Of a DNA stretch of 64,000 bases, positions 1 to 64,000 are shown piece after piece. Position 1 is the first letter of the stretch. Every line of letters begins with the position of its first letter. The notes beneath the pieces are model-generated. The model did no database searches and was not told the origin of the DNA. It worked only from the letters and a program-made list of their open reading frames with translations. The position numbers and the translations under genes were made by a program. The DNA comes from an uncultured Candidatus Micrarchaeota archaeon (lineage in GTDB: Archaea; Micrarchaeota; Micrarchaeia; Anstonellales; Bilamarchaeaceae), in contig CAILMQ010000032.1 of NCBI GenBank assembly GCA_903835385.1, positions 5,976 through 69,975 of the forward strand. Reading direction: 5' to 3'.

Positions 1-81
1 TACGCACTTACCTCGCCCGGGAGGGGGCTCAGGCGACGCGACCTGGTGTGGGATTCAGTGCGCCACGGAAAGGAAAGGAGG

Positions 82-1131
82 ATGTATTATTATTGCAAGA
101 AGGCGCGCAAGGGCATGGGCGCCTATTATGCGGTGGTCGGCACCCGCAGCTGGTACAACAAGTACGGGCTTCGCGTCCTGAATCCCGACCCCAGGCCATG
201 GCATGAAACAGCGAAACGGGCCCTCGCGCCTGAAAACAATATGGTTGGGCGCGCGCACCCGGCGATATTCTCCACTGTAATCGGCATGACACACGAATCC
301 CGTATGGGCTGCCCGCAGGAAATGCCCCGTGCGTACATTGCATCCGAATCCACGGGCAGGATAACAAATGGCACGGAGCGCGAAATCCGCGGCCAGATGC
401 ATGGGGGCATGGCAGCAGGCCATTTCAGCTCATTGGTCCCGGCTTTGCTGCACTTCGCGGAATCCGTAGCGCGCGCAGACGAAGCCGGCCGAAGAATCCC
501 CGCTACGGGCAGTGACGTGCCAGCTAATTCGGCAATCGTGTCCGGCGTACTCCGCACCGTGCCCCAGGCTCTGGCCGCCGGGCTCAGGGCCATCAGTTTC
601 CTGCTGCAGGCCGCTGCAAGCAACGGCGCGTCAAAACCGGCCGGGAATGGGATTGCAGCGCGCGCAGCCGGAGCGGCGGCGGAGCGCACGGAACTCCCGT
701 CAAATCCGCAATCACAGCCAGGATACCCAAAAGACAATGCCCCACAGCGACTGCAGCGCGGGATGGGACAAAGCGCACGGGATGTGGCGCAGGAAATTCG
801 CGGTGATGGAGCAACGGCAGGGCCCGCCGTGGATATGAGTGGCACCGCGGCGGACCGCGGGCCCGGTCCGTTGGACGCCGTGCCCGTACCGGCCATTGCG
901 GCTGCGAAAATCAGCACCAGTCGGACCGGATACGTTGCGTTTGTTAGGCCAGAAGGCAGCGTACAAAGCGCGCAAACCGAAACCTCCGTGGCGGCAAGCT
1001 GCCGGATGCCGGAAATGCAGAGTTTGAAGGCCGCGGTAGCGCGCCCTGCTTCCAGTGTTTACATCCCACCCAGAATCCGCGGGAAGGCGTTCCGGCAGAT
1101 GGTTGTCGGTGCCGAGGCATTGCCCGAGTAA
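82..1131 (+). CDS. hypothetical protein, Ala/Gly/Pro-rich, no recognisable domain
   Basis: Long ORF (track 46..1131). The ATG at 82 is preceded by an SD-like GGAAAGGAGG. The antisense ORF 126..917 looks like a high-GC shadow ORF. Confidence 0.4.
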   Translation: MYYYCKKARKGMGAYYAVVGTRSWYNKYGLRVLNPDPRPWHETAKRALAPENNMVGRAHPAIFSTVIGMTHESRMGCPQEMPRAYIASESTGRITNGTEREIRGQMHGGMAAGHFSSLVPALLHFAESVARADEAGRRIPATGSDVPANSAIVSGVLRTVPQALAAGLRAISFLLQAAASNGASKPAGNGIAARAAGAAAERTELPSNPQSQPGYPKDNAPQRLQRGMGQSARDVAQEIRGDGATAGPAVDMSGTAADRGPGPLDAVPVPAIAAAKISTSRTGYVAFVRPEGSVQSAQTETSVAASCRMPEMQSLKAAVARPASSVYIPPRIRGKAFRQMVVGAEALPE

Positions 1132-1136
1132 TTACT

Positions 1137-1745
1137 CTACTTATCAGAAGTCAGGCTGCTCAGTATCTCGTACGCCCTCGCGGTGTCCGCCTCCTTGACC
1201 ACCAGCAGCGTGTCGGTGTAGCATGAGACGAATTCCGCGACGTTTATGCCCTCCTCGGCCAGGGCGTCCAGGATGTGGGCGAGCACGCCCGGCGTGTCCT
1301 CCAGCGAGGGCGGGCTGTGGACGGTTATGAGGTTGAGGTTTGACTCCAGGCGCACCACGGATTTGGAGCGCCCGGCCTTTTCCGCCTCATGCAGGGTGGC
1401 GACATAGGTTATCATGCCGCCGCTCTCGGCATAGGACAGGTATTTTATCCTCTCAAGCTCGCGGGAGCATATTATCACCGCGACCTTGCTCCTTATGGAA
1501 AGCGAGCTGCCGCGCAAAACCGAGAGTATCCTGCCTTCCAGGTCCTCCTCCCTTTCCCGTATCCTGCCCACCATGCGCACCAGGGCCATCTTCACCGCAT
1601 TCGAGCGCCGCTCGTTGCCGAAGGCGTCCCTGGATATCCTCCTGGCGAGGGAGGAGTAGTTGGCTATGCGCTCGCGCAGCATCTCCTTGAGGAAGGGGCG
1701 TTTCTTGACGTAGAGCCACACCAGCTCGGATATGCTTTCCTGCAT
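1137..1745 (-). CDS. ACT-domain protein with helical N-terminal region
   Basis: 202-aa ORF. The C-terminal half (NLITVHSPPSLEDTPGVLAHILDALAEEGINVAEFVSCYTDTLLVV) looks like an ACT fold. Confidence 0.6.
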   Translation of the reverse strand: MQESISELVWLYVKKRPFLKEMLRERIANYSSLARRISRDAFGNERRSNAVKMALVRMVGRIREREEDLEGRILSVLRGSSLSIRSKVAVIICSRELERIKYLSYAESGGMITYVATLHEAEKAGRSKSVVRLESNLNLITVHSPPSLEDTPGVLAHILDALAEEGINVAEFVSCYTDTLLVVKEADTARAYEILSSLTSDK

Positions 1746-1827
1746 GTGTTACATTTGGAACAGAATACAATATAAATGTAACGCAGGTTACGAAATGCTT
1801 AAATAGCGGGTCCGGCGCAATGAAATC

Positions 1828-2430
1828 ATGATTGCAACAGTGCCACGGGGCAACATGGGAAGCCATTCAACACGGCGCGCAAGCGGGCCTGATTCATGCC
1901 TGGTGCGCGCGATGCCGCTAGCGGACATGGTGCCGCGCATCGCAGGGGGCCATGAGTTCGCATGCGAACCGAGCCTGAAATGCTTTACGCCATCCGACCT
2001 GGCACGGATAAAATCCCTGCTGGAGCGCAGCTTCGGGAAAATGCTCGTGGAAGGCTATCTGGACAGCGATGATTTCCGGGGAGTGATTGTGGAAAAGGGG
2101 CCGTCCGGCCCGAAGGGCGTCGCCCTGGTGAGGGAAATACCCGGCATACCGTATTCCTACCTTTGCAAATTCGCGACAGACCCGGAGTGCCGGCGTAACG
2201 GGGTCGCGGGCGGGCTATGGACGGTTCTGACATCTGAATACAAGCCTCTTGTATGGCGGGTCGCCCAGGGCAATACATGTGCAAACGAATGGTATGTAAA
2301 AAGAGGGGCGCAGGGGCCGGTGCAGGTGGGAAAGTGGAACGTGTATTGGCTCGACGTGAGAGACACGGAAGCCGCCAACCTCGCACCCGTAGTGGCGGGA
2401 ATACCGGAAACGTTCGTCGCAGCGAAGTGA
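1828..2430 (+). CDS. acetyltransferase resembling the N-acetylglutamate synthase NAT domain (DUF619-like)
   Basis: LCKFATDPECRRNGVAGGLWTVL and KPLVWRV...NEWYVKR resemble the NAGS acetyltransferase domain. It lies directly upstream of argB. The start is uncertain (1828, 1855 or 1912). Confidence 0.5.
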   Translation: MIATVPRGNMGSHSTRRASGPDSCLVRAMPLADMVPRIAGGHEFACEPSLKCFTPSDLARIKSLLERSFGKMLVEGYLDSDDFRGVIVEKGPSGPKGVALVREIPGIPYSYLCKFATDPECRRNGVAGGLWTVLTSEYKPLVWRVAQGNTCANEWYVKRGAQGPVQVGKWNVYWLDVRDTEAANLAPVVAGIPETFVAAK

Positions 2431-2434
2431 GAAC

Positions 2435-3295
2435 ATGGCACAGGCGACTCACCTGCAACTTCTTAGAGAGGGCCGCCTCCAGCCCCCGGCCAACAAGCAA
2501 CGGCAGCCGGAGGCCGGCAAGCTGCTTTCCAACCTGGTGGTCGTGAAGCTCAGCGGCAAAATCCTGGATGATGGGGGGAGGCTCGCTGCGCTCGCAGCCG
2601 ACATAAAGGATGCTGTCCGCAAGGGGAGCAAGTTCATAATAGTCCACGGAGGCGGGAAGCAGATAGACGCGGCGCTTTCCCAAGCCGGCATCAAAACGGA
2701 AAAAAAGGACGGGATACGGGTCACCACCCCCAAGGCCATGCACGTCATCACAAGCGTGCTTGAAGGCATAAACCACGAAATAGCCCGTGCGGTCAGGGAG
2801 TACGGCATGGAGGTCCGGCAGGTGGGCATCGCCGGCGGAGCGCCGGTGGTGTTCGGCAAGCCGATAGGCGACAGCTGCAGCGGCAACGTGGACAAAGTGG
2901 ACCTTGCGGTGCTCAAGCACGTGCTGGGGAAAAGCGACGTGGTGGTGATGTCCTCCATGGGGCTCCAGGGCAGCGGCGACGATTACCGGTTCCTGAACAT
3001 AAATGCCGACGAGGTGGCCGCTTGCGTGGCAGCCGGGGCAGGCGCAGGAAAGCTCATCATGCTCTCGGACAAGGCCGTGCTCGGAAGAGACGGCTCGAGG
3101 CTGGCGGTGCTGGACCAGGGAGCAGCCGCGCTGCTCATGGAGCAGGGCGTGATAACCGACGGCATGGCAGTCAAGGCCAGAAGCCTGGCCATAGCCGCCG
3201 GGCATGTGGAGTGCGTTGTCGTCGCAGGGAGCGAGGAGCGCCTGGCCGGAATCCTGGAAGGCGGTTACGGCGGAGCCACGAGGTTCGTCCTTTAA
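2435..3295 (+). CDS. argB: acetylglutamate kinase (amino acid kinase family)
   Basis: VVVKLSGKILDD...FIIVHGGGKQID...GIRVTT motifs are typical of ArgB/LysZ. Confidence 0.85.
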   Translation: MAQATHLQLLREGRLQPPANKQRQPEAGKLLSNLVVVKLSGKILDDGGRLAALAADIKDAVRKGSKFIIVHGGGKQIDAALSQAGIKTEKKDGIRVTTPKAMHVITSVLEGINHEIARAVREYGMEVRQVGIAGGAPVVFGKPIGDSCSGNVDKVDLAVLKHVLGKSDVVVMSSMGLQGSGDDYRFLNINADEVAACVAAGAGAGKLIMLSDKAVLGRDGSRLAVLDQGAAALLMEQGVITDGMAVKARSLAIAAGHVECVVVAGSEERLAGILEGGYGGATRFVL

Positions 3296-3524
3296 ATATT
3301 ATACATCAGCTCGCATAAACTGACACCGATAAGGGGAAGATTTATAAAGATGAATAAATTTAACCAGTAATTGACTTACGCTCTTTTTGAGTGCATGGGA
3401 GGATAACTGGTCGCCTTGCCAGCGGGTCAAACCGCTGGCCTAATTTTTGAAACGCCCAGTGCCAGATGTTTTTTTTATACGGTGCGCTTATTATTCATAT
3501 AGATGGCTTGGGCGAGTGGTTCCT

Positions 3525-4496
3525 ATGATTAATATAGACGGTTCTCATGGAGAGGGAGGAGGACAAGTAATAAGGACCGCTCTCGCCCTCGCCGCAATCA
3601 CCAAAAAAGAGGTATCCATAGACAACATCAGGGCCGGGCGGCCGAACCCCGGGCTCCAGCCCCAGCACCTGGCCGCGGCGAAGGCCGTGCGCAACGTGTG
3701 CAGGGGAACGCTCGAAGGCGCGGAGTTGGGCAGCAAAAGCCTGGTCTTCCGCCCTGGAGAGATTGTCGGCGGAAAGTACGATTTCGACATCGGCACTGCC
3801 GGTTCTGTCACGCTCGTTGCCCAGGCGCTGATTCCCATACTTCTCACGGCATCCAAAGAAAGCGAAGTGAAGATAACCGGCGGCACCCATGTGATGAAGT
3901 CGCCGGGGTATGACTATTTCGAGAAGGTCTTCCTTCCTGCGATACGACTCATGGGAGCGAATGTGGAAAGCAGGATTGTCAGGCCCGGTTTCTATCCCGC
4001 AGGAGGCGGAAGGATTGAGATGAAAATAAGGCCCTCCAGGCTCGTTGGCAACGAAATCTGGCCAAAGGAGGAACACGTGAAGGTGCTCATCCGCCTGTCC
4101 CGGCTTCCCGTGCTGGTCGCCATACGCGAGAAAAAGATATTCGTCCAGAACGGCATCGAGGACGTCCGGGTGTTCGAGGACGAGGTAAGCTGCCCGGGGA
4201 ACTGCGTCACCGCCTGGGCCGGGTTGCTGGGCGCTTATGCGCTCGGGGAGAAGGGGAAGAAGTCCGAGGCCGTGGCCCGGGAGGCCTACGATGCCCTGAT
4301 GAAGGAGAGGAAAAACGATTCGGACGTGGACATGCATCTTGCTGACCAGCTGCTCGTCTATGCGGCGCTTGCTGAGGGCAAAACCTCGTTCAAAACATCA
4401 GAAATAAGCGGGCACCTGATGACCAATAAGGGAATAATCGGAAAATTCGCTGAAAAGAGGATAACGGTGGAAGGGAACAGGCTGGTTATTGGGTAG
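3525..4496 (+). CDS. rtcA: RNA 3'-terminal phosphate cyclase
   Basis: INIDGSHGEGGGQVIRTALALAAIT...IRAGRPNPGLQPQHL...GTAGSVTLV are RtcA signatures. The start was moved to the ATG at 3525, inside track ORF 3447..4496. Confidence 0.9.
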   Translation: MINIDGSHGEGGGQVIRTALALAAITKKEVSIDNIRAGRPNPGLQPQHLAAAKAVRNVCRGTLEGAELGSKSLVFRPGEIVGGKYDFDIGTAGSVTLVAQALIPILLTASKESEVKITGGTHVMKSPGYDYFEKVFLPAIRLMGANVESRIVRPGFYPAGGGRIEMKIRPSRLVGNEIWPKEEHVKVLIRLSRLPVLVAIREKKIFVQNGIEDVRVFEDEVSCPGNCVTAWAGLLGAYALGEKGKKSEAVAREAYDALMKERKNDSDVDMHLADQLLVYAALAEGKTSFKTSEISGHLMTNKGIIGKFAEKRITVEGNRLVIG

Positions 4497-5085
4497 CGGC
4501 TGCTTCCTTTTCCGTCTTCGTCACATTCAGCACTTCGCCGCTCTTGCCAAGCGAAACCGAGTAGTAGTCCGGAGAGCTGGCCGAATCCCATTTCACGAGC
4601 CATTCGCTTCCCAAATCCCGGACGGCAGGGGTTGCGGACCAGGCGCTTATGAACGAGGCGACGCCTTCCGTCCCTGGGAACGTGTGCGACGCTATTATCG
4701 CCTCTTCCGGGAAGCTGAGTATGCAGGTGCCCTCGGTGCAGACCTCGCAGCCCCGGGTTATCACGTCAGGCGGCTGGGGGACGAAATTCTGCACCGGGTA
4801 ATCATAGTATATGTGCTCCCTCTCCGGGCACGGCGTGTATAATCCCTCCGTGACCCTGGCCTTCACTTCGAAATACTTCTCGCCCTGGCTGTTGAGCATC
4901 GGCTTCGTGTCAAGTATGGAGATGTCGGCATTCGGGTACTTCACTGCCAGGTCCTCCAGCACGAACTTCGCCGCGTCCGCGGATTCCACGTTGGGCTTGA
5001 AGAACCCGACCGCGCTGGCGAGAAGGGCGATGACCAGGAGCAGCATGATGATGAGAAGCAATTCCCTTCTGAGTCCCATGGGCAT
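4486..5085 (-). CDS. membrane-anchored extracellular hypothetical protein
   Basis: N-terminal TM helix (LLLIIMLLLVIALLASAV) followed by a Cys-containing soluble domain. Confidence 0.6.
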   Translation of the reverse strand: MPMGLRRELLLIIMLLLVIALLASAVGFFKPNVESADAAKFVLEDLAVKYPNADISILDTKPMLNSQGEKYFEVKARVTEGLYTPCPEREHIYYDYPVQNFVPQPPDVITRGCEVCTEGTCILSFPEEAIIASHTFPGTEGVASFISAWSATPAVRDLGSEWLVKWDSASSPDYYSVSLGKSGEVLNVTKTEKEAAATQ

Positions 5086-5143
5086 CGTTTCAGCTATTGG
5101 GATGATAGATTTTTTATAACTAGCGGGGGATATGCCCGGCCGG

Positions 5144-5476
5144 TCATTTGCCTTCCTTGAGCTTCATGATGGCTTCGGCGATGTCCCCGTTGCACGATTC
5201 GAGCGCGGCCCTTGCGTCCTGTTCCGAGGCTCCGGCCTGCTCGGCAACCATTTTCACGTCTTCGGCGCTTACGGAGGACTCGCTGCGCACAGTGCCGGAT
5301 ATCTGGAATGACACCTGGCCCTGGGCAATGATTTTCACGACCTGCGGGTTCTCGACAATCAGCTTGCCTTCCCCGGTCTCTATGACTACGCTCCTGGCAT
5401 CAACCTCCTCCGAGTTGATGCCCATCTGCTTCATAAGCTGCTGCATGCGCTTCGGGTCCATGCCCGGAGGCATCAT
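5144..5476 (-). CDS. nac: nascent polypeptide-associated complex protein (archaeal NAC)
   Basis: NAC domain (VVIETGEGKLIVENPQVVKI) plus a C-terminal UBA-like tail (SEQDARAALESCNGDIAEAIMKL). Confidence 0.9.
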   Translation of the reverse strand: MMPPGMDPKRMQQLMKQMGINSEEVDARSVVIETGEGKLIVENPQVVKIIAQGQVSFQISGTVRSESSVSAEDVKMVAEQAGASEQDARAALESCNGDIAEAIMKLKEGK

Positions 5477-6072
5477 GCGAATACCTCTTTGAGCTCCGAC
5501 TTGCGGATTTCGACGCGCCTTATCCTGGTGATTTTCTTCAGCACGCCGTAGAGATTGGCAGTGAACTTTCCGTAGAGCACGTCCTGCATGAGCTGGTCGA
5601 AGTTCACCGCCGAGGCGGATGCGAGGATTTCCTTCACCGTGCTGGCCCGCAGGTTCCTCATGGTATTCTCGCTCACCCGCGCGCCCGTTACCACGATGGC
5701 CTTGAGCCGGATATGGACCCCGTCCTTGCTCTTTATATCCACCACCTGGTGGATGAGCGAGCGGCCCCTCCTTGCGAACGTCTTCACGAAGGAAGGCGCT
5801 ATCTCATGGCCTATGAGCTTCGTGTTTGCCGTGGTTCCCTTCACGTCGGTTATCCTGAACCGCAGCGATGTGAACATGCCCACCTGGCCAGCGCCCGTGA
5901 CGCCGATGTCGGCGAGCGTTGTCCTGATTATCCTGTTCGTAAGCTGGGCGTCCTCCGTCGCGACCACTTCGCATATCTGCCTGGAGTCGAAAATCGCCGG
6001 GGCTGAGACCGCGTACCACTTCTTCTGCTTCCATTTGTCCACTACCTTGGTTTTCTTGGCAGCCATTGGCAT
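5473..6072 (-). CDS. rps3ae: 30S ribosomal protein S3Ae (eS1)
   Basis: KKTKVVDKWKQKKWY... is the typical eS1 N-terminus. The ATG at 6072 overlaps the S15 TGA stop as TGATG. The ATG at 6066 is an alternative start. Confidence 0.9.
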   Translation of the reverse strand: MPMAAKKTKVVDKWKQKKWYAVSAPAIFDSRQICEVVATEDAQLTNRIIRTTLADIGVTGAGQVGMFTSLRFRITDVKGTTANTKLIGHEIAPSFVKTFARRGRSLIHQVVDIKSKDGVHIRLKAIVVTGARVSENTMRNLRASTVKEILASASAVNFDQLMQDVLYGKFTANLYGVLKKITRIRRVEIRKSELKEVFA

Positions 6073-6524
6073 CACTTCACGAGGAGCGCGACCTTCTCCG
6101 CATCATATTTCCAGCCGGCGGGTATCCTTTTCTTGGCGGCGTAGTACTTCACCAGCCTGCCTATCTTGGATTCCACATGCCTGAGCTTCACATGGTTGTG
6201 GATGTCCCTTCTCGTCTTGAGGTGCTCCTGCATCCGCACCGCTTTCTTGATGAGGTTCATCAGGTCGTCCGGAAAGTCCGGCAGCGCCTTCTCCTGCCTG
6301 AGGAACGAGACCACACCCATGCCCAGCACCGCCCTGGCGTTGGGTATGGCGTGCTGGTCGCGCAGCGTGAGGCCTATCCTGGTCGGAGGCACGCCCTCCT
6401 TGGCCATTTTCAGGATCATTTCCTTCACTTCGGCCTTCTTGGCGCCGGACCATTCCGGAGCTACCGTTGATTTCGGCCTTTTCGTGCCCGCCTTCCCCTT
6501 CCGTTTCGAATGTAATCTTGCTAT
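6072..6524 (-). CDS. rps15: 30S ribosomal protein S15 (uS15/S13e) with apparent ATA start
   Basis: The track ORF starts at GTG 6428, but the conserved N-terminus (ARLHSKRKGKAGTKRPKSTVAPEW) continues in frame upstream to ATA at 6524. That ATA lies 4 nt after GGTGA and 9 nt after an in-frame TGA. No ATG, GTG or TTG is available in between. Confidence 0.8.
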   Translation of the reverse strand: MARLHSKRKGKAGTKRPKSTVAPEWSGAKKAEVKEMILKMAKEGVPPTRIGLTLRDQHAIPNARAVLGMGVVSFLRQEKALPDFPDDLMNLIKKAVRMQEHLKTRRDIHNHVKLRHVESKIGRLVKYYAAKKRIPAGWKYDAEKVALLVK

Positions 6525-6533
6525 GTACTCACC

Positions 6534-7106
6534 TCAGATTTTAGTGGAGCCCTTCTGATATCCTTGGAGATACCTGGAAAACTCTGAAAGAGATTTGTAT
6601 CTATGCGATAGTTTGTTTTTTAATTGTATGTTTTGCGCGAACGTCTGAGAATGGCCTTCGGGCACGAATATGGGGTCGTAGCCGAAACCCGCCTTCCCTT
6701 CCGGCTTTTTGGGGATTGCCCCCCTGCATGCGCCCACGAACGTCCTGACGTCCCTGCCGTCCGCGGTGAACGCTATGGCAGCCCGGAATTCCGCGAACCT
6801 GTCCGGCACGCCCTCGAGCAACCTGAGTATTCCGGTGTTCCCGATTTTCTTCTGCACCCAGGCGGAGTAGGTTCCGGGAAATCCGTCGAGCACGTGGATG
6901 AAAAGCCCGGCGTCTTCCACGAATACGGGCTTTTGCACCTGGGCATAGGCGGCGCGGACGGCTTCGGTAGCGACCTCCTCGAGGCTGTCCGAACGTATTT
7001 CGTTGTGCACGAAAGGAAAGTGCCTGACATCCATGCCTTCCTTCCCGAGAATCTCCTTCGCCTCGCGGAATTTGCCGGCGTTGGATGTGGCGAAATGAAC
7101 CTCCAT
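6534..7106 (-). CDS. non-canonical purine NTP pyrophosphatase (HAM1/RdgB family)
   Basis: FATSNAGKFREA...FVEDAGLFI..L.GFPG.YSA...GFGYDPIF motifs. A TATA-like CTATAAATAT lies about 27 nt upstream of the ATG at 7106, suggesting a leaderless mRNA. Confidence 0.85.
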   Translation of the reverse strand: MEVHFATSNAGKFREAKEILGKEGMDVRHFPFVHNEIRSDSLEEVATEAVRAAYAQVQKPVFVEDAGLFIHVLDGFPGTYSAWVQKKIGNTGILRLLEGVPDRFAEFRAAIAFTADGRDVRTFVGACRGAIPKKPEGKAGFGYDPIFVPEGHSQTFAQNIQLKNKLSHRYKSLSEFSRYLQGYQKGSTKI

Positions 7107-7140
7107 GAAGAACACATGTTAATATAGATATTTATAGATA

Positions 7141-7275
7141 TCCGGCTGCTGTTGAAAATTAAGGGTTGAACTTATTACGGTTATTCATCGCTTCTCTCCT
7201 GCGAACCCATCATCGCTTCTGCGATTTCGCAAGGCAGTACGGGAAATGCCAACTATTTTAATTTACATCAGGCTA
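7141..7275 (-). repeat. promoter-proximal repeat, copy 1 (inverted relative to copy 2)
   Basis: The reverse complement aligns with 24871..25019. A 33-nt core TAGCCTGATGYAAATTAAAATAGTTGGCATTTC is identical at 32 of 33 positions. Confidence 0.65.
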
Positions 7276-7325
7276 ATCCGGTTCAGATGAAAAGGAGAAC
7301 GGGGAATGGAAAATAAAAGGGTGAT

Positions 7326-8021
7326 ATGGTGGCACTCAGGAAGTCGGGGAAGAAGGGCGGAAAGGCGACAGGCCCTCTGCTGAAGGAAATAGAGAAGGCG
7401 ATGCGCAGCGTGAAGCTTTATCCCGTGGCAGTGAACGCGGCTGCGAAGGACGCGGCAGTGGAGGCCCTGCGGAAGGCCTATTCCAAGGGCGGCGACTCCG
7501 TGCGGCAGCACGTGCTTTTCCTGATAAACGAGATGGTCGCCCAGGCATCTGACCTGCGGGTGATGAAAACCTACGAGCATTTCAGGCAAAAATCCCCGAA
7601 ACAGGCGCCGGGCAGCCTTCGGATGAGCGTTTATCGGGAGATGTTCGATTATACCTCTTCGGTTGAAGGGCTTGCGGAGCTGGTGCTCCTGCTGGGCGAG
7701 CTGGAGGGGGACGAGCCCGCGAAGCTGCTCTCGCACTTTTTCTCCAGCCTCTGCGCCTCGGACAGCGAACTCAACCGCATGCTGCGGAACGCATCAATAG
7801 AGGCCCTGGGCTCCTCGGACTCGCCATACGCGCTGAAGGCGCTGATGGACTACGCGCGGCTAACGGACAGCGACAAGCTTTTCGGCCGCATGGTGGGCGC
7901 GCTCTCGGAATGGGCGGGCAAGATTGACACCCTGGAACTGCCTGCGGCGGACAAGGGGGAAATGAAGGAGGATCTCAAGGACCTGATGGCCAAGGAGGAG
8001 AAGCCGACGCAGTACGGATAG
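7326..8021 (+). CDS. hypothetical all-helical (HEAT/ARM-like) protein
   Basis: 231-aa ORF with repeated helical segments ending in IEALGSSDSPYALKALMDY. No enzymatic motif. Confidence 0.55.
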   Translation: MVALRKSGKKGGKATGPLLKEIEKAMRSVKLYPVAVNAAAKDAAVEALRKAYSKGGDSVRQHVLFLINEMVAQASDLRVMKTYEHFRQKSPKQAPGSLRMSVYREMFDYTSSVEGLAELVLLLGELEGDEPAKLLSHFFSSLCASDSELNRMLRNASIEALGSSDSPYALKALMDYARLTDSDKLFGRMVGALSEWAGKIDTLELPAADKGEMKEDLKDLMAKEEKPTQYG

Positions 8022-8157
8022 GCGTGTCCTGTGTCGTGTGTCCTGTGTTCGGGGTTTTGCGATATGGCAAAGGCTGGAGCTGGGATTCCAAAAAGAATCA
8101 AGGCGACCGAAGAGACCCCGCCGCAAGCGGTGGGGTGTACCTCATTCGGTCGCCAAC

Positions 8158-8208
8158 TTCCCAAATTGGGTCGCTGCAAGCAGCGGGGTACGAACCCCAA
8201 TTTGGGAA
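8158..8208. repeat. perfect 13-bp inverted repeat enclosing a second hairpin
   Basis: TTCCCAAATTGGG t CGCTGC aa GCAGCG gggtacgaac CCCAATTTGGGAA. Confidence 0.7.
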
Positions 8209-8210
8209 TC

Positions 8211-8732
8211 GTGCTGAAAGACGGCCGGATCGCAACCGTTTCCTTTCTCAGCCGGAAAGACAGCGCGCTCGAGCTGCGACGATACATAAATTCGCTGATT
8301 GCCGAGAACGTCTACCTCGTGCATGACAAAAAATACTCGCTGAAAGAGCAAAAAGAATGGAAGAGAAATTCGCTTCACGCGATGGGAAAGGGCGGGTATT
8401 ACCATATCGTCGCGCGCGTGGACGGGAAGATCGCCGGGACCACGGACGCGAGGCGCGGCAGGCTCAAGGAAAGAAACAACGTCTCGCTCGGGCTCGCGAT
8501 TGCGAAGCCGTATCGCGGGGTTGGTTTGGGCGAAGCGATGCTAAGGCTGGATATAGAAACGGCCCGCAAATTACTTAAGCCGAAAAACATATGGCTGTCA
8601 GTGTTCGCCCCGAACAAGCCGGCGCGGGCGCTCTACAAAAAGCTCGGCTTCAGGGAGTTCGCCGTGTTCCCGAAATGGATGCTGCACAAGGGGAAATACG
8701 TGGATAGCGTGTGCCTGATACTGAAACGCTGA
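8211..8732 (+). CDS. GNAT family N-acetyltransferase
   Basis: The C-terminal AIAKPYRGVGLGEAML...ALYKKLGFREF is the GNAT acetyl-CoA motif. The track ORF begins at 8031, but 8158..8208 is a perfect hairpin, so the start may be GTG 8211 or TTG 8202. This remains uncertain. Confidence 0.7.
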   Translation: MLKDGRIATVSFLSRKDSALELRRYINSLIAENVYLVHDKKYSLKEQKEWKRNSLHAMGKGGYYHIVARVDGKIAGTTDARRGRLKERNNVSLGLAIAKPYRGVGLGEAMLRLDIETARKLLKPKNIWLSVFAPNKPARALYKKLGFREFAVFPKWMLHKGKYVDSVCLILKR

Positions 8733-8748
8733 ATCAGGGGCTCCGGCC

Positions 8749-9747
8749 TCATTTCACGTAGGAGTAGTTCATCAGCGTGCTGCACTGGGCGTCCTCATGG
8801 AAATAGAGCGATATCACGAGCTTGTAGTAGCCAAGGAAGGGAATCCGGGATATCACCTTGCCCCGCACGTTCTTCGCAGGAATAGGAGGGTTGCCCGTAT
8901 GGAAATCCTTGTAGTCGAAGACCTGGTTGTCCATTATGGGGTTGTTGTCGCCCTTGGTCAGGTAATATTTGTCCCCGTTGACGTCTATGGTGAAGACCGC
9001 CCTGTGCACTATGTCGCCTATCAGGCTGTAGTAGCTGCCCGGGTCGGACTTGTACACTATGACGCTGTGGGAAAGGTTCATCGGGTATTCCCGGCCTGAG
9101 AACGTGACGGATTCCAGGCACGGCCCGTAGATGGTGTAGCTCTCGTTCGTGTATTCTATGCTGCAGGTGGAATAGTGGTAGGTGAGCGGGCCCGACACCT
9201 CGGCCACGCTCGCCGGGTCGGATATGAACGCCTTGCAGAGCGGCGCATAGGAGTTCGGATTGGAAGGATTGCAATAGGCATAAGCCGAACCGTTGACTTT
9301 CAGCCGGGTGTTGTTCCAGAAAAGCGTGGGTGTGCCCTTGGAGAATTCCGCGAACTCATCCCTTGCCATGGATATGTCATATGAGTCTGGCGCCGCGCCC
9401 TGGAGCACCACGAAGTCGCCCCTGTAGAGGTTGGGCAGCATGGAACATGAGACCACTGCGGATACCGGCGAGCTGGTGTTGAGTATGAACGATGCTGAGA
9501 GCCATATGGCGCCGGCGACCGCCAGGGCCAGGACGGTGTCCAGAAGCTCGTGCTTCCAGCCGGCTTCCCTGGCGCCCTGCCTGATTTCCAGCGCGACCAT
9601 TGCGAGTATCTCTATGAAAATCAATGCGAGGAGCAACTCGCCGAGCAGCGGGCTGAACCCCTTCAAAAGCAGATAGAGCAGCAGCGTGCCGATGAGGATG
9701 GCGAATTGCACGTACGCCTTTCGCAGGCTTCCGGCTAAATCAGCCAT
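8749..9747 (-). CDS. signal peptidase I (archaeal S26/Sec11 type) with multi-TM N-terminus
   Basis: VVSCSMLPNLYRGDFVVL (catalytic Ser box) and YLTKGDNNPIMD (GDNN box). Several N-terminal TM helices. Confidence 0.8.
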   Translation of the reverse strand: MADLAGSLRKAYVQFAILIGTLLLYLLLKGFSPLLGELLLALIFIEILAMVALEIRQGAREAGWKHELLDTVLALAVAGAIWLSASFILNTSSPVSAVVSCSMLPNLYRGDFVVLQGAAPDSYDISMARDEFAEFSKGTPTLFWNNTRLKVNGSAYAYCNPSNPNSYAPLCKAFISDPASVAEVSGPLTYHYSTCSIEYTNESYTIYGPCLESVTFSGREYPMNLSHSVIVYKSDPGSYYSLIGDIVHRAVFTIDVNGDKYYLTKGDNNPIMDNQVFDYKDFHTGNPPIPAKNVRGKVISRIPFLGYYKLVISLYFHEDAQCSTLMNYSYVK

Positions 9748-9751
9748 AGGA

Positions 9752-10027
9752 CTACCCTACGAGGTCTGAGAATTTCTTCCTGAAGCTGCCGAGCTCTTCG
9801 GCAAGCTCCTTGAGCGCCTTGACAACCGCGTCCGAAGGCTTGCCCTTTGCAGTGCGCACAAAGACTATAGGGTTCGCGACCAGCGGATGGCTGACCTTGC
9901 AGGCGGCGAAATCCACGGACTTGTCCGCGTTGAGCTTCTCTACGAGCAGCTGGGGGAAAGACTGGTCCGCCCCCACAAGCTCGAATGAAAGCTCGCCCTT
10001 CTCTTCTTTCAGTATCTTGACTTCCAT
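9752..10027 (-). CDS. rpoL: DNA-directed RNA polymerase subunit L (Rpo11)
   Basis: MEVKILKEEKGELSFELVGADQSFPQLLVEKL...SHPLV is the RpoL family pattern. The ATG at 10027 lies 4 nt after GTGAT. Confidence 0.85.
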   Translation of the reverse strand: MEVKILKEEKGELSFELVGADQSFPQLLVEKLNADKSVDFAACKVSHPLVANPIVFVRTAKGKPSDAVVKALKELAEELGSFRKKFSDLVG

Positions 10028-10032
10028 AAAAA

Positions 10033-10602
10033 TCACGCTGAGGCGGACGGGTACTCAGAAGACATTTTCCTGCTTTCCTTCCTTCCGCAATTACTACAGA
10101 TAAGGCTGCCATTTTTTAAATCCATTCCGGCCCTGCAGGCGCTGCAGTATGCCTTCATCACGCCGCAGTCGGGCGCGTTCACGGACACGTCCACGCCCGA
10201 GCGCTCTATCTTGGCTATCCTCGCCTTTATCACGTCACCGGTGCGCACCTCGTCCCTCATGTCGCGCACGTAGCTGTTCCTTATGGCGGTGACAGGCAGG
10301 ACTGCCGATACCTCGATGGCGGAGCCGCTCTTGTCCGCGTCGGCAACGGGCGTGCAGTCCAGGAACGCCTTGGTGGAGCTGACCTTGCGCACCATGCAGT
10401 AGAGCTCCAGGCCCACCTTTACCTGGGCTATGTGCCTGGTCTTGTCCCATCCCACCTCGACCCTGCGCTCCCGCTCCCGGACCTCCCCGAACGCGGACGA
10501 GTACACCTCGTCGTTCTCGGAGTATGTGTTCTCGCCCGGAACCACTTCTTCAGCGCCGGCTATGTATTCGCCTGGCAGCACTATTTTTTTTGTTTCTCCC
10601 AT
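10033..10602 (-). CDS. csl4: exosome complex RNA-binding protein Csl4
   Basis: N-terminal domain VLPGEYIAGAEE, an S1 domain, and a C-terminal zinc ribbon CSACRAGMDLKNGSLICSNCG. Confidence 0.85.
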   Translation of the reverse strand: MGETKKIVLPGEYIAGAEEVVPGENTYSENDEVYSSAFGEVRERERRVEVGWDKTRHIAQVKVGLELYCMVRKVSSTKAFLDCTPVADADKSGSAIEVSAVLPVTAIRNSYVRDMRDEVRTGDVIKARIAKIERSGVDVSVNAPDCGVMKAYCSACRAGMDLKNGSLICSNCGRKESRKMSSEYPSASA

Positions 10603-10837
10603 GGGGATGGATTTGCTAGGGAAGAATTTAAAGCTGTTCTTACAGCCGTATTCCCATTAGTCCGGCGATTCGTCGTGCTCTTACTGTATTCTTAGAATTC
10701 GTCATCTTCGGTTCTTCTCGTGCTCCGAAAGTCACTTGGTGTTTGACTCCTGCCACGAAAGCCTCTCACCGTTTGACTAATGCTCAGCGAGCAGGAGGGT
10801 GTATTCTTAAATAATATTCATCAGACAGTATAGCTGT

Positions 10838-12079
10838 ATGAAAAGGCCCATCTTAGTCCTGTGCGTGGACCGCGACAACGACCTTTACGAGAAGGCGAAG
10901 GTCAGCGGGCCCCTCATAGGCAGGGAGAAAAACGTGGACGGGGCCACGCGGCTGGCGCTCGCAGACCCGGAGGACCCGGACAGCAACGCAATATTCTACG
11001 CCATCAAAATCTGCGACCAGATGCGCAAGGAGGGCAATGAGGCGGAAGTCGTCACGCTCACGGGCAACAAGCTCATGGGCTACAGCGCGGACCGGGAAAT
11101 CTCGGCGCAGCTGGACAAGATAATACGGGAGCTCAACCCGGCCTCATGCCTGCTGATTTCGGACGGCGCCTCCGACGAGGAAATCGTGCCCATAGTGAAC
11201 TCAAGGCTCAAGATAGACTCGACCAAGATAATATTCATAAAGCAGGCGAAGGAGCTGGAGAAGACCTATTTCGTGCTCCTGGAGAAGCTGCGGGACCCGC
11301 ACTACGCCCGCCTCTTCATAGGCATACCGGCATTGCTCATACTCCTGTTCTCGGTGTCGAGCGCGCTGGGGCTTGGCTGGCAGCCTGCAGGCATCGTTGT
11401 CGGGCTGTTCCTGATACTCAAGGGGTTCGGCATAGACGAGGCGCTCACGGGCATCATGAAGGATTTCAGGTTCTCAATAGAGAAGATGAGCTGGATAGCA
11501 TACATATGCGGCTATGCACTGCTGCTCGTGGGGGGGCTCATCGGCTACCAGACCTTTCTCGACGGCCTCAAGCTGGGCCTCACCAACGAGAAGATGATAG
11601 CCTACGTGGTCGGTTCCGTCGCATGGATAGCCCTCATTGCCGCCCTGGTGCTTATCGCGGGCAAGACCGTGGACGCGCTCAGCGAGAGGAGGAAGTATGC
11701 GGTGACCACCTATGCGCTCTACGTCGTTGGGTTCACGCTGGCCATGACCGTGCTCAAGATAGGCAGCGAATGGGTGCTCAACATCAAGCCGCCCTATGTG
11801 AGCTTCGGGGACTTCCTGCTCACCCTCGCGGCCTCGCTGGCAATAGGCTACTGCAGCACCAGGATAATTACGGCCATAAGGAAGGACATGCTGCTCAACA
11901 TGAAGCTTGAGGGCAAGGAGGCTGTCAACGAGCACGGCACCTACCTCGGCAAGATAGTCGGAGTGGACGGCAACAAGGGCAACCTCGTGATACAGACCGT
12001 TTTCGAGAAGAAGTACTACATGCCCTTCACTGCAATAAGCGCCATAAGCGAGAACGTGGTGCTAAAGGCTGGGGAATAA
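10838..12079 (+). CDS. DUF373-family integral membrane protein
   Basis: ILVLCVDRDNDL...LADPEDPDSNAIFYAI N-terminal domain followed by multiple TM helices. Confidence 0.75.
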   Translation: MKRPILVLCVDRDNDLYEKAKVSGPLIGREKNVDGATRLALADPEDPDSNAIFYAIKICDQMRKEGNEAEVVTLTGNKLMGYSADREISAQLDKIIRELNPASCLLISDGASDEEIVPIVNSRLKIDSTKIIFIKQAKELEKTYFVLLEKLRDPHYARLFIGIPALLILLFSVSSALGLGWQPAGIVVGLFLILKGFGIDEALTGIMKDFRFSIEKMSWIAYICGYALLLVGGLIGYQTFLDGLKLGLTNEKMIAYVVGSVAWIALIAALVLIAGKTVDALSERRKYAVTTYALYVVGFTLAMTVLKIGSEWVLNIKPPYVSFGDFLLTLAASLAIGYCSTRIITAIRKDMLLNMKLEGKEAVNEHGTYLGKIVGVDGNKGNLVIQTVFEKKYYMPFTAISAISENVVLKAGE

Positions 12080-12091
12080 AAATAAAAAAGA

Positions 12092-14086
12092 CTATTTCCT
12101 GAACTGCTTCGACATCTGCCTGATCAGCTTGTCCTTTTCTTTGCAGTCCTTCAGCGAGTGCTGCAGGACTTCCACGATGTTGTCAACCGGTACGATTTCT
12201 ATCAGGTTCTTCCGGTCCCCGGGCAGGTAGACGTCCTCCATGTTGGATTTCGGTATCAGCACCTTCTTGAGCCCGGTGTCTATGGCCGCGTCTATCTTGG
12301 AGGTCACGCCCCCCACAGGCAGCACGCCGCCGCGGACATCAAGCGAGCCGGTCATTGCAACCGACTGCTCCACGGGTATTCCTGCCATGGCCGAAATCAC
12401 GGCCACAGCGGTTGAAATCGAGGCGCTGTCCCCCTCGAGCCCCTCGTAGGTCTGGAGGAACTGGATGTGGATGTCCGTCCTGGAGATGTCCGTGCCGATG
12501 TGCTTCTTGATGATGGCAGACACGTTCTCCACGGCCTCCTTGGCTATCTGGCCGAGCTTGCCCGTGGCTATGACCTTGCCCTCGCTCCTGGACGCGGCCG
12601 GGGTCATGTCCGCCACGATGGGGAGCACGAGGCCGGCCGCGGAATTGCCGAGCACCGCGAGCCCGTTCACCCTGCCTACCGAAGCGCCGGACACCAGCAC
12701 GGTCTGGTACTCTTTTTTCTGCTCTATGAGCTTGCTGCTGAGCTGCGACTCGATGGACTTGAATATCTTTTTCGCCTTGAGCACGTGCTGGGCGTCCACA
12801 TAAAGGGCCTTTTCCTCCCTGGCCACGTCCCCTGCCGCGCGCACCAGGCCCCCGAGTTCGCGCAGGTTGAGCGTGAACTTCCTCTTGCGGCCGGCATAGC
12901 GCCTGGCTTCCTCGATGACCTCATGGACCGCGGCATAGGTGAAGTGAGGTATCTTGCCGTCCTTCCTTACCTCCTGGGCCACGAACTGGATGAGCTTGTC
13001 CTCGTTCTCCGGAGTGTCCGCCATGGTGTCTTCCACATAAACCTCATATCCGCCGCCCCGGATACGGGAGCGCAGCGCTGGATGAATCTGCTGCATGTCC
13101 GGCAGGTTGCCGGCCGCCACTAGCACGAAATCCGTGGGCACCGGCTCGGTTTTCACCAGCGCGCCGGAGCTCATCTCGCTCTGCCCGGTTATGGGGTATT
13201 TCCTCTCCTGCATGGCTGTCAGCAGCTCCTGCTGCCAGTTGAGCTTCAGCGACGCGATTTCGTCTATGAAGAGCACGCCCTTGTTGGCCCTTTGGATGGC
13301 TCCCGCCTCGACACGGAGGTGCGGCGGCGTGCCGAGGCCTCCGCTCTGAAGCGGGTCGTGCTTTATGTCGCCGAGCAGCGCGCCGGAGCGGGTTCCCGTG
13401 GCGTCAACGAACGGGGCGGTGGATTTCTCGGTGTTGTCCACTATGAGCTTGGGCCTGCCCGCCTCCTGGGGGCTCAGGCCGCGCTTGAGGCCTGAGAACG
13501 CGTTGGAGAACGCGTAGAGCACTCCCATGAACAGCAGCATGCCGGCTATGAAGAGCTTGGTGTTGTCCGGCAGGCTGGTGAAGAACCATATGGCGAGCGA
13601 TATCATTGCAAGGAACCCGAACACGAGCGCGGGCGACACCTGGTGCTGGGCGTCCACAACCCGGTTTATGGTGGTTATGCGCCGCCCTAACCCGATGCGG
13701 AGCAATGACGCGCGGGAACTGCCGTTGCCTTTTTTCGCTGCGTCCCGCAGCGCGGCGACCTCCTGGGGGGTGTAGTAGTCCCTGAATTCCTTGTGCTTGC
13801 CCAGGTAGTCCATGTCCGGGTAGGTCTTCACCACCTCTATGCGGGGCTGGTTCTCGTTGTTCTCGTTGGGGATGGCGAGCACGTCGGCCAGTTCCTCCAG
13901 CGGAAGCAGCTCGGCCATGGCCTGGGCGAGCATGGACTTGCCGGTCCCTGGCGGGCCGATGAGCAGCACGTTCCTCTTCTGGGCGGCGGCCTTCTTTATT
14001 ATCTGCACCGCGGCATCCTGGCCCACCACCTGGTCTATGGTTTTCTTCGGGACTTCAATCTCTTCCGTGGTCTTGAACTGCTTCAG
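12092..14086 (-). CDS. lon: archaeal membrane-bound Lon protease (LonB) with apparent CTG start
   Basis: Walker [13 protein letters not shown], a TM insertion, and a C-terminal Lon protease domain. The conserved [20 protein letters not shown] lies upstream of the first GTG (14029). The CTG at 14086 lies 4 nt after GGTGA and overlaps the pmbA TGA. Confidence 0.85.
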
Positions 14087-15342
14087 GATATCACCTGCAC
14101 GCCCTTGAAGGCGATGCGCGGGGCTATCATGTCGCCCATCGTCTCCCTCCTCTTCTCTAGATATAATTTGCCATTAAGTAGTTTAAATATGTTGCCGCTG
14201 ATGAGGAACCCGCGCACCGGCACCGGAGCGGCTTTGCCCGCAGTGTGGAACGCCACGTTGACCTCCAGCCCGAAATCGCCGGTGGTGGTGTTCGCGGTGT
14301 GGGCGCCGTGGAGCGCGTGCACCACCACGCAACTGCCCAGCTCCTGCTCCAAATCCCCATAATCGCCCGCGGCTATACTGATGTTCGAGCGGCCCGCTCC
14401 GGGAGGCGAATTGAAGTTCGGCCTGGAGCAGAAACCCGAGGCGTCCACGCCTTCGAGCGCCGCGGTCTCGCGGTCATAGATGAAATTCCCCAGGACCCCT
14501 TTCTCTATGAGCGGTATGCGCCTGGACGCCGTGCCCTCGTCGTCAAACGGCCGCTCGCCGCTGGCAGGGGCAAGCGGGTCGTCGTGGATGCTCAATGCCG
14601 GGTTGAACACCTGCTGCCCGAGCTTTTCTGCGAGCAGCGACGTGCGCTTCCGCTTCCACTCGCCAGAAAGGGACGGGAAAAGGACGCTGAGCACGTCCTC
14701 CAGCGCCGTGAGCTCGAAAATTACTTCGTAGAAGCCGGGCCCGAGCTTTTTGGCATTTTTCATTGCCTTTGCCATGGCTCCTGCCTTTTCCCCGAGGCCG
14801 GCCAGGTCCGTGGGAAGCGAGAGGCCTTCGAAATATGAGAATCCGTATCCGTTCCCGTCCGTTGCCTCCACGAAGGCGGAGAAGGCGGACGTGCCGTAGG
14901 AACCGGAGAAGCCTTCACTGTTCTCCAGGGCGATGGTTTGCCTGCCTGCGGAAAGCATGATGCGCGGCTTCGGCGCGTGCTTTTGCGCGCCTTCGCGTAT
15001 CTGGCCCAGCATGGCCTTCATCTCCGAGGCGCCCAGGCCGCTTATTTTCCGGTCAGGGGGCCGGGGCGTTGGACAAGCCGCCTTTGGGGCGAACGAAAAG
15101 CCGGTTTTCGGCGAGTACGCCGACAACGAAGCCGCCAGCTCCCCTGCTTTTCCGATGCCTGCTTCGCTCTCGCAGTAGGCGAATCCGAGCCTGCCGCCCT
15201 TTAGCACGCGGATGCCATAGCCCTTTTCGCCGCTCTGTTCCTTGGATTTCATCTCTCCGGACGAGAACGTGAGTGAGATGGAGGACTCTTCGGAGCAGAA
15301 TATCTCATGGCCGCTGACAGCCTTGCCAAACTCCCGAACCAT
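14083..15342 (-). CDS. PmbA/TldD-family metalloprotease
   Basis: [16 protein letters not shown]...[17 protein letters not shown] are family-typical segments. Confidence 0.8.
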
Positions 15343-15378
15343 ACGGTTTTATTACCCGGCGGCATTTAAAAAAGGCTC

Positions 15379-15927
15379 ATGGGTGGAGACGAAACCAGAT
15401 TGTTTGTTTCCGTGGAGGTTCCTCTGGGACTGCGGGAAAGGATAGCAAAACTCGCGCAGGAACTGCCCCCGGATGCAATAACCCCGGTCAGGCCGGACAA
15501 CATGCACCTCACGCTCAGGTTCATGGGCGAGGTTCCGGAACGCATGGCGGGCGACATAGGGCACAGGCTGCAGGGGGTGGAGTTTGCGAAGTTCGCGGTT
15601 TTGCTCAAAGGAGCGGGCGTTTTCCCAAGCGAGAGCTATGCCCGCGTCGTGTGGGCCGGGGCGGAGAGCCTGGAACTGGACGCGCTCGCAAAAAAAGTCA
15701 TTGAGGCGCTGCGCGGAATAGGAAAGGAGGAGGAACGCGGCTTCTCCGCTCACCTGACAGTCGCGCGCGTGAAGAGAAAAATAGGCGTGAAAGAATTTTT
15801 GCAGAGGCATGCAAACGAAGAGTTCGGCGCTTTCGTTGTGGAGCGGTTCTGCCTCATGCGCTCGGAACTCAGGCCGGGAACGCCGCCCAAATACACGATA
15901 GTCGAGGCGTTCGGCGCGAAGGGATGA
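15379..15927 (+). CDS. thpR: RNA 2',3'-cyclic phosphodiesterase (2H family, ThpR/LigT)
   Basis: Two H-x-T-x motifs (HLTLRF and HLTVARV) with RLFVSVEV at the N-terminus. Confidence 0.85.
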   Translation: MGGDETRLFVSVEVPLGLRERIAKLAQELPPDAITPVRPDNMHLTLRFMGEVPERMAGDIGHRLQGVEFAKFAVLLKGAGVFPSESYARVVWAGAESLELDALAKKVIEALRGIGKEEERGFSAHLTVARVKRKIGVKEFLQRHANEEFGAFVVERFCLMRSELRPGTPPKYTIVEAFGAKG

Positions 15928-16034
15928 CGCGCGCATTAGGAATAAAACTGCCTGAACTACGACGCTTTATCTGCAAAGCCCCACCAATCCAGTTAGCTTT
16001 AAAATGAGAACATGGAAAAGCAGTTGGGAGATGC

Positions 16035-19000
16035 ATGGTTCCTAAGGCAGATATCAGTTTTACTGAGAAGGTTCTCCGTGCGTTCAAGAGAATAAGCTCA
16101 GAGATAACGATAGAAAGCCTCGAACACGACTTCAGCCCGCGCCTCGGCAGATTTTTCTGTGAGGAAGTCCTAGGATTTGACAGCAATCTTATCCGCTATG
16201 AACGAAGCCGCACCGATTTGACTATGCTGGATGAGAACGGCGCCCGTGTCGTTCTTATTGAAACCAAGCGCCCAAAGGAAAGCTTGGACGCTGAGAAATG
16301 GCGCGAGCAGGCAGGCAAATACGCAGACGCCTCCACTCGTTTCATTGGGCTGACTAATGGCTATCGTTTCCTTCTCTGGGAAGCTACAAAACAGGGCAGG
16401 ATTCTTCGGGTGGACCTGGATTTCAAGGCACTGGTTGACGCAAAGAGAGCATCTGAAGACAAAATATCCACCAGGGAAGCGGAGCAGATTCTTTACCTTG
16501 GCAATATAACCAAAGAGCAGGTTTGGAGCGAGGCAAAATACGGAAAGTTTGATGAATATTATGCCACGGTAGACGTTGCGGAAGAGAAAGGGTTTGAAAG
16601 GCTCATCGAACAGCTTAACTACATTTCAAATGACCTTATGAAGCAGTACACTTACGCAGCTTTTGACGAGTATTATGCAGGCTATGCGCAGTACAAACAG
16701 ACGAAGGGCGAACTCGATGAGATAAAGAAGGCGAATGGCAATAACAAAAAACATGCTGCTGACATAGCCCGCTACGAGCTGAAAACCGAGGGCAAATACA
16801 AGAAGTACTCCGACTTTTCTGGTTATTTCATCTGGAAAGCACTCTCCAACCGCCCGGATGACAAGGAAGAGGAGAACAAGCAGGTATTCTGCAAGGAATC
16901 AATCTACCTGCTCATAAACAGGCTGCTTTTCATCAGGATTTGCGAGGATAGGGGTTTGCTTGGCAAGAAAATATCCAACGGCGGCATTGAAAGGCTGCGC
17001 GAGCAGCTTGCCGAGCCCATTCTTGGGGAAACCGGCGTATTCAAACAGATAGTCCAGTTTTCCTATGGCGGGGCAAAGAACATCTACGGGCACTTCTACG
17101 AAAAGGACAATCCGCTTGACTGGTACGAAAGCGGCGATGGGGAGCTCGACAGGGCGCTTAACCGTGTGCTTTGGATTCTCAACCAGTTCAATTTCGCCAA
17201 AGTGGACAGGGACATTCTCGGCAAGCTTTACGAGAAATACCTGCCCAAGGACGAAAGGAAGAGGCTTGGCGAGTTTTACACCCCCGAGGAAGTCATTGAC
17301 TACATACTTGACGCTGTGGATTATGTTCCATCCAAGGCGATTGAGAATAAGGACCTGATAGACCCTGCCTGCGGTTCAGGCGGCTTCCTTGTCCGCGCCG
17401 CCAGGCGCCTGATTGCGCGGCAGGCGGTTAAATTCGGCAAGGCAACGCCGGCGGAGGCACTGAGCAACAAGCACTGGCCCGAAGTGTACGCGCGCCTGTC
17501 CCCGAAGGAGTGCGAGGAGATTGTGGACTCGGTTGCAATGCACATCCACGGCTTTGACATAAACCCGTTTGCGGTGAACATAAGCGAGATGAACCTGCTT
17601 TTCCAAGTCATTGACCTTTACTCAAAAGCCGTCAAGGAGAACAGAAGCTTCAAGATTTCGCGCTTCAAGGTATATGAAACCGACTCGCTTGAGATGCCCA
17701 CTGACCAAACCAACCTCGCGCACTTTTCAGGCGCGACAGGGAAAAGCCTTGCCAAGGATAAAGACGTAAGCGACGAGATGAAAAAGAAAAAGTACGATTT
17801 TGTGGTCGGGAATCCGCCTTGGCTAGGAATATTGAAAATGCAGAAGCAGACGATGGCTGCGTATATGAATTATCTTTCTGCTAAAGGAAAGTTCGACATT
17901 TACGTTCTTTTCATTGAACTTGGAACGAAAATGCTTAACAAAAATGGGAAGTTAGGGTATATCACTCAAAATCGTTTTCTTAAAGTCGGTTATGCTGAAG
18001 CTCTACGGGACTATCTTCAAAAGAATGTGGCACTCAGGCAGATTACTGACTTTGGAGACATAAAAATATTCTCAGATGCGACAAATTACCCCTGCATAAT
18101 TATCTTTGAAAATGACGTGCCAAGTTCATTCATTTACATCGAATTTAAATCCAAGGCCGAAGAAATAGCCTCAGAAGAACTGCTGTCTATTGTTCGGAAA
18201 CAGTGGTCTGAAACAAAATATAACGACGAGTATTTCAAACTCAGCACCATAAAACAGGAAACGCTGAATAGCTCAGGATGGAATATGAGTTCGGTCGGAA
18301 AAGGCTTCCTGATAAATCGGCTTAAAGAACTTGAAACCCTTGCGAATTATACGGAGAAGATAATGCAGGGCATTACTTGTGGTGGAGAGGGTTCAGATGA
18401 TATTTATTATGTGCTCAGACAGAATATCGAATCTTATAAAATCGAAGAACGTATTTTGAAGAGGGTTATGAGGGGAAAGAATATCCGAAAGTACTCGGCT
18501 TCATTTTGTAACGAAGACTTGTTGTTCCCTTATGAAACGAACGCGACACCGGTTGACTTGCGCCTCTATCCTGGTGCTGCGAGATACCTCGCTCAATTTA
18601 AGGACAAGCTAAGTGGCAGAGTATTGGATGGAAAGGGGATCATGCAGTGGAACAAGGAATGGTTTGAACTCTGGAGAGCAAGAGAACCGGATTTTTTTGA
18701 AAAGCAAAAAATAGTCTGTCCACGGATAGCTGAAAAGAACAGATTTGCTCTTGATGACACTGGCGCTTATTTGTCAGACTCGGCAATAGCCATTATCCCG
18801 AAAAAAATCAATATATATCTTCTTTTGGGGTTGCTGAACTCAAAACTTCTCGGTGCGTACATCACTGCGATATCACCGTTTGTTCAAGGCAAGTATTACA
18901 ATTATAGCAAAGGCTACGTTGAAAAATTACCAATTAAACTTCCCTCCAACAAAACCGAAGAAATAATTTCTGAAAAGATAACTTCAACGGTCAAAGAACT

Positions 19001-19133
19001 GATTAAACTCAAAAAGAAAGATGCAAACGCAGATACTAAGAAACTTGAGGACGGGATTGACGACCTCGTTTTTGACCTTTACGGCATAACGCCCGAAGAG
19101 CGCAAGATCATTGAAAAAGCGGTTAATGGATGA
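16035..19133 (+). CDS. type IIG restriction-modification enzyme: fused PD-(D/E)xK nuclease, N6-adenine methyltransferase and target-recognition region
   Basis: N-terminal TDLTMLD...VVLIETKRP nuclease-like motif. SAM motif DPACGSGGFLV. Catalytic motif VVGNPPW. Long C-terminal region, 1032 aa in one ORF. Confidence 0.8.
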   Translation: MVPKADISFTEKVLRAFKRISSEITIESLEHDFSPRLGRFFCEEVLGFDSNLIRYERSRTDLTMLDENGARVVLIETKRPKESLDAEKWREQAGKYADASTRFIGLTNGYRFLLWEATKQGRILRVDLDFKALVDAKRASEDKISTREAEQILYLGNITKEQVWSEAKYGKFDEYYATVDVAEEKGFERLIEQLNYISNDLMKQYTYAAFDEYYAGYAQYKQTKGELDEIKKANGNNKKHAADIARYELKTEGKYKKYSDFSGYFIWKALSNRPDDKEEENKQVFCKESIYLLINRLLFIRICEDRGLLGKKISNGGIERLREQLAEPILGETGVFKQIVQFSYGGAKNIYGHFYEKDNPLDWYESGDGELDRALNRVLWILNQFNFAKVDRDILGKLYEKYLPKDERKRLGEFYTPEEVIDYILDAVDYVPSKAIENKDLIDPACGSGGFLVRAARRLIARQAVKFGKATPAEALSNKHWPEVYARLSPKECEEIVDSVAMHIHGFDINPFAVNISEMNLLFQVIDLYSKAVKENRSFKISRFKVYETDSLEMPTDQTNLAHFSGATGKSLAKDKDVSDEMKKKKYDFVVGNPPWLGILKMQKQTMAAYMNYLSAKGKFDIYVLFIELGTKMLNKNGKLGYITQNRFLKVGYAEALRDYLQKNVALRQITDFGDIKIFSDATNYPCIIIFENDVPSSFIYIEFKSKAEEIASEELLSIVRKQWSETKYNDEYFKLSTIKQETLNSSGWNMSSVGKGFLINRLKELETLANYTEKIMQGITCGGEGSDDIYYVLRQNIESYKIEERILKRVMRGKNIRKYSASFCNEDLLFPYETNATPVDLRLYPGAARYLAQFKDKLSGRVLDGKGIMQWNKEWFELWRAREPDFFEKQKIVCPRIAEKNRFALDDTGAYLSDSAIAIIPKKINIYLLLGLLNSKLLGAYITAISPFVQGKYYNYSKGYVEKLPIKLPSNKTEEIISEKITSTVKELIKLKKKDANADTKKLEDGIDDLVFDLYGITPEERKIIEKAVNG

Positions 19134-19295
19134 AAAATAGTGAACACCGCCTGAAAGCAATTGGCGGAATGCACGAACTCGGAATAAATCCTATTTCTGC
19201 ACCCAAAGTCGCATGAACGACGACGTTTGGAAGCGAAGGGCGCCAGTACGCTGCGGAAATCGTTCTTTTTAAATTGTTCTAATTAAAGTCATTTT

Positions 19296-20051
19296 ATGAC
19301 TACTTTAGAAACACTAAAACAGCATAGGGACAAACCGAGCCCGGGTTACACCAGCCCGGAGAGGTTCAAATTCAGCTATCGCTACCCGCTTCTTTCAAGA
19401 ATAGAGAAAAAATTGAACAGGGTTGCCATAGGCGTGGCGCTTTTTTCGGCAATAGCAATAGGAGGCGCGAACCTGGGCACCTATTTTGATTACATTCGGA
19501 ACAATTTTGACTACGGGAAGTTCGGGAACAGGACAGCCATAAGCCTGAGGAACGCCCCGCAGAACGATGCGCTTTTGGAGGAGACGCTCAGGACCGCGAA
19601 ACTGGCGGTGGTCGGCCATGCCGCGCCACAGGAAGCGTCTCTTGAGCTGGAACTGGACAGGATGGGCGGTACCCTTTCAGCGCATTACCAGATGGTCTGG
19701 AACACGAACAAGGGAATGAAAAAAAGGGACGTCGAGGACATCACCATCACGTGGAAGCTTGATGCGCAGGGAAGGTTCGTGCCGCAGAAGGCGGTTACCC
19801 GCTATCATTACAAGACGGTCTGCTTCGACCTGCCGCAGTACAGGAAACCCGTGATAGTAATACAGAATCCCGCGCACACGCCGGGCATACCTGGCACGGT
19901 GCCCCACTACGCGAACAACGATTATGGCGTGGCGGACGTCTTCACGGATTTCAGCGCGGGAAAGTGGGCGGGCTCGTGCCTTTCAACCGGACTGCCACAG
20001 GAATTCAGGGCGCTCGGCGTTGACTTCCGGACGGAAATAAAAATAAAGTAG
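19296..20051 (+). CDS. membrane-anchored hypothetical protein
   Basis: 251-aa ORF with one TM helix (VAIGVALFSAIAIGGANLG). No known motif. Confidence 0.5.
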   Translation: MTTLETLKQHRDKPSPGYTSPERFKFSYRYPLLSRIEKKLNRVAIGVALFSAIAIGGANLGTYFDYIRNNFDYGKFGNRTAISLRNAPQNDALLEETLRTAKLAVVGHAAPQEASLELELDRMGGTLSAHYQMVWNTNKGMKKRDVEDITITWKLDAQGRFVPQKAVTRYHYKTVCFDLPQYRKPVIVIQNPAHTPGIPGTVPHYANNDYGVADVFTDFSAGKWAGSCLSTGLPQEFRALGVDFRTEIKIK

Positions 20052-20129
20052 CTGCCGGCCGGGCAGGCATCCGGATTGGCAGGTTCCCGCCCCAGTATTT
20101 TTTTAACCTTGCGTGTCCAATGTCCCCCC

Positions 20130-20543
20130 ATGCATTCAATGGTCCCACACGAAACCATCGAGCGCGAGGGCTGGGACTACGTCGCCAGGACGCTCATCGC
20201 GTTTCCCATAGACATCCCCATGGGCATGGAGCCGGAAAACGCGAAGCTCGTGCGCCTGCGCAAGGAGCTCCAGGTGATGAAGCACGCCCTCTACGGGCAG
20301 CTCATGGCGTTCAACGGAAGCGGCGCCATAGACGCGTCCTTCCTCATAGGCACCATGAAGGCGGTCGCGCGCATCGAAGCAGGGCTTGAGGCGCAGGGCA
20401 TTAAAAACCTGGGTTTCGTATTGCTGCTGAAGCTGCTGCTCCGGCGCATGAGGAAACAGAGGCTATTGGTGAAAAAGCCCATGGAGACGAGGGGCGAATT
20501 CGGAAGGATGAAACGGGTTGTTGAGCATGCAAATTCTTTATGA
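20130..20543 (+). CDS. hypothetical protein
   Basis: Track ORF 20076..20543. An internal ATG at 20130 was chosen as the start. No motif. Confidence 0.4.
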   Translation: MHSMVPHETIEREGWDYVARTLIAFPIDIPMGMEPENAKLVRLRKELQVMKHALYGQLMAFNGSGAIDASFLIGTMKAVARIEAGLEAQGIKNLGFVLLLKLLLRRMRKQRLLVKKPMETRGEFGRMKRVVEHANSL

Positions 20544-21252
20544 GAAGCCCCTGAAGGTGGAACTGACAGAAAATCAGGTTTTCGTGGATGGCAGGCCGCA
20601 CAAGAGGGACGCCCGGAAGCTTTCGGAGCTCAAGGACGTGCTCAGGGGAAGGGTTCTGCCGGATTTCGAGGGCGACCCTGACATATATTACATGTTCAGG
20701 CAGGTCTACAAAAAGAACGGCATGCGCTTCGATATCACCGTGATACCCGCAAGGGCGATACTGGACGAGTGCGCCAAGACTTATGGCCACAGCCATCCTG
20801 CGGCGGAAGAGGGGCTCGGCTATCCGGAGGTCTACCAGGTCCTCAGCGGCACCGCAATCTTCCTTCTCCAGCGCACCAACCACGACCGCTCTGTGGACGT
20901 GAGCCTCATAAGGGCGGACGCCGGGCAGGTGCTGCTCATACCCCCGAACCACGCCCATGTCACCATAAACCCCGCGGAAACCACGCTCGTTCTCGCGAAC
21001 CTGGTGGCAGACGGCTTTGATTCCGATTACTCCGAGTTCAAGGAGAACAGGGGCGCGGCGTTCTACTACCTGTCGGACGGCAACATCGAGCAGAACGCGG
21101 CTTATGTGGTGAAAAACATGGTCCGGCCGACTGTTGCGCAGTTCAACAAAAAATTCGCTTTCGCATGCAAGGACATACTTTCAGAGTTCGACTCCCAACC
21201 CGAGAAGTTCGAGTTTTTGAAAAAACCGAGCCTGCTGCGTTTGAGCAAATAA
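20527..21252 (+). CDS. pgiA: cupin-type glucose-6-phosphate isomerase
   Basis: TYGHSHP...EVYQVLSGTAIFLLQ...LLIPPNHAHVTIN matches the metal-binding cupin PGI pattern of Thermococcales-type enzymes. Confidence 0.7.
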   Translation: MQILYEKPLKVELTENQVFVDGRPHKRDARKLSELKDVLRGRVLPDFEGDPDIYYMFRQVYKKNGMRFDITVIPARAILDECAKTYGHSHPAAEEGLGYPEVYQVLSGTAIFLLQRTNHDRSVDVSLIRADAGQVLLIPPNHAHVTINPAETTLVLANLVADGFDSDYSEFKENRGAAFYYLSDGNIEQNAAYVVKNMVRPTVAQFNKKFAFACKDILSEFDSQPEKFEFLKKPSLLRLSK

Positions 21253-21474
21253 GTCTCCCGTTATCAGAGAACCGTTGTTTTCTTTCTGCGTACCAGGGAG
21301 ACGTCCACAATGTCCGACGATTCGGACATTGGGACCCGCCCTATTGTCCGACGCATCGGACAATGGGGCACCATGTTGCCCGGCAACATGATTGTGCCCG
21401 CGTTTGTGCGGGCACGTGGTCGTCTTCAGTAATTCGCATGCTCCGTCAGCCGTGGGCGGCTTCTCTTGTCAGAC

Positions 21475-24219
21475 TCAGAGATGTATCGCCGCGACTTTTG
21501 CCACTTTTCCCTGTGCTATGCGGTCCGACCCGCCTCCTGTGCCGCCCAGCTGCTTTAACGCTTCCGCGAGCAGTTCCTTTGCCTTGAATTTGGAGTTCTT
21601 CCCAGCCGCGCAGATTATGTTCCCTTCCTTGTTCATGACGCATGCCGCTGAGCAGTCGCTCTCGGCTATGAGCTGGCCCAGCTGCCTGAGCATGGCGGCA
21701 TCCAGCTCTAGCGTCCTCACCTGGGGCTTGTCCGCACCGTGGCTCATTATTTCCTTCGCCTCAAACCCCACCATCTGGCTGCCGAGTTTTTCCAGCGCCT
21801 TGCGCTGCTCCTTCCATTCCCTGAAGAAACGCTCCACGGTCTGCACCAGCTCGGAATCGCTCACGCCCAGGACGTCGGAGGCCGAGCGCAGCAGCTCCTC
21901 CTTTTCCTGCATGTGGCTGATGGCAGCGGCGCCCGCCTTGTACACTATGCGCTCCACCCCGTCCTGCACGGATTCGCGCTTCACTATCTTGAACGCGCCT
22001 ATCTGGCCCGTGGAGGAGAGCATCTGGTGCGTGCCTCCGCATGCCTCGTGGTCTATGTCCCCGACGGACACCACGCGCAGCTCCTTGCCCGGCACAGCAC
22101 CGCCCTGGTAGAGCCTGAACCCGAATTTTTTCTCAGCCTCGTTCCTGGGCAGGACATTTGTCACTATCGGCATGTCCCGCATTATGTACTCGTTCACCTT
22201 CAGCTCTATCTTCCTCAGCTCGGCCGGGGTTATCCTCCGATAATGCGTGACGTCCAGGTGGCCCTTCTCGTCGTCCTTGTGCGAGCCCGCCTGCCAGATG
22301 TGCGCTCCGAGCACCTCGCGGCATGCGGCGTTCACCAGGTGCGCGGAGGTGTGGTGCCTGGCTATGGCGGTCCGCTTCGCGATGTCCACGATGCCGCTTA
22401 CCTCCTGGCCTTTTTTCAGCACGGCCGCGTTCTCCACCTCGTGCAGCACGACGCCGGCATTCTTTTGCACATTCAGGACCCGGTACACCGTACCCGCGGC
22501 CTCCAACGCCCCGGTGTCAGCCACCTGGCCCCCGCCTTCCGGATAGAATCCGGTCTGGTCGAGCACCACGTATTTTCCATTGAGCACTCCGAGTATTTTC
22601 GCCCTGAACATCCGCTCCTTCGTATAATAAAGGTCTTTCGTCCTGGGGAAATCCACGACATCCGCGGCGAGAAGCTTCACTCCCTGCTCCCCGCGCTTCC
22701 CTTCGGCGTCCCCCTCGCCTTCGCGCACGCTTGAATAGAAGTTGCCCGGCAGTTGCACTTCAACGCCGTTCTCTTTCGCGATGCCAACCACGTATTCCGG
22801 CGCGATTCCGTTGGAGCGGTAGAGCGTGGAAAGCTCGGCGCCGGTTATGCTGCCGCTGCTCTCGCGTTCCTTGTTCGGAACGCCCTGCTTCGCGGCCTTG
22901 GCCCTCTTCACGATGCTTATCACCATGAGCCGCGCCTTTTCCTTGGTCGCGTCGTAGCGCTTCCTCTCCTCGGCCATGACGTCTATCACCGTTGGCACGC
23001 CGTCTTTCAGGTGCGGGAACATATAGGCCACGTGCCTTGCATGGGCCTCCACGATTTTCGCGTAATCCAGCGTGTAGCCGAACTGCTCGCCGAACCCGAA
23101 CACGCGGCGCAGCAGCATGCGTATGTTGTAGCCGCCCCCCGAGTTGGACGGGAGCATGCCGTCGGTTATGGAAAACAGCGATGTCTTGAGGTGGTCGGCG
23201 GACGCGTAGAGCGCCTGGAGCGGCAGGACGGTGTCGAAGAGCTCCTTCTTCCCTATGCCGAGCAGCGCGGCCACGCGCTCCTTCTCCTTCTCCATGTCCG
23301 CGACCTCGTCCTCGTTGAGCGAGCCGGCGAGCTTGGCGTATTTTTCAAAAAGCGCTTCAGGGACCGAGACCCCGGCCTCCTTCTTCATCTCCGCGATGAC
23401 CGGGCCGAAGACCGTCTCATAGCTCGTGAGGTCGCCGCTGGTTATCCAGGAGAGCCGCTCGAGCCCGGCGCCCATGTCGATTACTTTGGTTTTCAGTTCC
23501 CGGTTCCCAGTGGGGGTGGACTCGTACTGCATGAAGACGCAGTTCCCCAGCTCGAGGCCGCGCACGAAATATTCTATGCAAGGCCCGTAATTGCCTCCGC
23601 CCGCCCAGACGTCCTCCTGGAATATCAGCTCCTTTTCCGGGATGCCGAGCGCGGTGAGGTAATTGATGTCATGCTCCAATGCCTCGTCCTTCCAGTAGAA
23701 GAGCCCGGTCTTCTTGGTGTTGAACGCGTGCTGGCCGACCATGACGAAGTTGGTGTAGTGCCTCCCCGAAACGCCCACGTTGCTGATGTCCGGGAAGCGG
23801 ATGCATGCCTGCGGCACTATGAGCGGATTATGGGGCGGGTCCAGCTCGCCGTTCACCACATAGGGCTGGAAATCGTTGATGGACGCGATGGTGAAGTAGA
23901 GGTCATCCCTCCACCTGGCGACCGTGGGGTATGGCTTCACGTACCCATGGCCGTGGCTTGTGAAATATTTTTCTATCGCCTTCCAGGTGTCTATGTAGCC
24001 GAGCTTCTTTTTCACGGGCGTGGAACCGATGAACTGGTAGCCGATGCAGGAGGAATCGCCGCAGCGCTCGCGCTCCTCCAGGCTCCAGAAGTTCCTTCCG
24101 CAGGCCTTGCACTTCCTCCTGGCAAAACCCCGTTCCGTGAGGCTTTTGAGCTTGTAATGCGTTTCCCAGTCTTTGGAGAACTGCCTGCGCAGTTCGTTCT
24201 TGTCCACGTCCATAAACAT
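21475..24219 (-). CDS. alaS: alanyl-tRNA synthetase
   Basis: 914 aa with an archaeal AlaRS N-terminus (GFARRKCKACGRNFWS), a class II core and an HxxxH editing region (HHTSAHL). Confidence 0.95.
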   Translation of the reverse strand: MFMDVDKNELRRQFSKDWETHYKLKSLTERGFARRKCKACGRNFWSLEERERCGDSSCIGYQFIGSTPVKKKLGYIDTWKAIEKYFTSHGHGYVKPYPTVARWRDDLYFTIASINDFQPYVVNGELDPPHNPLIVPQACIRFPDISNVGVSGRHYTNFVMVGQHAFNTKKTGLFYWKDEALEHDINYLTALGIPEKELIFQEDVWAGGGNYGPCIEYFVRGLELGNCVFMQYESTPTGNRELKTKVIDMGAGLERLSWITSGDLTSYETVFGPVIAEMKKEAGVSVPEALFEKYAKLAGSLNEDEVADMEKEKERVAALLGIGKKELFDTVLPLQALYASADHLKTSLFSITDGMLPSNSGGGYNIRMLLRRVFGFGEQFGYTLDYAKIVEAHARHVAYMFPHLKDGVPTVIDVMAEERKRYDATKEKARLMVISIVKRAKAAKQGVPNKERESSGSITGAELSTLYRSNGIAPEYVVGIAKENGVEVQLPGNFYSSVREGEGDAEGKRGEQGVKLLAADVVDFPRTKDLYYTKERMFRAKILGVLNGKYVVLDQTGFYPEGGGQVADTGALEAAGTVYRVLNVQKNAGVVLHEVENAAVLKKGQEVSGIVDIAKRTAIARHHTSAHLVNAACREVLGAHIWQAGSHKDDEKGHLDVTHYRRITPAELRKIELKVNEYIMRDMPIVTNVLPRNEAEKKFGFRLYQGGAVPGKELRVVSVGDIDHEACGGTHQMLSSTGQIGAFKIVKRESVQDGVERIVYKAGAAAISHMQEKEELLRSASDVLGVSDSELVQTVERFFREWKEQRKALEKLGSQMVGFEAKEIMSHGADKPQVRTLELDAAMLRQLGQLIAESDCSAACVMNKEGNIICAAGKNSKFKAKELLAEALKQLGGTGGGSDRIAQGKVAKVAAIHL

Positions 24220-24258
24220 GCCCCGAAATGAATGGTAGAATAACGGGATGGATCACAT

Positions 24259-24861
24259 TCAGGATGCTTCCCCGAAAGGTTCCTCTTCGGGCCCTGCCGG
24301 CTGCGCTTCTGTTTCTTCCTCTGCCGGAACTTCCCCCTCTCCGCCCGCTTCTGGTGATTCCTGCCCGCCGCCCTCCTGTTCGCCGGCATCTTCCGCGGCT
24401 TTTTGCCCCTGCACGGATTGGTCAACTATGGCGCTCGTGGCCCCGAAGAACCTGGCTGCGGCCCCTAGCGCCTTCTCCGCGTCCTTCTGGAGCCTCTTGG
24501 CGCCGCCGAACATGCCTGCGAGCCGCCCGATGACACCGATCCTTGAGAGCTGCTCGACCTCCTGCCACTCCTCCACCTTGACCACATCCCCGTATTTCTC
24601 GCGGAGGTAGCGGCAGCTGGTCTCGAGGTCCGGCGCCACCTTGCCATCCAGGAAAAGGACGGCGGATGACGCGATTCTCATGCTGTCCCTTGCGAGCGTG
24701 ATGGTTTCCCCATAGTCGGACTCCGAGTTCTTCCGTTCGGCTGACTCCAGCAGCCCTGCGGCCGCAGAAAGCGCGTACGCTGCGCGTTCCGTGTCCGGCA
24801 TCCGCGTGCTACCGGATTCCTCCGCATTGTCCTGAGTGGAATCCCCCGGCTCGCCCTCCAT
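24259..24861 (-). CDS. hypothetical acidic protein
   Basis: The track ORF extends to 24900, but 24871..24903 belongs to a repeated promoter-like element, so the start is probably MEGEPGD at 24861. Confidence 0.45.
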   Translation of the reverse strand: MEGEPGDSTQDNAEESGSTRMPDTERAAYALSAAAGLLESAERKNSESDYGETITLARDSMRIASSAVLFLDGKVAPDLETSCRYLREKYGDVVKVEEWQEVEQLSRIGVIGRLAGMFGGAKRLQKDAEKALGAAARFFGATSAIVDQSVQGQKAAEDAGEQEGGGQESPEAGGEGEVPAEEETEAQPAGPEEEPFGEAS

Positions 24862-24870
24862 GGCATAATC

Positions 24871-25019
24871 TAGCCTGATGCAAATTAAAATAGTTGGCAT
24901 TTCACCGATGGCTTCGCGAGCAGCAGTTTATAGCGGACGAAGCGATGATAAGAACGCAGGAAGAATGGAAATGACTGACAGAAAAAAGTTCAACCCGTGA
25001 TTTGCAACAGCCTCTCGGA
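24871..25019 (+). repeat. promoter-proximal repeat, copy 2
   Basis: Same element. In both copies the TATTTTAATTT-containing end faces the adjacent gene start (7326 on the plus strand, 24861 on the minus strand). Confidence 0.65.
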
Positions 25020-25068
25020 GTAGTTTTTTATTACTTTCCCAAGAGAATAGGCTACTTTAAGTGATGCT

Positions 25069-26643
25069 ATGGAACTTCATGAAAGGATTTTCGAATTAGC
25101 GCTCACCAGGTCGTTTTTCATGCCGTCCAACGAGCCCTATGGGGCGGTGAGCGGGTTCTACGAATACGGCCCGGTCGGCAAGCTGATGAAAAGCAGGATA
25201 GAGAATCTCTGGAGGCAGATGTTCATAAAGGAGGAGGGCTTCCACGAGGTGGAGACCTCCATAATCACGCCGGAGATAGTCCTCCAGGCATCGGGCCATG
25301 CCGCTAATTTCGCGGACCCGGTCGTGGAATGCAGGGTGTGCAAGACGCGCATGCGGGGCGACACGCTGATGGAGGAGAAACTGAAAGCGAAGGGCGGCGA
25401 GAATCAGGGCGCCAGGTGGGACGGGAAGCTGGACACCATAGACCGCGTGATAAAAGAGAACGGCATCACGTGCCCCAAATGCAAGGGCGAGCTCGCCCCG
25501 GCCGCGATGTTCAACCTCATGTTCAGGACCGGCATAGGCGGCGAGCAGGCGGTGGCCTATGCGCGGCCGGAGACCGCCCAGGGAATATTCACCGCGTTCC
25601 CGCGGCTGTTTCGGAACCACGGCGCGAAGCTCCCCCTCGGCGTGGGGCAGGTGGGCAGGAGCTTCCGCAACGAGATATCACCGCGCAAGGGGCTCGTGCG
25701 CATGCGCGAGTTCACCCAGATGGAGCTGGAGTTCTTCTTCGACCCGGCCGAGCAGGAATACCCTGCCATGGCTTCGGTCGCGGATGAAAAGATGAGGTTC
25801 CAGAGGAACGGGGCGAGCGAAATGAAAAAAACGTCCGAGCTCGTCGCTGCGGGAATCGCCACGAACGGGATAATGGCGTATTTCCTGGCAAGGCAATGGC
25901 AGTTCTACAGGGCGATGGGCATCCGCGAAACAGAGATGTGGCTCAGGGTGCTGCCCAAGGAGGAGGTCCCCCACTACTCCAAGGGCAACGTGGACATGGA
26001 GGTGCAGACCTCCTACGGAAACATAGAGACCATAGGAAACGCCTACAGGACGGATTTCGACCTGGGGGCGCATGCCAAATTCAGCAAGAAGGACTTCTCG
26101 GTCTTCGTTGAGGCGAGGAAGGAGAAGATAATCCCACACGTGTTCGAGGTCTCCATGGGCGTGGACAGGCTTTTCTTCTGCCTTCTGGAGCACTGCTTCA
26201 GGGAAAAGGACGTGAAGGACGAAGCCGGAAACCATGCACCTGCGGGTGCAAGTCCTCCAGCTCAGGAGGGAGCTGTAGGCTGGAAACTGGGGACCGGAAA
26301 GGACTGGGAGTGGTTCGACTTCCCGCCCGTTGTCGCGCCCTACCAGGCCGCCGTGTTCCCTCTCATGAAAAAGGACGGGCTTGCCGAGAAGGCGCAGGCG
26401 CTCGCGGGCCTGCTGAGGAAGGATTTCGACATTTTCCACCAGGAGGGCGGCTCCATAGGGAAGCGCTACGCGCGCGCGGACGAGATAGGATGCCCCTACG
26501 CGCTCACCGTGGACTATGACACGCTTCATGACGACACGGTCACCATAAGGTACAGGAACGACGGAAAGCAGGAAAGGATTAAAATAGCGGACTGCGCAGC
26601 GGTCATAAAAAAGAACATCTCCGAAGCGAGGGTGACTCTATGA
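25069..26643 (+). CDS. glyS: glycyl-tRNA synthetase (alpha2 archaeal/eukaryal type)
   Basis: YGAVSGFYEYGPVG, RPETAQGIF and FRNEISPR class II motifs, with a C-terminal anticodon-binding domain. Confidence 0.9.
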   Translation: MELHERIFELALTRSFFMPSNEPYGAVSGFYEYGPVGKLMKSRIENLWRQMFIKEEGFHEVETSIITPEIVLQASGHAANFADPVVECRVCKTRMRGDTLMEEKLKAKGGENQGARWDGKLDTIDRVIKENGITCPKCKGELAPAAMFNLMFRTGIGGEQAVAYARPETAQGIFTAFPRLFRNHGAKLPLGVGQVGRSFRNEISPRKGLVRMREFTQMELEFFFDPAEQEYPAMASVADEKMRFQRNGASEMKKTSELVAAGIATNGIMAYFLARQWQFYRAMGIRETEMWLRVLPKEEVPHYSKGNVDMEVQTSYGNIETIGNAYRTDFDLGAHAKFSKKDFSVFVEARKEKIIPHVFEVSMGVDRLFFCLLEHCFREKDVKDEAGNHAPAGASPPAQEGAVGWKLGTGKDWEWFDFPPVVAPYQAAVFPLMKKDGLAEKAQALAGLLRKDFDIFHQEGGSIGKRYARADEIGCPYALTVDYDTLHDDTVTIRYRNDGKQERIKIADCAAVIKKNISEARVTL

Positions 26644-27734
26644 CGCTTGTGCGTTCGAGATTGTGCTGGATTTTCGCGTTTCTGGCTTTCGGCCTGCTGC
26701 TTGCAGGCTGCACGAACCCGCCGGTGCCGGGGCAGAATGTCACGCCCGTGATAAATGGCACGAATGGCACCAACGCCACCGCCCCTGCGCAGAACGGAAC
26801 CAATGTCACGATAATCACGGGCCAGCAGCAGAACCAGACCGTCCAGCAGCAGCAGAACTACACGAACCCGGCCCAGCCCGTGGAATCCAAGGAGATAAAC
26901 TACACCTTCCAGCCCAACGACACCCTGGTGATTTATTTCATATACGTGGGCGACCAGGCAGACAAGCTACAGGGCGATGCAATCCTGATAAAGAAGGGCG
27001 ACCTGGACGTGCTCGTGGACGCGGGCGCGGCCCAGGCCGGCGGCAGGGTGGTGGATTTCCTGAGGACCAAGGGCGTGGATGACGTGGATGTGATGCTCTC
27101 CACCAATGCGGACCCGGCTCACTATGGGGGCATGGGCGCAGTTGCCGCCGCCTACAGGGTTGAGGAGTTCTGGTGGACGGGCAAGACGTTCAATGACCAG
27201 GCCTATGCCAGCCTCGGCTCGGACATGTCAGGCATGGTGAAGACCGTGCGCAACGTGAGCCGCGGCTTCAACATGACGCTCGACGGCATCCAATTCTCCG
27301 TGCTCAACCCGGGGCCGAAACCGTTTGGAGACTTTAATAATGACGCCGTGGTGCTCAGGGTGCAGGACAGGAATTTCTCGGCAGTGCTGCTTTCCGGAGT
27401 GCAGTTCGGCGCCCAGAACGAGCTGCTGAACGAGCAGAAGAAAAGCCTGCTCAGATGCGACGTGATGCAGGCACCCTACTACGGCCTTGGAACCGGCACT
27501 TCAGGAATGGCGAATTTCCTCTCGGCCACAAAACCGAAACTGATGGTGATATCCGGCGGGCCCGATGAATCCGCCGCGTCCGGCGGCTCCAGGGACCCGT
27601 TCAGGAGGCTTCTGGACCAGAACGGCATAGCGTACATAGAGAACTATGCGGCTGATGGCGGCACGGTGCGGGTATCCTACGACGGCGTAACCTGCGCATA
27701 CGGCTACCTGGGAGGGGTGTCCCAACCATGCTGA
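26640..27734 (+). CDS. secreted metallo-beta-lactamase-fold protein (ComEC/Rec2-like MBL domain)
   Basis: Lipobox-like LLLAGC, an N-x-S/T-rich linker, then GDAILIKKGDLDVLVDAG...NADPAHYGG. Confidence 0.65.
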   Translation: MTLVRSRLCWIFAFLAFGLLLAGCTNPPVPGQNVTPVINGTNGTNATAPAQNGTNVTIITGQQQNQTVQQQQNYTNPAQPVESKEINYTFQPNDTLVIYFIYVGDQADKLQGDAILIKKGDLDVLVDAGAAQAGGRVVDFLRTKGVDDVDVMLSTNADPAHYGGMGAVAAAYRVEEFWWTGKTFNDQAYASLGSDMSGMVKTVRNVSRGFNMTLDGIQFSVLNPGPKPFGDFNNDAVVLRVQDRNFSAVLLSGVQFGAQNELLNEQKKSLLRCDVMQAPYYGLGTGTSGMANFLSATKPKLMVISGGPDESAASGGSRDPFRRLLDQNGIAYIENYAADGGTVRVSYDGVTCAYGYLGGVSQPC

Positions 27735-28426
27735 GGCCCCTATTGGCACTTGCACTCGTTGCAATGCTTTTCGGCTGCGTGGCACAGCCCTATTCCACGG
27801 GCCAGCAGGGAGCCGGGCCACAGCCGCAGGTTCCGGCAGCGCCTGCAAACGCGTCACAGCAACCTGTCGGGCAGGCACCGCAACAGAATGCCAATGGCTC
27901 GCAACAAAACCAAAACACCACGGCGCCGCTGCCGCATCAGAACGTGACCGCGCCCCCTGCCCCGTTGCAGCCCGGGCCGCAACAGACAAACCTCAGCGCT
28001 GCGGGCCTGCTGGACCAAAAACTCGATGCCCTGCCCCACAAGCGCGGGGGGCCCTGGGTGGAGACGAAATACACGTGGGTGTCCCAGGATTCCGGGAACG
28101 AACCGGGCGCAATCGTGATTTCTAATCCGACCTACTCAGTGCTCTTTGACGGCAATGCCGAGGGGCGGATGGCGGCGTTCGGCTTCAAGACCTACAAGCC
28201 CGCTGCCGGGCCCGCGACCGCGAGCGGCTTCGTGTTGGTGTACGACGGAAGCCTGATGCTGGACAACCGGGCCGCCTCCGGGCTCGCAATGGGCATCTCC
28301 TACACCACGCCCCAAAACGTGGAGATGGCGCTCAATGGCACGGCGATAGTGTCGAAAGACGTCGTTCTTGACGCCTACAACCGCACGCTCGCGGTTTACG
28401 GGTTCGAGGCGGAAGAGGCCGGTTGA
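27728..28426 (+). CDS. secreted hypothetical protein (lipobox LFGC, Q/P/N-rich linker)
   Basis: Signal peptide with Cys, low-complexity linker and a beta-rich C-terminal domain. Confidence 0.55.
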   Translation: MLRPLLALALVAMLFGCVAQPYSTGQQGAGPQPQVPAAPANASQQPVGQAPQQNANGSQQNQNTTAPLPHQNVTAPPAPLQPGPQQTNLSAAGLLDQKLDALPHKRGGPWVETKYTWVSQDSGNEPGAIVISNPTYSVLFDGNAEGRMAAFGFKTYKPAAGPATASGFVLVYDGSLMLDNRAASGLAMGISYTTPQNVEMALNGTAIVSKDVVLDAYNRTLAVYGFEAEEAG

Positions 28427-28492
28427 GTTCACTCGCTGGAAACGGCATAGGCAAATTCTTAATCCTTGAGCCCCCAGTAAAGGCGTGATGCT

Positions 28493-28777
28493 ATGGCCAT
28501 TGACCTGGTAACTGTCGTGAATCTGGTCCTCGCCATGACCATATGCGCAGTAGGCTTTTGGGAATACGGCAAGAGCAGGAACACCGTGGCATTCTACCTG
28601 GGGGCGGCCTTCGCTTTCTTTGGCATGTCCCACGTCATCACCCTCGCAGGCCTCGCAGCGCAGCTGGGGCTTTTGCTCATGGTCGTCCACATCGTCGGCT
28701 ATGTGCTGGTCCTGTTCGCGCTCCTGTACCACATGACCCCCGAAGCCGCTCCAGAGCCGCCGAAGAAGAAAAAATAG
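28493..28777 (+). CDS. small integral membrane protein
   Basis: 94 aa, three predicted TM helices and a lysine tail. Confidence 0.5.
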   Translation: MAIDLVTVVNLVLAMTICAVGFWEYGKSRNTVAFYLGAAFAFFGMSHVITLAGLAAQLGLLLMVVHIVGYVLVLFALLYHMTPEAAPEPPKKKK

Positions 28778-28848
28778 GCGGTGCGGGGGCGAACAGGGGC
28801 GAGTAAATTCTTTTTTAAATTCTTCTTTGGGAAATAGGATGACCTATT

Positions 28849-28942
28849 GGGCCTGTAGCTCAGCTTGGTAGAGGATGAAATATCCACCAAAAGCGACGGA
28901 CTCTTAATCCGTGTGTCGAGAGTTCAAATCTCTCCAGGCCCG
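28849..28942 (+). tRNA. tRNA-Lys(CTT) with a 20-nt BHB intron in the D-arm (between positions 22 and 23)
   Basis: Exons assemble to GGGCCTG TA GCTC AGCTTGGTA GAGC G ACGGA CTCTTAA TCCGT GTGTC GAGAG TTCAAAT CTCTC CAGGCCC G. Intron 28872..28891. BHB: central helix TGGT/ACCA, 5' bulge AGA, 3' bulge AAA, inner helix GGAT/ATCC. Confidence 0.85.
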
Positions 28943-28964
28943 TGAAGACTTGGGAAAGGCATTA

Positions 28965-29009
28965 GGACATGGAGCACATGGTCGGAAGACCATGAATGCT
29001 CCAGGCCCG
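28965..29009 (+). repeat. tRNA-fragment-like hairpin element, copy A
   Basis: GGACATGGAGCACATGGTCGGAAGACCATGAATGCTCCAGGCCCG followed by TTTTT. It repeats the CTCCAGGCCCG 3' end of the adjacent tRNA-Lys. Confidence 0.6.
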
Positions 29010-29103
29010 TTTTTCGATTGTCTCGAATCCCGTGTCTTCAGTTCCCGGCAGGGAACTGGAGAGCTTGCGCTCGCAAGCGCATGGTCCTGAGGTTTCTCTC
29101 AGG

Positions 29104-29149
29104 AAAAACGGGCCGAATTGCCCCGCAGGGCAATCAGAGGCCCGTTTTT
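29104..29149 (+). repeat. A-tract/GGGC-stem/T-tract hairpin (possible bidirectional terminator), family member 1
   Basis: AAAAACGGGCC GAA TTGCCC CGCA GGGCAA TCAGA GGCCCGTTTTT. Confidence 0.6.
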
Positions 29150-29181
29150 ATTTTCTTCGTTGCTTGTTTCGGTTGATAATA

Positions 29182-29424
29182 ATGATTGCCGAACTCGTCG
29201 CCCTCGTGCTCGCAGTGCTCGCCGCAGTCGTGATTTACAAGGTGGTGAAGGGAATCGTTCCGCTCATTCTGCATGCCATTGTGGCGCTCGTCGCGCTCTG
29301 GGTGCTGAACGTGTTCGGGCTCAGTGTGGCTATAAACATCTGGAGCGTGCTGATAGTCACCATAGGCGGCCTGGTTGGGCTGGCCCTGGTGGTGCTGCTC
29401 CATTTGCTTGGAATCGCGTTCTAG
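29182..29424 (+). CDS. small membrane protein (BofA-like, 2-3 TM)
   Basis: Hydrophobic 80-aa ORF starting at ATG 29182. The upstream part of track ORF 28996..29424 is structured non-coding repeat. Confidence 0.5.
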   Translation: MIAELVALVLAVLAAVVIYKVVKGIVPLILHAIVALVALWVLNVFGLSVAINIWSVLIVTIGGLVGLALVVLLHLLGIAF

Positions 29425-29537
29425 CGTTTTGCAGATGCCCGGCGGGCATGCGCTGATGCGCAGGTTTAAATCCCTTATCTGTGTAGCCAAAAATACGACC
29501 TGTGCCGGATTCGACCAGCCGGCAGGAGTTGGTTCCC

Positions 29538-29690
29538 ATGGCAAACGAATGTAAAAGAGGATGTCCCGAATGTTCCATGTCGCACGGATGGAGCTCGCCG
29601 CTCTCGAACGTCGAGGGCCAGTTCCAGTGCAGCGTGAACCCGGCGCACAGATTCAGGGTGGATGAGAGCGGCTTCCTCAAGTCGCTCTGA
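29538..29690 (+). CDS. small Cys-containing (zinc-ribbon-like) protein
   Basis: MANECKRGCPECS...FQCSVNPAHRF. AGGAG lies upstream of the ATG at 29538. Confidence 0.35.
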   Translation: MANECKRGCPECSMSHGWSSPLSNVEGQFQCSVNPAHRFRVDESGFLKSL

Positions 29691-29781
29691 TGATGCGGAG
29701 ACAGGCGAAACAGACCAGCCCCTGACAGGGCCACCCCTGCGCAACGCTATTATTAAAATATCAGGTTTCCATACTCTCTCC

Positions 29782-30456
29782 ATGGAAGGCAGAAAAATAA
29801 AAATCCCGATGCCGTCGGCATTGAGCTCCCGATCGGATAGGAATCCAATCAGGATAGCCGTGCTGGCATCAGGCAGGGGCAGCAATTTCCAGGCTATCAT
29901 AGATTCCATAAAGGCGGGCGCGTGCAGCGCTGACATAGTGGTGCTCATAGCGAACAAGCCGGATGCGAAGGCCATTGGACGGGCGAGGGAGAACAACATC
30001 CCGGTGGAGATAGTCGAGAGAAAGAGCTTCCCGAGCCGCGAGGCGCTGGATGAGCGGATAAAAGAGCTGCTGGACAAATACGGAGTGGAACTGGCGGTGC
30101 TGGCAGGGTACATGCTGCTGCTGAAGGGAAAGAAGCTGCTGGACTCCTACAGGAACAGGATAATCAATATCCATCCCGCGCTGCTGCCGTCCTTCCCGGG
30201 CGTGGACGCGCAGAAGCAGGCGTTCGACTACGGGGCGAGAATCAGCGGCATTACCATACATTTCGTTGATGAGAACCTGGATGCCGGGCCCATAATATAC
30301 CAGGAGGCCGTGGATATCTCGGGCTGCAGGACCGCGGAAGAGGCTGCGCACAAAATCCTTGAAGCCGAGCACCGGGCTTATCCGAAGGTCGTGGACTCTT
30401 TCGCGAAAGGAAAATACGTCCTGGAAGGCAGAAGGGTAAAATACGTAAGGGGGTAA
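29782..30456 (+). CDS. purN: phosphoribosylglycinamide formyltransferase
   Basis: IAVLASGRGSNFQAII...LAGYM...INIHPALLP...G.TIHFV.E.LD.GPII are PurN motifs. Confidence 0.9.
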   Translation: MEGRKIKIPMPSALSSRSDRNPIRIAVLASGRGSNFQAIIDSIKAGACSADIVVLIANKPDAKAIGRARENNIPVEIVERKSFPSREALDERIKELLDKYGVELAVLAGYMLLLKGKKLLDSYRNRIINIHPALLPSFPGVDAQKQAFDYGARISGITIHFVDENLDAGPIIYQEAVDISGCRTAEEAAHKILEAEHRAYPKVVDSFAKGKYVLEGRRVKYVRG

Positions 30457-30465
30457 TGCCTAGTC

Positions 30466-31170
30466 ATGCTGAGTTTCGTCATCCCGACCTATAACGAGGA
30501 AAAAGGCATCGGCCCGCTGCTGGACGCGCTCAATGGGCAGATAACCGATGGCGACGAGATAATAGTGGTGGACAGCTACTCCAGGGACAGGACCGTTGAT
30601 ATCGCCCAGTCAAAGGGGGCCAGGGTGGTACTGCAGCAGAAGATGGGAATCGGCGCTGCGAAAACCGAAGGCGCCAGGGGCGCGGCCAACAGGCTCGTGG
30701 TGATGCTCGATGCCGACTGCGTGCCGTGCGCGGATTTCGTTTCCAGGATCAAGGGAAGATTCCGGGAGCGGCCGGACCTCGTTGCCATTTGCGGGCTGGA
30801 CCTGTACTCGTCGGAGTCGGCGTTCTGGAGAACGGTTTACAACATCTATTCCATCAAGGTCTTCTGGCTAGGGAAAGCGTTCCATTATCTCAGCGGCAAA
30901 TACTGGCTCGCCGCGAACAACTCAGTGATAAGGAAGGATTTGTTTTTCTCGGTGGGCGGATACCGCTCGGTCGTGTGCGAGGACAACGACCTCATGGTGC
31001 GGCTCCCCCGCAACCGCAACGTAGTCTACGACGCGAAAATGGTCGCCACTCTCTCGGACCGCAGGTTCAGGGAAGGCGGCTTCCTCCGCACGGTGCTCAT
31101 GTGGATTGTGGCGGATGCCAGGGCCTGGCTAGGAGCAGGAAAGGACGCGAGCAGATACAGGAAGGCATGA
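30466..31170 (+). CDS. family 2 glycosyltransferase
   Basis: SFVIPTYNEEKGI...IIVVDSYSRDRT...LDADC GT-A motifs. Confidence 0.8.
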   Translation: MLSFVIPTYNEEKGIGPLLDALNGQITDGDEIIVVDSYSRDRTVDIAQSKGARVVLQQKMGIGAAKTEGARGAANRLVVMLDADCVPCADFVSRIKGRFRERPDLVAICGLDLYSSESAFWRTVYNIYSIKVFWLGKAFHYLSGKYWLAANNSVIRKDLFFSVGGYRSVVCEDNDLMVRLPRNRNVVYDAKMVATLSDRRFREGGFLRTVLMWIVADARAWLGAGKDASRYRKA

Positions 31171-31178
31171 AAACGCGG

Positions 31179-31580
31179 TTAGATGTCGAACAGGACCTGT
31201 ATCTCCCAGTTGTTCCCTTTTTTCTCAGCCCGGAACTCGTGGTAGGTCACCGCCTTTATTATGTTCCGGGGCGTCTTCTTCTCGCCGTACACGCGAACCG
31301 AGGCGGAAATCGCTTTTTCATCGAACGCGAGCACTTCGAGTTTTTTCGGCGTGAGCGGGCGTGTTTCGCATTCGGCGATGACCTGGGAAAGGAGCTGCAC
31401 CACCAGCTGCTCGGCGGTGGGCGCGGCGAAACTCAAATCGAACGATTCCTTTTCTTTCGCGTGCTCCGCGCCCATCTGGGTGAGCATGCCGTTGCCAACG
31501 TCCTCCAGCGCCTTCGCGAAGGTCGCATTGGTGCCGAGTATTATTATGTCCGAGCGGTGCTCGAGGAATTTGTATGCCAC
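31179..31580 (-). CDS. archease (RtcB ligase/tRNA methyltransferase chaperone family)
   Basis: YKFLEHRSDIIILG at the N-terminus and VTYHEF...WEIQVLFDI at the C-terminus are archease-typical. Confidence 0.75.
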   Translation of the reverse strand: MAYKFLEHRSDIIILGTNATFAKALEDVGNGMLTQMGAEHAKEKESFDLSFAAPTAEQLVVQLLSQVIAECETRPLTPKKLEVLAFDEKAISASVRVYGEKKTPRNIIKAVTYHEFRAEKKGNNWEIQVLFDI

Positions 31581-33031
31581 TATTTCACCTTGCGCCGCGG
31601 CCCCGCGCCCGACTTCTTATCCTCGAGGCTGATTCCGAGGCCGGACAGCGCCAGCCGGATTTCGTCGGCTTTCTGGTAGTTCTTGCTTTTGCGGCATTCC
31701 TCACGGAGCGAGACGAGGGCGTCGAGCATTTTTTCCGGCTCGTTCTCGGCCACCCCGAATCCGGACGCGAGCTTCTTCAGCGCGTCCTCCCTGCCCGCGA
31801 TGCCGCTTTTTTCCTCCTGGAACCCGAGTATCCAGATTATATCCTCGAGCGATTTGAGGACCTTGTCCAGCTGGCCGTGGTCCACGGCATCCTTTTCCAC
31901 GTGCGTGTTCGTTGACCGCAGGAGCCCGAACAGGGCTGCGAACGCGGCCGGGGTGTCGAAATCGTTCTCCAGTGCGGAGTGGAACCCGGCTATGAACCCG
32001 TCGCTCTCTTTCCTGAAATCCGCGTCCTCCGCGTCCATCCTGTTGGCTTCTATCTCGCGCATGAGGCCCATGGAGTTGAATATCCTTTCCACGGATTCGC
32101 CGGCCGCCTGGAGCGCGTCCTCGTCGTAGTCAAGCGGGCTCCGGTAGTGCGCCTGGAGGTAGAACATCCTCATGGCATTGGGGCTGAATTGCGAAAGGGA
32201 TTGTTTGAGGGTGATGAAGTTGCCCAGCGACTTGGACATCTTCTCGCCCTCCACGGTGAGGAAGCCGGTGTGCATCCAGCAGCGGCAGAATGTTTTTCCG
32301 GTCGCGGCCTCGGACTGCGCGATTTCGTTCTCGTGATGGGGGAATATGAGGTCCCGCGCGCCGCCGTGGATGTCCAGCGTGGTCCCGGCGTATTTGAGCG
32401 ACATGGCGGAGCACTCTATGTGCCAGCCCGGCCTTCCCCTGCCCCAGAATGAGTCGAACTCGATTATCCCGTCTTTGGTCTTTTTCCACAGCGCGAAGTC
32501 GGCCGGGTCGCCCTTGGTCTCGTCCACCTCTTTCCTGCTTCCGGCCTCTATCTCATCCAGGTCCTGGCCCGAGAGAGAGCCGTAGCCCCTGAATTTGGAC
32601 ACGTCGAAATAGACGCCGGTCGCGGTCTCGTAGGCGAACCCCTTTTCCACCAGCGTGCGCACGAGCGCGATTATCTCCGGGATGTGCTCCGTGACCTTTG
32701 GGTAGACGTCCGCCCTGATTATGTTCAGCCTGTCGAAAAGCTCCAGCGCTTCGGAATGGATTTCGGCTGTTAGCCTTTTCGGGTCTGCTCCCGTCTCCTT
32801 GCAGCGCCGTATTATCTTGTCCTCCACGTCTGTTATGTTCTGGATATGGAAAACCCGGAAGCCGCGCCTCGTGAGGAAGCGTTTCACCAGGTCGAATGCC
32901 ACGTAGGTCCGCGCGTGGCCGATGTGCGCGCTGTCGTAGGGCGTGAGGCCGCATACGTACATGAGCACCCTTCCTGCGTCAGCCGGCACGAATTCTCCGG
33001 CCTTTCTGGACAATGAATTGAATATCTGCAT
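31580..33031 (-). CDS. cysS: cysteinyl-tRNA synthetase
   Basis: HIGHARTYV (HIGH) and KMSKSLGN (KMSKS) motifs. The ATG at 33031 follows GGTG. The track start at 33040 is a GTG inside that SD. Confidence 0.9.
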   Translation of the reverse strand: MQIFNSLSRKAGEFVPADAGRVLMYVCGLTPYDSAHIGHARTYVAFDLVKRFLTRRGFRVFHIQNITDVEDKIIRRCKETGADPKRLTAEIHSEALELFDRLNIIRADVYPKVTEHIPEIIALVRTLVEKGFAYETATGVYFDVSKFRGYGSLSGQDLDEIEAGSRKEVDETKGDPADFALWKKTKDGIIEFDSFWGRGRPGWHIECSAMSLKYAGTTLDIHGGARDLIFPHHENEIAQSEAATGKTFCRCWMHTGFLTVEGEKMSKSLGNFITLKQSLSQFSPNAMRMFYLQAHYRSPLDYDEDALQAAGESVERIFNSMGLMREIEANRMDAEDADFRKESDGFIAGFHSALENDFDTPAAFAALFGLLRSTNTHVEKDAVDHGQLDKVLKSLEDIIWILGFQEEKSGIAGREDALKKLASGFGVAENEPEKMLDALVSLREECRKSKNYQKADEIRLALSGLGISLEDKKSGAGPRRKVK

Positions 33032-33151
33032 GAAAAGCACCGTTTCTACTGTGGTTTGGGGTGCGAAACATATTTATAAAGTTATTATGCGATATGGCAG
33101 CAACATGCTCCTGCCGAAACGGCCGGAGTGACTGAATGGAGGTACGATAAT

Positions 33152-33577
33152 ATGGCAGAAGAAAAAACCGCGGGTGCGGCAAAGGCTGCTCCGGCAAAGG
33201 CCGCCGCAGCTGCGAGCGCCGGCGATGACAACCTTATAGGTGCGCTGTGCTATGTGCCGCTGGTATTCCTGAGCATACTTGTGCCGCTTTTCATTCTCCT
33301 GACTGAGAAGAAGCAGAACAAGGCGCTCGCGTTCCACGCGTGGCAGGCACTGATTCTCACCGTAGTGGTGATAGTGGTGTTCGGCGCCCTCGGCGTGGTC
33401 AGTTTCATCCTCAGCATATTGAACGGCACGCTGGGCGCGCTCCTTAGCTGCCCGATGGCAATAGTCGGCTTCGCACTGTTCGTGTTCATGTGCTTCGTCG
33501 CATACAAGACCTACCAGGGCGAAAAGTACATGATACCAGTGGTAGGCGCGTTCGCGGAGAAGCAGGCCAGCAAGTAG
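33152..33577 (+). CDS. DUF4870-like membrane protein
   Basis: LIGALCYVPLVF...KALAFHAWQALILTVV pattern with 3-4 TM helices. Confidence 0.65.
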   Translation: MAEEKTAGAAKAAPAKAAAAASAGDDNLIGALCYVPLVFLSILVPLFILLTEKKQNKALAFHAWQALILTVVVIVVFGALGVVSFILSILNGTLGALLSCPMAIVGFALFVFMCFVAYKTYQGEKYMIPVVGAFAEKQASK

Positions 33578-33642
33578 CGGCCTGTTTTTTTCCATCTTTT
33601 TTTTCCTTTTCACAATCTTGTCTTGTTCGCAAGGTGCACGAA

Positions 33643-34062
33643 ATGGCAAATGGCAGGAAAGACGATACGGCAGCACAGCCCGGGGAGGCGCTGACGGATA
33701 ACGACAAGGCATTCTCGGCCATATCTTATATCCTGGGCATTCTCGTGGCGCTCGTGATTTACCTGGTGAAGAAGGAAAACGGGTTCGTGCGCTTCCATGC
33801 TGTGCAGTCCATTCTCGTGGACATTGTTGTTTTCGTGATAAGCATCATCGCGGTCATCCTGTTCTTCGCGATTTTCGCAATCGGAATGGTGGCGGGAGGC
33901 ATAGGCGTGCTCGTGGCTTTCCCCCTGTTCTACGTGGCAGTTCTGGCCTGGGGGCTCTTGCTGCTGGCTATCCGGCTTTTCCTGGCGTGGAAGGCATACA
34001 ATGGCGGGCGGTTCATGATTCCGCTGCTCGGCGGACTGGCGGAGAGGTTCTCCGCAACGTGA
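33643..34062 (+). CDS. DUF4870-like membrane protein (paralog of 33152..33577)
   Basis: AFSAISYILGIL...VRFHAVQSILVDIVV, same architecture as its neighbour. Confidence 0.65.
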   Translation: MANGRKDDTAAQPGEALTDNDKAFSAISYILGILVALVIYLVKKENGFVRFHAVQSILVDIVVFVISIIAVILFFAIFAIGMVAGGIGVLVAFPLFYVAVLAWGLLLLAIRLFLAWKAYNGGRFMIPLLGGLAERFSAT

Positions 34063-34086
34063 AAAGCCCCGCGCGCAACCAAAAAC

Positions 34087-34095
34087 TATTTATAT
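34087..34095 (+). promoter_or_regulatory. TATA-box-like element for the SRP RNA gene
   Basis: TATTTATAT lies about 22-30 nt upstream of the GGGC start of the SRP RNA. Confidence 0.5.
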
Positions 34096-34116
34096 CGCCG
34101 TATGCATACATTATAC

Positions 34117-34369
34117 GGGCTAGAGTGGGGCCAGGGGTCCCAGCACCGCAAATCCCCTTAGGCGGCTCGAATGCCCGGGGCGTTGCCTGTTTCAGTTGCG
34201 CCTCTTTTCCTGAAGCGTAGACGTTCTGCCCTGTGTGGCGGAATGCCTCGTGAACCGGGTCAGGCCGAAAGGAGCAGCCCTAAGCGTTTCATTCCGTGCT
34301 CGCAGGACACAGAATCGAGCAGATGGACTGGAGCTCCACAGCTGTTTCAGCCGGCAAACCGGGAAGCCC
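34117..34369 (+). ncRNA. ffs: signal recognition particle (7S) RNA
   Basis: Helix-8 core GGGTCAGGCCGAAAGGAGCAGCCC with a GAAA tetraloop. Flanking helix-5 pairings: GGAATG/CATTCC, CTGTGT/ACACAG and GCTCGA/TCGAGC. The 5' GGGCT pairs with the 3' AGCCC. The exact ends are uncertain. Confidence 0.75.
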
Positions 34370-34414
34370 ATATTTCGTTAGTCTCCAGTTTTCAGTCTCG
34401 AGTTTTGCCTCAGG

Positions 34415-34552
34415 AAATATGGGCTGACGTGCACGAGCGAAGCGAGGGCACGCGAAGCCCATTTTGCATTCTTATGCCCTCATTTTTATTCTTGGAGCCT
34501 CAGGCAAAATGGGCTGACTTGGTGCCACAGCACCAAGCGGAAGCCCGTATTT
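34415..34552 (+). repeat. two tandem hairpins of the same family downstream of the SRP RNA
   Basis: ATGGGCT GAC GTGC..GCAC GCGA AGCCCAT (34419-34462) and ATGGGCT GAC TTGGTGC CACA GCACCAA GCGGA AGCCCGT (34509-34547). Each is flanked by A- and T-runs. Confidence 0.6.
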
Positions 34553-34589
34553 CGTTAGTTCCTGGCTTTCGTTTTGGAACCCGCGTTGC

Positions 34590-35843
34590 TCAGGCGCCCA
34601 GTCTCGTGATCAATTCATCGCTTCTTCTCATTCCTTCGGGAATCCTGTCAGCGAAGAATTCCTTTGTCGCCTCAAATTGCTGCTTATAGCCTTCGATGTC
34701 CCCATTGCGTATTATCGATGCCCATTCCATGACGGCGGTATGAAATTCCAGGTCGTCGCCCCTGATGCTCCTATCGCACAGAGCGGTATCCAAAGATTCC
34801 TGGAGAAGAGCGGTGTTTCTGAACAGGTACTCCGTGATGCCCAGCCGCAATCTGAATAAAGGCGTTTGGCATATGAGATGCTCGTATGGATTTATCCCGA
34901 GCTGATGCCAGGCGTCGACCATTGCCAGCAGGCTCAGGTGGGAATTGGGTTTTCTCTGCATCTCACCGCCTAATCTGAATTCGCCCATGACAGCATCGTT
35001 CAGCAACAGCGGGGATCTGCAATTCCCGAATACCGCATCGGATGCCTTGTGCAACCTCTCCGTGAACTTCGTTTTTTCTTCCTGTATCATCAGCTTGAAC
35101 AGCTCTGATTCCGATTTAGCGTATTGCTGCACCTGCCTTTTGGCAAAGGGATTCAGTATCGCAAGGCCGGAATAGACGTGCGCCTTGCCGCCGTATATCC
35201 TCAATGTCATCAATGTCTTTATGTTATCTATCCCGCCGGCATAGGCGGGATTCTCCCATGGGTAGAACCCGGCGTTCTTCCATCCTGTCCCCATGCTTTC
35301 GAATCCCAGATGCGTGACCGCCTGGGTATCCGCTGTGATCCGGTCGTGTTCCTGGTAATCGGGCATTTCTATGAGTTTCGAGCCCAGTTCTCCAAAAGTC
35401 TGCAAAGCTAGTCGATACGCCTCATCGGAGCTTCGATGCCTGATCACAACCAAGGCCTGCCCGACAGGGCTTACAGTCGGCCCGTGTAGGGAGTGGCAGG
35501 TGACTATGTTCGCATCTTTTGGCAGATAGTTGTCAAATGCCATGATTTCCGGGCTTTTTACGGATGTCTGGCCTGCGACTATCGCACCGGGTTTTGTTGA
35601 CGGCCCGTATTGCTTTACGACTTTGTCGATGTTCTCCGTTTCCACCGAATATATGACCAGATCGCTTCTTCTGGAGACTGCAACGCCGTCAGATAGAACA
35701 TCGACATCTGATTTTTGCAATTCCTGCCTTAGACGGCTTGTTTTTTCAGGCAGATCGCATCCGTTTACCGTGTAACCCCGTTTGGCGAATCGCTTCGCGT
35801 ATAATTTGCCCATGTCACCTAGGCCGATGATCCCAATCTCCAT
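34590..35843 (-). CDS. tyrA: prephenate dehydrogenase (long TYR1-like form)
   Basis: IGIIGLGDMGKLYAKRF Rossmann N-terminus and ...VTCHSLHGP. 417 aa. Visibly lower GC than its neighbours. Confidence 0.7.
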   Translation of the reverse strand: MEIGIIGLGDMGKLYAKRFAKRGYTVNGCDLPEKTSRLRQELQKSDVDVLSDGVAVSRRSDLVIYSVETENIDKVVKQYGPSTKPGAIVAGQTSVKSPEIMAFDNYLPKDANIVTCHSLHGPTVSPVGQALVVIRHRSSDEAYRLALQTFGELGSKLIEMPDYQEHDRITADTQAVTHLGFESMGTGWKNAGFYPWENPAYAGGIDNIKTLMTLRIYGGKAHVYSGLAILNPFAKRQVQQYAKSESELFKLMIQEEKTKFTERLHKASDAVFGNCRSPLLLNDAVMGEFRLGGEMQRKPNSHLSLLAMVDAWHQLGINPYEHLICQTPLFRLRLGITEYLFRNTALLQESLDTALCDRSIRGDDLEFHTAVMEWASIIRNGDIEGYKQQFEATKEFFADRIPEGMRRSDELITRLGA

Positions 35844-36099
35844 AACTAGATATATATTACACCATCGTATTAAAAATCAACACTAAGCGCGCTTCGGATG
35901 TGATAAGACGGCGGCTGGGCCTTCGGTTTCCCATCCCGGGTTTTGCACGGGGTAATCCGGACCGTACGAGGACGGGCGGAGCCGTTTGAAACCTTTAATA
36001 ACCTTTCGTAAGTATAGCAAGCACGAAGTTGCACGGGCAACTTTGTGCGCCGTCGTAAATGGGATTTACGACGCAATCAAAATGTTTGAAGGTGGGCCT

Positions 36100-36195
36100 A
36101 TGAAGCCTCTTGGAATACAGGACGAGGAAGACTGGGAAGACGACGACTTCGAGGACGAGGACTGGGAAGGGGAGGAAGAGGAAGAAGAGTCCTGA
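36100..36195 (+). CDS. possible 31-aa hyper-acidic micro-protein
   Basis: The ATG at 36100 lies 4 nt after GGTGG. Sequence MKPLGIQDEEDWEDDDFEDEDWEGEEEEEES. No homology judged. Confidence 0.25.
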   Translation: MKPLGIQDEEDWEDDDFEDEDWEGEEEEEES

Positions 36196-36301
36196 ATCCC
36201 GCCATATTTTTCATTGCGCTCTCGTTTGTTCATTGTCCGGCTGTGCGCCGGGCGCTATTCCTGTTTTTTAATACTTTTCTATTTACTATAAGAAACTTGC
36301 C

Positions 36302-36475
36302 GGGCCCGTGGCGCAGCCAGACACGAGTCTCGTGTTCCGAGTTCCGTGTCCTGCAGTGGATAGCGCAGCAGCCCTCTAAGGCCGATTTGGGCCAAGGACA
36401 GCTGATGGTCACGAGTTCAAAAGTGCGGGGGAACTGGAAACAGGAAACCCTGAACTGGATTTCTCGTCGGGCCCG
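36302..36475 (+). tRNA. tRNA-Arg(TCT) with three BHB introns (D-loop, anticodon loop 37/38, T-loop 59/60)
   Basis: Exons give GGGCCCG TG GCGC AGCCTGGATA GCGC A GCAGC CCTCTAA GCTGA TGGTC ACGAG TTCAAAT CTCGT CGGGCCC G. Introns: 36319..36356 (38 nt), 36379..36399 (21 nt) and 36422..36461 (40 nt). Each has a 4-bp central helix flanked by 3-nt bulges. Confidence 0.85.
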
Positions 36476-36507
36476 TATATCAATAGGCGAGTGCGGAGGG
36501 TGATGTC

Positions 36508-36762
36508 ATGGCTTTGGCGAAACTAGGGCAGATCGCGGACATGCTGGAAGAGCTGATTTCCGACAATTCGATACCGAAGAACATAAGGAAGGCGCTCTCT
36601 GACGCAAAGGACCGGTTGCGTGGAAGCGACGATGACAGCGTGAAGGTCAGCGCCGCCATTTACCTCATAGAATCCGTTTCCGACGATATAAACATGCCTT
36701 CGCACGCCCGCACCCAGATATGGGCCATAATGGGCGAGCTCGAGGCCACAAAGCAGAGATAG
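36508..36762 (+). CDS. UPF0147-family small helical protein
   Basis: ISDNSIPKNIRKALSDAKDRL...SAAIYLIESVSDDINMPSHARTQIW matches the archaeal UPF0147 pattern. Confidence 0.7.
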   Translation: MALAKLGQIADMLEELISDNSIPKNIRKALSDAKDRLRGSDDDSVKVSAAIYLIESVSDDINMPSHARTQIWAIMGELEATKQR

Positions 36763-36764
36763 GC

Positions 36765-38198
36765 ATGGCAAGGGAGCTGGACGAGAAGGGAATAAGGCTT
36801 TCGGTGGAAGCAGAGCAGCTTCTCAGGGATAGCGATGACCCGGAACTCGTCCAGAAAATAATCGCGCTCAACAAACCCCTGGTGGGCAAGGCGGACATGG
36901 AACTCCTGCTCAGCCCGAAAAAGGAGGAGCCGAAGGTGGAAGTGCGGGCCGCGGGCCCCGTTCCCCTCGCCAAGGAGTACGCGGCGGACATAAAGGTCAT
37001 CCACACGAAGGATGTCACCGGCAAGTCCAGGACAAGGGGGGAAGTGGAGAATTTCGTCAACTACTTCAGGAACCGCTACCAGCGGACCTCCCGCATGCTC
37101 CGCAGCATGGGCAAGGAGGCGCTCATGGACCTCAAGGACGCCAAGGGGCGCATCAACGAGCGGGTGCGCGTCCACGTCATGGTGAGCGCGAAACAGGAGA
37201 CCAAGAAGGGCAACCTGCTGCTGGAGATAGAAGACATGACCGGCTCCTTCAAGGCGGTGATATCCGGCCAGCGGGACGAGAAGCTCGCGGAAAAGGCGAA
37301 ATCAATACTTCTGGACGACATCATCGCCCTGTCCGGGAAGGTGCTGGAGCCGTACATGATAGTTGACGACGTGGAATGGCCGGACTTCCCGGTGACGCGC
37401 AAGGAGCTCAAGAGAAGCGAGAACGACCTCGCCGTGGCATACCTTTCGGACACGCACTTCGGCTCCAGGTATTTCCTGGAAAAGGAGTTCAGGGCGTTCG
37501 TGGACTGGATGCACGGCAGGGGCGAGGCGAAGGAGCTTGCGGCCAAGGTGAAATACATCGTGGTGGCAGGGGACCTGGTGGACGGCATTGGCATATATCC
37601 AAACCAGGAGAAGGAACTGGTGGTGAAGGACATCTACCAGCAGTATCGGATGTTCGATGATTTCGTGGAATCCCTGCCGGACTGGGTGGAGGTCATCGTG
37701 TGCCCTGGCAACCACGATGCCGTCAGGCGCGGGGAGCCCATGCCCGCCATAGGCAAGGACCTGCTCAAATCGGACATAACTTCGGTCGGAAACCCGTCCA
37801 CGGTGATCATCGAGGGGCTCAAGCACCTGATGTACCATGCCACGTCCATAGACTCCATGATATCCAACCTGCCCAACGCATCCTACATGCACCCGGAAAA
37901 GGTCATGGTGGAGTACCTAAAGCGCCGGAACCTTTCGCCCATATACGGGGGGAACCTCATCATACCGGAAAACATAGACTACATGGTGATTGACGACGAG
38001 CCGGACGTGCTTCACTGCGGCCACGTGCACAAGAACGGCTATACCCAGTACCGCGGCACGCTGCTGATAAACTCCGGCACTTTCCAGGACCGCACCGAGT
38101 ACCAGGTCAAGCAGGGACATGTGCCCACCCCGGCCATGGTGCCGGTGTATGAAATGAAGAGCAACAGGCTCAGGACCCTGGATTTCAGGAGCGGATAG
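36765..38198 (+). CDS. DNA polymerase II (PolD) small subunit DP1
   Basis: Calcineurin-like phosphoesterase motifs YLSDTHFGS, VVAGDLVDG, PGNHD and HCGHVH, after an OB-like region. Confidence 0.9.
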   Translation: MARELDEKGIRLSVEAEQLLRDSDDPELVQKIIALNKPLVGKADMELLLSPKKEEPKVEVRAAGPVPLAKEYAADIKVIHTKDVTGKSRTRGEVENFVNYFRNRYQRTSRMLRSMGKEALMDLKDAKGRINERVRVHVMVSAKQETKKGNLLLEIEDMTGSFKAVISGQRDEKLAEKAKSILLDDIIALSGKVLEPYMIVDDVEWPDFPVTRKELKRSENDLAVAYLSDTHFGSRYFLEKEFRAFVDWMHGRGEAKELAAKVKYIVVAGDLVDGIGIYPNQEKELVVKDIYQQYRMFDDFVESLPDWVEVIVCPGNHDAVRRGEPMPAIGKDLLKSDITSVGNPSTVIIEGLKHLMYHATSIDSMISNLPNASYMHPEKVMVEYLKRRNLSPIYGGNLIIPENIDYMVIDDEPDVLHCGHVHKNGYTQYRGTLLINSGTFQDRTEYQVKQGHVPTPAMVPVYEMKSNRLRTLDFRSG

Positions 38199-38216
38199 AG
38201 GGCGAGAAATAGCGTG

Positions 38217-38428
38217 ATGAATAATTGCCCGAGTCAAACCCACACTGCCGCCCTCATGTTCGTCGTAACGAACATGGGGCCCTTTGCCCGCTGTGCGGGC
38301 AAATGGGACGTGGCGCAGGTCAAAGTGGCATCCACGTCTCCATTGAAAACAGGAAGAACATGACGATTGGCCGCGCTAATGGGAGAACGTTCAGTCGTAA
38401 CAGCCGGTGCGAAAAGCATGATAGATTT
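38217..38428 (+). repeat. structured intergenic element, copy A (with a 57-nt double-hairpin insertion at 38251..38307)
   Basis: Shares ATGAATAATTG...CACACTGCCG...GACGTGGC.CA.GTCAAA.TGGCATCCACGTCTCC...GAAGAACA..GACGA...ATAGATTT with copy B. Confidence 0.6.
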
Positions 38429-38476
38429 ATAAACTTAAATCCGAATAACCTAATATTGTTAGCATAGGTGAATATT

Positions 38477-38734
38477 ATGGCCAAGTATCTGATTGCAAGG
38501 CAACTCTCAGGAAAGAAGGTTGTGACCAACGAAGGCGAGGATTTCGGAAGGCTTGTGGACCTGAACGTGAACGAGGTTTCGGGCAAGATTGAAACGCTCC
38601 TTGTGGAGCCCAACCCGGACAGCTCGGTGGCGACGAAGATGCCCAAGGAAGACGGAATGGTCAGGCTCCAGTACGAGTCGGTCCTCGCGGTCGGCGATTA
38701 CGTAATCGTCGAGAAGAGGAACATGACCTACTGA
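38477..38734 (+). CDS. PRC-barrel domain protein
   Basis: LSGKKVVTNEGEDFGRLVDLNVNEVSGKIETLLVEP...VGDYVIV. The ATG at 38477 lies 5 nt after GGTGA. Confidence 0.75.
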   Translation: MAKYLIARQLSGKKVVTNEGEDFGRLVDLNVNEVSGKIETLLVEPNPDSSVATKMPKEDGMVRLQYESVLAVGDYVIVEKRNMTY

Positions 38735-38963
38735 TTTTTTTTATGTTTTTCGAATCCGTCTCCCAGCACAAGGAATTTTCCGAAGAAGTCGCAGAACTGA
38801 ATAGGGCTATGGCTAGCCGAAGGCGACAGTAAAAGCATCCGCGAGATAACGATAACGAATAACTGCCATGTGCCCATATTTTTTCAATTAGAGAAACTTA
38901 ATTTGGTCTCGAGGAAAGATTATTATTGGGATAAGGTGCAAACAGAGCATAAGGTGAGGATTT

Positions 38964-39617
38964 GTGAATAGCTATCTGGCTGGCATCGATGAAGCTGGCA
39001 GAGTTTTGTGAAAACAAACTGCAAGCAGCGTCATCGGACCGCTGGTCGTGTGCTCCGCATTTTGCGACCGGAACAACGAAAAGGCGCTCAAGCGCCTGTG
39101 CAGCAAGGACAGCAAGCAGCTCAGCGCCAGGCAGAGGGAGGAGGCGTACTCCGAACTCAAAAAATTCTGCTCTTTCAGGTGGGTGGAAATAAGCGCCGCG
39201 GACCTCAACAGGCTCATGCCTGACATGAGCCTCAACGACATAGAGGCCAAGGCCATGGCAGACCTGTCAAAGCACATCAGGGAAGGCGACCTGATGATAG
39301 ACATGCCGGACCGCTATGCCTGGACATTCAGGAAGCGCATGGAGCGTTTCGGGGCCAACAGGTTCGAGGCCGAGCACAAGGCCGACGAGACCTACCCGAT
39401 AGTGGCGGCCGCCTCCATCTGCGCAAAGCTCACGCGGGACGCGAAAATAGAGCAGATACGGTCCCAGGTGGGCGATTTCGGCTCAGGCTATCCGTCAGAC
39501 CCGAAGACCAGGACCGCGCTCATGGACAAGCCCATGAGGGAGAAGCTGAAGCCTTTCGTAAGGGAGCGCTGGAAGACGCTGGAGAACCTGAAGCAGAGGA
39601 AACTGTTCGAGGAATAG
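38964..39617 (+). CDS. rnhB: ribonuclease HII, interrupted by a 21-nt BHB-type insertion carrying an in-frame TGA
   Basis: GTG 38964 (SD GGTGAGGA) gives MNSYLAGIDEAGR, then VL-stop (TGA 39009..39011). The same frame continues as ...SSVIGPLVVCSAF...DSKQL...HKADETYPIVAAASI.AK..RD...GSGYPSDP. Removing 39004..39024 gives GIDEAGRGSVIGPLVV. Confidence 0.8.
39004..39024 (+). other. candidate BHB intron within the rnhB coding sequence
   Basis: Outer helix 38987-38997/39026-39036 (10 bp, one A.G mismatch). 3' bulge AAG 39023-39025. Central 4-bp helix GCAG/CTGC (38998-39001/39019-39022). 5' bulge AGT 39002-39004. Inner helix TTTG/CAAA. Loop TGAAAA contains the TGA. Confidence 0.65.
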
Positions 39618-39642
39618 GCGCAAGGGCGCGGGCGGGAATGCA

Positions 39643-39918
39643 ATGGCCAAAGTACGCATAAGGAACGAAGGGGTGGAGTTCGAAGTCCCTGACAACGGCC
39701 AGCTCATGCCTTATGCAAAGGAGAAAAGCAACATGCTCTTCGGCTGCGGAAAGGGCGAGTGCGGGACCTGCATCTGTTCGGTCTCAAAGGGCTCTGAGAA
39801 CGTGAATCCCAAGACGCAGCGCGAGGAGCTCACGCTGGCGAAGATGGCCGCCTACCCGACCCAGCGGCTCGCCTGCCAGATTGTAATAAAAAAAGGCGAA
39901 GTGGAGATAGAGTACTAG
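39643..39918 (+). CDS. 2Fe-2S ferredoxin-like protein
   Basis: FGCGKGECGTCIC...LACQ is a plant-type [2Fe-2S] cysteine pattern. Confidence 0.7.
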   Translation: MAKVRIRNEGVEFEVPDNGQLMPYAKEKSNMLFGCGKGECGTCICSVSKGSENVNPKTQREELTLAKMAAYPTQRLACQIVIKKGEVEIEY

Positions 39919-39923
39919 CCGCA

Positions 39924-40652
39924 TCAGCCGCTCTGGTTGCTCTCCACCGTTATCGTGCCCTTCATCATCATGTATGTCAGTGAGAAATAGCCGAACGTGC
40001 CTTCCCTGTTCATCACCGTGACGGCCGATGCGCCGGACGCTATCACCTTCGTGTCGAAGTTGCCGGTGCTTGTCGCGGAGCGCGGGTATGCGCCGGTGTT
40101 CGTCCAGTTTATGCTGTCGCCGACTTTCACGGTAAGGTTGGCCGGGTTGTAGGAAAACGCCTGGATTTCAATGGTGTATGTCTCCGGAAGGTAAACCGGC
40201 GCCTGGTACTTCACCACATCGAACGTCACCGACCTCTTTATGGACGGCGAATAGGGCGTTCCGTCATTATTCACCAGCTCCACATCAACCGTGTGCGTGC
40301 CCAGGGGCACTGCCGAAAGGGTGTAGCTCTTGCTGTAGAAACTGGAATAGTCCAAGCCATCAATGCGCGCCCTGAAGTGGCCCTCGCCAGCATTGTTCTT
40401 CGTGCCGGAAGGCCTTACCTGCAGGTTCGAAGCCGACAGCGTGATGCTCACATCAACCGCGTCGTCGGTTGACGTTATGGAATCCCCCTGAACCGGTTCC
40501 ACGATTGTGAAGGATGGCTTTGGCGCCGGGGGCGGCTGCTGGGACGGCGTTACGTTGGTTTCGTTCTGCTGCGGCGTCCCCCCGCCGAGGCAACCCGACA
40601 GCAATACCGATACTGACAAGATGGCGAATAATACGAAAATCGTCCGGTTCAT
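39924..40652 (-). CDS. secreted cupredoxin-fold-like protein
   Basis: Signal/lipobox (LLSGC), a P/Q linker, and a C-terminal FSYNPANLTVKVGDSINWTNTG...GTFGYFSLTYMMMKGTITV resembling plastocyanin/amicyanin strands. Confidence 0.55.
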   Translation of the reverse strand: MNRTIFVLFAILSVSVLLSGCLGGGTPQQNETNVTPSQQPPPAPKPSFTIVEPVQGDSITSTDDAVDVSITLSASNLQVRPSGTKNNAGEGHFRARIDGLDYSSFYSKSYTLSAVPLGTHTVDVELVNNDGTPYSPSIKRSVTFDVVKYQAPVYLPETYTIEIQAFSYNPANLTVKVGDSINWTNTGAYPRSATSTGNFDTKVIASGASAVTVMNREGTFGYFSLTYMMMKGTITVESNQSG

Positions 40653-40716
40653 GTTCCCTCACCGCTCTTGCATATGCCTGGCACGGATTATAAAACTTCT
40701 TACGACGAATACTACC

Positions 40717-41379
40717 ATGGCGCGTGCGGTAGTGTTCGACTTCGACGGCGTGGTCGTGAAGAGCGAGCCGCTGCACTGCCGGACTTTCAGCGAGACGCTC
40801 GCCCCCCTGGGAATACGCATAGACCGGAGGCGCTGGTACAAGGAGTTCGCAGGCACCGGCTCGCACAGCATAATCGCCCGGCTGCTTGAGGAGAACGGAG
40901 TGAAGGCGGATATCGCTGCGCTCGTGAAATCGCGCAAGGAACGCTTCAGCGCCTGCGTGCGCCGGGGCGGGCTCAGGCCGACCAGGGGGCTTCGCAGGTT
41001 CCTGGCAATGATAAGAAAAAAGGGGATAATGACCGCCATAGCTTCGGGTGGGCACAGGGAGAACATCGAGCTCATATTGGGAAAACTCGGGCTGCTGGGG
41101 CAGTTCGATGCCATTGTCGGCTGCGAAGAGGCGAAGAACAGGAAGCCGCATCCGGAGATTTTCCTGAGAGCCGCGGAGCGGCTAGGGGTGCCTCCCGGCC
41201 AGTGCGTTGCCGTGGAGGACTCCATACCCGGCGCGGAATCGGCGAAAAGGGCGGGCATGGCGCTCGTGTGTTTCGATTCCCCGGCGAGCAAGTTTTTAAA
41301 TAACCCGTGCAGCAGAATGATAAACAGCTTCTCGGAGTTCCCGCTTGAGTTGCTGGATGGTTTCCATGATAAGGCTTGA
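40717..41379 (+). CDS. HAD-superfamily hydrolase (beta-phosphoglucomutase-like subfamily IA)
   Basis: VVFDFDGVVV (motif I), TASGG, K...PE.F and VEDS..G..SA..AGM (motif IV). Confidence 0.8.
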   Translation: MARAVVFDFDGVVVKSEPLHCRTFSETLAPLGIRIDRRRWYKEFAGTGSHSIIARLLEENGVKADIAALVKSRKERFSACVRRGGLRPTRGLRRFLAMIRKKGIMTAIASGGHRENIELILGKLGLLGQFDAIVGCEEAKNRKPHPEIFLRAAERLGVPPGQCVAVEDSIPGAESAKRAGMALVCFDSPASKFLNNPCSRMINSFSEFPLELLDGFHDKA

Positions 41380-42535
41380 GCTGGACCGGAAAAAGCGTTC
41401 CGTGAGCGTAAGGGAGCCGGCCGACGTCTCCTCTCTGCAGAACGGCTTCTACGGCCAGATGAAAAAGGGAGTGATAACGCTTTCGCCCGAGGAATCGCTT
41501 TACATAATGGACATACGGAACGGCAGGTGCTACGACGAAACCGGCAACGCCCTCACTTTCAACGGCCTCGCCTCGCTTTTCCTGAAGCAAAGAAAACTGC
41601 TGGCGCGCTATCTCACCTACAAGGACTGGAGGGACAAGGGGTTGATTGCGCGCGACGCAAGTGAGGCAACCGGCAATTACGGAAGGACGGCTATAAAGAA
41701 GTACACCGGCGGCAAGCTGGAACTGGATGCCTATTCGTTCGAGGGCGTGTTCTTCCCCGACGACCTGCTCACGGTGCTGGACGACGAGGTTGTCGGCAGG
41801 GAGCTATACGAGCGGCACTGGATAGGCCAGTTCGGGACCTACAAGGCCGCCCACAGGGGCAGGATAACCAAGCTCGACATCTACGAGACCGTGTTCCTGA
41901 TGAAGCACGGCGGGCTGCGGCTGGCGAACTCGGACCTCAAAAAGGTGGTTTCCGCGGCCTCCAAGCGCCTAAGGTTTTTCGCTGAGATGTACGAGGTCTA
42001 CGAGGACTGGATGAAGCGCGGCTACGTGGTGAAGAGCGGCTTCAAGTTCGGCACGCACTTCAGGATATATTTCCCCGGCGCCTCGCCCGTGCGGCTGGAG
42101 GCCGACTGGATGCACTCCAAGCACGTGCTCCATGTGTTCCCGCGCCGCGCGAAGATGATAATATCCGAATGGGCGCGCGCCATAAGGGTCGCGCACTCGG
42201 TGAAAAAAACGTTCATACTCGCTATTCCTGGCAAGGCCAGGGCGTCCAAAGCGAAGCGCCCTGTGCTGGACTTCCTCCTCTACCACCGCAAGGACGGCGG
42301 CATCGAGACGCCCAAGGACGGAAGCCCGAAATACCTCATGTACTCTCTTACCGAAGACGAGTACATAGGCGGCGAGGAGCTCGCCGGCGCGCTGGACGAG
42401 TGCAGGAAATTCGGCCTTGAGATGATAATGGCGATATCGGATAGGGAATCGTCGGTCACGCAGTACATGATAAGGCGCATCGCGCTTCCCGGAAGCGATT
42501 ACGAATACTTTGAAATTGAGTGGGTTCAGCCATGA
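41366..42535 (+). CDS. endA: tRNA-splicing endonuclease, long multi-unit form
   Basis: About 390 aa, roughly twice the size of a single EndA unit. Catalytic-unit signature GFKFGTHFRIYFPG...HSKHVLHV...HSVKKTFILA. An N-terminal EndA-like unit (YLTYKDWRDKGLIAR) and an extra C-terminal unit. Start ambiguous (41345, 41357 or 41366). Confidence 0.8.
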   Translation: MIRLELDRKKRSVSVREPADVSSLQNGFYGQMKKGVITLSPEESLYIMDIRNGRCYDETGNALTFNGLASLFLKQRKLLARYLTYKDWRDKGLIARDASEATGNYGRTAIKKYTGGKLELDAYSFEGVFFPDDLLTVLDDEVVGRELYERHWIGQFGTYKAAHRGRITKLDIYETVFLMKHGGLRLANSDLKKVVSAASKRLRFFAEMYEVYEDWMKRGYVVKSGFKFGTHFRIYFPGASPVRLEADWMHSKHVLHVFPRRAKMIISEWARAIRVAHSVKKTFILAIPGKARASKAKRPVLDFLLYHRKDGGIETPKDGSPKYLMYSLTEDEYIGGEELAGALDECRKFGLEMIMAISDRESSVTQYMIRRIALPGSDYEYFEIEWVQP

Positions 42536-42584
42536 ACCCACTGCTCTCGGAAATTGCGATTTCCTCGATAGAATGGGTCCAGCC

Positions 42585-43007
42585 ATGAACAAAAAGAGCG
42601 CGAAACCCGTAGCACAGGAAGACGCCATGGGCTGCGGAATCGCGTGCGTCGCTTTTGTATGCGGCACGAGTTACGGGCGAACCAGGAAGTATTTCGACAA
42701 ACCATGCAATGCCTGGAGCGCCGGTTACTGGTGCAAGGACATCGTGCACGCGTTCGCCAGAGTGGGAAAAATATACGCCTGGCGCCGCCTCAGGCGCAGA
42801 ACTGCGTATCCAGAAGGCTCAATTGTTTTCATAGCGCGCTCGAAGCGCTATCGTATGGGGCATTATCTCGCGAGGGTGGGGCGGGACTGGATGGATCCAT
42901 GGATGAACTTTCCTTCGATAAAAAATGTCCGCGCGGGTTTCCGCAGGCGCTTGCCGGGAAGGACGGTATACCTTATTTACCCGAAGAGCGCAAGCGCGCT
43001 GAAATAG
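42585..43007 (+). CDS. stand-alone peptidase C39-like (papain-fold cysteine peptidase) domain protein
   Basis: QEDAMGCGIACVAFV (Gln/Cys box) and a later GHYLARV (His), with spacing like C39/C39-like domains. Confidence 0.5.
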   Translation: MNKKSAKPVAQEDAMGCGIACVAFVCGTSYGRTRKYFDKPCNAWSAGYWCKDIVHAFARVGKIYAWRRLRRRTAYPEGSIVFIARSKRYRMGHYLARVGRDWMDPWMNFPSIKNVRAGFRRRLPGRTVYLIYPKSASALK

Positions 43008-43057
43008 AAATAGCGTTATAACCCTTGGTCTGCAATATACCAATTGAGGGGAGCATA

Positions 43058-43648
43058 ATGAAAAAACTATTTTTTCAATTGTTCGTGGTTTTCGGCCTTG
43101 CGGCCCTGTGCCACGCGGTGATTATCGAGTCCGGAGACGCGGGCGCGTCATTTGCAACGAACACGTCGCTGGCAAAATGCAGCGAGGCGAACGTGGCGGG
43201 CGTGTACCTGTGCACCGGCAACGTGGTCAAGGCGGTCTCGTCCCTGCCAGGCGCAGGCTCCACGTTCTACAAGCCGGACGGCAGGGTGATAAGCTGCCCG
43301 GTGGTCGCCCCGTCCCAGAGGAGCGGGGAATGCGTGCAGCTCGCCAGCCCCAACATCTGCGGCAATGAAAGCGTATGCAAGGCGCAGCAGGCCCCGCCGG
43401 CGAATGAAACCCAACAGCCTGCGCCGCCGCCTGTGGCGCCGCCTCCGAAGAAGAATGTGACCGCCCAACCAGCCCAGCCCCAGCCAACTGCTCCGGCAGG
43501 CAATTCAACGACCATAGTCACCCAGAAGAAAATAGAAGCTCCGGGCCAGTCGGACATGCTCGTGCTCGGGATACTGGTGGTGGGCATGCTCGGGCTCGCG
43601 GCCCTGCACTACATGTACAGGAAGACGAGGGGCCAGGAGCCGCTGTGA
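43058..43648 (+). CDS. secreted Cys-rich protein with Pro-rich stalk and C-terminal TM anchor
   Basis: Signal peptide MKKLFFQLFVVFGLAALCHA, a domain with several cysteines, a PPxxP linker and a terminal TM helix followed by basic residues. Confidence 0.6.
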   Translation: MKKLFFQLFVVFGLAALCHAVIIESGDAGASFATNTSLAKCSEANVAGVYLCTGNVVKAVSSLPGAGSTFYKPDGRVISCPVVAPSQRSGECVQLASPNICGNESVCKAQQAPPANETQQPAPPPVAPPPKKNVTAQPAQPQPTAPAGNSTTIVTQKKIEAPGQSDMLVLGILVVGMLGLAALHYMYRKTRGQEPL

Positions 43649-43660
43649 TTGCGCTTCTTT

Positions 43661-44386
43661 TCACTTTCTTTTCGCGATGCCCCACACGCTCCTGAAAAAT
43701 TCGCGGTATCTCTGTGCTATCTGCCTGGAATGCATAAGATAGCCGACTTCCCGCCCCGGTTCCCAGGAAAAGAAGGCTATTTTGTCGTTGCATATGCTCG
43801 TGTTCGTGGGGATGGGAAAGTCCGGATACCGTATGTCCAGATACTGCCTCCAAGCGAGCGATTTCCTCAGCTCCTTGGGTGCGAGCCCCCGCACGATTAG
43901 CCCCGCGTCATGCCTTTTGCGGTCGTATTTGGAGAAGAACCGCTGGATTTCCTCGTTCTGCTCCTGCGTCGTCGTAACGAAAAAGAGGAACTCGTCGCCT
44001 TTCTTCACGTCTTCTATCAGCAGGTTCATCAGCGTCTTGAGCCCGTTCATGCCCTCGAAAACTTCCGCCTCCTGCCGCTCCCCTGCGGCCCGCTGCATTT
44101 TCTCAAGTTCGGGCAGCACGGTTTCCAGTTTCGCCTTCTTCTCGTTCACGTAATCCAGCATGTGATGGGGCGAAGCCGCGCGGTAAATTTTCATCTTCCC
44201 CTTCTTTATGTAAGAAACCAGCCCCTTGTCAACCAGGGATTTGAGCGCGTTGTGCACTGCCGAACTCGCGATTCCCGCACGCCCGATTATTTGCCCCACC
44301 TTCGTGTTGCCCAGCTGCATCAGCGCCAGGTAGGTTTTTATTTCTCCGGGACTGAGCCCCAGGTCTTCCAGCACGGACGTATCCAT
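43661..44386 (-). CDS. TrmB-family transcriptional regulator
   Basis: LEDLGLSPGEIKTYLALMQLGNTKVGQIIGRAGIASSAVHNALKSLVDKGLV is a winged-helix TrmB N-domain. Confidence 0.8.
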   Translation of the reverse strand: MDTSVLEDLGLSPGEIKTYLALMQLGNTKVGQIIGRAGIASSAVHNALKSLVDKGLVSYIKKGKMKIYRAASPHHMLDYVNEKKAKLETVLPELEKMQRAAGERQEAEVFEGMNGLKTLMNLLIEDVKKGDEFLFFVTTTQEQNEEIQRFFSKYDRKRHDAGLIVRGLAPKELRKSLAWRQYLDIRYPDFPIPTNTSICNDKIAFFSWEPGREVGYLMHSRQIAQRYREFFRSVWGIAKRK

Positions 44387-44490
44387 GATTGCCCTTATGC
44401 GCCATGTTTTTTAATGCTTCCTGAAACTCTCCAAATTTGGAGAGCGATTATTTTTATATAAGCCACGATAGTTGTATTTAGGTGAGGCAT

Positions 44491-45177
44491 ATGGACGAAA
44501 CAAGGAAAGTTGAAACACGGGCAAAAGCACTGAAACCATTGAGAAAGTTTGGCAAAATGCTTGTTGGCTCTGTTTTGGCTGCGGGCATTATGCTAGCTGC
44601 TTCAAAGCCATCCAGAGCGAGTTCAGTTGAATTGATGGCAGGAAACGAGAGGAGTACGTTGGACCTGAAAGCATCGGCTCCTGTTAATGACAAGCTAGGT
44701 GTTTTCATGAGGGCGAGGCCGTCAGTCGATTACAAGGGCGTAATCAGCTCATATGGCCTTGCAGACCTGGTCTTGAACCTAAGCAACGGGCTGGATGCCA
44801 TCAGTGAGGTCCGGGCTTTTGGCGGAAATGTGGTTCCAAGGGCGGGCATGAGATATTCCGCCAAAACAGAAAACGTCAGCTTGTGCACCGTTGCGACAAT
44901 CGGTTTGGATAGCAAACCTTACTTCGAATCGCTTACTCTTTTGGGTTATTTCCCGACGATCTACAAAACCCTGAAACTTTTTGCACAGGTTGAGAATATA
45001 AGCGATGTCAGTGCAACAGGGCATGATTCCAGCAAGCAGAGAATACGGCTTGGAGTGGAGCAGGGCGGGTGGGGAGCCGGAGCTGCAGTGGATCTCACGG
45101 AAACCGGAAACAGCCCGACGATTGCGAATGGAACCTTTGACTGGAATGCCGGGGGCTATGTTTCCAGGAAATTCTGA
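44491..45177 (+). CDS. secreted beta-rich hypothetical protein ending in Phe
   Basis: The ATG at 44491 follows GGTGAGG. TM/signal segment, then alternating hydrophobic strands and a C-terminal ...GGYVSRKF. Lower-GC region. Confidence 0.5.
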   Translation: MDETRKVETRAKALKPLRKFGKMLVGSVLAAGIMLAASKPSRASSVELMAGNERSTLDLKASAPVNDKLGVFMRARPSVDYKGVISSYGLADLVLNLSNGLDAISEVRAFGGNVVPRAGMRYSAKTENVSLCTVATIGLDSKPYFESLTLLGYFPTIYKTLKLFAQVENISDVSATGHDSSKQRIRLGVEQGGWGAGAAVDLTETGNSPTIANGTFDWNAGGYVSRKF

Positions 45178-45179
45178 TG

Positions 45180-45776
45180 TTATTCTTTTTTATTATCCCT
45201 CTCAAACTCCAGCCTGTCCAGTTGGCGGGCTGATTCCGCCTTTTCCTCAACTCCTGCGGAATGGTAAGCCCTTGCGGCCCGCCAGTACACGCCGCGTGAC
45301 ATGTAAACGTCGCCAAGCTTTTCATCGAAGCCTGCGTTAATGCATATGGTTATGGGCGCGCCCCACCACCCGATGCCCTTCAGCTTCCAGTCTTCGCGGC
45401 GCGTTTTAAAAATCAGATAGCCAAGCGGGTTCTGGATGTCCTGCGCGGTAACGCCCAGCTTCGGCAGATTAAGGCCAAGGTATATGGAATTGCAGTCATC
45501 AACCACTTTTTTGGCTTCTGCGTCCATTCCGGCCTTGAAATAGATTTCGGCTTTTTTAGTGCAGTTATCCGAAACAGTAAGCTGGATTTTTCCCGCTTTT
45601 TCAGTTGCCGCAGCAATGGCTTCTCTTGTCCCTGCGTTCTTGTCGCGCGTCCATTTCGTGCTGCACACATGCGAGAGGAGAGCCGCCCCGAAAACCAATG
45701 GCAGGATCCTTGTGAAAAACCGCCTTTTGGCAGATGGTTTTGCTTTAGTGCCTGAAGATAATTTTTTTAATTCCAT
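45180..45776 (-). CDS. membrane-anchored hypothetical protein
   Basis: 198-aa ORF with an N-terminal TM helix. No known motif. Confidence 0.45.
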   Translation of the reverse strand: MELKKLSSGTKAKPSAKRRFFTRILPLVFGAALLSHVCSTKWTRDKNAGTREAIAAATEKAGKIQLTVSDNCTKKAEIYFKAGMDAEAKKVVDDCNSIYLGLNLPKLGVTAQDIQNPLGYLIFKTRREDWKLKGIGWWGAPITICINAGFDEKLGDVYMSRGVYWRAARAYHSAGVEEKAESARQLDRLEFERDNKKE

Positions 45777-45841
45777 AAAACCCGATAATGTTACACGCCA
45801 AAGGTATTTTATCCCTTGTCACGGCTGAAAAATAAGAAAAT

Positions 45842-45999
45842 CGGGCCCGACGAGAAATTCAGTTCAGGGTTTCCTGTTTCCAGTTCCCCGGGACATTTGA
45901 ACTCGTGACCTTCGCCTTAGGAGAGCGTCGCTCTATCCATTTCAGGCCTTGGCCTGAAAATCTTGGTCAGCAGACCGAGGCTAGCTGAGCTACGGGCCC
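45842..45999 (-). tRNA. tRNA-Arg(CCT) with two BHB introns (D-loop and T-loop 59/60)
   Basis: Reverse complement exons: GGGCCCG TA GCTC AGCTTGGATA GAGC G ACGCT CTCCTAA GGCGA AGGTC ACGAG TTCAAAT CTCGT CGGGCCC G. Introns at 45940..45982 (43 nt, central helix TCAG/CTGA) and 45856..45895 (40 nt, central helix TTCA/TGAA). Confidence 0.85.
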
Positions 46000-46057
46000 G
46001 ATATGATAGGATGTTTGTTTGCTCTCTTTTTTATTGCTTTCTTAATAGACTCAGACC

Positions 46058-46825
46058 ATGATTCCCGAACTCGCAGAACTCCTGCGCAAATCCATCGCCG
46101 AAAGCCTGGAGGAGCGGGTGGCTGTCGCGTTCTCAGGGGGCCTGGATTCCACGCTCATAGCCGCGGTTGCGAAGAAGGACGCGGCCACGGAATTGTTCTG
46201 CTGCGGAACGGAAAAATCGGACGACCTGAGGTATGCCGAAGATGCCGCCAGGCTGCTCAAGCTTCCGCTCCACAAAACCGTCATGACCGAAGACTCTGTG
46301 CTCGAGACCTATGAAAAATGCCAGGGTATAGTGCCAGGTGACCTTCTCAAGGTGGAGCTGCTGGTTCCGGTGTATCAATGCGCCGAGGCAGCGAAAGCCG
46401 CGGGCCACAATGTGCTGCTATTCGGGAGCGCGGCAGAGGAGCTTTTCGTGGGCTACGAAAGGTATTACGCCTATTTCGACGAGGGGAAGGACCTGCAGGC
46501 TCTACTGGCAAGCGAATTCAAAGAGCTCGAACACAGGGAAATCGCCTGGATGGGCAAGGTGTGCAGGAAATTCGGCATAGAGGCGCGGTTTCCGCTCTAC
46601 AAGAAAGAACTGGAGCGGTTCGTGAGGCAGGTTCCGCTGGAGGTTCTCATGGAGGACAAGGCGCTGAAAAAGGGCGTGCTCAGGGAAGCCGGCAAGCTGC
46701 TCGGCGTGCCGGAAATCGTGCTCCTGCGCCGCAAGCGGGCCATGCAGTACGGCTCCGGAATCCACAGCATCATACTGAGGCACGCGAAAGCGCTCAATGC
46801 GAAGGGCGCGGATGCCGGACGCTAA
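46058..46825 (+). CDS. PP-loop ATP pyrophosphatase (asparagine-synthase-like domain only)
   Basis: VAVAFSGGLDSTLIAAV is the SGGxDS PP-loop. 255 aa with no glutaminase domain. Confidence 0.65.
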   Translation: MIPELAELLRKSIAESLEERVAVAFSGGLDSTLIAAVAKKDAATELFCCGTEKSDDLRYAEDAARLLKLPLHKTVMTEDSVLETYEKCQGIVPGDLLKVELLVPVYQCAEAAKAAGHNVLLFGSAAEELFVGYERYYAYFDEGKDLQALLASEFKELEHREIAWMGKVCRKFGIEARFPLYKKELERFVRQVPLEVLMEDKALKKGVLREAGKLLGVPEIVLLRRKRAMQYGSGIHSIILRHAKALNAKGADAGR

Positions 46826-48061
46826 TCAGCCTAGGAGTTCGCCCAGCATGTATATGGAGCCGCAGACCACTATCATGTCTTTTTTCCCTGCTATTGATTT
46901 CGCGTACTCCAGGCTCTGTTTCACGTTTTCTATTTTTACCGCACCTGCGTAGCGGGAAGCCTCCTTGAGCACCTCGTCCGGATCTGCGGCACCCTCATGC
47001 GTCTGCCTGTTCACGATTATGACGTCGGCATGCAGGCCGAGGAGCGCGAGCATGGCTTTCCAGTCCTTGTTCGCCAGCACGCCGAAAACGACTATGAGCC
47101 GCTCAAAATCGAAAAGCGAGAGACTGGAGACAAGGGAGCCGATGCCCGCGGGATTGTGCGCCGCATCCACGAGAATAAGGGGCTTTTCCGATATCGCCTG
47201 GAGCCTGCCCGGGTTCTGCGCATCCAGGAGACCCTTGCGTATGGCCTTTTCACCTATATCCGGGTCAAGCTCCTCCACTGCTGCGATTGCGAGCGCGGCA
47301 TTGTCAGCCTGGTGCCTGCCCAGAAGGCGGGCCCTGAGTTCTGTGTAGGGGTTTTTGCCTATGTAGTTGAACACCGTGCCTTTCCTGCTTATGCCCTTGG
47401 GCTCAACGAAGAAATCCCGCCCCAATGCCGCAACCGAAGCGGCCTTGCTGCGCCTTGCCACGCTCTCGATGGCATCAAGCGCCTCGCCGGAACAGCAGGT
47501 GACGCATTTGGAGCCCTTTTTCAGTATTCCGGCCTTGGTCCTCGCTATTTTTTCTATTGAGTTGCCCAGGTATTCGGTATGCTCGAGGGATATGTTGGTG
47601 ATGGCGCCGACTTCGGGCTTTGCCACAGCGGTCGCATCGAACTCGCCGCCCATGCCGACCTCCATGATTGCGAAATCGACCTTTTCATCCGCGAAATACC
47701 GGTATGCGATTGCCGTGAGCGCCTCGAAAGCGGTCATCTCGACTCCCCTGTTAAAGAGCGATTCGAGAGCGCGCTCGTAGGCCTTGAGTTTTGTTTTGGT
47801 GATTTTTTTCCCATTGAGCAGGAAACGCTCGTCATAACCAATCAGGTGGGGCGAGAAATACGAGCCTGTCCTGTAGCCTGCGGCGGAGAGCATGGACGCG
47901 ATGAACGAGGTTGCGGAACCCTTGCCATTGGTCCCGGTTACGATGATTACGCGCATGCGCTCCTGCGGGTTGTTGAGCTCGGCCATTATCCTGCTTATGC
48001 GCTCAAGCCCTGGCCTGGAGCCGAACCTGGCGAGCTTGCTGTCAATGAAATCCAGTGCCAT
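46826..48061 (-). CDS. folC: folylpolyglutamate synthase/dihydrofolate synthase
   Basis: IIVTGTNGKGS P-loop and Mur-ligase-family layout (...FSPHL...EVGMGG...). Confidence 0.85.
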   Translation of the reverse strand: MALDFIDSKLARFGSRPGLERISRIMAELNNPQERMRVIIVTGTNGKGSATSFIASMLSAAGYRTGSYFSPHLIGYDERFLLNGKKITKTKLKAYERALESLFNRGVEMTAFEALTAIAYRYFADEKVDFAIMEVGMGGEFDATAVAKPEVGAITNISLEHTEYLGNSIEKIARTKAGILKKGSKCVTCCSGEALDAIESVARRSKAASVAALGRDFFVEPKGISRKGTVFNYIGKNPYTELRARLLGRHQADNAALAIAAVEELDPDIGEKAIRKGLLDAQNPGRLQAISEKPLILVDAAHNPAGIGSLVSSLSLFDFERLIVVFGVLANKDWKAMLALLGLHADVIIVNRQTHEGAADPDEVLKEASRYAGAVKIENVKQSLEYAKSIAGKKDMIVVCGSIYMLGELLG

Positions 48062-48062
48062 A

Positions 48063-48899
48063 TCAGGATTTTCCCCGCCTTTCCGCTGCTTTCACCACGT
48101 TGCTCATCAGCATTGCGACCGTGAGCGGGCCGACGCCGCCAGGGACAGGCGAGCAGTCCGCCTTTTTTATCACGTTCTCGAAATCCACGTCGCCGGCTAT
48201 TTTGTCCCCAAGCTTCGTGGTTCCCACGTCCACGATGGATGCGCCCTCCTTCACCATGCCAGCGGTTATGAGGCCCGGCTTTCCCACAGCGGCAACGATG
48301 ATGTCCGCAGTTATTGTGTGCCCCGCGAGGTCCGGCGTCTTGGAGTGGCAAATGGTAACCGTCGCGTTCCTGGAAAGCAGCATGAATGCCATTGGCTTGC
48401 CCACGGTGTTGCTCCTGCCCACCACCACGACGTGCTTTCCCTCGATTGGAACCTTGTAGAAATCCAGCATGCGCATAACGCCCGCAGGAGTGGCAGGCTC
48501 AAAGCAGTCCAGGCCCGAAAATAATCGCCCTGCGGATGTTGAAGTCCAGCCGTCCACGTCCTTTGACGGGTCCACTGCGTCCAGTATCGCCTTCCCGTCC
48601 ATCTGTTTCGGCAGAGGAGTCTGTACTATGAAGCCGTCCACGGACTTGTCCTTGTTGAGCGCTTTGACCAGTGAAAGGAGCTCTTTTTCACTCGCATGCC
48701 CGGGGAGCTTCCTGAGCTCAGCGTCTATGCCCACGGCTGCGGCTTTCTTCAGCTTGCTGTTCACATAAGTCGTGGACGCCGGGTCCTCGCCCACCTGCAC
48801 TATGACGAGTTTCGGGCTCCTGCTGAGCTTCGCCACTCGTGCCTTGATTTCAGAGAGCACGGCTTCTGCCGGCTCCTTGCCTGAAAGCGTCCGGTACAT
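48063..48899 (-). CDS. folD: bifunctional methylenetetrahydrofolate dehydrogenase/methenyl-THF cyclohydrolase
   Basis: PKLVIVQVGEDPASTTYV..K...GRSNTVGKPMA...PVPGGVGPLTVAML. Confidence 0.9.
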   Translation of the reverse strand: MYRTLSGKEPAEAVLSEIKARVAKLSRSPKLVIVQVGEDPASTTYVNSKLKKAAAVGIDAELRKLPGHASEKELLSLVKALNKDKSVDGFIVQTPLPKQMDGKAILDAVDPSKDVDGWTSTSAGRLFSGLDCFEPATPAGVMRMLDFYKVPIEGKHVVVVGRSNTVGKPMAFMLLSRNATVTICHSKTPDLAGHTITADIIVAAVGKPGLITAGMVKEGASIVDVGTTKLGDKIAGDVDFENVIKKADCSPVPGGVGPLTVAMLMSNVVKAAERRGKS

Positions 48900-48929
48900 A
48901 AGAAGGATGATGTTGAGAACTGTTTAAAA

Positions 48930-49373
48930 TCACTCGATTTGCGGGTCCTGCGGTTCAGGCGCAACAAGCAACTCTGGAGGAAGCTTGTGCTGAAGCAATG
49001 CGAATCGTCTCCTGATTGCCTCTTCTGTGAGCACACTGTGATCGAGCGTGCTTTGTGCCACTGGAGGTGCCCCAGTCTTCTCCAACGGAGGCAGTCCGGC
49101 CCATCTTGCCTGTCTTGCCAGACCCTTGAGAATCATGTTTCCGTCGCGAAGCGTGAAACGCCTGGGGGCTGGAGTTTTGCTTTCGGCTGGCGGCGGTTTT
49201 GCCGGTTTCGCCTGAGTGGTGTTTTCGATTGGATACTGCCTGCCCGTCAGGTGGCTGAGGACCTTGTATGCATGGGCGAACGTGGGGCCTGTAGCTGGCT
49301 GCGGTTTTGCCTGCGGCCCTGCCTGTTCCGCGTGAGCGAGAGCGGTGCCTCTGGCTGAATGTAAGTGTTTCAT
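48930..49373 (-). CDS. hypothetical Pro/Ala-rich protein
   Basis: 147-aa ORF with no motif. An overlapping antisense ORF of similar size leaves the coding strand uncertain. Confidence 0.35.
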   Translation of the reverse strand: MKHLHSARGTALAHAEQAGPQAKPQPATGPTFAHAYKVLSHLTGRQYPIENTTQAKPAKPPPAESKTPAPRRFTLRDGNMILKGLARQARWAGLPPLEKTGAPPVAQSTLDHSVLTEEAIRRRFALLQHKLPPELLVAPEPQDPQIE

Positions 49374-49466
49374 AGGTGTATTAGGTTGTAATCAGTTTAT
49401 AAATGTTGCTCTGAAACCGGTTTAGCGACTTTCTTTTAAAACTTACCCACCACATAAACCTTGATT

Positions 49467-49514
49467 GGACCTGTAGCTCAGTTTGGTCGGCGATCCGACC
49501 AAATCGCTCCAGGC
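49467..49514 (+). repeat. tRNA-fragment-like hairpin element, copy B
   Basis: GGACCTGTAGCTCAGTTTGGTCGGCGATCCGACCAAATCGCTCCAGGC. Its first 15 nt copy the 5' end of the adjacent tRNA-Ile with one change. It is alignable to copy A. Confidence 0.6.
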
Positions 49515-49531
49515 ATAGAAAAGTATTCTAC

Positions 49532-49668
49532 GGGCCTGTAGCTCAGCTCGGTTAGAGCGACGGTCTTATATGGCACGTTCTAATACACGGTTATTAGGAC
49601 GAGTCTGGGCTAGCCGTAGAGGGGTCAAGACCCCGCGGAAGTCCGGAGTTCAAATCTCCGCAGGCCCA
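49532..49668 (+). tRNA. tRNA-Ile(TAT) with two BHB introns (anticodon loop 37/38 and variable loop 45/46)
   Basis: Exons: GGGCCTG TA GCTC AGCTCGGTTA GAGC G ACGGT CTTATAA GCCGT AGGTC CGGAG TTCAAAT CTCCG CAGGCCC A. Introns at 49571..49611 (41 nt) and 49620..49640 (21 nt). The BHB-rule splice sites fix the anticodon as TAT. Confidence 0.8.
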
Positions 49669-49714
49669 TTTTTCCATTAGTCTCCAGCTTCGGGTCTTGA
49701 GTCTTGCCGGCTGG

Positions 49715-49815
49715 AAAATTGGGCGAATTGCCCGACCGGAGAATCGGCGAAGCCGATTCGAGGTCCCTTGCTCGAGTCGTCGAGCATCGGCGAGGGCAAT
49801 CAGAGCCCATTTTCA
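49715..49815 (+). repeat. expanded member of the same hairpin family downstream of tRNA-Ile
   Basis: AAAATTGGGC GAA TTGCCC [about 60-nt insert with its own hairpins] GGGCAA TCAGA GCCCATTTT. The stem bases are the same as in the 29104 copy. Confidence 0.6.
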
Positions 49816-49842
49816 TTTTTCCGGATTCGGCAGGACCTACGC

Positions 49843-50883
49843 TTACGTCTTTATCTTTCTCCTGAACTTCAGGTAGGTCGCGTAGTCGATGTATTTCTTC
49901 TTCGCGATATAGTCCTGCGTCTTGGGAGCCCTGTCCCGGACCTCGTCTATGCGGTCCGTGACCGTGATGGCGAAGGAGTCCGAGCCCGCGCCAGAGCCGA
50001 AGGACGTGACAAGTATCTTGTTTCCGGGCTTGGCCTCGTCCAGGACCGCGCTCAATCCAAGCATTGAGGCGCCCGAATAGGTGTTTCCAATTACGGGCAC
50101 GAGCAGCCCGGCCTTCAGCTTCTCCTTCGGGATACCCAGCTTCTCTGCAACGGATAGCGGGAACTTGGCGTTCGGCTGGTGGAAAACCACGTAGTCGAAA
50201 TCATTCACATTCATGCCGGTCTTCTCCAGCAGGCCCTTCGTGGCTCCAACCACGTGCTTGAAATAGGCCGGGGCGCCGGTGAATCTTCCCCCATGGGACG
50301 GGTAGTCCGCGCCCTGGCGCCTCCAGAAATCGGGCGTGTCCGTGGTGAATGAGAACGTGGCATCCAGGGTTGCGACCGATTCACGCTCAGGGCCCACGAT
50401 GAACGCGGCGCCGCCCGATGCCGCGGAGTATTCGAGCGCGTCCCCGGGCCTTCCCTGGGCGGTATCGGCGCCGACGGACATCCCGTAATCAATCATCTTG
50501 GCAGCGCACATGCCCATAATCATCTGGATGCCCGCGGTGCCTGCCTTGCATGCGAACTCCAGGTCCGCAGCGGTGAGGTTGGGCGTGGCTCCCAGGGCTT
50601 CTGCAACCACCGTGGCAGTCGGCTTCACGGCATAGGGGTGCGACTCGCTGCCCACGTAGATTGCGCCTATTTTCTTGGGGTCTATGGCGGCCCGCGCGAG
50701 CGCGTTCCTGGCCGATTCCACGGCGATGGTTGCCGCATCCTCGTCCACGCCTCCTACCGCCTTCTCCATTATGCCCAGGCCCTTCTCTATCCTTTCGGGC
50801 TCTTCGCCCCATACCAGGGCTATCTGGGAGGATTTTATCCTGTATAGGGGGATGTAAGACCCATAACCGACAATGCCTGCCAT
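49843..50883 (-). CDS. hydroxymethylglutaryl-CoA synthase (archaeal type)
   Basis: [17 protein letters not shown]...[17 protein letters not shown]...ACKAGT... is the thiolase-fold archaeal HMGCS pattern. Confidence 0.85.
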
Positions 50884-50985
50884 AAGTATCACAGAATTGT
50901 ATAGGGGATATGGCTGCCCCTGTTTAAAAATGTCATCTCCTGCAGGCGCCGGGGCCGGATTGCGGTTTCTTTCGGACAGTAAATC

Positions 50986-51663
50986 TCAACGCTTGCCCGC
51001 CTTCTTTTTCTTCTTCGTGAAGAAGAAGCTCCCTGCGAATGCCGCAAGCACAAGGACGCCCGCGAGCAGCGTGAGGACGCCCAGGTTCAGCTCCTGCACG
51101 GCCACGGCCATGGGCTTGGAATCCGCCAGCAGCGCGACGAGGTCGTATGTTTCGCTGTGGCCATCGGGCATTACGATGGTGTATGTCTCGTTCATGCCGA
51201 CCGATTTCCAGGCCGCGGCCAGCTGCGCATTGGTTGCCGAGTCCCTCAGGTCCAGCGGCTTTGCCGAGCTCCTGCTGGTGGTAAGGTCAACCGCCACCAA
51301 TGCCCGGTTCAGCGCGGCATCGAACTGGTCGGACGGGATTTTTTCCACCGTAACAGTGGACGTTATGAAAGGCAGGCCGTATTCCGACTTGAATGTGTAA
51401 TAGCCGCTATCCGGAGCCATCTCCAGCCGGAGCGTCATGATGGTGCCGTCAACCGAGCACCCGAGCGCCGGGGTGGCGCTGCATGCATTGCGCAGCCTGT
51501 CCAGCGAGCCGTTGGGATAGGACTGGATGTAACTGGACAGGTCTTTCTTCTCCTCGATAAAAGACTTGCCGGACGAATCGAACGTGTGCACATAAGTCTG
51601 GGTGCTCCCGGTCAGCAGCAAGCATGCTGCCAGCAGCGCCACAAGAAGATATTGCCTCCCCAT
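50986..51663 (-). CDS. secreted hypothetical protein with C-terminal TM anchor and poly-Lys tail
   Basis: Signal peptide LLVALLAACLLLTG, then a terminal TM helix followed by KKKKKAGKR. Confidence 0.55.
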   Translation of the reverse strand: MGRQYLLVALLAACLLLTGSTQTYVHTFDSSGKSFIEEKKDLSSYIQSYPNGSLDRLRNACSATPALGCSVDGTIMTLRLEMAPDSGYYTFKSEYGLPFITSTVTVEKIPSDQFDAALNRALVAVDLTTSRSSAKPLDLRDSATNAQLAAAWKSVGMNETYTIVMPDGHSETYDLVALLADSKPMAVAVQELNLGVLTLLAGVLVLAAFAGSFFFTKKKKKAGKR

Positions 51664-51725
51664 TTAAACACCGCAAATACTTTCACTATGAACTTTATAA
51701 GGCTAGGGGCGGGCTGCAAAAGCAG

Positions 51726-52703
51726 CTATTCTTCCGCCCGAGGAGGCGTTTGGGGCGTTCCGAACGTCCTCATCTGCATCAGCCTGCTTTTGGTGCCCTG
51801 CTCCCCCATGAGCATCACCATCTCCCTTATCCCTTCGGCAAGCGGCCTCGGGCTGAAGCCGAGCTCTTTTTCCGCCCTGGAGCAGTTGAACTGCCTGTCG
51901 CTGGAAAGCACTGCGATGTCCTCCGGCATGAACTTCGGCTTTGTCTTGGACAGCGATGAGCGGATGGACGACAGCTGCGCCATCAGCGCGGCGAGCGGCA
52001 CCGGCACGTGCTTCCTGGGCGGCTCCACGCCGAGCTCCTTTGCGGCGATTTCATAAACCTCGTTCTGGGTAAGGCACTCGCCCACAAGCACGTAGACGCC
52101 CCTGCCATCGGAAATCGCCGCCCTGATTGCTTGGGCCACGTCTTCCGCATGAACGAACGGGACATGGTTGTTTCCGCTGCCGAGCACGCGCATGCTGCCC
52201 TCCTTGAGCATGCGAAGCACCTTGAAGTACTCCTCGAACCCAGGGCCGTACATGGGGCCTATTCTCAGGATGACGTGGTCCGGCTTTGACGCGATGATTT
52301 TCTCGGCCTGGAGCTTGGTTTTCGCATATGGCGTGTCCGGGCGCGTGGCAGTGCCCTCGTCGGCAGGAATTTGCGCGAGCCGCTTGCCGTAAACCGATAT
52401 GGAACTGGCGAAGATTATGCGGGCCGTGGGAGGAATCGCGGTGGCCAGCCTCTGGGTGAGTATGACGTTGCCCTCGCGTGCCTTTTCCATGTCCAGGAAA
52501 TCGCGTGATGCCGCCAGATGTATGACCACGTCGGCATTCCGGAGCATGCGCTCCAGGTCGTGGAAGGAATAGTCGGTGACAATCTCGCCCTTGAGCCCCG
52601 ATGGCTTCCGCACCAGTGGGACGGCTTCAGGAACCTGCTTCAGCACTTCCCTTCCGAGCCTGCCCGAGGCTCCGGTGATGTATATGTTCTTCCCTGCCAT
52701 CAT
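51726..52703 (-). CDS. NAD-dependent epimerase/dehydratase (extended SDR)
   Basis: IYITGASGRLG Rossmann motif and a YAKTK active-site motif (YxxxK). Confidence 0.8.
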   Translation of the reverse strand: MMAGKNIYITGASGRLGREVLKQVPEAVPLVRKPSGLKGEIVTDYSFHDLERMLRNADVVIHLAASRDFLDMEKAREGNVILTQRLATAIPPTARIIFASSISVYGKRLAQIPADEGTATRPDTPYAKTKLQAEKIIASKPDHVILRIGPMYGPGFEEYFKVLRMLKEGSMRVLGSGNNHVPFVHAEDVAQAIRAAISDGRGVYVLVGECLTQNEVYEIAAKELGVEPPRKHVPVPLAALMAQLSSIRSSLSKTKPKFMPEDIAVLSSDRQFNCSRAEKELGFSPRPLAEGIREMVMLMGEQGTKSRLMQMRTFGTPQTPPRAEE

Positions 52704-54292
52704 TTACGCCCCATTTCCATGATTCTTTTGTCCAGCTGCTTCTCGGCCTCGAGCCGCTCGAACTCGTAATCGTTCATGTCCACGAATTTCATGTGCCTGG
52801 CAAGCGAGGGGTGCACGCGCTTGATTTCCCCATACATCCCCTGCGCCACCCTCCGGTAATCGATGTGCCCCTGCCTGGCGGAGCGCAGCTCGCAGAACTG
52901 GAACGCCTCGCGCAGCGAGAGCGCCATCTGCCACCTTATGCGGTAGGCGAGCGGGACCGCGTATTGCGCCTCGTGCGGATATGTTTTTGCCATTGCACCC
53001 CAGGCGTTCTTCGCAGCTTCCATGGCGTTGCGGAACTCGCCTTCATGGCCGGAGTCCACGATTTCTTTCGGAAGCGTGTAGCCGTGCAGGCAGCCCAGCT
53101 GCTGCCTCTGCTGGGTGAGCATCCTGTGCCTGTGGATGTCGCGGTAGCATCCGAAGTTCGCGCAGATGTCGAACGTGTACCTTGCGGATTCGAAGCCCCG
53201 GCCAGGCTTGTGCCTGCGGTTGATCCGGTTGCCACAGTAGGAGGAGATTATTTTATTGCGCTGGTCTTGGGTCATGCGTCTTGAGTCTTGGATAAGCGTT
53301 GCCATGGAACTATGAGTGAATGGGTAAAGGGCGGCTGCGACCACGCGCTCTTCCGCGTCCCGCTCGTAATCCACCAGAACGACGTCTTCCGCATCCGGCT
53401 CGGCCTTGAATCCGGAGCCGATTTTGTCGAGCCTCGTTTCCTTTATGTAATTCTGCATGATTAGCCCGAGCTCGGTGTCGGGCCGCTTCACGAACGACGG
53501 AATCGTGGTCCTGAGTTCCGCCTGCATGGATGCCGCGAGCGCCCTGGTTTCCGGGAGCGGGTCCGCGTACATTTTGGTTATCAGGTATTCGTACGCCCTC
53601 CCGTTCCCGAAGAAGCCCATGTTGGTCTTCGTGGAAGCCGGAAGCAGGCCGCGGATGATGTCGCAGGTCTTGGAGCGCACAATCGCCTCAACCGCCCTTT
53701 CGCTCAGGCCCTTTTTCTCGTCTTCGCCCAGGCGCTCGGAAACGTATTTCGAGATTTTCGGTATGAGCTTGGCGTAGGTTTCGAAAAGCAGGTCGCATGT
53801 CTCCACGTAGCCGCCGAGCGCCTCCAGTTGCGCGTCGCAATAGTATTTCCACTTTCCGTCCGCGCCCTTCTGGTCGAAATAGACGTAGCGCGTGGATTTC
53901 TCAAGAGGCGAGAGGCCGATGCGCGCGTCCTCCAGGACCTTGGTCGCGATTATGGAGATGCCCTCCAGTGCGATGTGCGCGCCGGCCAGCTCTGCCACGG
54001 AATCGTCGCCGTAGCCGAGCAGCACGCGGTCGTAGAACGCCTCGGCTTTCTCGGTTGCCACGAGGCCCTCGAACCCGCCTCCGGACGCGCTCCCCGCGTC
54101 GAAACCGATTTCCTTGTTTTTTATGAACTCGTCCAGCAGCGTGCGCCTGAGGCTCTTGGCTGAGCGCGAATAACGTGAAAATAGCGCGCCCTTCACCACC
54201 TCGGGCAGGTTCCGCAGCACGAACACCGGCCGCTCGAGGTTGGATACGAAGGGGGCGAGGAGCCTTTTCTCCTCCTCAGAGAATTCTTCCAT
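52700..54292 (-). CDS. ThyX-like (Thy1 family) protein, long ~530-aa form
   Basis: The C-terminal half has YRDIHRHRMLTQQRQ, resembling the ThyX RHR motif, but the following Ser/Tyr positions differ. Confidence 0.55.
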   Translation of the reverse strand: MEEFSEEEKRLLAPFVSNLERPVFVLRNLPEVVKGALFSRYSRSAKSLRRTLLDEFIKNKEIGFDAGSASGGGFEGLVATEKAEAFYDRVLLGYGDDSVAELAGAHIALEGISIIATKVLEDARIGLSPLEKSTRYVYFDQKGADGKWKYYCDAQLEALGGYVETCDLLFETYAKLIPKISKYVSERLGEDEKKGLSERAVEAIVRSKTCDIIRGLLPASTKTNMGFFGNGRAYEYLITKMYADPLPETRALAASMQAELRTTIPSFVKRPDTELGLIMQNYIKETRLDKIGSGFKAEPDAEDVVLVDYERDAEERVVAAALYPFTHSSMATLIQDSRRMTQDQRNKIISSYCGNRINRRHKPGRGFESARYTFDICANFGCYRDIHRHRMLTQQRQQLGCLHGYTLPKEIVDSGHEGEFRNAMEAAKNAWGAMAKTYPHEAQYAVPLAYRIRWQMALSLREAFQFCELRSARQGHIDYRRVAQGMYGEIKRVHPSLARHMKFVDMNDYEFERLEAEKQLDKRIMEMGRK

Positions 54293-54399
54293 GGCTCCTC
54301 TTCATGCCGAAAGGGTTTTTATTCTGTTTGCCGGGCCGCGGCTCTAGCTACCCCCCTATTTATAAACTGTTTTAGTTTAACTATATTAGTGGTCGTCCT

Positions 54400-55005
54400 A
54401 TGATAAAACTCCGTCACGCCTCCATGGCGCTTGCCCTTTCCATCGGGATTGGGTGCGCGCCGGCAATTTGCAGGAAACCCATCACTCCTGCACCAGTGCT
54501 TGCAGAACCACCTGCTGGCATAAGAGCCGTAGCGCAAGTCCCTAAAACCGCTGCTCCGCTTTCCAGCCGCTGGAACCAGGGCGATTGCGCTTTCGACCCG
54601 GCGACGAACACTCTCACCTATTCTTCCGGAGACAAACAGATTGGCCTGAAGCTGGATGCACCGGTAAATGAACCCCTTCGCCTGCTTTGCTCGGACGACC
54701 ACACCGTCCTGCTCACAAAGGCCAAGGCGGCCATCAGCCTGGGCGGCACGCAAATCTTGGAGGGGCGCGAATGGATAGGATGGCACGGGAAGAGTTTCAC
54801 CTGGGCCAATTTATACTATATGGACGTAACCGAGCCGACAGCGGAGAGGATAAGGAGCATGGAAATAATCGGTTCCCTGCTGGTAATCAAGACGGAGGCG
54901 GGCAGAAGATGGGTTCTGGACATGGACGCACCCGAGAACTGGAGCGTCAAAGACCCGCCTTCGTTGCCCGCTGGCCCGGAGCTGTTTGGTAAGAAACATT
55001 TATAA
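54400..55005 (+). CDS. putative lipoprotein, hypothetical
   Basis: Signal with lipobox-like SIGIGC. No domain recognised. Confidence 0.5.
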   Translation: MIKLRHASMALALSIGIGCAPAICRKPITPAPVLAEPPAGIRAVAQVPKTAAPLSSRWNQGDCAFDPATNTLTYSSGDKQIGLKLDAPVNEPLRLLCSDDHTVLLTKAKAAISLGGTQILEGREWIGWHGKSFTWANLYYMDVTEPTAERIRSMEIIGSLLVIKTEAGRRWVLDMDAPENWSVKDPPSLPAGPELFGKKHL

Positions 55006-55038
55006 TTTTCACGTTAACTCAAAACACGAGGGATTGGC

Positions 55039-55674
55039 TTGGCTGAAGGGACTCAGATAGCCCGGGATGTTCCGGGGCGTAAGGAAGAAGTTGCGCTATC
55101 AGCGAGCGTCGCGACTCAAAGGGCCCAGCATGCGTTCGATATTGCAGCATCGAGGACTGCGGAGGGGTTTGGGAAAGCGAATGCCCCTCCCCCAAGCGAG
55201 CTGGCCGGGCTGAGCAGTATGATATCTGAGGCGCGCAGGACCGCCGGACCTGGCGGCCGGGCGAATGCCGGCGACATCCTGGACGATTACGTCGCGAAGA
55301 ATCCCGATTCCAGAATAGCCAGGCTCAATGCCCTTGCGGGGGGCTCGACGGAGTGGATAATATCCGGGAGCGGCAAGGCCGTCTTCAGCCAGTGGGCGTT
55401 CACCGCAGCTTTCAAGCAGACCTTGTCCGGTGTCAAATCCGGCGCCGTTAGCTTGATGACGGAGATATCATCGAACCAGGAAAAGGATTCAGGGGAAATT
55501 CCTCTTCCGAAAACCCTGGCGCCGCCGGTCGCGCAGCTCTTTGTGTCCGAACTCGACAGGCAGATCAACGGCAAGGGCGCGAAGGACCCGCTCCCTCTCG
55601 ATGTCAAATACGCTAACGGCGCAATAGAATGCACATCAAGGCTCAAAGGCGGGACCGAGCGGGTCGTGTTCTAG
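55039..55674 (+). CDS. hypothetical protein
   Basis: 211-aa ORF with a non-ATG start in the track and no motif. Confidence 0.4.
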   Translation: MAEGTQIARDVPGRKEEVALSASVATQRAQHAFDIAASRTAEGFGKANAPPPSELAGLSSMISEARRTAGPGGRANAGDILDDYVAKNPDSRIARLNALAGGSTEWIISGSGKAVFSQWAFTAAFKQTLSGVKSGAVSLMTEISSNQEKDSGEIPLPKTLAPPVAQLFVSELDRQINGKGAKDPLPLDVKYANGAIECTSRLKGGTERVVF

Positions 55675-55703
55675 CCTGCTGATTTTTCAGCCTTGGAAGC
55701 GCC

Positions 55704-56921
55704 TCATGAGAGCAGGGCGCCAAGGACCTTGAGGAGCTGAGGCCTGCCTGCCACGACCTTCGCAACAGGAGCTGCGAATTTTCCGTCCATGGTGTCGTTG
55801 AGGTCCTTCTGGGTTATCGTGTTGAAGATGTAGTCCAGGTCGCCGTCGTTGAGCTTCTCCATGACCTTCCTGAGCATGAGCCGCTTCGCCATCTTCTTTC
55901 CGAGCGTGGCCTTCCATTCCGTTTCGTATGGCAGGAGCGCGGACCTTGAGAAGTCCTTCCCCTTGTGCGCGCCTATGGCCGTGCTGGCCGCGAGCGCCGC
56001 CGTTTCCATTGCGATTGCGATGCCGCCACCGTGTATGGGGTCCACCTGCTTCGCCGCCGTGCCTATCACCATGAAGTTGTCCTTCACGAACTCGTCCATG
56101 GGCGCGCCCACGGAAATCACGCCGCCGAAATCAATCAGCGTGCTGGAGTCTTTCAGCTGCGGGTGCGAGGCGATGAACTTTTCCAGATAAACCTTCGGGT
56201 CCGCGCCGTCCACGCCGGACGCGCCCTTTTTGGCGTTCATGTAGTTGCCGCCTATTCCTATGCCGACATTCGCCTTGCGGTCGGACTTGGGGAATATCCA
56301 GACATAGCCGCGGGGCGCTATTTCATTGCCGAAATAAAGCTCTATCAGGTTCTGGTGGTCGTAGGGCTTCATCTCGTACTGGTAGCAGGTGTCTACGTCG
56401 TAGAGCGAGTGCACGGTTTTGAACCCCGCGGCCCTTGCCATGAGGCTTTCCATTCCTTCGGCCGAGACCACGAGCGGCGCGCGCACCTCGTAGGGCTCCT
56501 TCCCCCCATGGGAAAGTTTTACGCCGGCTATTCTGCCGCCTTCCTTCACAAGCTCCGTCGCTCTTGTATAGGTGTGCACCTTCACGCCCTTGTCAACCGC
56601 GAGCTCGCAGAGCCACTTGTCGAACATCTTCCTTTCCAGCACCCAGCCCGTAGTCTGGGTGTCCTTCCACACTATTTCCTTGCCGCTCGGGGCGACGACC
56701 TTGGCTCCGGTTATTTCCGCGGATATGCACCTTTTCGGAAGCTCCAGCCCCTGGGCGAGCACCTCCCTGGTGCCCAGGCCTTCGCCGCAGCGCACCGGAA
56801 TTCCGATTTCCTTCCGCTTGTCTATGATAAGGACGTCCATGCCCGCTGCAGCGCAGTAGCGCGCGAACGTGGAGCCGGACGGGCCGCCGCCTATGACTAT
56901 CGCGTCGTGATCGTATTTCAT
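55704..56921 (-). CDS. geranylgeranyl reductase family flavoprotein
   Basis: YDAIVIGGGPSGSTFARY FAD motif and RCGEGL. The ATG at 56921 overlaps the upstream ferredoxin gene stop by 4 nt. Confidence 0.85.
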   Translation of the reverse strand: MKYDHDAIVIGGGPSGSTFARYCAAAGMDVLIIDKRKEIGIPVRCGEGLGTREVLAQGLELPKRCISAEITGAKVVAPSGKEIVWKDTQTTGWVLERKMFDKWLCELAVDKGVKVHTYTRATELVKEGGRIAGVKLSHGGKEPYEVRAPLVVSAEGMESLMARAAGFKTVHSLYDVDTCYQYEMKPYDHQNLIELYFGNEIAPRGYVWIFPKSDRKANVGIGIGGNYMNAKKGASGVDGADPKVYLEKFIASHPQLKDSSTLIDFGGVISVGAPMDEFVKDNFMVIGTAAKQVDPIHGGGIAIAMETAALAASTAIGAHKGKDFSRSALLPYETEWKATLGKKMAKRLMLRKVMEKLNDGDLDYIFNTITQKDLNDTMDGKFAAPVAKVVAGRPQLLKVLGALLS

Positions 56922-57157
56922 TTTACCGCCCCTTTTGGTGCCGCGTGCCCTTGATGGGCCTTGGCCTGGCACGGGTCCTTCACGCCCTTGTGCAATGTTA
57001 TGACGTTCGCCGGGCAGACCTTTGCGCACAGCCCGCAGTCTATGCACTTTTCAGGATAGTGCTTCATCCTCGTGCCCACGGCCTCTATCGCATTGGCAGG
57101 GCACACTGACGAGCATCCGACGCAGAATATGCAGCCTGCATGCTCTATGGTAATCAT
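56918..57157 (-). CDS. 2x[4Fe-4S] ferredoxin
   Basis: CIFCVGCSSVCP and CIDCGLCAKVCP cluster motifs. Translationally coupled to the reductase gene. Confidence 0.85.
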   Translation of the reverse strand: MITIEHAGCIFCVGCSSVCPANAIEAVGTRMKHYPEKCIDCGLCAKVCPANVITLHKGVKDPCQAKAHQGHAAPKGAVK

Positions 57158-57219
57158 GTTGATGCCTCCTAAGTAGCACTAATTGGAAAGAAAATAACAA
57201 AAAACCTTGCCTTGGGCGC

Positions 57220-57936
57220 TTATTTGGCTTTTTTCGGCTTTACGAGTGGTTCTTCTGCGGTGAACGTCATCGCCCCGTTTAGAAGAGGGATCTCCATCAC
57301 TACCGCATATTTGTTGGGCGAATCCTCAACCACCTTGGCGGTAACGCCAATTTTCGCAGTTGATTTGTTCAAAGCGCCCAGGAAAGCGGCGGCAAATTCC
57401 TGCGCAGTTTTTTTGGGCCCGAGTACCAACTGAAGGGTGGCGCCTCCGTTATAATTGCCTTCCTCCTTGTCCTTCAGGTACGGCTCGTAGGCAAGAACAA
57501 AGGATGCCACATCTATTTTTGCTGGAAGCGTGACGCCGGTCTTTTTCGCAGCTGCGTTGATGGCATCGCCAAGAGGCCCGGATGCGATTGCCTCGCCTGC
57601 TGCAGGCGAGGTTCTTTCACCGGCCGCCTTCTGCGTGAAGACGACGCTGGTTCCGCTGGCCGTGACCTCCATGGTTTTCGCATATTGCTCGTATAGCCCG
57701 GCTTTCTTGAGTTCGGATGTGAACACTGAAACGAATTGCTTTGCTTTTCCTGCGTTGTTGAAATCCTGCTCCACGCTTGCGTTGGGCTTGTTCCTTCCGT
57801 TCGCGAAATCCCTGAGGTCGGAGAATATCTGATGGTCCGGAGGCACCGAGATATTCACCTTTTTCAATGCGGTTTTTGCAGCGGCAATGACAGCCGGTTC
57901 CAGATTCTGCGGCGCATTCATTTGTGCTTGAGCCAT
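57220..57936 (-). CDS. hypothetical protein
   Basis: 238-aa ORF, Ala/Lys-rich, no motif. Confidence 0.45.
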   Translation of the reverse strand: MAQAQMNAPQNLEPAVIAAAKTALKKVNISVPPDHQIFSDLRDFANGRNKPNASVEQDFNNAGKAKQFVSVFTSELKKAGLYEQYAKTMEVTASGTSVVFTQKAAGERTSPAAGEAIASGPLGDAINAAAKKTGVTLPAKIDVASFVLAYEPYLKDKEEGNYNGGATLQLVLGPKKTAQEFAAAFLGALNKSTAKIGVTAKVVEDSPNKYAVVMEIPLLNGAMTFTAEEPLVKPKKAK

Positions 57937-57941
57937 TCATA

Positions 57942-58637
57942 TCACCTTTGTATCATGCATCCGTTTAGCATGCATCCGCGCATGTTTTGGTAGAGCGTCA
58001 ATGTATCTCCTTTCCCGTTTTTAAGCCATTGCTCCACTGCGTCTGCCAGCTTCGGGAAGCCGTGCGACCGTATGGAACCCAAATATGCTTTCGTGTATGG
58101 GTGCTCCGGCTTTTCCTGCCTTCCTTCCAGGGACCAGACCCTCAGGATGGTGCCTGTATGAGTGGATACTGATGCCATCATTATCGCGAGCTGGTCTTTT
58201 GGGGTGAAATCCTCGGCTTCCCTGAATATGCCCAATTCCACGGCAAGCCAGTCCGCCGCCTCTTTTGCCGAGGTTATCCTTGGAGCCAGCGGGTCAAGCT
58301 TTTTGTACCGCTGGATGAGCGAATCATAATCATTGTTGAGCAGCGCCTTCATCACAACAGTACCGGGCAGGACTCTCAGGGATGCAGTTAGCGAAGACGT
58401 GGCCTCTTCCCGTTCCTGCTGCGGGCTCTTCTCAGGCATGAACCTGCCATTATCCCGGGTCGGCCTGGGTTTGCCCTGCTGCGGTTTCGCGGCCGCAAGG
58501 GCGTTTTCGTCCCTCGGCGCCTGGGGGAGCGCGTGCGCTGCGGGCTCGTACGACGGCAAATGCAAGACGAAACCGAGCGCGGCAACGGTTATGGCGTTCC
58601 TGACCGTATGGGGGCAGCTCCGCATTAAACCTCTCAT
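57942..58637 (-). CDS. secreted hypothetical protein
   Basis: N-terminal hydrophobic segment AITVAALGFVLHL. No motif. Confidence 0.45.
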   Translation of the reverse strand: MRGLMRSCPHTVRNAITVAALGFVLHLPSYEPAAHALPQAPRDENALAAAKPQQGKPRPTRDNGRFMPEKSPQQEREEATSSLTASLRVLPGTVVMKALLNNDYDSLIQRYKKLDPLAPRITSAKEAADWLAVELGIFREAEDFTPKDQLAIMMASVSTHTGTILRVWSLEGRQEKPEHPYTKAYLGSIRSHGFPKLADAVEQWLKNGKGDTLTLYQNMRGCMLNGCMIQR

Positions 58638-58710
58638 AACAACATTTGTGTTGCAAACGCTTTAAATACCTGCCGGAAAACCCGGGTTAGGAGCAGATGC
58701 CCACCCGACC

Positions 58711-59232
58711 TCAAACGCCGCCTTTGAGCATCTCCGCGAGCTTTCTCCCGAACTCGCCCGCGGCGTGCGGGCCTGATGCGGTCAGGATTTTGCCGTCCAC
58801 GGTCACATCCTCCGCGGTGTATATCGCGCCTCCGTCCCTGAGCGCCTTCACGCCGTCCGGAGACCTGAACACCGTGGCGCGCCTGCCTGCCAGAACGCCT
58901 GCCCTGGCAAGCGCCACCGGAGCGACGCATATGGCTGCGATTATCTTGTTCTTGCGGAACGCGCCCTGCAGGAGCTTGAGCACGTCGTCGCTCTCCGCCA
59001 GCTTCGCTGCGCCCGGGCCGCCGACAACCACAATCGCGTCAAAGAAATCGGGATTCGCCTCGTGCACCGCGAAATCCGGATTCACCACTGCGCCGAGCGC
59101 GCCGGTTGCCCTGGACCTGGCGAGGCTGGCTATCTTCACTTCGTGCTTCTCGGCTTTGAGCACCTCCTGCGGCACGAGAAGCTCCTCGTCCCTGAACCCG
59201 GATTGTGCGACAACCATGAGGACTTTTGCCAT
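58711..59232 (-). CDS. DJ-1/PfpI family protein
   Basis: KVLMVVAQSGFRDEEL...AAICVAP nucleophile-elbow Cys. The start was moved to MAKV at 59232. Confidence 0.8.
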   Translation of the reverse strand: MAKVLMVVAQSGFRDEELLVPQEVLKAEKHEVKIASLARSRATGALGAVVNPDFAVHEANPDFFDAIVVVGGPGAAKLAESDDVLKLLQGAFRKNKIIAAICVAPVALARAGVLAGRRATVFRSPDGVKALRDGGAIYTAEDVTVDGKILTASGPHAAGEFGRKLAEMLKGGV

Positions 59233-59262
59233 AAAACCACCCCTCAACTGTTTTCTACTGTT

Positions 59263-59425
59263 ATGAATAATTGTCTGGTTCAACCATCACACTGCCGACG
59301 TGGCTCAAGTCAAACTGGCATCCACGTCTCCTTAGAATACCGAAAGAACACAATGACGAACCGCACGATTGAGAATCCATTTGTTCACAGCAAGCGCTTT
59401 CTCGGGCAAGAGTTTAATAGATTTG
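59263..59425 (+). repeat. structured intergenic element, copy B
   Basis: Same ordered blocks as copy A, including a conserved 7-bp stem ACGTGG(C)/CCACGT around an 18-nt loop. Confidence 0.6.
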
Positions 59426-59443
59426 CACGCTAACCATGTGTTC

Positions 59444-60298
59444 ATGCTCATCAGCCCGAATTGCGCGGACCTCATGAAGCCGGATGTGGAGATGAAAACT
59501 TTTCCGGATGGCGACGCGTACATCCGCATCCCTGGCATAGCCGGGCTCGGGGGGAAGGAGGTCCAGGTTCTCCACAGGCTCTACCCTGAGCAGGACAAGT
59601 GCATATTCCAGGCAATGCTCATGCTCGACACGCTCAGGAAAGCCGGCGCAAAGCCGGTTCTCGTCTCTCCCTATCTTCCTTACTCGCGCCAGGACAAGAC
59701 TTTCCTGGACGGCGAGGCGCTGAGCGCAGAGGCGCTATGCAGGATGCTGAAATCCGCGGGTGCGGAGCGCCTGGTGACGCTGGACTGCCATTTCCTGAAA
59801 AAGGAGGGCAGGATGGAATACGGCGGCCTGGCGATAGAGAACGTGTCCATGGGAGAGGCGTTGATTAATCACGCCAAGAAGCTGCTCAAGGGCGAAGAAG
59901 TCGAGGTGATATCCCCGGACGAGGGTGCAAGCTACCTGGTGGAAGGCCATGGCGGCAAGTCCATGCACAAGGTCAGGGGGGAATACGCACAGGGGGAAGG
60001 GAGGGAAACCTATCGCAAGATAGCAAAGCTGGAGCGCGAATTCGACGTGGGCGGCAAGAACGTGCTTATCCTGGACGACATGATATCCACAGGCGGCACC
60101 ATGGTGAGGGCGGTGGAAAACGTGAGGAAAGGGGGCGCGAAGAAGGTTCTTTGCGCTGCCACGCAAGGATTCTTCCTCAAGGACTCGCTTCAGAAGCTCA
60201 AGGCGTCGTGCGACTGGGTGTTCACGACCAATTCCATACCGTCTGGGGTTTCCGAAGTGGATTTCATGAGTGTGTTGAAATCCAAAGGGCTGATTTGA
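59444..60298 (+). CDS. prs: ribose-phosphate pyrophosphokinase
   Basis: FPDGDAYIRI, SPYLPYSRQDK and ILDDMISTGGT PRPP-binding motifs. The start is ATG 59444 or GTG 59438. Confidence 0.85.
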   Translation: MLISPNCADLMKPDVEMKTFPDGDAYIRIPGIAGLGGKEVQVLHRLYPEQDKCIFQAMLMLDTLRKAGAKPVLVSPYLPYSRQDKTFLDGEALSAEALCRMLKSAGAERLVTLDCHFLKKEGRMEYGGLAIENVSMGEALINHAKKLLKGEEVEVISPDEGASYLVEGHGGKSMHKVRGEYAQGEGRETYRKIAKLEREFDVGGKNVLILDDMISTGGTMVRAVENVRKGGAKKVLCAATQGFFLKDSLQKLKASCDWVFTTNSIPSGVSEVDFMSVLKSKGLI

Positions 60299-60382
60299 CA
60301 AACGCTGTAAAGCCGTGGTTTTTTAAACTGTTTGCCTCATTTATACACTTACTATTACCTATAATGGCAGAGGTGTAAGGGG

Positions 60383-61795
60383 ATGGCAGGAAAACCAGGT
60401 GCTTCATTCAGAGATATCCGGGCAGCACTACTCAAGGGAGGCGCTGGCGCAACCGGGCCAACATCGGCAGCAAGGCCGCCGGAAAAAGCAGCTGCGCCGT
60501 TCAAGGCGCAGCCAGACGCGCATGCGCCTGCCCCTGTCCGGCCGAGAGAGATAAGATTCGGGCATCCGCCGGCAGTGACTCCGTCGAAAGCACGGCCAAC
60601 CGTTGCGCCGCAAACGCTTCCACCTGCGCCTGTTCCTGCTGCAGCGCCGGATCCGGCAATGACCACTGCGCGTGATGGCCCTGATGAGGTCATAACAGCG
60701 CAATGGCCAGGAAACGATGCGCCTCCGGCCGCTCCCGCTGCATTGCCTGCAGCTGCTCCGGCTGCCGCAGTTCCACTGCAAGCGCCTCAGCCTGCAACTG
60801 CCCCTGTCCAAGACGGCTGCCGGGCGACAGCAAATGCCCCCAGAAAACCGAGCGAATCTTTTATCGTGCTTTCCGAAATGAGACTGGACGGCTCGGCATT
60901 CGCGGAAATCGCGGTGCGGGGGGACAGTGTGGAAGGCGGCGCGGTCATCAAAATAGGCAAGCTCCCGAGTTCGCATCTCCAGATTGAAGACGAAACGGTT
61001 TCGAGGATGCATGCGACCATAGAACTGTCCCATGGCGAGTGCCGGATAGATGACCTTAATTCCCCCAATGGCACTTTTGTGAATGGAGAAAGAATCGGCA
61101 ATTGTCCGCTTAAGGAAGGCGACACGATAGTAGTCGGGTCCGTGATATTGAAGGTGAGGAAGATAGTGCATTCCACTGCCGAGCCAACTTCAGAGCCGGC
61201 GCCTGAACCTGTTCAAGCGCCAGTTCCAATCGCCAGGCCGCCGCCTGCGGCTCCTCAGGTTCAGGCTCGCGCTGACCCCCCGCTTGCCCATGGGCCAGAA
61301 CCGCCCCAAGCCGAGCGCCCGGCTAAGAAGCCGCTTACCAACAGGGGGTTGGCGGCCAGAGTCGGGCTCCTGATTGTTGGCGGTTTCCTCGTATGCGCGG
61401 GCGGTATTTATGCCCACAACTACCTTAATGGAAAAGACGCAGCCGCGAAGCGGGGCGCACGCATAGCACAGATGACTGATGAATTCCGCTCATGCAGGCC
61501 CGGGAGCGAGCAGAAAAAACGGCTGGCCGTGAAATGCATGAGCGACACGGAAAGAACCGCCCTGCTGGAAAGCGCCGAGGGGTATAAACATAGCGGGCAA
61601 TACAAGCAGGCCGGGCTCATATATGCCGAACTCGGGGAGCTGACGGACGCAGACAGCATGGTCAGGAAGTGCAATGAAGGGGACAGGCTGCCTGGCGGCA
61701 ATGTCAGAAACCAGGACCCCAAAGGCGCCGAGCAAATCACTGAAATGACCAGGATGAGGAGCGAAGCGCTCGAGAAATCAGTGCGGTCCAAATAA
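60383..61795 (+). CDS. membrane protein: conserved N-module, PA-rich linker, one FHA domain, TM helix, conserved Cys-containing C-domain
   Basis: FHA core IKIGKLPSSHLQIEDETVSRMHATIEL...DLNSPNGTFVNGERI. TM helix VGLLIVGGFLVCAGGIY. C-domain FRSCRPGS...KC. Confidence 0.8.
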   Translation: MAGKPGASFRDIRAALLKGGAGATGPTSAARPPEKAAAPFKAQPDAHAPAPVRPREIRFGHPPAVTPSKARPTVAPQTLPPAPVPAAAPDPAMTTARDGPDEVITAQWPGNDAPPAAPAALPAAAPAAAVPLQAPQPATAPVQDGCRATANAPRKPSESFIVLSEMRLDGSAFAEIAVRGDSVEGGAVIKIGKLPSSHLQIEDETVSRMHATIELSHGECRIDDLNSPNGTFVNGERIGNCPLKEGDTIVVGSVILKVRKIVHSTAEPTSEPAPEPVQAPVPIARPPPAAPQVQARADPPLAHGPEPPQAERPAKKPLTNRGLAARVGLLIVGGFLVCAGGIYAHNYLNGKDAAAKRGARIAQMTDEFRSCRPGSEQKKRLAVKCMSDTERTALLESAEGYKHSGQYKQAGLIYAELGELTDADSMVRKCNEGDRLPGGNVRNQDPKGAEQITEMTRMRSEALEKSVRSK

Positions 61796-61806
61796 GGGGA
61801 AGGTGC

Positions 61807-63420
61807 ATGGCGATGGCAGGAGGAAAAGGCGCTGGGTTCTCGGATATCCGGGCAGCGCTCCTCAGAGGGAACGCTGGTGCAACCGGGCCTGCCCAGGCAG
61901 CAAGGCCGCCGGCTAAATCAGCTGCGCCGTTCAAGGCACAGCCAGACGCGCATGCGCCTGTTGCGCCGCCGGTTCCGGTTCAGCAGCCAACCGCCCCTCA
62001 AGCTCAGGCTGGTCCGGCTGTCGCGTCGCCGGCTCCAACCAATGCCCGGGTGACAGTAAACGCTCCCATAAACCCGAACAAATCATTCGTCGTGTTTTCA
62101 GAAATCGGGGCGGACGGCTCGGCATTCGCGGAAATCGAGGTGCATGGGGAAGACTATGCAAGAGGCGACTCCGTCATCAAAATAGGCAAGTTCGCGAGTT
62201 CGCATGTCCACATCGATGACCCGTCAGTTTCCAGGATGCATGCGGTGATAGAACTATCCGAGAATGATTACAAGATAATTGACCTTGGTTCCACCCGAGG
62301 CACTTTTATCAATGGAGAGAGAGTCACCAAAGGGCCGCTTAAGGAAGGCGACACGTTGAAATTCGGGGATGTGGAATTGAAGGTGACGAGGATAGCATAC
62401 GACTCCGGTGAGCGGACTCCGGAGCCTGCACCTGTCCCTGTTCGAGCGCCAGTTCCAATGGCCATACTGCCGCCTCAGGCCCAAGCCCAGCCGCCGGCGG
62501 ATGGTGCGCCGGGTCCAGCCAAAGCGCAATCAGGCCAGCGTGCAGCCGCTCCTCTAAATGCCAACAGAGTCTTGATCGTGCTTTCCGAAGTGGTGCCCGA
62601 GGGTTCGGCAGGCCGGATGTTCGCAGGGTCCAAGGAATTGGATTCACAAGGCCGTGCAGCCATCATGATAGGCACGCTCGAGGGTTCGGATGTCCGCGTT
62701 GATGCCGAAACGGTTTCCAGGAAGCATGCGGTAATAAACGCGTCAGCGGACGGTTGCGAGATAGTTGACCTTGGCGCACAGCACGGCACTTTTGTCAATG
62801 GAGAGAGAATCGCCAAATGCTGGCTTGACGAAGACGACACCATAGCACTCGGGGATGTTAAATTGAAAGTGACGCGGATGATGCGCGCCGCTGCGCCAAT
62901 CGCGAAGCTGGTGCAGACGTCCGCCGAACAGCAGTTACTGCTGCATGCAGCCCTTGACAGGGAGCTTCAGGTGAAATCATCTCTTGACGCCGCGGACAGG
63001 CAGGTGAAGAGAGCACGCACCGCTGTTTTGATAAGTTTCGCTCTTTGCCTTGCAACCGACGTCGCAGGCGGAATCGTCTGCTACAGGATGCATAAAATAA
63101 ACAAGGCCTATGCCGAGCATGATGCCGTGACGGAAAGGTGGGCGGACTACTACTTCAGGCAATGCAGGCCCGGGAGCAAGGTGCCCGGATGCGCAAACGA
63201 GATGATGAGGAACCCGAAATTCGAAAGCGGCGAGGAATACGAGCTTGCCGGAAAATACGCCATCGCAGGGGTGGCGTACGCCCTGCGCGGAAATGTGCTG
63301 GATGCCAACAGGATGAAGAACAAATGCATGGAAAGGCACGACCTTGCAGGCGCGCAAAGAATCGCGGACACGGTCATGGACATTGCCGAAGCGCTCCATA
63401 AGTCCGTGCCGGCCAAATAA
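61807..63420 (+). CDS. paralogous membrane protein: same N-module, two FHA domains, TM helix, same C-domain
   Basis: FHA1 IKIGKFASSHVHIDDPSVSRMHAVIEL...GSTRGTFINGERV. FHA2 IMIGTLEGSDVRVDAETVSRKHAVINA...GAQHGTFVNGERI. C-domain FRQCRPGS...KC. Confidence 0.8.
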   Translation: MAMAGGKGAGFSDIRAALLRGNAGATGPAQAARPPAKSAAPFKAQPDAHAPVAPPVPVQQPTAPQAQAGPAVASPAPTNARVTVNAPINPNKSFVVFSEIGADGSAFAEIEVHGEDYARGDSVIKIGKFASSHVHIDDPSVSRMHAVIELSENDYKIIDLGSTRGTFINGERVTKGPLKEGDTLKFGDVELKVTRIAYDSGERTPEPAPVPVRAPVPMAILPPQAQAQPPADGAPGPAKAQSGQRAAAPLNANRVLIVLSEVVPEGSAGRMFAGSKELDSQGRAAIMIGTLEGSDVRVDAETVSRKHAVINASADGCEIVDLGAQHGTFVNGERIAKCWLDEDDTIALGDVKLKVTRMMRAAAPIAKLVQTSAEQQLLLHAALDRELQVKSSLDAADRQVKRARTAVLISFALCLATDVAGGIVCYRMHKINKAYAEHDAVTERWADYYFRQCRPGSKVPGCANEMMRNPKFESGEEYELAGKYAIAGVAYALRGNVLDANRMKNKCMERHDLAGAQRIADTVMDIAEALHKSVPAK

Positions 63421-63449
63421 AAGCCGTAATTTCTTAACTGGGAAGGGGC

Positions 63450-64000
63450 ATGAAGATGGCAGACGGAAAAGGCACCAGATTTGCGGACATCAGGAAGGCA
63501 CTCCTTAAGGGAGGCACTGGTGCACCAATGCCGGCCCAGGCAGCAAGGCCGCCGGAAAAGGCAGTGGAACCGTTCAAACCACAGCCAGACCCGCATGCTG
63601 CTGCTCTGGTTCAGCCGGCAACCCCAACGAAAAGAGCGGCGCCGGTCGCCAGGCCGCAGGCGCCTAAAGTTGAAATGGTTCAGCCTCCAGCTCAGGAGCC
63701 AACCACTGCTCAGGAAATGACCCAAAAGCTGGAATATGAACTCGATTGTCAACTTCTGAAAGCTTCTGTAGAAAACGACCTCGATGCCGCGATGCGGGCG
63801 CTCGAAAATGGAGCGGATGTTAATGTTAGAAATGTTCATGACCGGACCCCGCTGATGGTGGCTGCTAAGAAGGGTCACACGAAAATTGCAGAGCTGCTGG
63901 TTGCGAAAGGCGCTGATGTCAATGCGAAAGATGAAGATGGCAGGACTGCGCTGGAGCTGGCGAAACGGAGCAATCGAAAAAATCGAAAAGAGATTGTGGC
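63450..64000 (+). CDS. third array member (partial, runs off the window): same N-module fused to ankyrin repeats
   Basis: MKMADGKGTRFADIRKALLKGGTGA...PFKPQPDPHA, then LLKASVENDLDAAMRALENGADVNVRNVHDRTPLMVAAKKGHTKIAELLVAKGADVNAKDEDGRTAL. No stop before the window end. Confidence 0.75.
   Translation, partial: MKMADGKGTRFADIRKALLKGGTGAPMPAQAARPPEKAVEPFKPQPDPHAAALVQPATPTKRAAPVARPQAPKVEMVQPPAQEPTTAQEMTQKLEYELDCQLLKASVENDLDAAMRALENGADVNVRNVHDRTPLMVAAKKGHTKIAELLVAKGADVNAKDEDGRTALELAKRSNRKNRKEIV

Follow-up and report, generated by a model that had tools for sequence, protein, structure and literature searches.

The window, that is, the whole stretch of 64,000 nucleotides of DNA from an ultrasmall DPANN archaeon (Candidatus Micrarchaeota) that was analyzed, contains on its forward strand, to which all coordinates below refer, an interrupted rnhB gene for RNase HII. 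Exon 1 (38964..39003) begins with a GTG start codon and encodes MNSYLAGIDEAGR plus the first base of a Gly codon, and exon 2 (39025..39617) continues with GC AGC GTC ATC up to the TAG stop codon at 39615-39617. Between them are the 21 nucleotides TTTTGTGAAAACAAACTGCAA at 39004..39024. Read directly from GTG 38964, the unspliced frame gives MNSYLAGIDEAGR-V-L-TGA, with the TGA at 39009-39011 inside the insert, and then KQTASSVIGPLVV and so forth to the stop codon; all these features had been placed correctly by a preliminary description of the locus. A Shine-Dalgarno-like GGTGAGG (38953..38959) is positioned 4 bases before the GTG, within the last codons of the remnant of an endonuclease gene, and the gene for a splicing endonuclease follows 2.3 kb downstream.

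Removal of 39004-39024 in silico produces the predicted junction AGAG|GCAGC, in longer form ...GCTGGCAGAG|GCAGCGTCATC..., which restores DEAGRG-S-VIGP and is read in frame as ...GIDEAGRGSVIGP... The spliced product matched Pfam RNase_HII over positions 1-198 of 199 with an E value of 2e-44, and the Gly residue, the spacing, and the frame were given back as had been claimed.

Structure of the insert

The RNA around the insert has the geometry of an archaeal bulge-helix-bulge (BHB) intron, with two 3-nt bulges on opposite strands, a 4-bp helix between them, and flanking helices, both by direct reading and as minimum free energy (MFE) structure. The hBHBh' motif (38987..39036) is composed of an outer helix of 10 pairs plus one A.G mismatch (38987-38997 / 39026-39036), the 4-bp central helix GCAG/CTGC (38998-39001 / 39019-39022), the 5' bulge AGT (39002-39004), the 3' bulge AAG (39023-39025), and the inner helix TTTG/CAAA (39005-39009 / 39014-39018). 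RNAfold on 38980-39045 reproduced exactly this strict BHB, as drawn in the preliminary description, as MFE and centroid structure at -25.3 kcal/mol (z = -3.3), and 1 of 200 shuffled sequences folded as well. The ends of the insert obey the rule of a cut after the second bulge nucleotide, and in the window only one register is compatible with the protein, which is the one forming the BHB motif. Roughly half of the outer helix would form in any case through codons of conserved residues, with GAUGA (Asp-Glu) pairing with UCAUC (Val-Ile).

The BHB motif alone is statistically unremarkable. A loose scan (central helix of 4 bp, outer helix of at least 4 and inner helix of at least 3 pairs, G.U allowed, 12-120 nt) yielded 305 motifs in the window versus a mean of 310 in 20 Markov shuffles, which is a rate of about 2e-5 per specified pair of cut sites. 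Since the bare motif is no rarer than in shuffled sequence, the case rests on the comparison with relatives. A BHB scan that merged two ORFs gave 1215 matches in the window, mostly ordinary neighbors with their own starts, and no second split gene was identified; such a scan is uninformative without homology. A group I or group II self-splicing intron was rejected due to the size of the insert, 21 nt versus a ribozyme core of hundreds of nucleotides, and no Rfam intron match was present in the window at the gathering threshold or at E <= 0.05.

Splicing endonuclease and tRNA introns in the window

The ORF at 41345..42535, with ATG 41366 as the likely start, encodes an EndA of the epsilon2 type, a three-unit, broad-specificity RNA splicing endonuclease, so that the host of the intron possesses an enzyme for BHB substrates. 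It matched tRNA_int_endo and tRNA_int_endo_N of Pfam (PF01974, PF02778) and, over the full length (residues 10-396, E 2.4e-135), the epsilon2 EndA of ARMAN-2 (PDB 4fz2/9w2k), in agreement with the nearby broad-specificity enzyme postulated earlier. To our knowledge, the sole known natural substrates of epsilon2 endonucleases are tRNAs, and the rnhB intron would be served by an enzyme otherwise known from these. Broad specificity has been described for the ARMAN-2 epsilon2 type (PMC12397907, PMC6379350). RtcB was not found among the eight largest ORFs of the window.

The cut rule applied in the preliminary description fits the rnhB intron and, as the one tRNA intron checked, that of tRNA-Ile at 49571-49611, removal of which from 49532-49668 gave a tRNA recognized by ARAGORN. 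As opposed to the eight tRNA introns claimed in that description, Rfam and ARAGORN indicated 2-3 tRNA genes in the window: ARAGORN reported none with default settings and three, one of them doubtful, in intron mode. A second copy of the rnhB intron and its flanks was not found elsewhere in the window, which therefore gives no evidence for an origin from a local tRNA intron.

Inserts at the same codon in DPANN relatives

The intron is not restricted to the window genome, and the closest relatives lack it. In L001 (89% amino acid identity) and L003 (90%), exactly these 21 nt are missing and the site reads GAT GAA GCx GGC CGC GGT TCG GTA ATC. The check in related rnhB genes suggested earlier thus showed absence from the nearest two relatives and recurrence at the same codon elsewhere: an insert at the DEAGRG codon was present in 19 distinct rnhB genes from several DPANN lineages, with lengths between 17 and 73 nt (17, 20, 20, 21, 21, 21, 29, 29, 30, 31, 31, 32, 33, 37, 37, 39, 42, 52, and 73 nt). 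These genes came from GTDB Micrarchaeota (5 of 24 loci), from metagenomes (7 distinct loci, in a pattern search that demanded the insertion by design), and from loci reached via the upstream endonuclease gene (7 of 8). A short exon 1 ending in DEAG(R/K), with its own start codon and Shine-Dalgarno sequence and with no in-frame stop before the 5' splice site, is common to all 19. The same bulge rule removes all 19 inserts to give DEAG(R/K)G-x-VIG, and the mature RNA expected after the bulge cuts was obtained in silico for the window and the 18 homologues.

It is very improbable that rnhB in the window is a pseudogene or that the 21 nt are an assembly or sequencing artifact with a coincidental fold. 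Such a reading would account for the in-frame TGA, the absence of the insert from the closest relatives, and the abundance of loose BHB motifs by chance, and only one assembly of this exact organism spans the site: contig L002, 100% identical downstream, diverges 149 nt short of the intron and gives no independent confirmation of the insert. Nevertheless, the same codon is interrupted in 18 other independent assemblies from varied samples and lineages, in each of which the two flanking exons are intact and a BHB forms in the protein-restoring register. For the one required register, the motif has a chance probability of about 2e-5 to 2.6e-2, the latter for the central helix only. The window gene has no further lesion besides the insert, and the dN/dS of its exon 2 against intronless orthologues is 0.10-0.13.

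The lengths of 12 of the 19 inserts are not multiples of 3, so that these genes are unreadable unless the insert is removed. This bears on the alternative that the insert is translated, by readthrough or recoding of the TGA as Sec, Trp, or Gly or by a programmed frameshift, which would place 7 extra residues in the DEAGRG box. The window insert taken by itself, a multiple of three with a single TGA, would agree with this, and cbf5 introns were formerly mistaken for frameshifting (PMC2738675). Lengths and stops of the homologous inserts do not fit one recoding event, however, as many of them hold two or more stops of differing kinds (TAA, TAG, TGA) in addition to the 12 frame-breaking lengths. 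The added residues would separate the catalytic Asp-Glu from the conserved Gly, the inserts are conserved as helices and not as protein, and other ORFs in the window terminate at ordinary stop codons and have Pfam matches that require no sense TGA. Translation of the insert is therefore extremely unlikely.

Gene callers report truncated products of 196, 201, 202, 145, and 135 amino acids in relatives, which could mean that only the downstream ORF (GTG 39048, 189 amino acids) is expressed as an N-terminally truncated RNase HII-like protein and that exon 1 is a relic. Such a protein would be without the DEAGRG box, the seat of the catalytic Asp. An exon 1 that is open in frame at all 19 loci and provided with a start codon and Shine-Dalgarno sequence argues against a relic, as do its synonymous codon choices, which are limited by the pairing with exon 2 and the intron. 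This explanation has very little probability.

Pairing and covariation of the helices

A perfect 4-bp central helix between 3-nt bulges in the protein-restoring register was present in 17 of the 19 genes. Sixteen of the 18 tabulated genes had all four central pairs in a register restoring D[ED][AT]G[RK]G-x-[VLIF]..G, and L045 is the seventeenth of the 19; arbitrary registers of the same sequences had four of four pairs in only 2.6% of the cases. A single register was compatible in 11 of the 18 tabulated genes, and pairing served as tie-breaker in the pair-count pseudo-alignments where more than one register fitted. At least nine different central helices occur, with compensatory changes (GCAG/CTGC, GCAG/CTGT, AGGC/GCCT, TGGA/TCCA, GGGA/TCCT, CGGT/GCCG, CGGT/ACCG, TGGG/CCCA, and GGGT/GCCC).

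In the six sequences that are not of the Micrarchaeota type (group B), pairing in the central and inner helices is complete (100%) and includes double changes, and the covariation is 0.537 versus 0.151 in shuffles, none of 500 of which reached the observed value. The 12 Micrarchaeota-type sequences are 85.6% paired, with a covariation of 0.244 versus 0.132 in shuffles, again with 0 of 500 reaching it; in many of these the helices are common by descent, so that they do not represent independent events. Compensatory changes as expected of a BHB intron were thus seen in both groups, in registers picked partly by pairing. Two homologues, L013 and L032, have only three of the four central pairs, and the inner helix directly beside the bulge is missing in L027 and L038; these deviations indicate that an enzyme for relaxed motifs is needed there.

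Splicing is the only reading that fits 19 inserts at the same codon, 12 of them not multiples of three, with the same bulge rule and covarying helices. Based on these comparisons, positions 39004-39024 are very probably a spliced BHB mini-intron of rnhB.

A degraded endonuclease gene in front of rnhB

The preliminary description missed a degraded LAGLIDADG endonuclease gene at 38743-38971, the remnant of an I-DmoI-like enzyme with winged-helix domains, recognized by BLASTP/tblastn comparison with the intact homologue P0121 (residues 24-65 at 71% identity, plus residues 319-361). The N-terminal motif AELIGLWLAEGD is fused to the last ~25 codons with ~270 codons deleted, a frameshift is located near 38800, and the TAG stop codon (38969-38971) overlaps the start of rnhB. 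Because the window copy keeps just motif 1 and the C-terminal tail, it is a remnant and not a working member of the family.

Intact homologues carry the two LAGLIDADG motifs GLWLAEGD and GFFAGEGN, the catalytic Glu of both being conserved (E38 invariant, E147 in at least 90%), in a double-domain alpha-beta-beta-alpha-beta-beta-alpha fold that is followed C-terminally by two winged-helix domains. One of them matched Pfam LAGLIDADG_3 with 29.1 bits (cutoff 22.5), and its AF2 model (pLDDT of 91.5) had I-DmoI as top Foldseek matches (E 2e-6, TM about 0.6 on target); a sequence search against the PDB gave no match, so that the likeness to I-DmoI is one of fold comparison only. The family keeps its length at 41-59% identity across phyla, and its copies are often remnants or fragments. 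As the equivalent of the Shine-Dalgarno-like sequence of the window, the intact genes have GAGGTG just ahead of the rnhB start, within the codons of the conserved C-terminal K-E-V. A long-range BHB that would turn the endonuclease ORF into an intron was also searched for in 10 loci, with just weak, non-conserved chance matches; the gene is therefore treated as free-standing.

The endonuclease gene is located directly upstream of rnhB at all eight loci reached through the protein, and seven of these have the intron. Among the loci ascertained through rnhB, it accompanies 6 of 12 intron-bearing genes versus 0 of 20 intronless Micrarchaeota genes (Fisher p about 0.001). Six intron-bearing loci are without it (L021, L023, L027, L032, L033, and L035), and L040, with the endonuclease gene upstream of an intronless rnhB, is an unexplained exception. 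This sporadic presence at one conserved site, with decayed copies, is the pattern of a LAGLIDADG homing endonuclease.

In comparison to L003, the window is colinear in blastn at 82-96% on both sides of breaks at 38749/38750 and 39029/39030. The block of 280 nt between them (38750..39029) comprises the remnant, exon 1, the intron, and 5 nt of exon 2, and the nearest relative has 38 nt instead. The right-hand end of the swapped block is thus 5 nt beyond the intron. In the tree of RNase HII, genes with the intron are interspersed with genes lacking it. The window gene and those of L022, L023, L031, and L033 share a nearly identical intron with exon flanks, while their RNase HII proteins are only 64-75% identical and each has an intronless sister. 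Adjacency, co-inheritance, and block replacement relative to L003 agree with collaborative homing, and for a homing link between intron and endonuclease gene these sequence data leave the chances evenly balanced.

Alternatively, the splicing reading may be right but the intron old and vertically inherited with many precise losses, whereas the LAGLIDADG gene would be unrelated, an independent selfish insertion at the rnhB start or a domesticated DNA-binding protein, and linked to the intron only physically. This is well possible, at somewhat under an even chance. The six intron-bearing loci without endonuclease gene, L040, and the constant length of the endonuclease across phyla would be accommodated by such a history, and so would the insertion point, which differs by 2 nt between two lineage groups and fits long independent histories. 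On the other hand, the block was swapped whole against a 90%-identical relative with the right break 5 nt behind the intron, near-identical introns and flanks reside in divergent hosts with intronless sisters, none of the 20 intronless Micrarchaeota genes has the endonuclease gene, the catalytic Glu residues are conserved, and many family members are fragments, as expected of a decaying selfish gene.

Proposed splicing and spread of the intron

With splicing as the reading adopted here, the intron would break rnhB after the first base of a Gly codon in the catalytic DEAGRG box. In the pre-mRNA, the exon codons GAU GAA GCU G would pair with C AGC GUC AUC as outer helix, and GCAG of exon 1 with CUGC at the 3' end of the intron as 4-bp central helix, with the bulges AGU and AAG alongside. 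We infer from the sequence that the epsilon2 endonuclease of the host cuts after the second nucleotide of each bulge and that a ligase, probably of the RtcB type, seals AGAG to GCAGC. The spliced mRNA would then yield a normal RNase HII of 210 amino acids, while the unspliced RNA would end at TGA after 15 codons.

Concerning its arrival, the intron may be one end of a DNA block that carries a free-standing LAGLIDADG gene at the start codon of rnhB, decayed here. The block probably entered by gene conversion following cleavage of an intronless rnhB allele, and the intron would interrupt the target of the endonuclease. A composite mobile element across DPANN might be the result, a proposal that may equally well prove right or wrong: the endonuclease would cut intronless DEAGRG DNA, the intron would protect its carriers by interrupting this target, and endonuclease gene, recoded exon 1, and intron would be passed on as a unit by gene conversion. 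A new ribosome-binding site for rnhB would come from the final codons of the endonuclease gene, and a later decay of the endonuclease, as in the window, would leave an orphan intron.

If true, this would amount to collaborative homing in which the archaeal intron is spliced by proteins, and BHB introns would have a DNA-level route into protein-coding genes. Through the tie to a homing endonuclease, the long-standing question of how a BHB intron is acquired at the DNA level can be put to the test, as can a protective role of such introns against the endonuclease, and an intron traveling together with a homing-endonuclease gene hints at how such introns may spread. About one-fifth of the Micrarchaeota species sampled have the rnhB intron, as do several further DPANN lineages, and introns of 17-21 nt are near the smallest possible BHB substrates. 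Gene callers report intron-bearing rnhB as N-terminally truncated with the catalytic box missing, so that RNase HII looks defective or missing in DPANN genome reconstructions.

Comparison with known systems

The cbf5 pre-mRNA intron of Crenarchaeota (Aeropyrum, Sulfolobus) was reportedly described by Watanabe in 2002 and Yoshinari in 2006. It is also the subject of Yokobori 2009 (PMC2738675). The preliminary description had named cbf5 as the established protein-gene precedent, in agreement with the literature, in which the known archaeal mRNA introns cut by the splicing endonuclease are essentially those in the cbf5 coding sequence and, additionally, in the 5' untranslated region of Haloferax HVO_1309 (PMC10485636, PMC7714728). 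More archaeal mRNA introns probably exist (PMC10485636). No report of mRNA introns in rnhB or in Micrarchaeota/DPANN was found in a literature search that covered few subscription-journal papers.

Like cbf5, rnhB has a BHB-type intron that is located in the coding sequence and breaks the frame, intronless orthologues, a broad-specificity splicing enzyme in the host, and a patchy phylogenetic distribution with gain and loss. The gene is a different one, for RNase HII with its catalytic DEAGRG box, from another superphylum, DPANN, and its intron has no homology to that of cbf5; it is therefore a new member and not the same intron. In further contrast to cbf5, the host enzyme is epsilon2 and not (alpha-beta)2, the window has a strict instead of a relaxed motif, the intron, with 17-21 nt in several lineages, is very short and adjoins a homing-endonuclease gene, and splicing is deduced from sequence. 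On this basis, rnhB is the second protein-coding gene family predicted to need splicing by the archaeal endonuclease.

HVO_1309 of Haloferax volcanii is an example, as predicted for rnhB, of an mRNA that the archaeal splicing endonuclease cuts in addition to tRNA and rRNA, but its intron is in the 5' untranslated region and leaves the reading frame uninterrupted (PMC7714728, PMC10485636). With archaeal tRNA introns such as that of tRNA-Ile, the rnhB intron shares the 3-nt bulges, the 4-bp helix, and the cut rule, and EndA and ligase are presumably common to both as well. Unlike tRNA exons, those of rnhB are codons, so that synonymous-site choices provide for the outer and central helices. Splicing would yield a protein reading frame instead of a folded tRNA. 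LAGLIDADG endonucleases (I-DmoI, I-Tsp061I, I-PorI) are encoded by BHB introns of archaeal rRNA. The combination of a BHB intron with an I-DmoI-like two-domain LAGLIDADG enzyme, for which I-DmoI is the top structural match, recurs in rnhB, although here the endonuclease ORF is free-standing upstream of exon 1 and outside the intron, the enzyme has two extra C-terminal winged-helix domains, and the host gene is protein coding.

Collaborative homing is known from the free-standing F-CphI beside the intron-containing psbA of cyanophage S-PM2 (Zeng, Bonocora and Shub 2009, summarized in PMC6083498) and, as a further case, from mobE/I-TevIII in T4 (PMC2790892). As in rnhB, a conserved gene harbors an ORF-less intron, and the endonuclease gene is located beside the intron and not inside it; in the phage cases, the intron interrupts the target of the enzyme and both move by gene conversion. 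Those are group I self-splicing introns of phages with Endo VII or HNH enzymes, whereas the rnhB intron would be protein spliced as a BHB, in a cellular archaeal host, and the enzyme is a LAGLIDADG endonuclease of predicted specificity. HAC1/XBP1 (IRE1 plus RtcB) finally resembles rnhB in a very short, structure-defined intron (26 nt in XBP1) that changes the coding of the mRNA and in a cut by a protein endonuclease followed by sealing by an RtcB-type ligase, as predicted for rnhB; the eukaryotic system differs in its nuclease IRE1, its twin stem-loops, and its regulatory function.

A predicted intron within the DEAGRG box of rnhB

Without splicing, the rnhB frame on the plus strand reads GTG AAT AGC TAT CTG GCT GGC ATC GAT GAA GCT GGC AGA GTT TTG TGA from position 38964 and translates as MNSYLAGIDEAGRVL-stop. 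Past the TGA, this frame stays open as KQTASSVIGPLVV... until the stop at 39615-39617. In silico removal of the proposed intron, 39004-39024 (plus strand, TTTTGTGAAAACAAACTGCAA), led to a 210-aa product containing GIDEAGRGSVIGP, which matched Pfam RNase_HII end to end (E = 2e-44). RNAfold of 38980-39045 returned helix-bulge-helix-bulge-helix as both the MFE and the centroid structure (-25.3 kcal/mol, z = -3.3). This was exactly the bulge-helix-bulge (BHB) fold of the preliminary description, every structural element of which was also found at its position by direct reading, and the observation of a BHB insert in rnhB is confirmed.

A BHB motif by itself is not more than chance in the window: a loose scan of both strands found 305, compared to 281 to 340 in 20 Markov shuffles. 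The evidential weight lies in the coincidence of the protein-restoring with the BHB-forming register. In the window, only one register restores the protein, and it is also the one in which the motif forms; the motif rate of the loose scan corresponds to about 2e-5 for a specified cut-site pair.

Exon 2 had a dN/dS of 0.10 to 0.13 against intronless orthologues. Exon 1 possessed in every locus a start codon, a Shine-Dalgarno-like sequence (in the window GGTGAGG at 38953-38959, plus strand), and a frame that stayed open as far as the 5' cut site. Across intron-bearing genes, the same synonymous codons were used in the stretch that forms the helices (GAT GAA GCT GGC AGA G / GC AGC GTC ATC); codons varied freely there in intronless rnhB genes. 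Part of the outer helix comes free of charge: GAUGA (Asp-Glu) pairs with UCAUC (Val-Ile). As judged from its sequence, rnhB of the window is a living gene.

Inserts at the same codon in related archaea

The two closest rnhB genes, L001 (89% at the amino acid level) and L003 (90%, on a complete Micrarchaeota chromosome of 1.57 Mb), have no interruption and differ here from the window by a gap of exactly 21 nt. Five of 24 GTDB Micrarchaeota loci carry an insert at this codon. A pattern scan of metagenome contigs for exon flanks 20 to 50 nt apart, which selected insertions by design but neither structure nor flanking reading frames, added 7 distinct inserts, and 7 more came from loci reached via the upstream endonuclease gene. 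The resulting 19 distinct inserts are 17 to 73 nt long; 12 are not multiples of three and many contain several stop codons, so that genes with off-frame or stop-rich inserts are untranslatable unless the insert is removed. Read-through, recoding and an assembly error are thereby excluded. One contig, L002 (ENA BUCK21 scaffold_215900), is 99.8% identical to window positions 39155-39694 but unrelated in its positions 1-149, either because its assembly is chimeric or because it represents a rearranged variant without the 5' part of rnhB.

For each gene, all cut-site pairs were listed that restored D[ED][AT]G[RK]G-x-hydrophobic-hydrophobic-G when cutting after the second bulge base. In 11 of the 18 tabulated genes, just one register was compatible. 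Of these 18, 16 (17 of 19 with locus L045) had a compatible register in which a fully paired 4-bp central helix lay between the 3-nt bulges; among arbitrary registers of these sequences, the share was only 2.6%. The central helices were of at least nine kinds, and the inner helices differed almost everywhere yet kept pairing (TTTGT/ACAAA in the window; TCTGT/ACAGA, TCTGC/GCAGG, AGATG/CATCT, and GGGGT/GCCCC in L022, L031, L039, and L041, respectively). In group B (six sequences, mostly of non-Micrarchaeota type), central and inner helices were 100% paired, with a covariation score of 0.537 versus 0.151 in shuffles; in group A (12 sequences, Micrarchaeota type), 85.6% of the cells were paired, with 0.244 versus 0.132. 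Both scores were reached by 0 of 500 shuffles. In reading these pair counts, pairing itself guided the choice where several registers fitted, and helices in many group A sequences are common by descent. Loci L013 and L032, with three of four central pairs, and L027 and L038, which lack the inner helix next to the bulge, are relaxed motifs of a kind reportedly accepted by the epsilon2 enzyme.

The cut sites fall into two phases 2 nt apart. Most Micrarchaeota loci, including the window, show ...AGAG|intron|G..., with the intron following position 1 of the Gly codon; the form ...AG|intron|AGG..., in which it follows the AG of the Arg/Lys codon, occurs in L034 and the Aenigmarchaeota, Diapherotrites, Nanoarchaeota-type, and other loci. 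Compared with the window and other Micrarchaeota, L034, L039, and L041-L045 are on the AG-phase side. The two phases suggest that the intron either slid or was inserted separately by endonuclease lineages whose cut sites had shifted.

Splicing enzymes

By its RNase HII homologues, the host of the window belongs to the Micrarchaeota (DPANN). The ORF at 41345-42535 contains tRNA-intron endonuclease domains and matched over its whole length the three-unit epsilon2 EndA of ARMAN-2 (PDB 4fz2/9w2k; E = 2e-135), a type with broad substrate specificity (PMC6379350, PMC12397907), as had been assigned to this nearby gene before. The rnhB intron would very probably work like any archaeal BHB intron: EndA would cut in both bulges of the pre-mRNA, a ligase would then join the exons, and the spliced mRNA would encode RNase HII. 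A ligase step belongs to archaeal BHB splicing and is taken here from this general knowledge because the window showed no RtcB among its large ORFs.

An endonuclease gene upstream of rnhB

The PRC-barrel gene upstream has its stop at 38734, about 230 nt before the rnhB start. With one frameshift near 38800, this interval translates as MFFESVSQHKEFSEEVAEL-IGLWLAEGDSKSIREITITNNC...LNLVSRKDYYWDKVQTEHKVRICE-stop, and this stop (38969-38971) overlaps the rnhB GTG. At the same position, the related loci L013, L022, L031, and L029 contain an intact ORF of 340 to 365 aa with two LAGLIDADG motifs (GLWLAEGD, GFFAGEGN) and a C-terminal extension. The window remnant aligns only to residues 24-65 and 319-361 of the intact protein; about 270 codons are therefore deleted. 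The preliminary description of the locus had the intron but missed this remnant directly upstream.

The family scores above the Pfam LAGLIDADG_3 cutoff, with an acidic residue conserved in each motif. An AlphaFold model (42 homologues, pLDDT 91.5) best matched I-DmoI, I-Tsp061I, the bI3 maturase, and PI-SceI, and its tail matched tandem winged-helix domains. With 221 close homologues, none of them named, and 383 representatives when clustered at 50%, among which fragments are common, the family is, by these homologues, small and DPANN-specific. In L044, a second, unrelated LAGLIDADG_1-family ORF of 124 aa (1048-1422, minus strand) adjoins the rnhB-associated endonuclease gene immediately upstream on the opposite strand.

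The conserved C-terminal K-E-V codons (AAA GAG GTG) of the endonuclease also serve as the Shine-Dalgarno sequence of rnhB, whose start follows within a few bases, as seen at the endonuclease 3' ends in L038, L039, L042, L044, and L045 and at 38953-38959 of the window. An inserted endonuclease gene would thus bring the host gene a replacement translation signal.

Other features of the window

A 206-nt intergenic segment (38205-38410) between a DNA polymerase small-subunit-like gene and the PRC-barrel gene is absent in the otherwise colinear L003. It folds into several hairpins (z = -2.35), and parts recur at 59297-59359 (82.5%, E = 2e-12) and, on the opposite strand, at 10652-10691 (80%); the segment may represent an sRNA family or a small element, either repeated or mobile.

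The 137-nt tRNA-Ile(TAT) gene (49532-49668) contains a 41-nt BHB intron (49571-49611, central helix CTTA/TGGG), and after its removal by the same cut rule ARAGORN recognised a tRNA. Since 96 nt remain, a second intron around 49620-49645 is likely. The 94-nt tRNA-Lys(CTT) gene (28849-28942) carries an insert of about 20 to 21 nt after the D-arm (GGTAGAG|GATGAAATATCCACCAAAAG|CGACGG), a non-canonical position; its motif is probably relaxed, since the insert escaped a strict BHB finder.

The divergent DPANN SRP RNA at 34113-34373 scored 77.6 bits with the archaeal model, below the gathering cutoff of 96.5; with the bacterial large-SRP model, it clears the cutoff. The 530-aa ORF at 52703-54292 (minus strand), about twice the usual ThyX length, has two separate ThyX (Thy1) domain matches, which suggests a tandem-duplicated or fused ThyX.

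Origin of the intron

All eight endonuclease homologues looked up were located directly upstream of an RNase HII gene, in MAGs labelled Micrarchaeota, Aenigmarchaeota, Pacearchaeota, Diapherotrites, Nanoarchaeota, and "Euryarchaeota" and on two unlabelled metagenome contigs, and in seven of them, a BHB intron interrupted rnhB at the DEAGRG codon. When loci were instead ascertained by RNase HII, 6 of 12 intron-bearing but 0 of 20 intronless genes were accompanied by the endonuclease gene or a remnant (Fisher p ~0.001). Window and L003 are colinear with 82 to 96% identity on both sides of a block, 38750-39029, comprising the endonuclease remnant, exon 1, the intron, and 5 nt of exon 2, which replaces L003 3008-3045 as a single unit. 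Intron-bearing genes are scattered in the RNase HII tree, each beside intronless sisters. Introns and helix-forming flanks are nearly identical in the window, L022, L023, L031, and L033, although the proteins are only 64 to 75% identical. No conserved BHB was found that would turn the endonuclease ORF itself into an intron.

Linkage, block structure, and distribution point, at about even chances, to an arrival of the intron by DNA-level transfer together with the free-standing homing endonuclease gene, in which the intron would break up the target of the enzyme within the conserved DNA that encodes DEAGRG. Alternatively, the intron may be old with many losses, and a selfish endonuclease gene merely linked to it; this explanation is kept alive by the L040 locus with an endonuclease gene but no intron, by six orphan introns, and by the two insertion phases. 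In L040 (2501-4197; Pacearchaeota MAG NZCQ01000007.1), the exception to the pairing, the intact endonuclease ORF upstream of the intronless rnhB (LGLDDAGRGPIIGAM) overlaps it in a different frame. All functional statements on the rnhB intron and the endonuclease are predictions.

The sole coding-sequence BHB intron named in the literature searched is that of cbf5, the precedent already cited in the preliminary description, and HVO_1309 is a 5'-UTR case (PMC2738675, PMC7714728, PMC10485636). Neither reviews nor the 2025 ARMAN-2 EndA structure paper cite further mRNA BHB introns, and searches found no report on rnhB, Micrarchaeota, or DPANN mRNA introns or on free-standing archaeal LAGLIDADG genes adjoining introns. 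The rnhB intron alone is another BHB intron, so far unreported in the literature searched; what is new is that a mini-intron predicted to be spliced by proteins is paired with a free-standing homing endonuclease. In cyanophages, F-CphI and the psbA group I intron move by collaborative homing (PMC6083498), which the joint transfer predicted here from sequence would resemble.

Follow-up and report, generated by a model that had tools for sequence, protein, structure and literature searches.

An intact open reading frame runs from 41345 to 42535 on the forward strand of the window, the 64-kb stretch of DNA analysed here, and encodes 396 aa when counted from a TTG codon at 41345; residue numbers throughout are those of this frame. 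The true start is probably the ATG at 41366, which gives a protein of 389 aa (41366..42535, forward strand). We prefer this codon over the TTG because both homolog lengths (389-392 aa) and the consensus N-terminus of homologs, MIKLELDRKK, fit it; translation from this ATG begins MIRLELDRKK. From there the gene, endA, overlaps the stop of an upstream HAD-hydrolase gene by 14 nt, and the other immediate neighbours are an unnamed ORF of 165 aa and genes for a cupredoxin-like protein and a TrmB-type regulator. In databases, this EndA shares at least 70% identity with more than 120 proteins (388-442 aa long, mostly 389-394); the nearest shares 94% identity and over 100 further ones share 70-89%, none of them truncated. 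Among the sequencing runs searched, DNA metagenomes of peat and of freshwater sediment contained the gene, and no RNA run did.

Pfam placed an N-terminal domain (tRNA_int_endo_N, PF02778, E=7e-9) at residues 18-56 and a catalytic domain (tRNA_int_endo, PF01974, E=4e-27) at residues 212-295, with no strong catalytic-domain match outside 212-295; among NCBIfam models, a beta-subunit family (NF007086) matched residues 329-381 weakly. A single HMMER alignment (E=2.4e-135, PDB 4fz2) joined residues 10-396 to residues 4-387 of the epsilon2 EndA, or VSEN, of Candidatus Micrarchaeum acidiphilum ARMAN-2, an enzyme described by Fujishima 2011 (PMC3239211), Hirata 2012 (PMC3488258) and Miyata 2025 (PMC12397907) and solved in apo form (4FZ2) and in complex with RNA (9W2K). 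Because the overall identity of 50% extends over the full length, we consider orthology to the epsilon type settled. Transferring the published ARMAN-2 limits (PMC3488258) through this alignment gave unit borders in an order, alphaN-linker 1-alpha-linker 2-betaC, that is collinear with ARMAN-2 EndA, both linkers included. The non-catalytic, N-terminal-domain-like alphaN unit (residues 10-103, equivalent to ARMAN-2 4-97; 41372..41653) is 40% identical to its counterpart and contains the PF02778 match; linker 1 (residues 104-131; 41654..41737) is the least conserved stretch, at 21%. The catalytic alpha unit (residues 132-294; 41738..42226) reaches 60% identity and is followed by linker 2 (residues 295-309; 42227..42271) and the structural betaC unit (residues 310-396; 42272..42532), 52% identical, where the weak NF007086 match lies. 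A sequence-only reading of this DNA had proposed an EndA of about 390 aa with N-terminal, central catalytic and C-terminal units; the motifs THFRIYFPG, HSKHV, HSVKK and YLTYKDWRDKGLIAR are all found in the frame, and the end-to-end alignment with 4fz2 bears this division out.

The same reading had suggested delimiting the units by HMMs and structure prediction, and with the three units mapped on 4fz2 the predicted fold agrees. The AF2 model was of moderate confidence (pLDDT 68, pTM 0.71), with pLDDT below 50 in both linkers, in the ARMAN-specific loop (ASL) and in the loop preceding the catalytic His. When used in a fold search, this model retrieved 9w2k_B and 4fz2_A as top matches (E ~1e-40), and all of its 39 best matches were splicing endonucleases.

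The functional residues of ARMAN-2 EndA have been defined by mutation or in structures (PMC3488258, PMC12397907), and nine of them, Y160, K161, K228, Y236, H251, R275, K282, D357 and W384, are all retained here. The catalytic triad, located by the 4fz2 alignment and by Pfam in the central alpha unit only, consists of Y242 (ARMAN-2 Y236; 42068..42070), H257 (H251; 42113..42115) and K288 (K282; 42206..42208). The ASL, GTYKAAHRGRI (41834..41866), aligns with ARMAN-2 GTYKVSEHGNL and supplies Y166 (Y160; 41840-41842) and K167 (K161; 41843-41845), equivalents of the Tyr-Lys pair that in ARMAN-2 is essential and gives broad specificity (PMC3488258, PMC12397907). Also kept are the bulge-clamp pair, R281 (R275) and W393 (W384; 42521-42523, at the C-terminal end of betaC), and, at the level of sequence, the L10-pocket contacts K234 (K228) and the betaC dimer-contact residue D366 (D357; 42440-42442). 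These nine positions are invariant in 20 diverse orthologs of 33-62% identity (one ortholog locus, L034, was left out of the comparison as a wrong ORF), which favours modelling the phylum as a whole on the ARMAN-2 structures. Two lysines of the second loop, ARMAN-2 K241 and K244, are replaced by S and R; their alanine mutants remained active in ARMAN-2 (PMC3488258).

Candidate substrates for such an enzyme are abundant in the window. ARAGORN in default mode reported zero tRNA genes in the 64 kb and an Rfam search found two only; trial deletion of inserts followed by ARAGORN revealed multi-intron genes, bringing the total to four tRNA genes with eight introns altogether. The tRNA-Arg(UCU) gene (36302..36475, forward strand) has introns in the D-loop (~37-43 nt), anticodon loop (21 nt) and T-loop (40 nt), supported by folding, and is recognised by ARAGORN only once all three are deleted. 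Similarly, tRNA-Arg(CCU) (45842..45999, reverse strand) carries D-loop and T-loop introns: ARAGORN called it with two inserts deleted and in none of the controls with zero or one deleted. For tRNA-Ile(UAU) (49532..49668, forward strand; Rfam 49 bits), ARAGORN -i reported a 41-nt anticodon-loop intron; its 137-nt length and a reading of the sequence point to a second insert of ~20 nt in the variable region, where trial deletions left the ARAGORN call unchanged. The tRNA-Lys(CUU) gene (28848..28943, forward strand; Rfam tRNA 56 bits over 94 nt, and ARAGORN -i) has one 21-nt intron, placed by a similar reading in what appears to be the D-arm. Across the genome, ARAGORN found 14 uninterrupted tRNA genes versus ~20 interrupted ones, and missed multi-intron genes. 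A further intron of 21 nt lies in rnhB, the RNase HII gene (39004..39024, forward strand), recognised by frame reading and folding; it contains an in-frame TGA and folds as hBHBh' with a central helix of 4 bp and two bulges of 3 nt, a textbook bulge-helix-bulge (BHB), and its excision restores DEAGRG, bringing back the GIDEAGRGSVIGP motif. The eight tRNA introns and the candidate rnhB intron had been listed from the letters alone, and both entries stand, the variable-region insert as a probable one. So does the match drawn between the type of enzyme and the intron load: the window has introns in D-loops, T-loops and, probably, a variable region, and we found no other catalytic EndA in the 88.8% complete assembly.

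RNA end-processing genes are also present. Pfam and NCBIfam matches agreed with the earlier assignments of the RNA 3'-phosphate cyclase RtcA (3525..4496, forward strand; PF01137, E=1e-77), Csl4 (10033..10602, reverse strand; NF034126, 149 bits against a cut-off of 90), a LigT/2H phosphoesterase (15379..15927, forward strand; PF02834, E=2e-24) and archease, a cofactor of the RtcB ligase (31179..31580, reverse strand; PF01951, E=1e-21). The accompanying claim that these form an unusual concentration was not supported. Together with the tRNA and rnhB loci they are dispersed across ~40 kb on both strands, each among unrelated neighbours, and RtcB itself was found by genome search on another contig than endA (G000:C29:2774-4078). 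RtcA is pathway context and is not linked to endA: in relatives endA and rtcA lie 17 to 175 kb apart, and rtcA was not found in 72 of 121. We therefore reject a functional cluster, because the genes are dispersed and non-operonic with variable spacing; the idea is weakened further by the gene set having been picked after the fact from the contents of the window.

Taken together, 41366..42535 is very probably an ordinary, intact epsilon2-type three-unit EndA, a type already described for ultrasmall Micrarchaeota. The ARMAN-type architecture anticipated by the sequence-only reading is upheld by collinearity with 4fz2, by a sole triad in the central unit, by the ASL Tyr-Lys and by the fold matches. 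One full-length epsilon-type copy occurs in 119 of the 121 Micrarchaeota genomes that we sampled, which makes this single-copy enzyme the standard EndA of the phylum; a rare three-unit EndA known from ARMAN-1 and ARMAN-2 thus becomes the universal single-copy EndA of the sampled Micrarchaeota. In this respect endA here mainly confirms annotation.

Two other accounts of the gene fare poorly. It could be a two-unit alpha'2 homodimeric enzyme of narrow specificity with an unrelated terminal fusion, since its length only modestly exceeds that of alpha'2 enzymes and NCBIfam alpha'2 equivalogs match it weakly; those matches, however, reach 47-104 bits where the cut-offs are 292-518, and lie in the catalytic unit only, whereas the terminal units have aligned counterparts in alphaN and betaC of 4fz2, the ASL insertion is present, and the clamp is the Arg/Trp of broad-specificity types, not Arg/Arg. 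We give this arrangement, which had been named as the one that would overturn the three-unit reading, practically no weight. That endA is a decaying or non-functional copy, with splicing performed by an EndA on unassembled DNA, is very improbable. The assembly is 88.8% complete, leaving room for a further EndA gene, and a PF01974 search of it returned endA and a 168-aa paralog only, with no second catalytic EndA; but the endA frame is intact with all functional residues kept, its many close database relatives are full length, and relatives have exactly one epsilon-type gene each.

By analogy with the solved ARMAN-2 structure, from which the mechanism as a whole is taken, two epsilon chains of this EndA would form a homodimer in which the acidic L10 loop of betaC (D366) enters the basic pocket of the partner alpha unit (K234, R281), as the conserved contact residues suggest. 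The dimer would have two active sites, spaced for cutting both bulges of a BHB motif. The first bulged base would be clamped by R281 and W393 of the opposite protomer, while Y166 and K167 of the ASL would grip the bulge ribose and phosphate, making relaxed BHBs at non-canonical positions cleavable. The cut ends, 2',3'-cyclic phosphate and 5'-OH, would be joined by RtcB (contig C29) with archease (31179..31580). The endonuclease activity and substrate range are likewise predictions, the substrates presumably including all eight tRNA introns of the window as well as the 21-nt BHB intron of the rnhB mRNA; a three-unit EndA of this kind would explain the tolerance of tRNA genes in up to four pieces and of a BHB intron within rnhB.

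The only part of this case that could raise a new question is the second EndA-family gene (168 aa; G000:C47:54953-55459), whose product is without the catalytic His and Tyr. Its model, with a pLDDT of 87, shows both domains of the EndA fold in full (TM 0.80 to M. jannaschii EndA 1a79; 0.73, or 0.79 by target length, to 3iey_B). Among aligned members of this paralog family the catalytic His is Arg or Lys in 34 of 34, and the Tyr is His in most, that of this genome included; the Lys position is kept, and an acidic L10-like loop, RPGED[RK]T, is strictly conserved alongside a conserved C-terminal strand. Every one of the 23 sampled genomes of the family to which this organism belongs (its own genome counted) carries the paralog, as do 39 of the 121 sampled Micrarchaeota genomes. 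We found no mention of it in the literature searched.

A conserved dead paralog means that the functional particle of this lineage is possibly other than a plain epsilon2 dimer. Specifically, within this family the epsilon chain might bind the paralog, or come under its control, with the paralog serving as an additional structural or RNA-binding subunit, a reading favoured by the paralog's intact fold, conserved loop and strand and family-wide presence, and by its position in the sister genera g3 and g4, where in 6 of 6 sampled genomes the two genes share a strand, with the paralog 0.4-2.7 kb upstream. Against it, the paralog was not found in ARMAN-2 or in 12 other near-complete genomes, and recombinant ARMAN-2 epsilon2 EndA is active without a partner protein (PMC3488258). 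In this genome, moreover, paralog and endA are on different contigs; genes for a bPH_2 membrane protein and RNase HI, rather than endA, most often neighbour the paralog, and the epsilon chain keeps every one of its dimer-contact residues. As an account of how the enzyme is built in this family we think it improbable. Also improbable is the suggestion that in this family and a few others, though not in ARMAN-2, the epsilon2 EndA works with the paralog in a way that alters the choice of BHB motifs for cutting or the timing of the cuts: the paralog might dock by its acidic L10-type loop or C-terminal strand, or bind BHB RNAs alone, and introns of tRNAs, of rRNAs and of the rnhB mRNA might be among the targets. 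The paralog and mRNA introns track the same clade, which would make a correlation between them uninformative. If true, this would amount to a fifth EndA composition, or to a pseudo-enzyme regulator of archaeal splicing. For the catalytic gene itself, the self-sufficient epsilon2 enzyme remains our preferred reading.

Among known systems, the paralog resembles the M. jannaschii alpha4 subunit (1A79) and N. equitans NEQ261 (3IEY_B/3IF0) in its two-domain EndA fold, L10-like acidic loop and Lys position. It differs from those subunits in its replaced catalytic His and Tyr and in having only a self-sufficient epsilon chain besides it, the PF01974 search of the 88.8% complete assembly having returned no stand-alone catalytic alpha subunit gene.

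The alpha'2 EndA of Euryarchaeota (Archaeoglobus fulgidus, 2GJW/1RLV) is likewise a multi-unit homodimer with one catalytic repeat per chain and the same chemistry, but its chain has only two units and lacks the ASL, its clamp is Arg/Arg and its specificity is narrow (strict BHB), and it aligns with this EndA in the catalytic unit only (E=5e-21). The (alpha-beta)2 enzymes of Crenarchaeota and Nanoarchaeum (Aeropyrum pernix 3P1Z/3AJV, Pyrobaculum aerophilum 2ZYZ, N. equitans 3IEY) resemble the epsilon2 type in being broadly specific, in clamping the bulge with Arg/Trp, in having a specificity loop whose essential Lys sits beside the active site, and in building each half-enzyme from a catalytic and a structural module. 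Their catalytic and structural parts are separate genes, whereas here they are fused in one ORF; only the catalytic unit shows sequence similarity (E 1e-11 to 1e-13), and the specificity loops, CSL in (alpha-beta)2 and ASL in epsilon2, are not homologous in sequence (PMC3488258). Assignment to the (alpha-beta)2 type was rejected, since alpha and beta-like units share one ORF and the other EndA-family gene is without the catalytic His and Tyr.

Compared with ARMAN-2, the two proteins are only 50% identical and the organism here belongs to a different order of the class, with a genome of 57% GC and its DNA in metagenomes of peat and freshwater sediment; linker 2 has three extra residues, the second-loop lysines are exchanged, and the dead paralog is present here and not in ARMAN-2. 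The two proteins agree in length class, in unit order, in the catalytic triad and the Tyr-Lys of the ASL, and in the residues of the clamp (Arg/Trp) and of the dimer contact (Asp/Lys); they come from the same phylum and from genomes whose tRNA genes, tRNA-Ile(UAU) among them, are heavily interrupted.

The endA frame runs from 41345 to 42535 on the forward strand and encodes 396 residues from a TTG codon, the numbering used here; all motifs quoted in the sequence-only reading lie within it. The nearest database proteins are 389-392 residues long and 33 aligned homologues share the N-terminal consensus MIKLELDRKK; both observations point to ATG 41366 (MIRLELDRKK, 389 residues) as the most likely true start. 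The last 14 nt of the upstream HAD-hydrolase gene (40507..41379), stop codon included, overlap this start, which makes co-transcription of the two genes probable. At its other end, endA overlaps a 165-residue ORF (42510..43007, forward strand), which contains a Cys-rich stretch, GCGIACVAFVCG, and matches nothing in Pfam or NCBIfam.

Searching all PDB sequences, we found that the best match of EndA was 4fz2_A, the epsilon2-type EndA of Candidatus Micrarchaeum acidiphilum ARMAN-2, identical in sequence to 9w2k; one alignment (E=2.4e-135) paired residues 10-396 with 4-387, and the two proteins are 50% identical overall. Transferring the published ARMAN-2 limits (PMC3488258) placed alphaN at residues 10-103 (41372..41653; 40% identity to ARMAN-2), linker 1 at 104-131 (41654..41737; 21%), the catalytic alpha unit at 132-294 (41738..42226; 60%), linker 2 at 295-309 (42227..42271; 50%) and betaC at 310-396 (42272..42532; 52%), all on the forward strand. 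Pfam recognised the N-terminal domain (residues 18-56, E=7e-9) and the catalytic tRNA_int_endo domain (residues 212-295, E=4e-27). A two-unit alpha'2 enzyme was rejected, as NCBIfam alpha'2 models cover the catalytic part only and score far below their cut-offs. An AlphaFold2 model built with 33 homologues was of moderate confidence (pLDDT 68, pTM 0.71), with poor linkers and loops; its first fold matches were 9w2k_B and 4fz2_A (E about 1e-40, TM 0.62), and the next 37 were all splicing endonucleases. The full-length alignment, unit mapping and fold matches thus support the earlier proposal of a three-unit ARMAN-type enzyme, and we conclude that EndA is an ordinary member of the already described epsilon2 family. 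The 4fz2 sequence matches a protein of genome G021 at 100% identity, which identifies G021 as ARMAN-2; its order is not that of the window's genome.

The alignment keeps every ARMAN-2 residue with an experimentally shown role: the catalytic triad (ARMAN-2 Y236, H251 and K282; here Y242, H257 and K288), the pair in the ARMAN-specific loop (ASL) that confers broad specificity (Y160 and K161; here Y166 and K167, in GTYKAAHRGRI), the bulge clamp (R275 and W384; here R281 and W393) and the dimer contact (D357 and K228; here D366 and K234). K241 and K244 of the second ARMAN-2 loop, in contrast, are S and R; alanine mutants of either retain activity (PMC3488258). We took 20 orthologues from other families of the phylum and left out one wrong-ORF locus, the remaining 19 having 33-62% identity to EndA; the nine functional residues are invariant in all 20 compared sequences, that is, these 19, of which L041 from G021 is ARMAN-2 itself, and the PDB-derived ARMAN-2 sequence.

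Our analyses establish homology, unit order, conserved residues and the presence of substrates and ligation partners; the mechanism below follows ARMAN-2 structures and mutants (PMC3488258, PMC12397907). By this analogy, EndA would homodimerize through the betaC L10 loop and a pocket of the alpha unit, giving two active sites, one for each bulge of the bulge-helix-bulge motif. R281 and W393 from the opposite protomer would sandwich the first bulged base, and Y166 and K167 of the ASL would hold the bulge by its ribose and phosphate, a grip that would render relaxed motifs at non-canonical positions cleavable. The cut ends would then be ligated by RtcB, encoded on contig C29 of the same genome (E=2e-166), with archease (31179..31580, reverse strand).

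Predicted substrates lie in the 64-kb window, in which default ARAGORN found no tRNA. The program recognised tRNA-Arg(UCU) (36302..36475, forward) only once three inserts had been removed, a D-loop insert of ~37 nt, an anticodon-loop insert of 21 nt and a T-loop insert of 40 nt, and tRNA-Arg(CCU) (45842..45999, reverse) only without its D-loop and T-loop inserts, controls with zero or one deletion being unrecognised. tRNA-Ile(UAU) (49532..49668, forward) has a 41-nt anticodon-loop intron and, we infer from its 137-nt length and sequence, an insert of ~20 nt in the variable region; tRNA-Lys(CUU) (28848..28943, forward) has one 21-nt intron. Summed over these four genes, the eight tRNA introns counted previously are borne out. 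The intron-free tRNA-Arg(UCU) anticodon loop, CCUCUAA, has C at position 33, where U is near-universal; that of its sister tRNA-Arg(CCU) is a normal CUCCUAA.

The rnhB gene (RNase HII) reads GIDEAGR[VL*KQTA]SSVIGP, where 21 inserted nucleotides, among them an in-frame TGA, split the GIDEAGRG motif 2.3 kb upstream of endA. RNA of this region adopts a textbook hBHBh' fold, with two outer helices and two 3-nt bulges around a 4-bp central helix, and excising 39004..39024 (forward strand) restores GIDEAGRGSVIGP; the exon 2 frame is 39048..39617. Genome-wide, ARAGORN gave 14 uninterrupted and about 20 plausible interrupted tRNA genes, a count that misses multi-intron genes; the outcome agrees with the 56% interruption reported for ARMAN-2 (PMC3488258). 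In the sole other EndA-family gene of the genome the catalytic His and Tyr are missing; therefore, barring a further gene on unassembled DNA, the epsilon EndA must process these introns.

Of the 121 genomes sampled from the phylum, which all belong to one class, 119 gave a single full-length epsilon EndA in whole-genome searches. More than 120 relatives with at least 70% identity are present in a large protein database, several titled tRNA-intron lyase of Micrarchaeota; the window thus carries the EndA that is standard in Micrarchaeota. Frames in family f6 (G061, G080 and G084) are shorter (341-362 residues) and much more divergent (38-44% identity), the G080 alignment being limited to query residues 144-388, and may represent a reduced variant of the three-unit architecture. 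The window's genome (1.29 Mb, 68 contigs, 56.7% GC, 88.8% completeness) has DNA occurring in freshwater-sediment and peat metagenomes. Its SRP RNA (34113..34373, forward) scored 77.6 bits with the archaeal SRP model, under the gathering threshold of 96.5, and 70.9 bits with the bacterial large-SRP model, over the threshold of 60; these scores hint that the SRP RNA of this lineage is divergent.

The sequence-only reading also claimed an unusual concentration of RNA end-processing genes. Each gene that it named was confirmed: RtcA (3525..4496, forward), LigT/2H (15379..15927, forward), archease (31179..31580, reverse) and Csl4 (10033..10602, reverse). Their positions range over about 40 kb and both strands; the immediate neighbours of endA are unrelated genes, and RtcB is on another contig. 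Among relatives with both genes on one contig, endA and rtcA lie 17 to 175 kb apart; the spacing of 36-42 kb in the two such genomes of the same family is ordinary conserved gene order. rtcA itself is patchy (49 of the 121 genomes, mostly of the window's own order; epsilon EndA, 119). Archaeal genomes hold dozens of RNA-processing genes, so several are expected in a window of this size, here 5% of the assembly; given the scattered positions, unrelated neighbours and variable spacing, we rejected a functional cluster.

The sole lead with some novelty around EndA is its catalytically dead paralogue, of which our literature search found no mention. The second Pfam PF01974 match in the genome, outside the window at C47:54995-55231, falls in a 168-residue ORF (C47:54953-55459; L002:1456-1962, minus strand). 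Its catalytic His position is Arg or Lys in 34 of 34 aligned members, inside an invariant RPGED[RK]T; the Tyr position holds either His or Tyr (His in this genome), and the Lys is retained. True small-ORF matches occur in 39 of 121 genomes, including 23 of 23 in the window's own family, its genome counted; none was found in ARMAN-2 and 12 other near-complete genomes. In sister genera g3 and g4 the paralogue precedes the epsilon gene by 0.4-2.7 kb, both genes being on one strand (6/6 sampled genomes); elsewhere its most frequent neighbours are a bPH_2 membrane protein (15/26 loci), whose gene end overlaps the paralogue start in this genome, and RNase HI (12/26). A HerA-like ATPase gene also lies nearby outside g3 and g4. 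Possible roles are those of a structural partner or a BHB-binding pseudo-enzyme, or one unrelated to splicing. By profile it is nearer the M. jannaschii alpha4 subunit 1a79 (E=1e-16) than the epsilon alpha unit (E=4e-8); judged by sequence, it therefore did not arise by recent duplication of the epsilon gene. Its confident model (pLDDT 87) has a full EndA subunit fold, best matched by the same 1a79 (TM 0.80, rmsd 2.7 Å) and also by the structural subunit of N. equitans.

Follow-up and report, generated by a model that had tools for sequence, protein, structure and literature searches.

Near-identical T-loop introns in two tRNA-Arg genes of a Candidatus Micrarchaeota archaeon: a probable recent copy with a dispersed heptamer repeat at its core

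Where two tRNA genes of different anticodon carry almost the same intron at the same site, the question arises whether both inherited it, whether one gene received it from the other, or whether similar material entered each gene separately. The window analysed here, a stretch of 64,000 nucleotides from an uncultured Candidatus Micrarchaeota archaeon, contains such a pair, namely the genes for tRNA-Arg(UCU) and tRNA-Arg(CCU), which lie in inverted orientation 9.4 kb apart. A preliminary description, made from the sequence of the window, had attributed the similarity of their T-loop introns either to inheritance through duplication of the isoacceptor genes, followed by independent gain, loss or turnover of the other introns, or to transposition of a conserved intron, the core of which might itself be functional. 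We consider these proposals by comparison with the assembly containing the window (1.29 Mb in 68 contigs, 88.8% complete, such that a reverse transcriptase or a third copy could be absent through incompleteness) and with its relatives. Among the latter, G002 (OY970229.1, an uncultured Candidatus Micrarchaeota archaeon) belongs to the same genus and G001 is a more distant congener with ~75% identity in the region of the splicing endonuclease gene endA, the relationships among the three genomes being drawn from nucleotide identities over only a few kilobases. Two metagenomes also enter the comparison: X1, the likely source sample, and X2, an independent peat metagenome.

Gene structures and splicing motifs

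The tRNA-Arg(UCU) gene occupies positions 36302-36475 of the plus strand, with exons at 36302-36318, 36357-36378, 36400-36421 and 36462-36475 separated by a D-loop intron of 38 nt (36319-36356), an anticodon-loop intron of 21 nt (36379-36399) and a T-loop intron of 40 nt at position 59/60 (36422-36461; AGTGCGGGGGAACTGGAAACAGGAAACCCTGAACTGGATT). The tRNA-Arg(CCU) gene lies on the minus strand at 45842-45999 and comprises, in gene orientation, exons at 45999-45983, 45939-45896 and 45855-45842, interrupted by a D-loop intron of 43 nt (45982-45940) and a T-loop intron, again of 40 nt and at position 59/60 (45895-45856; TGTCCCGGGGAACTGGAAACAGGAAACCCTGAACTGAATT). Both genes have syntenic orthologues in G002. 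Removal of the T-loop intron leaves GTTCAAATCTCGT in either gene, equal to the intron-less T-loop of the G002 Arg(CCU) gene and of a second Arg(CCU) copy on contig C45 of the assembly, and intron-less D-loops read AGCTTGGATA in the C45 copy and agcctggata in a metagenome contig (L081). Because such intron-less homologues exist, the T-loop, D-loop and anticodon-loop boundaries are fixed more firmly than motif-finding alone would permit. The two D-loop introns share a site after exon base 17 and, in agreement with the preliminary description, differ in both length and sequence, their identity of 0.56 being that of the background; the anticodon-loop intron is, as it had also stated, confined to the UCU gene.

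Unspliced, both genes escape ARAGORN, which reports 0 tRNAs in the window, and neither is among the Rfam tRNA matches of the genome, the region itself having no match to any Rfam family. With the introns removed in silico, ARAGORN calls tRNA-Arg(tct) and tRNA-Arg(cct), each of 75 nt. The second Arg(CCU) copy (C45:21-146, outside the window) has the same mature sequence as the spliced CCU gene of the window and bears a single 50-nt intron at 37/38 instead. Its contig of 1.5 kb has the GC content of the assembly, no duplicate in the bin and a similar depth in X1, and the neighbouring gene on it has no counterpart in G002 and one of 65% identity in G001; this copy may be a true paralogue or may derive from a co-binned strain.

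The UCU gene, the sole Arg(UCU) gene found in the assembly, has a C at position 33 (window position 36374; anticodon loop CCTCTAA), where U is nearly universal in tRNAs, and G002, G001 and contigs L080-L082 have CTTCTAA in its place. The C33 forms a C33-G pair in the central bulge-helix-bulge (BHB) helix of the anticodon intron, in a lineage that already has a C35-A mismatch there. A reading of the gene as a tRNA with a CUA (amber) anticodon was rejected, since the CTTCTAA of the orthologues and the BHB register yield UCU with C33.

Both T-loop introns can adopt the strict hBHBh' motif, in which the 5-bp T-stem is joined to a 4-bp helix between U54-A57 and the UGAA or UGGA of the intron, the two 3-nt bulges contain the splice sites, and an inner GU/AC helix plus stem is formed inside the 4-bp helix. 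The unconstrained minimum free energy (MFE) fold leaves this helix open, so the BHB structure was evaluated explicitly. In the UCU gene, where UUCA pairs with UGGA and the bulges are AA/A and UU/U, it has -17.6 against an MFE of -20.4 kcal/mol, a difference of 2.8 kcal/mol; in the CCU gene, with UUCA paired to UGAA and bulges AA/U and UU/U, it has -14.8 against -15.1 kcal/mol, a difference of 0.3 kcal/mol. By their predicted folds the two are ordinary archaeal BHB introns. Between the two genes, at 41345-42535 on the plus strand, lies the gene for a three-unit (epsilon2-type) tRNA splicing endonuclease, EndA, of 396 aa (Pfam tRNA_int_endo and tRNA_int_endo_N), which matches PDB 4fz2, the epsilon2 EndA of ARMAN-2, over its full length (residues 10-396, E = 2.4e-135). 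An enzyme of this type cuts both strict and relaxed BHB motifs in vitro, including that of a 59/60 intron (PMC3239211). An EndA of such broad specificity would be expected to excise the present introns, and we infer that they are spliced; no reads of three peat metatranscriptomes from a related study mapped.

Extent and age of the shared intron

The two T-loop introns are identical at 36 of 40 positions (90%) without a gap, which, together with the splice sites, confirms the preliminary claim of near-identical introns at a single site in two Arg genes. The similarity extends into the exons, 15 nt upstream and 14 nt downstream of the intron being 100% identical, such that the shared block amounts to 69 nt (exon bases 45-59, the intron and exon bases 60-73), with all 29 exon bases the same and all four differences falling within the intron. 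Since its flanking exon bases are fully identical, the intron is the least conserved part of the block. The spliced tRNAs differ at 14 positions, all of them in the first 46 nt (70% identity), while the last 29 nt are identical, and the similarity ends immediately beyond the limits of the genes. A divergent 5' part joined to an identical 3' half makes this a segmental copy and not a recent duplication of the whole gene. The preliminary description had reserved the latter reading, a very recent simple duplication, for the case that the core of the intron was absent from other tRNAs and from relatives and that exon divergence was equally low; the exact core is indeed absent from both, but exon divergence is zero only in the 3' half and reaches 30% in the 5' 46 nt. 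The exon identity of the 3' half is not in itself evidence of recency, since it is found also in G002, where no intron is shared.

It is barely conceivable that metagenome assembly collapsed the common 3' half of the two loci or exchanged it between them. As a repeat that exceeds the 31-mer word size, the block does break the public contigs, as such an artefact would lead one to expect, yet the two copies differ at four locus-specific positions, and in short contigs the 5' end of either intron, which is specific to its locus, is joined to the body and flank of its own gene. Moreover, the CCU gene complete with its intron lies on a single contig of 1167 nt from the independent sample X2, and it is therefore no assembly chimera.

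Within the assembly, a cloverleaf finder written for the search, which tolerates inserts in the loops, recovers 41 tRNA genes with eight 59/60 introns, a census that is incomplete because the finder misses introns in stems; below score 6 it also yields many false positives. Among these eight the Arg(UCU)/Arg(CCU) pair is an outlier at 0.90, the next pair being Phe/Leu at 0.71 and the remainder ranging from 0.30 to 0.64. The pair thus lies above the identity of at least 80%, at the same position and under different anticodons, by which a shared intron family is recognised.

The orthologues place this sharing in time. The Arg(UCU) gene of G002, syntenic with that of the window (flank identity 86.9%), has a D-loop intron identical at 36 of 38 positions (95%) and a similar anticodon intron, whereas its 59/60 intron (CGTGCGGGCGACCGGTGTCGCCCGGACTGGGAT) is of 33 nt and only 60% identical, with recognisable flanks and a tip that forms a perfect hairpin, GGGCGAC-CGGT-GTCGCCC, without heptamers; a G002-like metagenome contig (L082) carries the same type of 59/60 intron. 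The Arg(CCU) gene of G002, likewise syntenic (flank identity 77.6%) and identical in mature sequence, has a 37/38 intron only and neither a D-loop nor a T-loop intron. In G001 both Arg genes have 59/60 introns, each ~60% identical to its counterpart in the assembly and 58% identical to the other, and the Arg(CCU) gene (L031, G001:C11) is interrupted by three introns, including two in the D-arm that use sites other than that of the window gene. The syntenic Arg(CCU) genes of three species of one genus therefore bear three different intron sets, and of the inheritance model in the preliminary description the homology of the two T-loop introns, as copies at one site, and the independent turnover of the others are supported, while simple descent through duplication, as stated, is not, the orthologous introns being 60% identical or absent and the paralogous ones 90% identical.

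On a wider scale, when 99 genomes of the family were scanned by pattern, 26 of them proved to have 59/60 introns in Arg- or Lys-type tRNAs. The Arg(UCU) 59/60 intron occurs in at least ten genera, which indicates that the position is old, and both Arg isoacceptors have 59/60 introns in several genera (labelled g1, g13, g3 and g7). In genus g13, by comparison between species, the UCU introns and the CCU introns are conserved to 97-100% each, but within a genome the two are only 45-49% alike. Set beside this control, an identity of 90% within the present assembly, as against 60% at most to the orthologues, calls for a recent exchange between the two genes, and the sharing is younger than speciation, given that the orthologous introns of same-genus genomes are 60% identical or absent. 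A stretch of ~1.5 kb of the window (43651-45177) is missing from the corresponding syntenic position of G002; it encodes a TrmB-like HTH regulator (43661-44386, minus strand) and an ORF without Pfam match (44482-45177, plus strand).

As regards direction, of the four intron bases by which the UCU gene differs from the CCU gene, three agree with the UCU introns of both G002 and L082, and the other introns of the UCU gene remain orthologous, whereas the entire intron set of the CCU gene differs from that of its G002 orthologue. The polarity of these sites, taken with the orthology of the other UCU introns, makes a copy from UCU to CCU the simplest reading. We consider it probable, from these comparisons, that the 90% identity reflects a recent copy between the genes, by DNA-level gene conversion from UCU to CCU, of a derived intron bearing a repeat array. 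Within this family the 59/60 intron would be long established in tRNA-Arg(UCU), and its apical hairpin would have been taken over by an array of GGAAAC-N heptamers in the lineage of this species; the derived intron would then have been transferred to the corresponding site of tRNA-Arg(CCU), or an intron there homogenised with it, by a gene conversion primed by the identical exon flanks of 15 nt and 14 nt, and four substitutions would have followed, three of them on the CCU copy. This direction and this recombination mechanism are the ones that the sequence comparison makes most likely. A different history may apply to the CCU gene: with a 59/60 intron present in Arg(CCU) of G001 too, the CCU gene may have had one ancestrally, with a later loss in G002, and what took place in the present genome would then be a re-homogenisation and not a first gain.

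The preference for DNA-level gene conversion has three grounds, the first being the identity of the exon flanks, even though homology of 15 and 14 bp is short for recombination. Secondly, a search of the assembly, 88.8% complete, for an RVT_1 reverse transcriptase found none. Thirdly, a homing endonuclease beside either gene was rejected from the content of the neighbouring genes, which are dehydrogenase-like, UPF0147, PolD-small-subunit-like phosphoesterase, Asn-synthase-like and Mur-ligase-like, together with two ORFs without Pfam match. An RNA-level route, in which the excised intron was reverse-spliced into the T-loop of pre-tRNA-Arg(CCU), copied into cDNA and recombined into the gene, appears quite improbable. 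It would be served by a target site and a BHB-forming exon context that are identical in the two tRNAs, but it is at odds with the failure to find RVT_1, and we know of no demonstration of reverse splicing by EndA and ligase. The mechanism of archaeal tRNA intron transposition is described in review as unknown, which leaves room for such a route, and the same review prefers spread at the level of DNA (PMC4090602).

The heptamer repeat in the intron core

The preliminary description had seen in the shared intron a conserved and possibly functional core of 22 nt, GGGAACTGGAAACAGGAAACCC, folded as a CTG-GAAA-CAG hairpin. This core, at 36429-36450 (plus strand) in the UCU gene and 45867-45888 (minus strand) in the CCU gene, occurs exactly twice in the window and in 0 of 100 shuffles, and the suggested search of the genome finds it in the same two introns only across the whole 1.29-Mb assembly, with up to three mismatches allowed. 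Heptamer arrays of related composition are found more widely. The core consists of three tandem heptamers, GGGGAAC, TGGAAAC and AGGAAAC, followed by degenerate units CCTGAAC and TGRATT (TGGATT in the UCU gene), and its self-match peaks at lags 7 and 14; read as GRRAC-NN, both introns have GGAACTG GAAACAG GAAAC, that is, at least three tandem 7-nt units.

Arrays of at least three GRRAC-NN units number 21 in the assembly, as against 0 for the reversed motif, and they are found also in 5 of 60 relatives, with 14 in one of them (G034) and 0 in the controls. They are distributed over intergenic DNA, long ORF spans and tRNA introns. In the assembly, the one genome in which this association was tested, 5 of the 21 arrays fall in tRNA genes, although these account for only 0.38% of the genome, an enrichment of ~60-fold, and each of the five is inside an intron: the anticodon intron of Ser(UGA), the T-loop intron of Ala(UGC) (antisense), the T-loop introns of the Arg(UCU) and Arg(CCU) pair, and the D-loop intron of the same Arg(UCU) gene, where the array GGAACTC GGAACAC GAGAC is antisense (minus strand, 36327-36345; C32:42302-42320). 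If two units are taken as sufficient for an array, tRNA genes carry 1.42 arrays per kb, compared with 0.076 per kb over the genome as a whole. Of 38 T-loop introns from the family, 7 have at least two units, all in sense orientation.

Several further occurrences may be recorded here. The tRNA-Ala(UGC) gene (C16:1220-1417) has a 40-nt T-loop intron composed almost wholly of antisense heptamers (GGTTTCC TGTTTCG GGTTTCC GGTTTCC), as well as a D-loop insert of ~83 nt; the array-bearing sequence at C16:1240 is this T-loop intron and not part of an RNase P RNA. The anticodon-loop intron of the G001 Arg(UCU) gene (L061/L112, G001:C148), of ~150 nt, is rich in heptamer units. A four-unit array (GAAACTG GAAACCC GAAACTG GAAAC) at C12:9952-9977 and C14:423-448 is apparently in frame within an ORF, which reads LRETGNPKLETLFGVGGGHY in part by hand translation, the two contigs having near-identical copies of that gene region; its product may resemble archaeal D-aminoacyl-tRNA deacylase.

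Could the core nonetheless be an old and constrained element, the intron having preceded the duplication that gave rise to the UCU and CCU genes and the core having been kept because the excised, perhaps circular, RNA is functional? The 59/60 introns in both Arg isoacceptors of several genera would allow an old positional homology, and the core does fold as a neat GNRA-capped hairpin. Against this stand the absence of the core from the syntenic UCU orthologues of G002 and L082 and its different form in G001, the mere 45-49% similarity of the paralogous introns in genus g13, a 1-nt indel (GGGGAAAC) inside the core in the independent peat population X2, and the absence of the exact 22-nt sequence from two public collections (genome contigs and metagenome contigs) and from 60 relatives. 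Inheritance under such constraint is largely refuted by the comparison of orthologues and seems highly improbable. A box C/D sRNA is known from the tRNA-Trp intron of Euryarchaeota, an example of a functional intron-encoded sRNA; the present intron was judged to encode no sRNA, of box C/D or any other type, there being no boxes, no Rfam match at E <= 1 and no conservation. The hairpin itself arises because the free bases (T and A) of two adjacent repeat units happen to be complementary. The core is a dispersed, fast-changing heptamer repeat of this lineage that is not conserved in orthologues, and a specific function for it is thus unsupported. The conserved and possibly functional core of the preliminary description accordingly finds no support, and of the transposition that it had offered there survives a recent copy in a loose sense, most simply by gene conversion.

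The same abundance of arrays raises the question whether two related 59/60 introns were independently invaded by one repeat, a convergence that would gain from the enrichment of arrays in the tRNA introns of the assembly and from their recurrence, always in sense orientation, in the T-loop introns of the family. We regard it as unlikely: the free bases of the units (T, A and C) and the number of units are identical in the UCU and CCU genes, the identity extends beyond the array into the 3' tail (CCTGAACTG.ATT) and the 5' CGGGG stem, and the other arrays of the assembly differ from the shared core at no fewer than 3 of 22 positions. A recent copy of one array-bearing intron remains the preferred account.

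A broader conjecture, which we put forward tentatively and hold to be possible though far from probable, is that GGAAAC-N heptamers of Micrarchaeota supply intron material in tRNA genes, where arrays would land in or remodel the tips of BHB introns, the 59/60 site being preferred and the product instantly spliceable, and that the introns then spread by short-homology conversion. Sense units of the form C-TGGA-AAC or C-TGAA-C would carry a TGRA tetramer able to pair with the UUCA of the T-loop and so form the central BHB helix, and spread would take place between tRNA genes with ~15 nt of common flanking exon. Were this to hold, the Arg(UCU)/Arg(CCU) pair would show both steps caught in the act.

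Related intron families and the place of the pair among them

The pair is not the only case of sharing in the assembly, in which the D-loop introns of Arg(CCU) and Lys(UUU) are 81% identical and the T-loop introns of Phe and Leu 71%. The former family, to which the 43-nt D-loop intron of the CCU gene belongs (45940-45982, minus strand), has the form AGCCTTG-hairpin-CAAG-ATTTTCAG-RCAAGGCCTGAAA, always after exon GGGCCYGTAGCTCAGCY, and is found in Lys(UUU) of the assembly (C13:42547-42693), in Lys(CUU) of G042, which is of another family of the order, in Arg(UCU) of G003, of another genus, and in a gene of G011 (loci L030, L032 and L034). Its members are 75-86% identical, with compensatory changes in the hairpin. 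The second T-loop family at 59/60, AGCTTTG..CTGGCG..CAAAATTTGCCAGCAAAGCTGWCAA, is better conserved and occurs in at least seven genera, in Arg(UCG), Arg(UCU), Arg(CCU), Lys(CUU), Phe and Leu genes (among its loci are Phe GAA at C15:23287-23464, Leu CAA at C2:526-693, L084, L087, L100, L101 and L107). It has invariant blocks and, in the first hairpin, four pairs with compensatory changes, and looks like an intron that is either widely spread or structurally constrained.

From the Thermoproteales, similar introns among the various tRNA genes of a genome have been described as 'large-scale tRNA intron transposition' (Fujishima et al. 2010; PMC4033280, PMC4090602). The present pair is like that system in that, within one genome, distinct tRNA genes carry near-identical BHB introns at one position and the sharing is younger than the species. 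It differs in lineage, that of the Micrarchaeota (DPANN), in the endonuclease, which is epsilon2 as against (alpha-beta)2, in that the genes are isoacceptors with identical 3' halves, for which plain gene conversion suffices, and in that the core is a heptamer array. A 2026 preprint on Asgard archaea recognises such sharing by intron families with at least 80% identity between tRNA types, finds them in Thermoproteales and not in Asgard, and gives no general route by which introns arrive.

Closer in phylogeny is ARMAN-2 (Ca. Micrarchaeum acidiphilum), of the same phylum, which has disrupted tRNA genes and an epsilon2 EndA (PMC3239211, PMC3488258). The two organisms have in common many non-canonical and multiple introns, including some at 59/60, and an EndA that corresponds over its full length to 4fz2; the 59/60 example of ARMAN-2 is, however, a 13-nt relaxed hBH, whereas the present introns are of 40 nt and strict hBHBh', and the passages of these papers considered here describe neither intron families common to several tRNA genes nor introns built of repeats. 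For Micrarchaeota, we found no published account of either shared intron families or heptamer repeats. In yeasts, intergenic gene conversion equalises tRNA genes together with their introns (Amstutz 1985, Heyer 1986; PMC4090602), and the likeness consists in a non-reciprocal exchange between dispersed tRNA genes, such that paralogues are more alike than orthologues and introns are carried along. The yeast cases are, in contrast, eukaryotic, and concern many copies of the same isodecoder and whole genes, while here two anticodons and the 3' 69 nt only are involved.

The present case is genuine but fairly ordinary tRNA-intron turnover, a known kind of intron sharing in a new lineage, with the twist that the core of the shared intron is a dispersed heptamer repeat. 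For annotation it means that standard tRNA finders (ARAGORN, Rfam tRNA) again overlook multi-intron genes of this sort. How archaeal tRNA genes gain non-canonical introns is an unresolved matter, the transposition in Thermoproteales having been deduced without a mechanism, and the Arg(UCU)/Arg(CCU) pair adds a small and datable example from a third lineage, the Micrarchaeota, in which a derived intron variant is found in paralogues and not in orthologues. Given that this variant is flanked by identical exons in both genes, gene conversion would be a sufficient route. The pair also ties tRNA introns to a lineage-specific heptamer repeat, and thereby to a testable source of new intron sequence.
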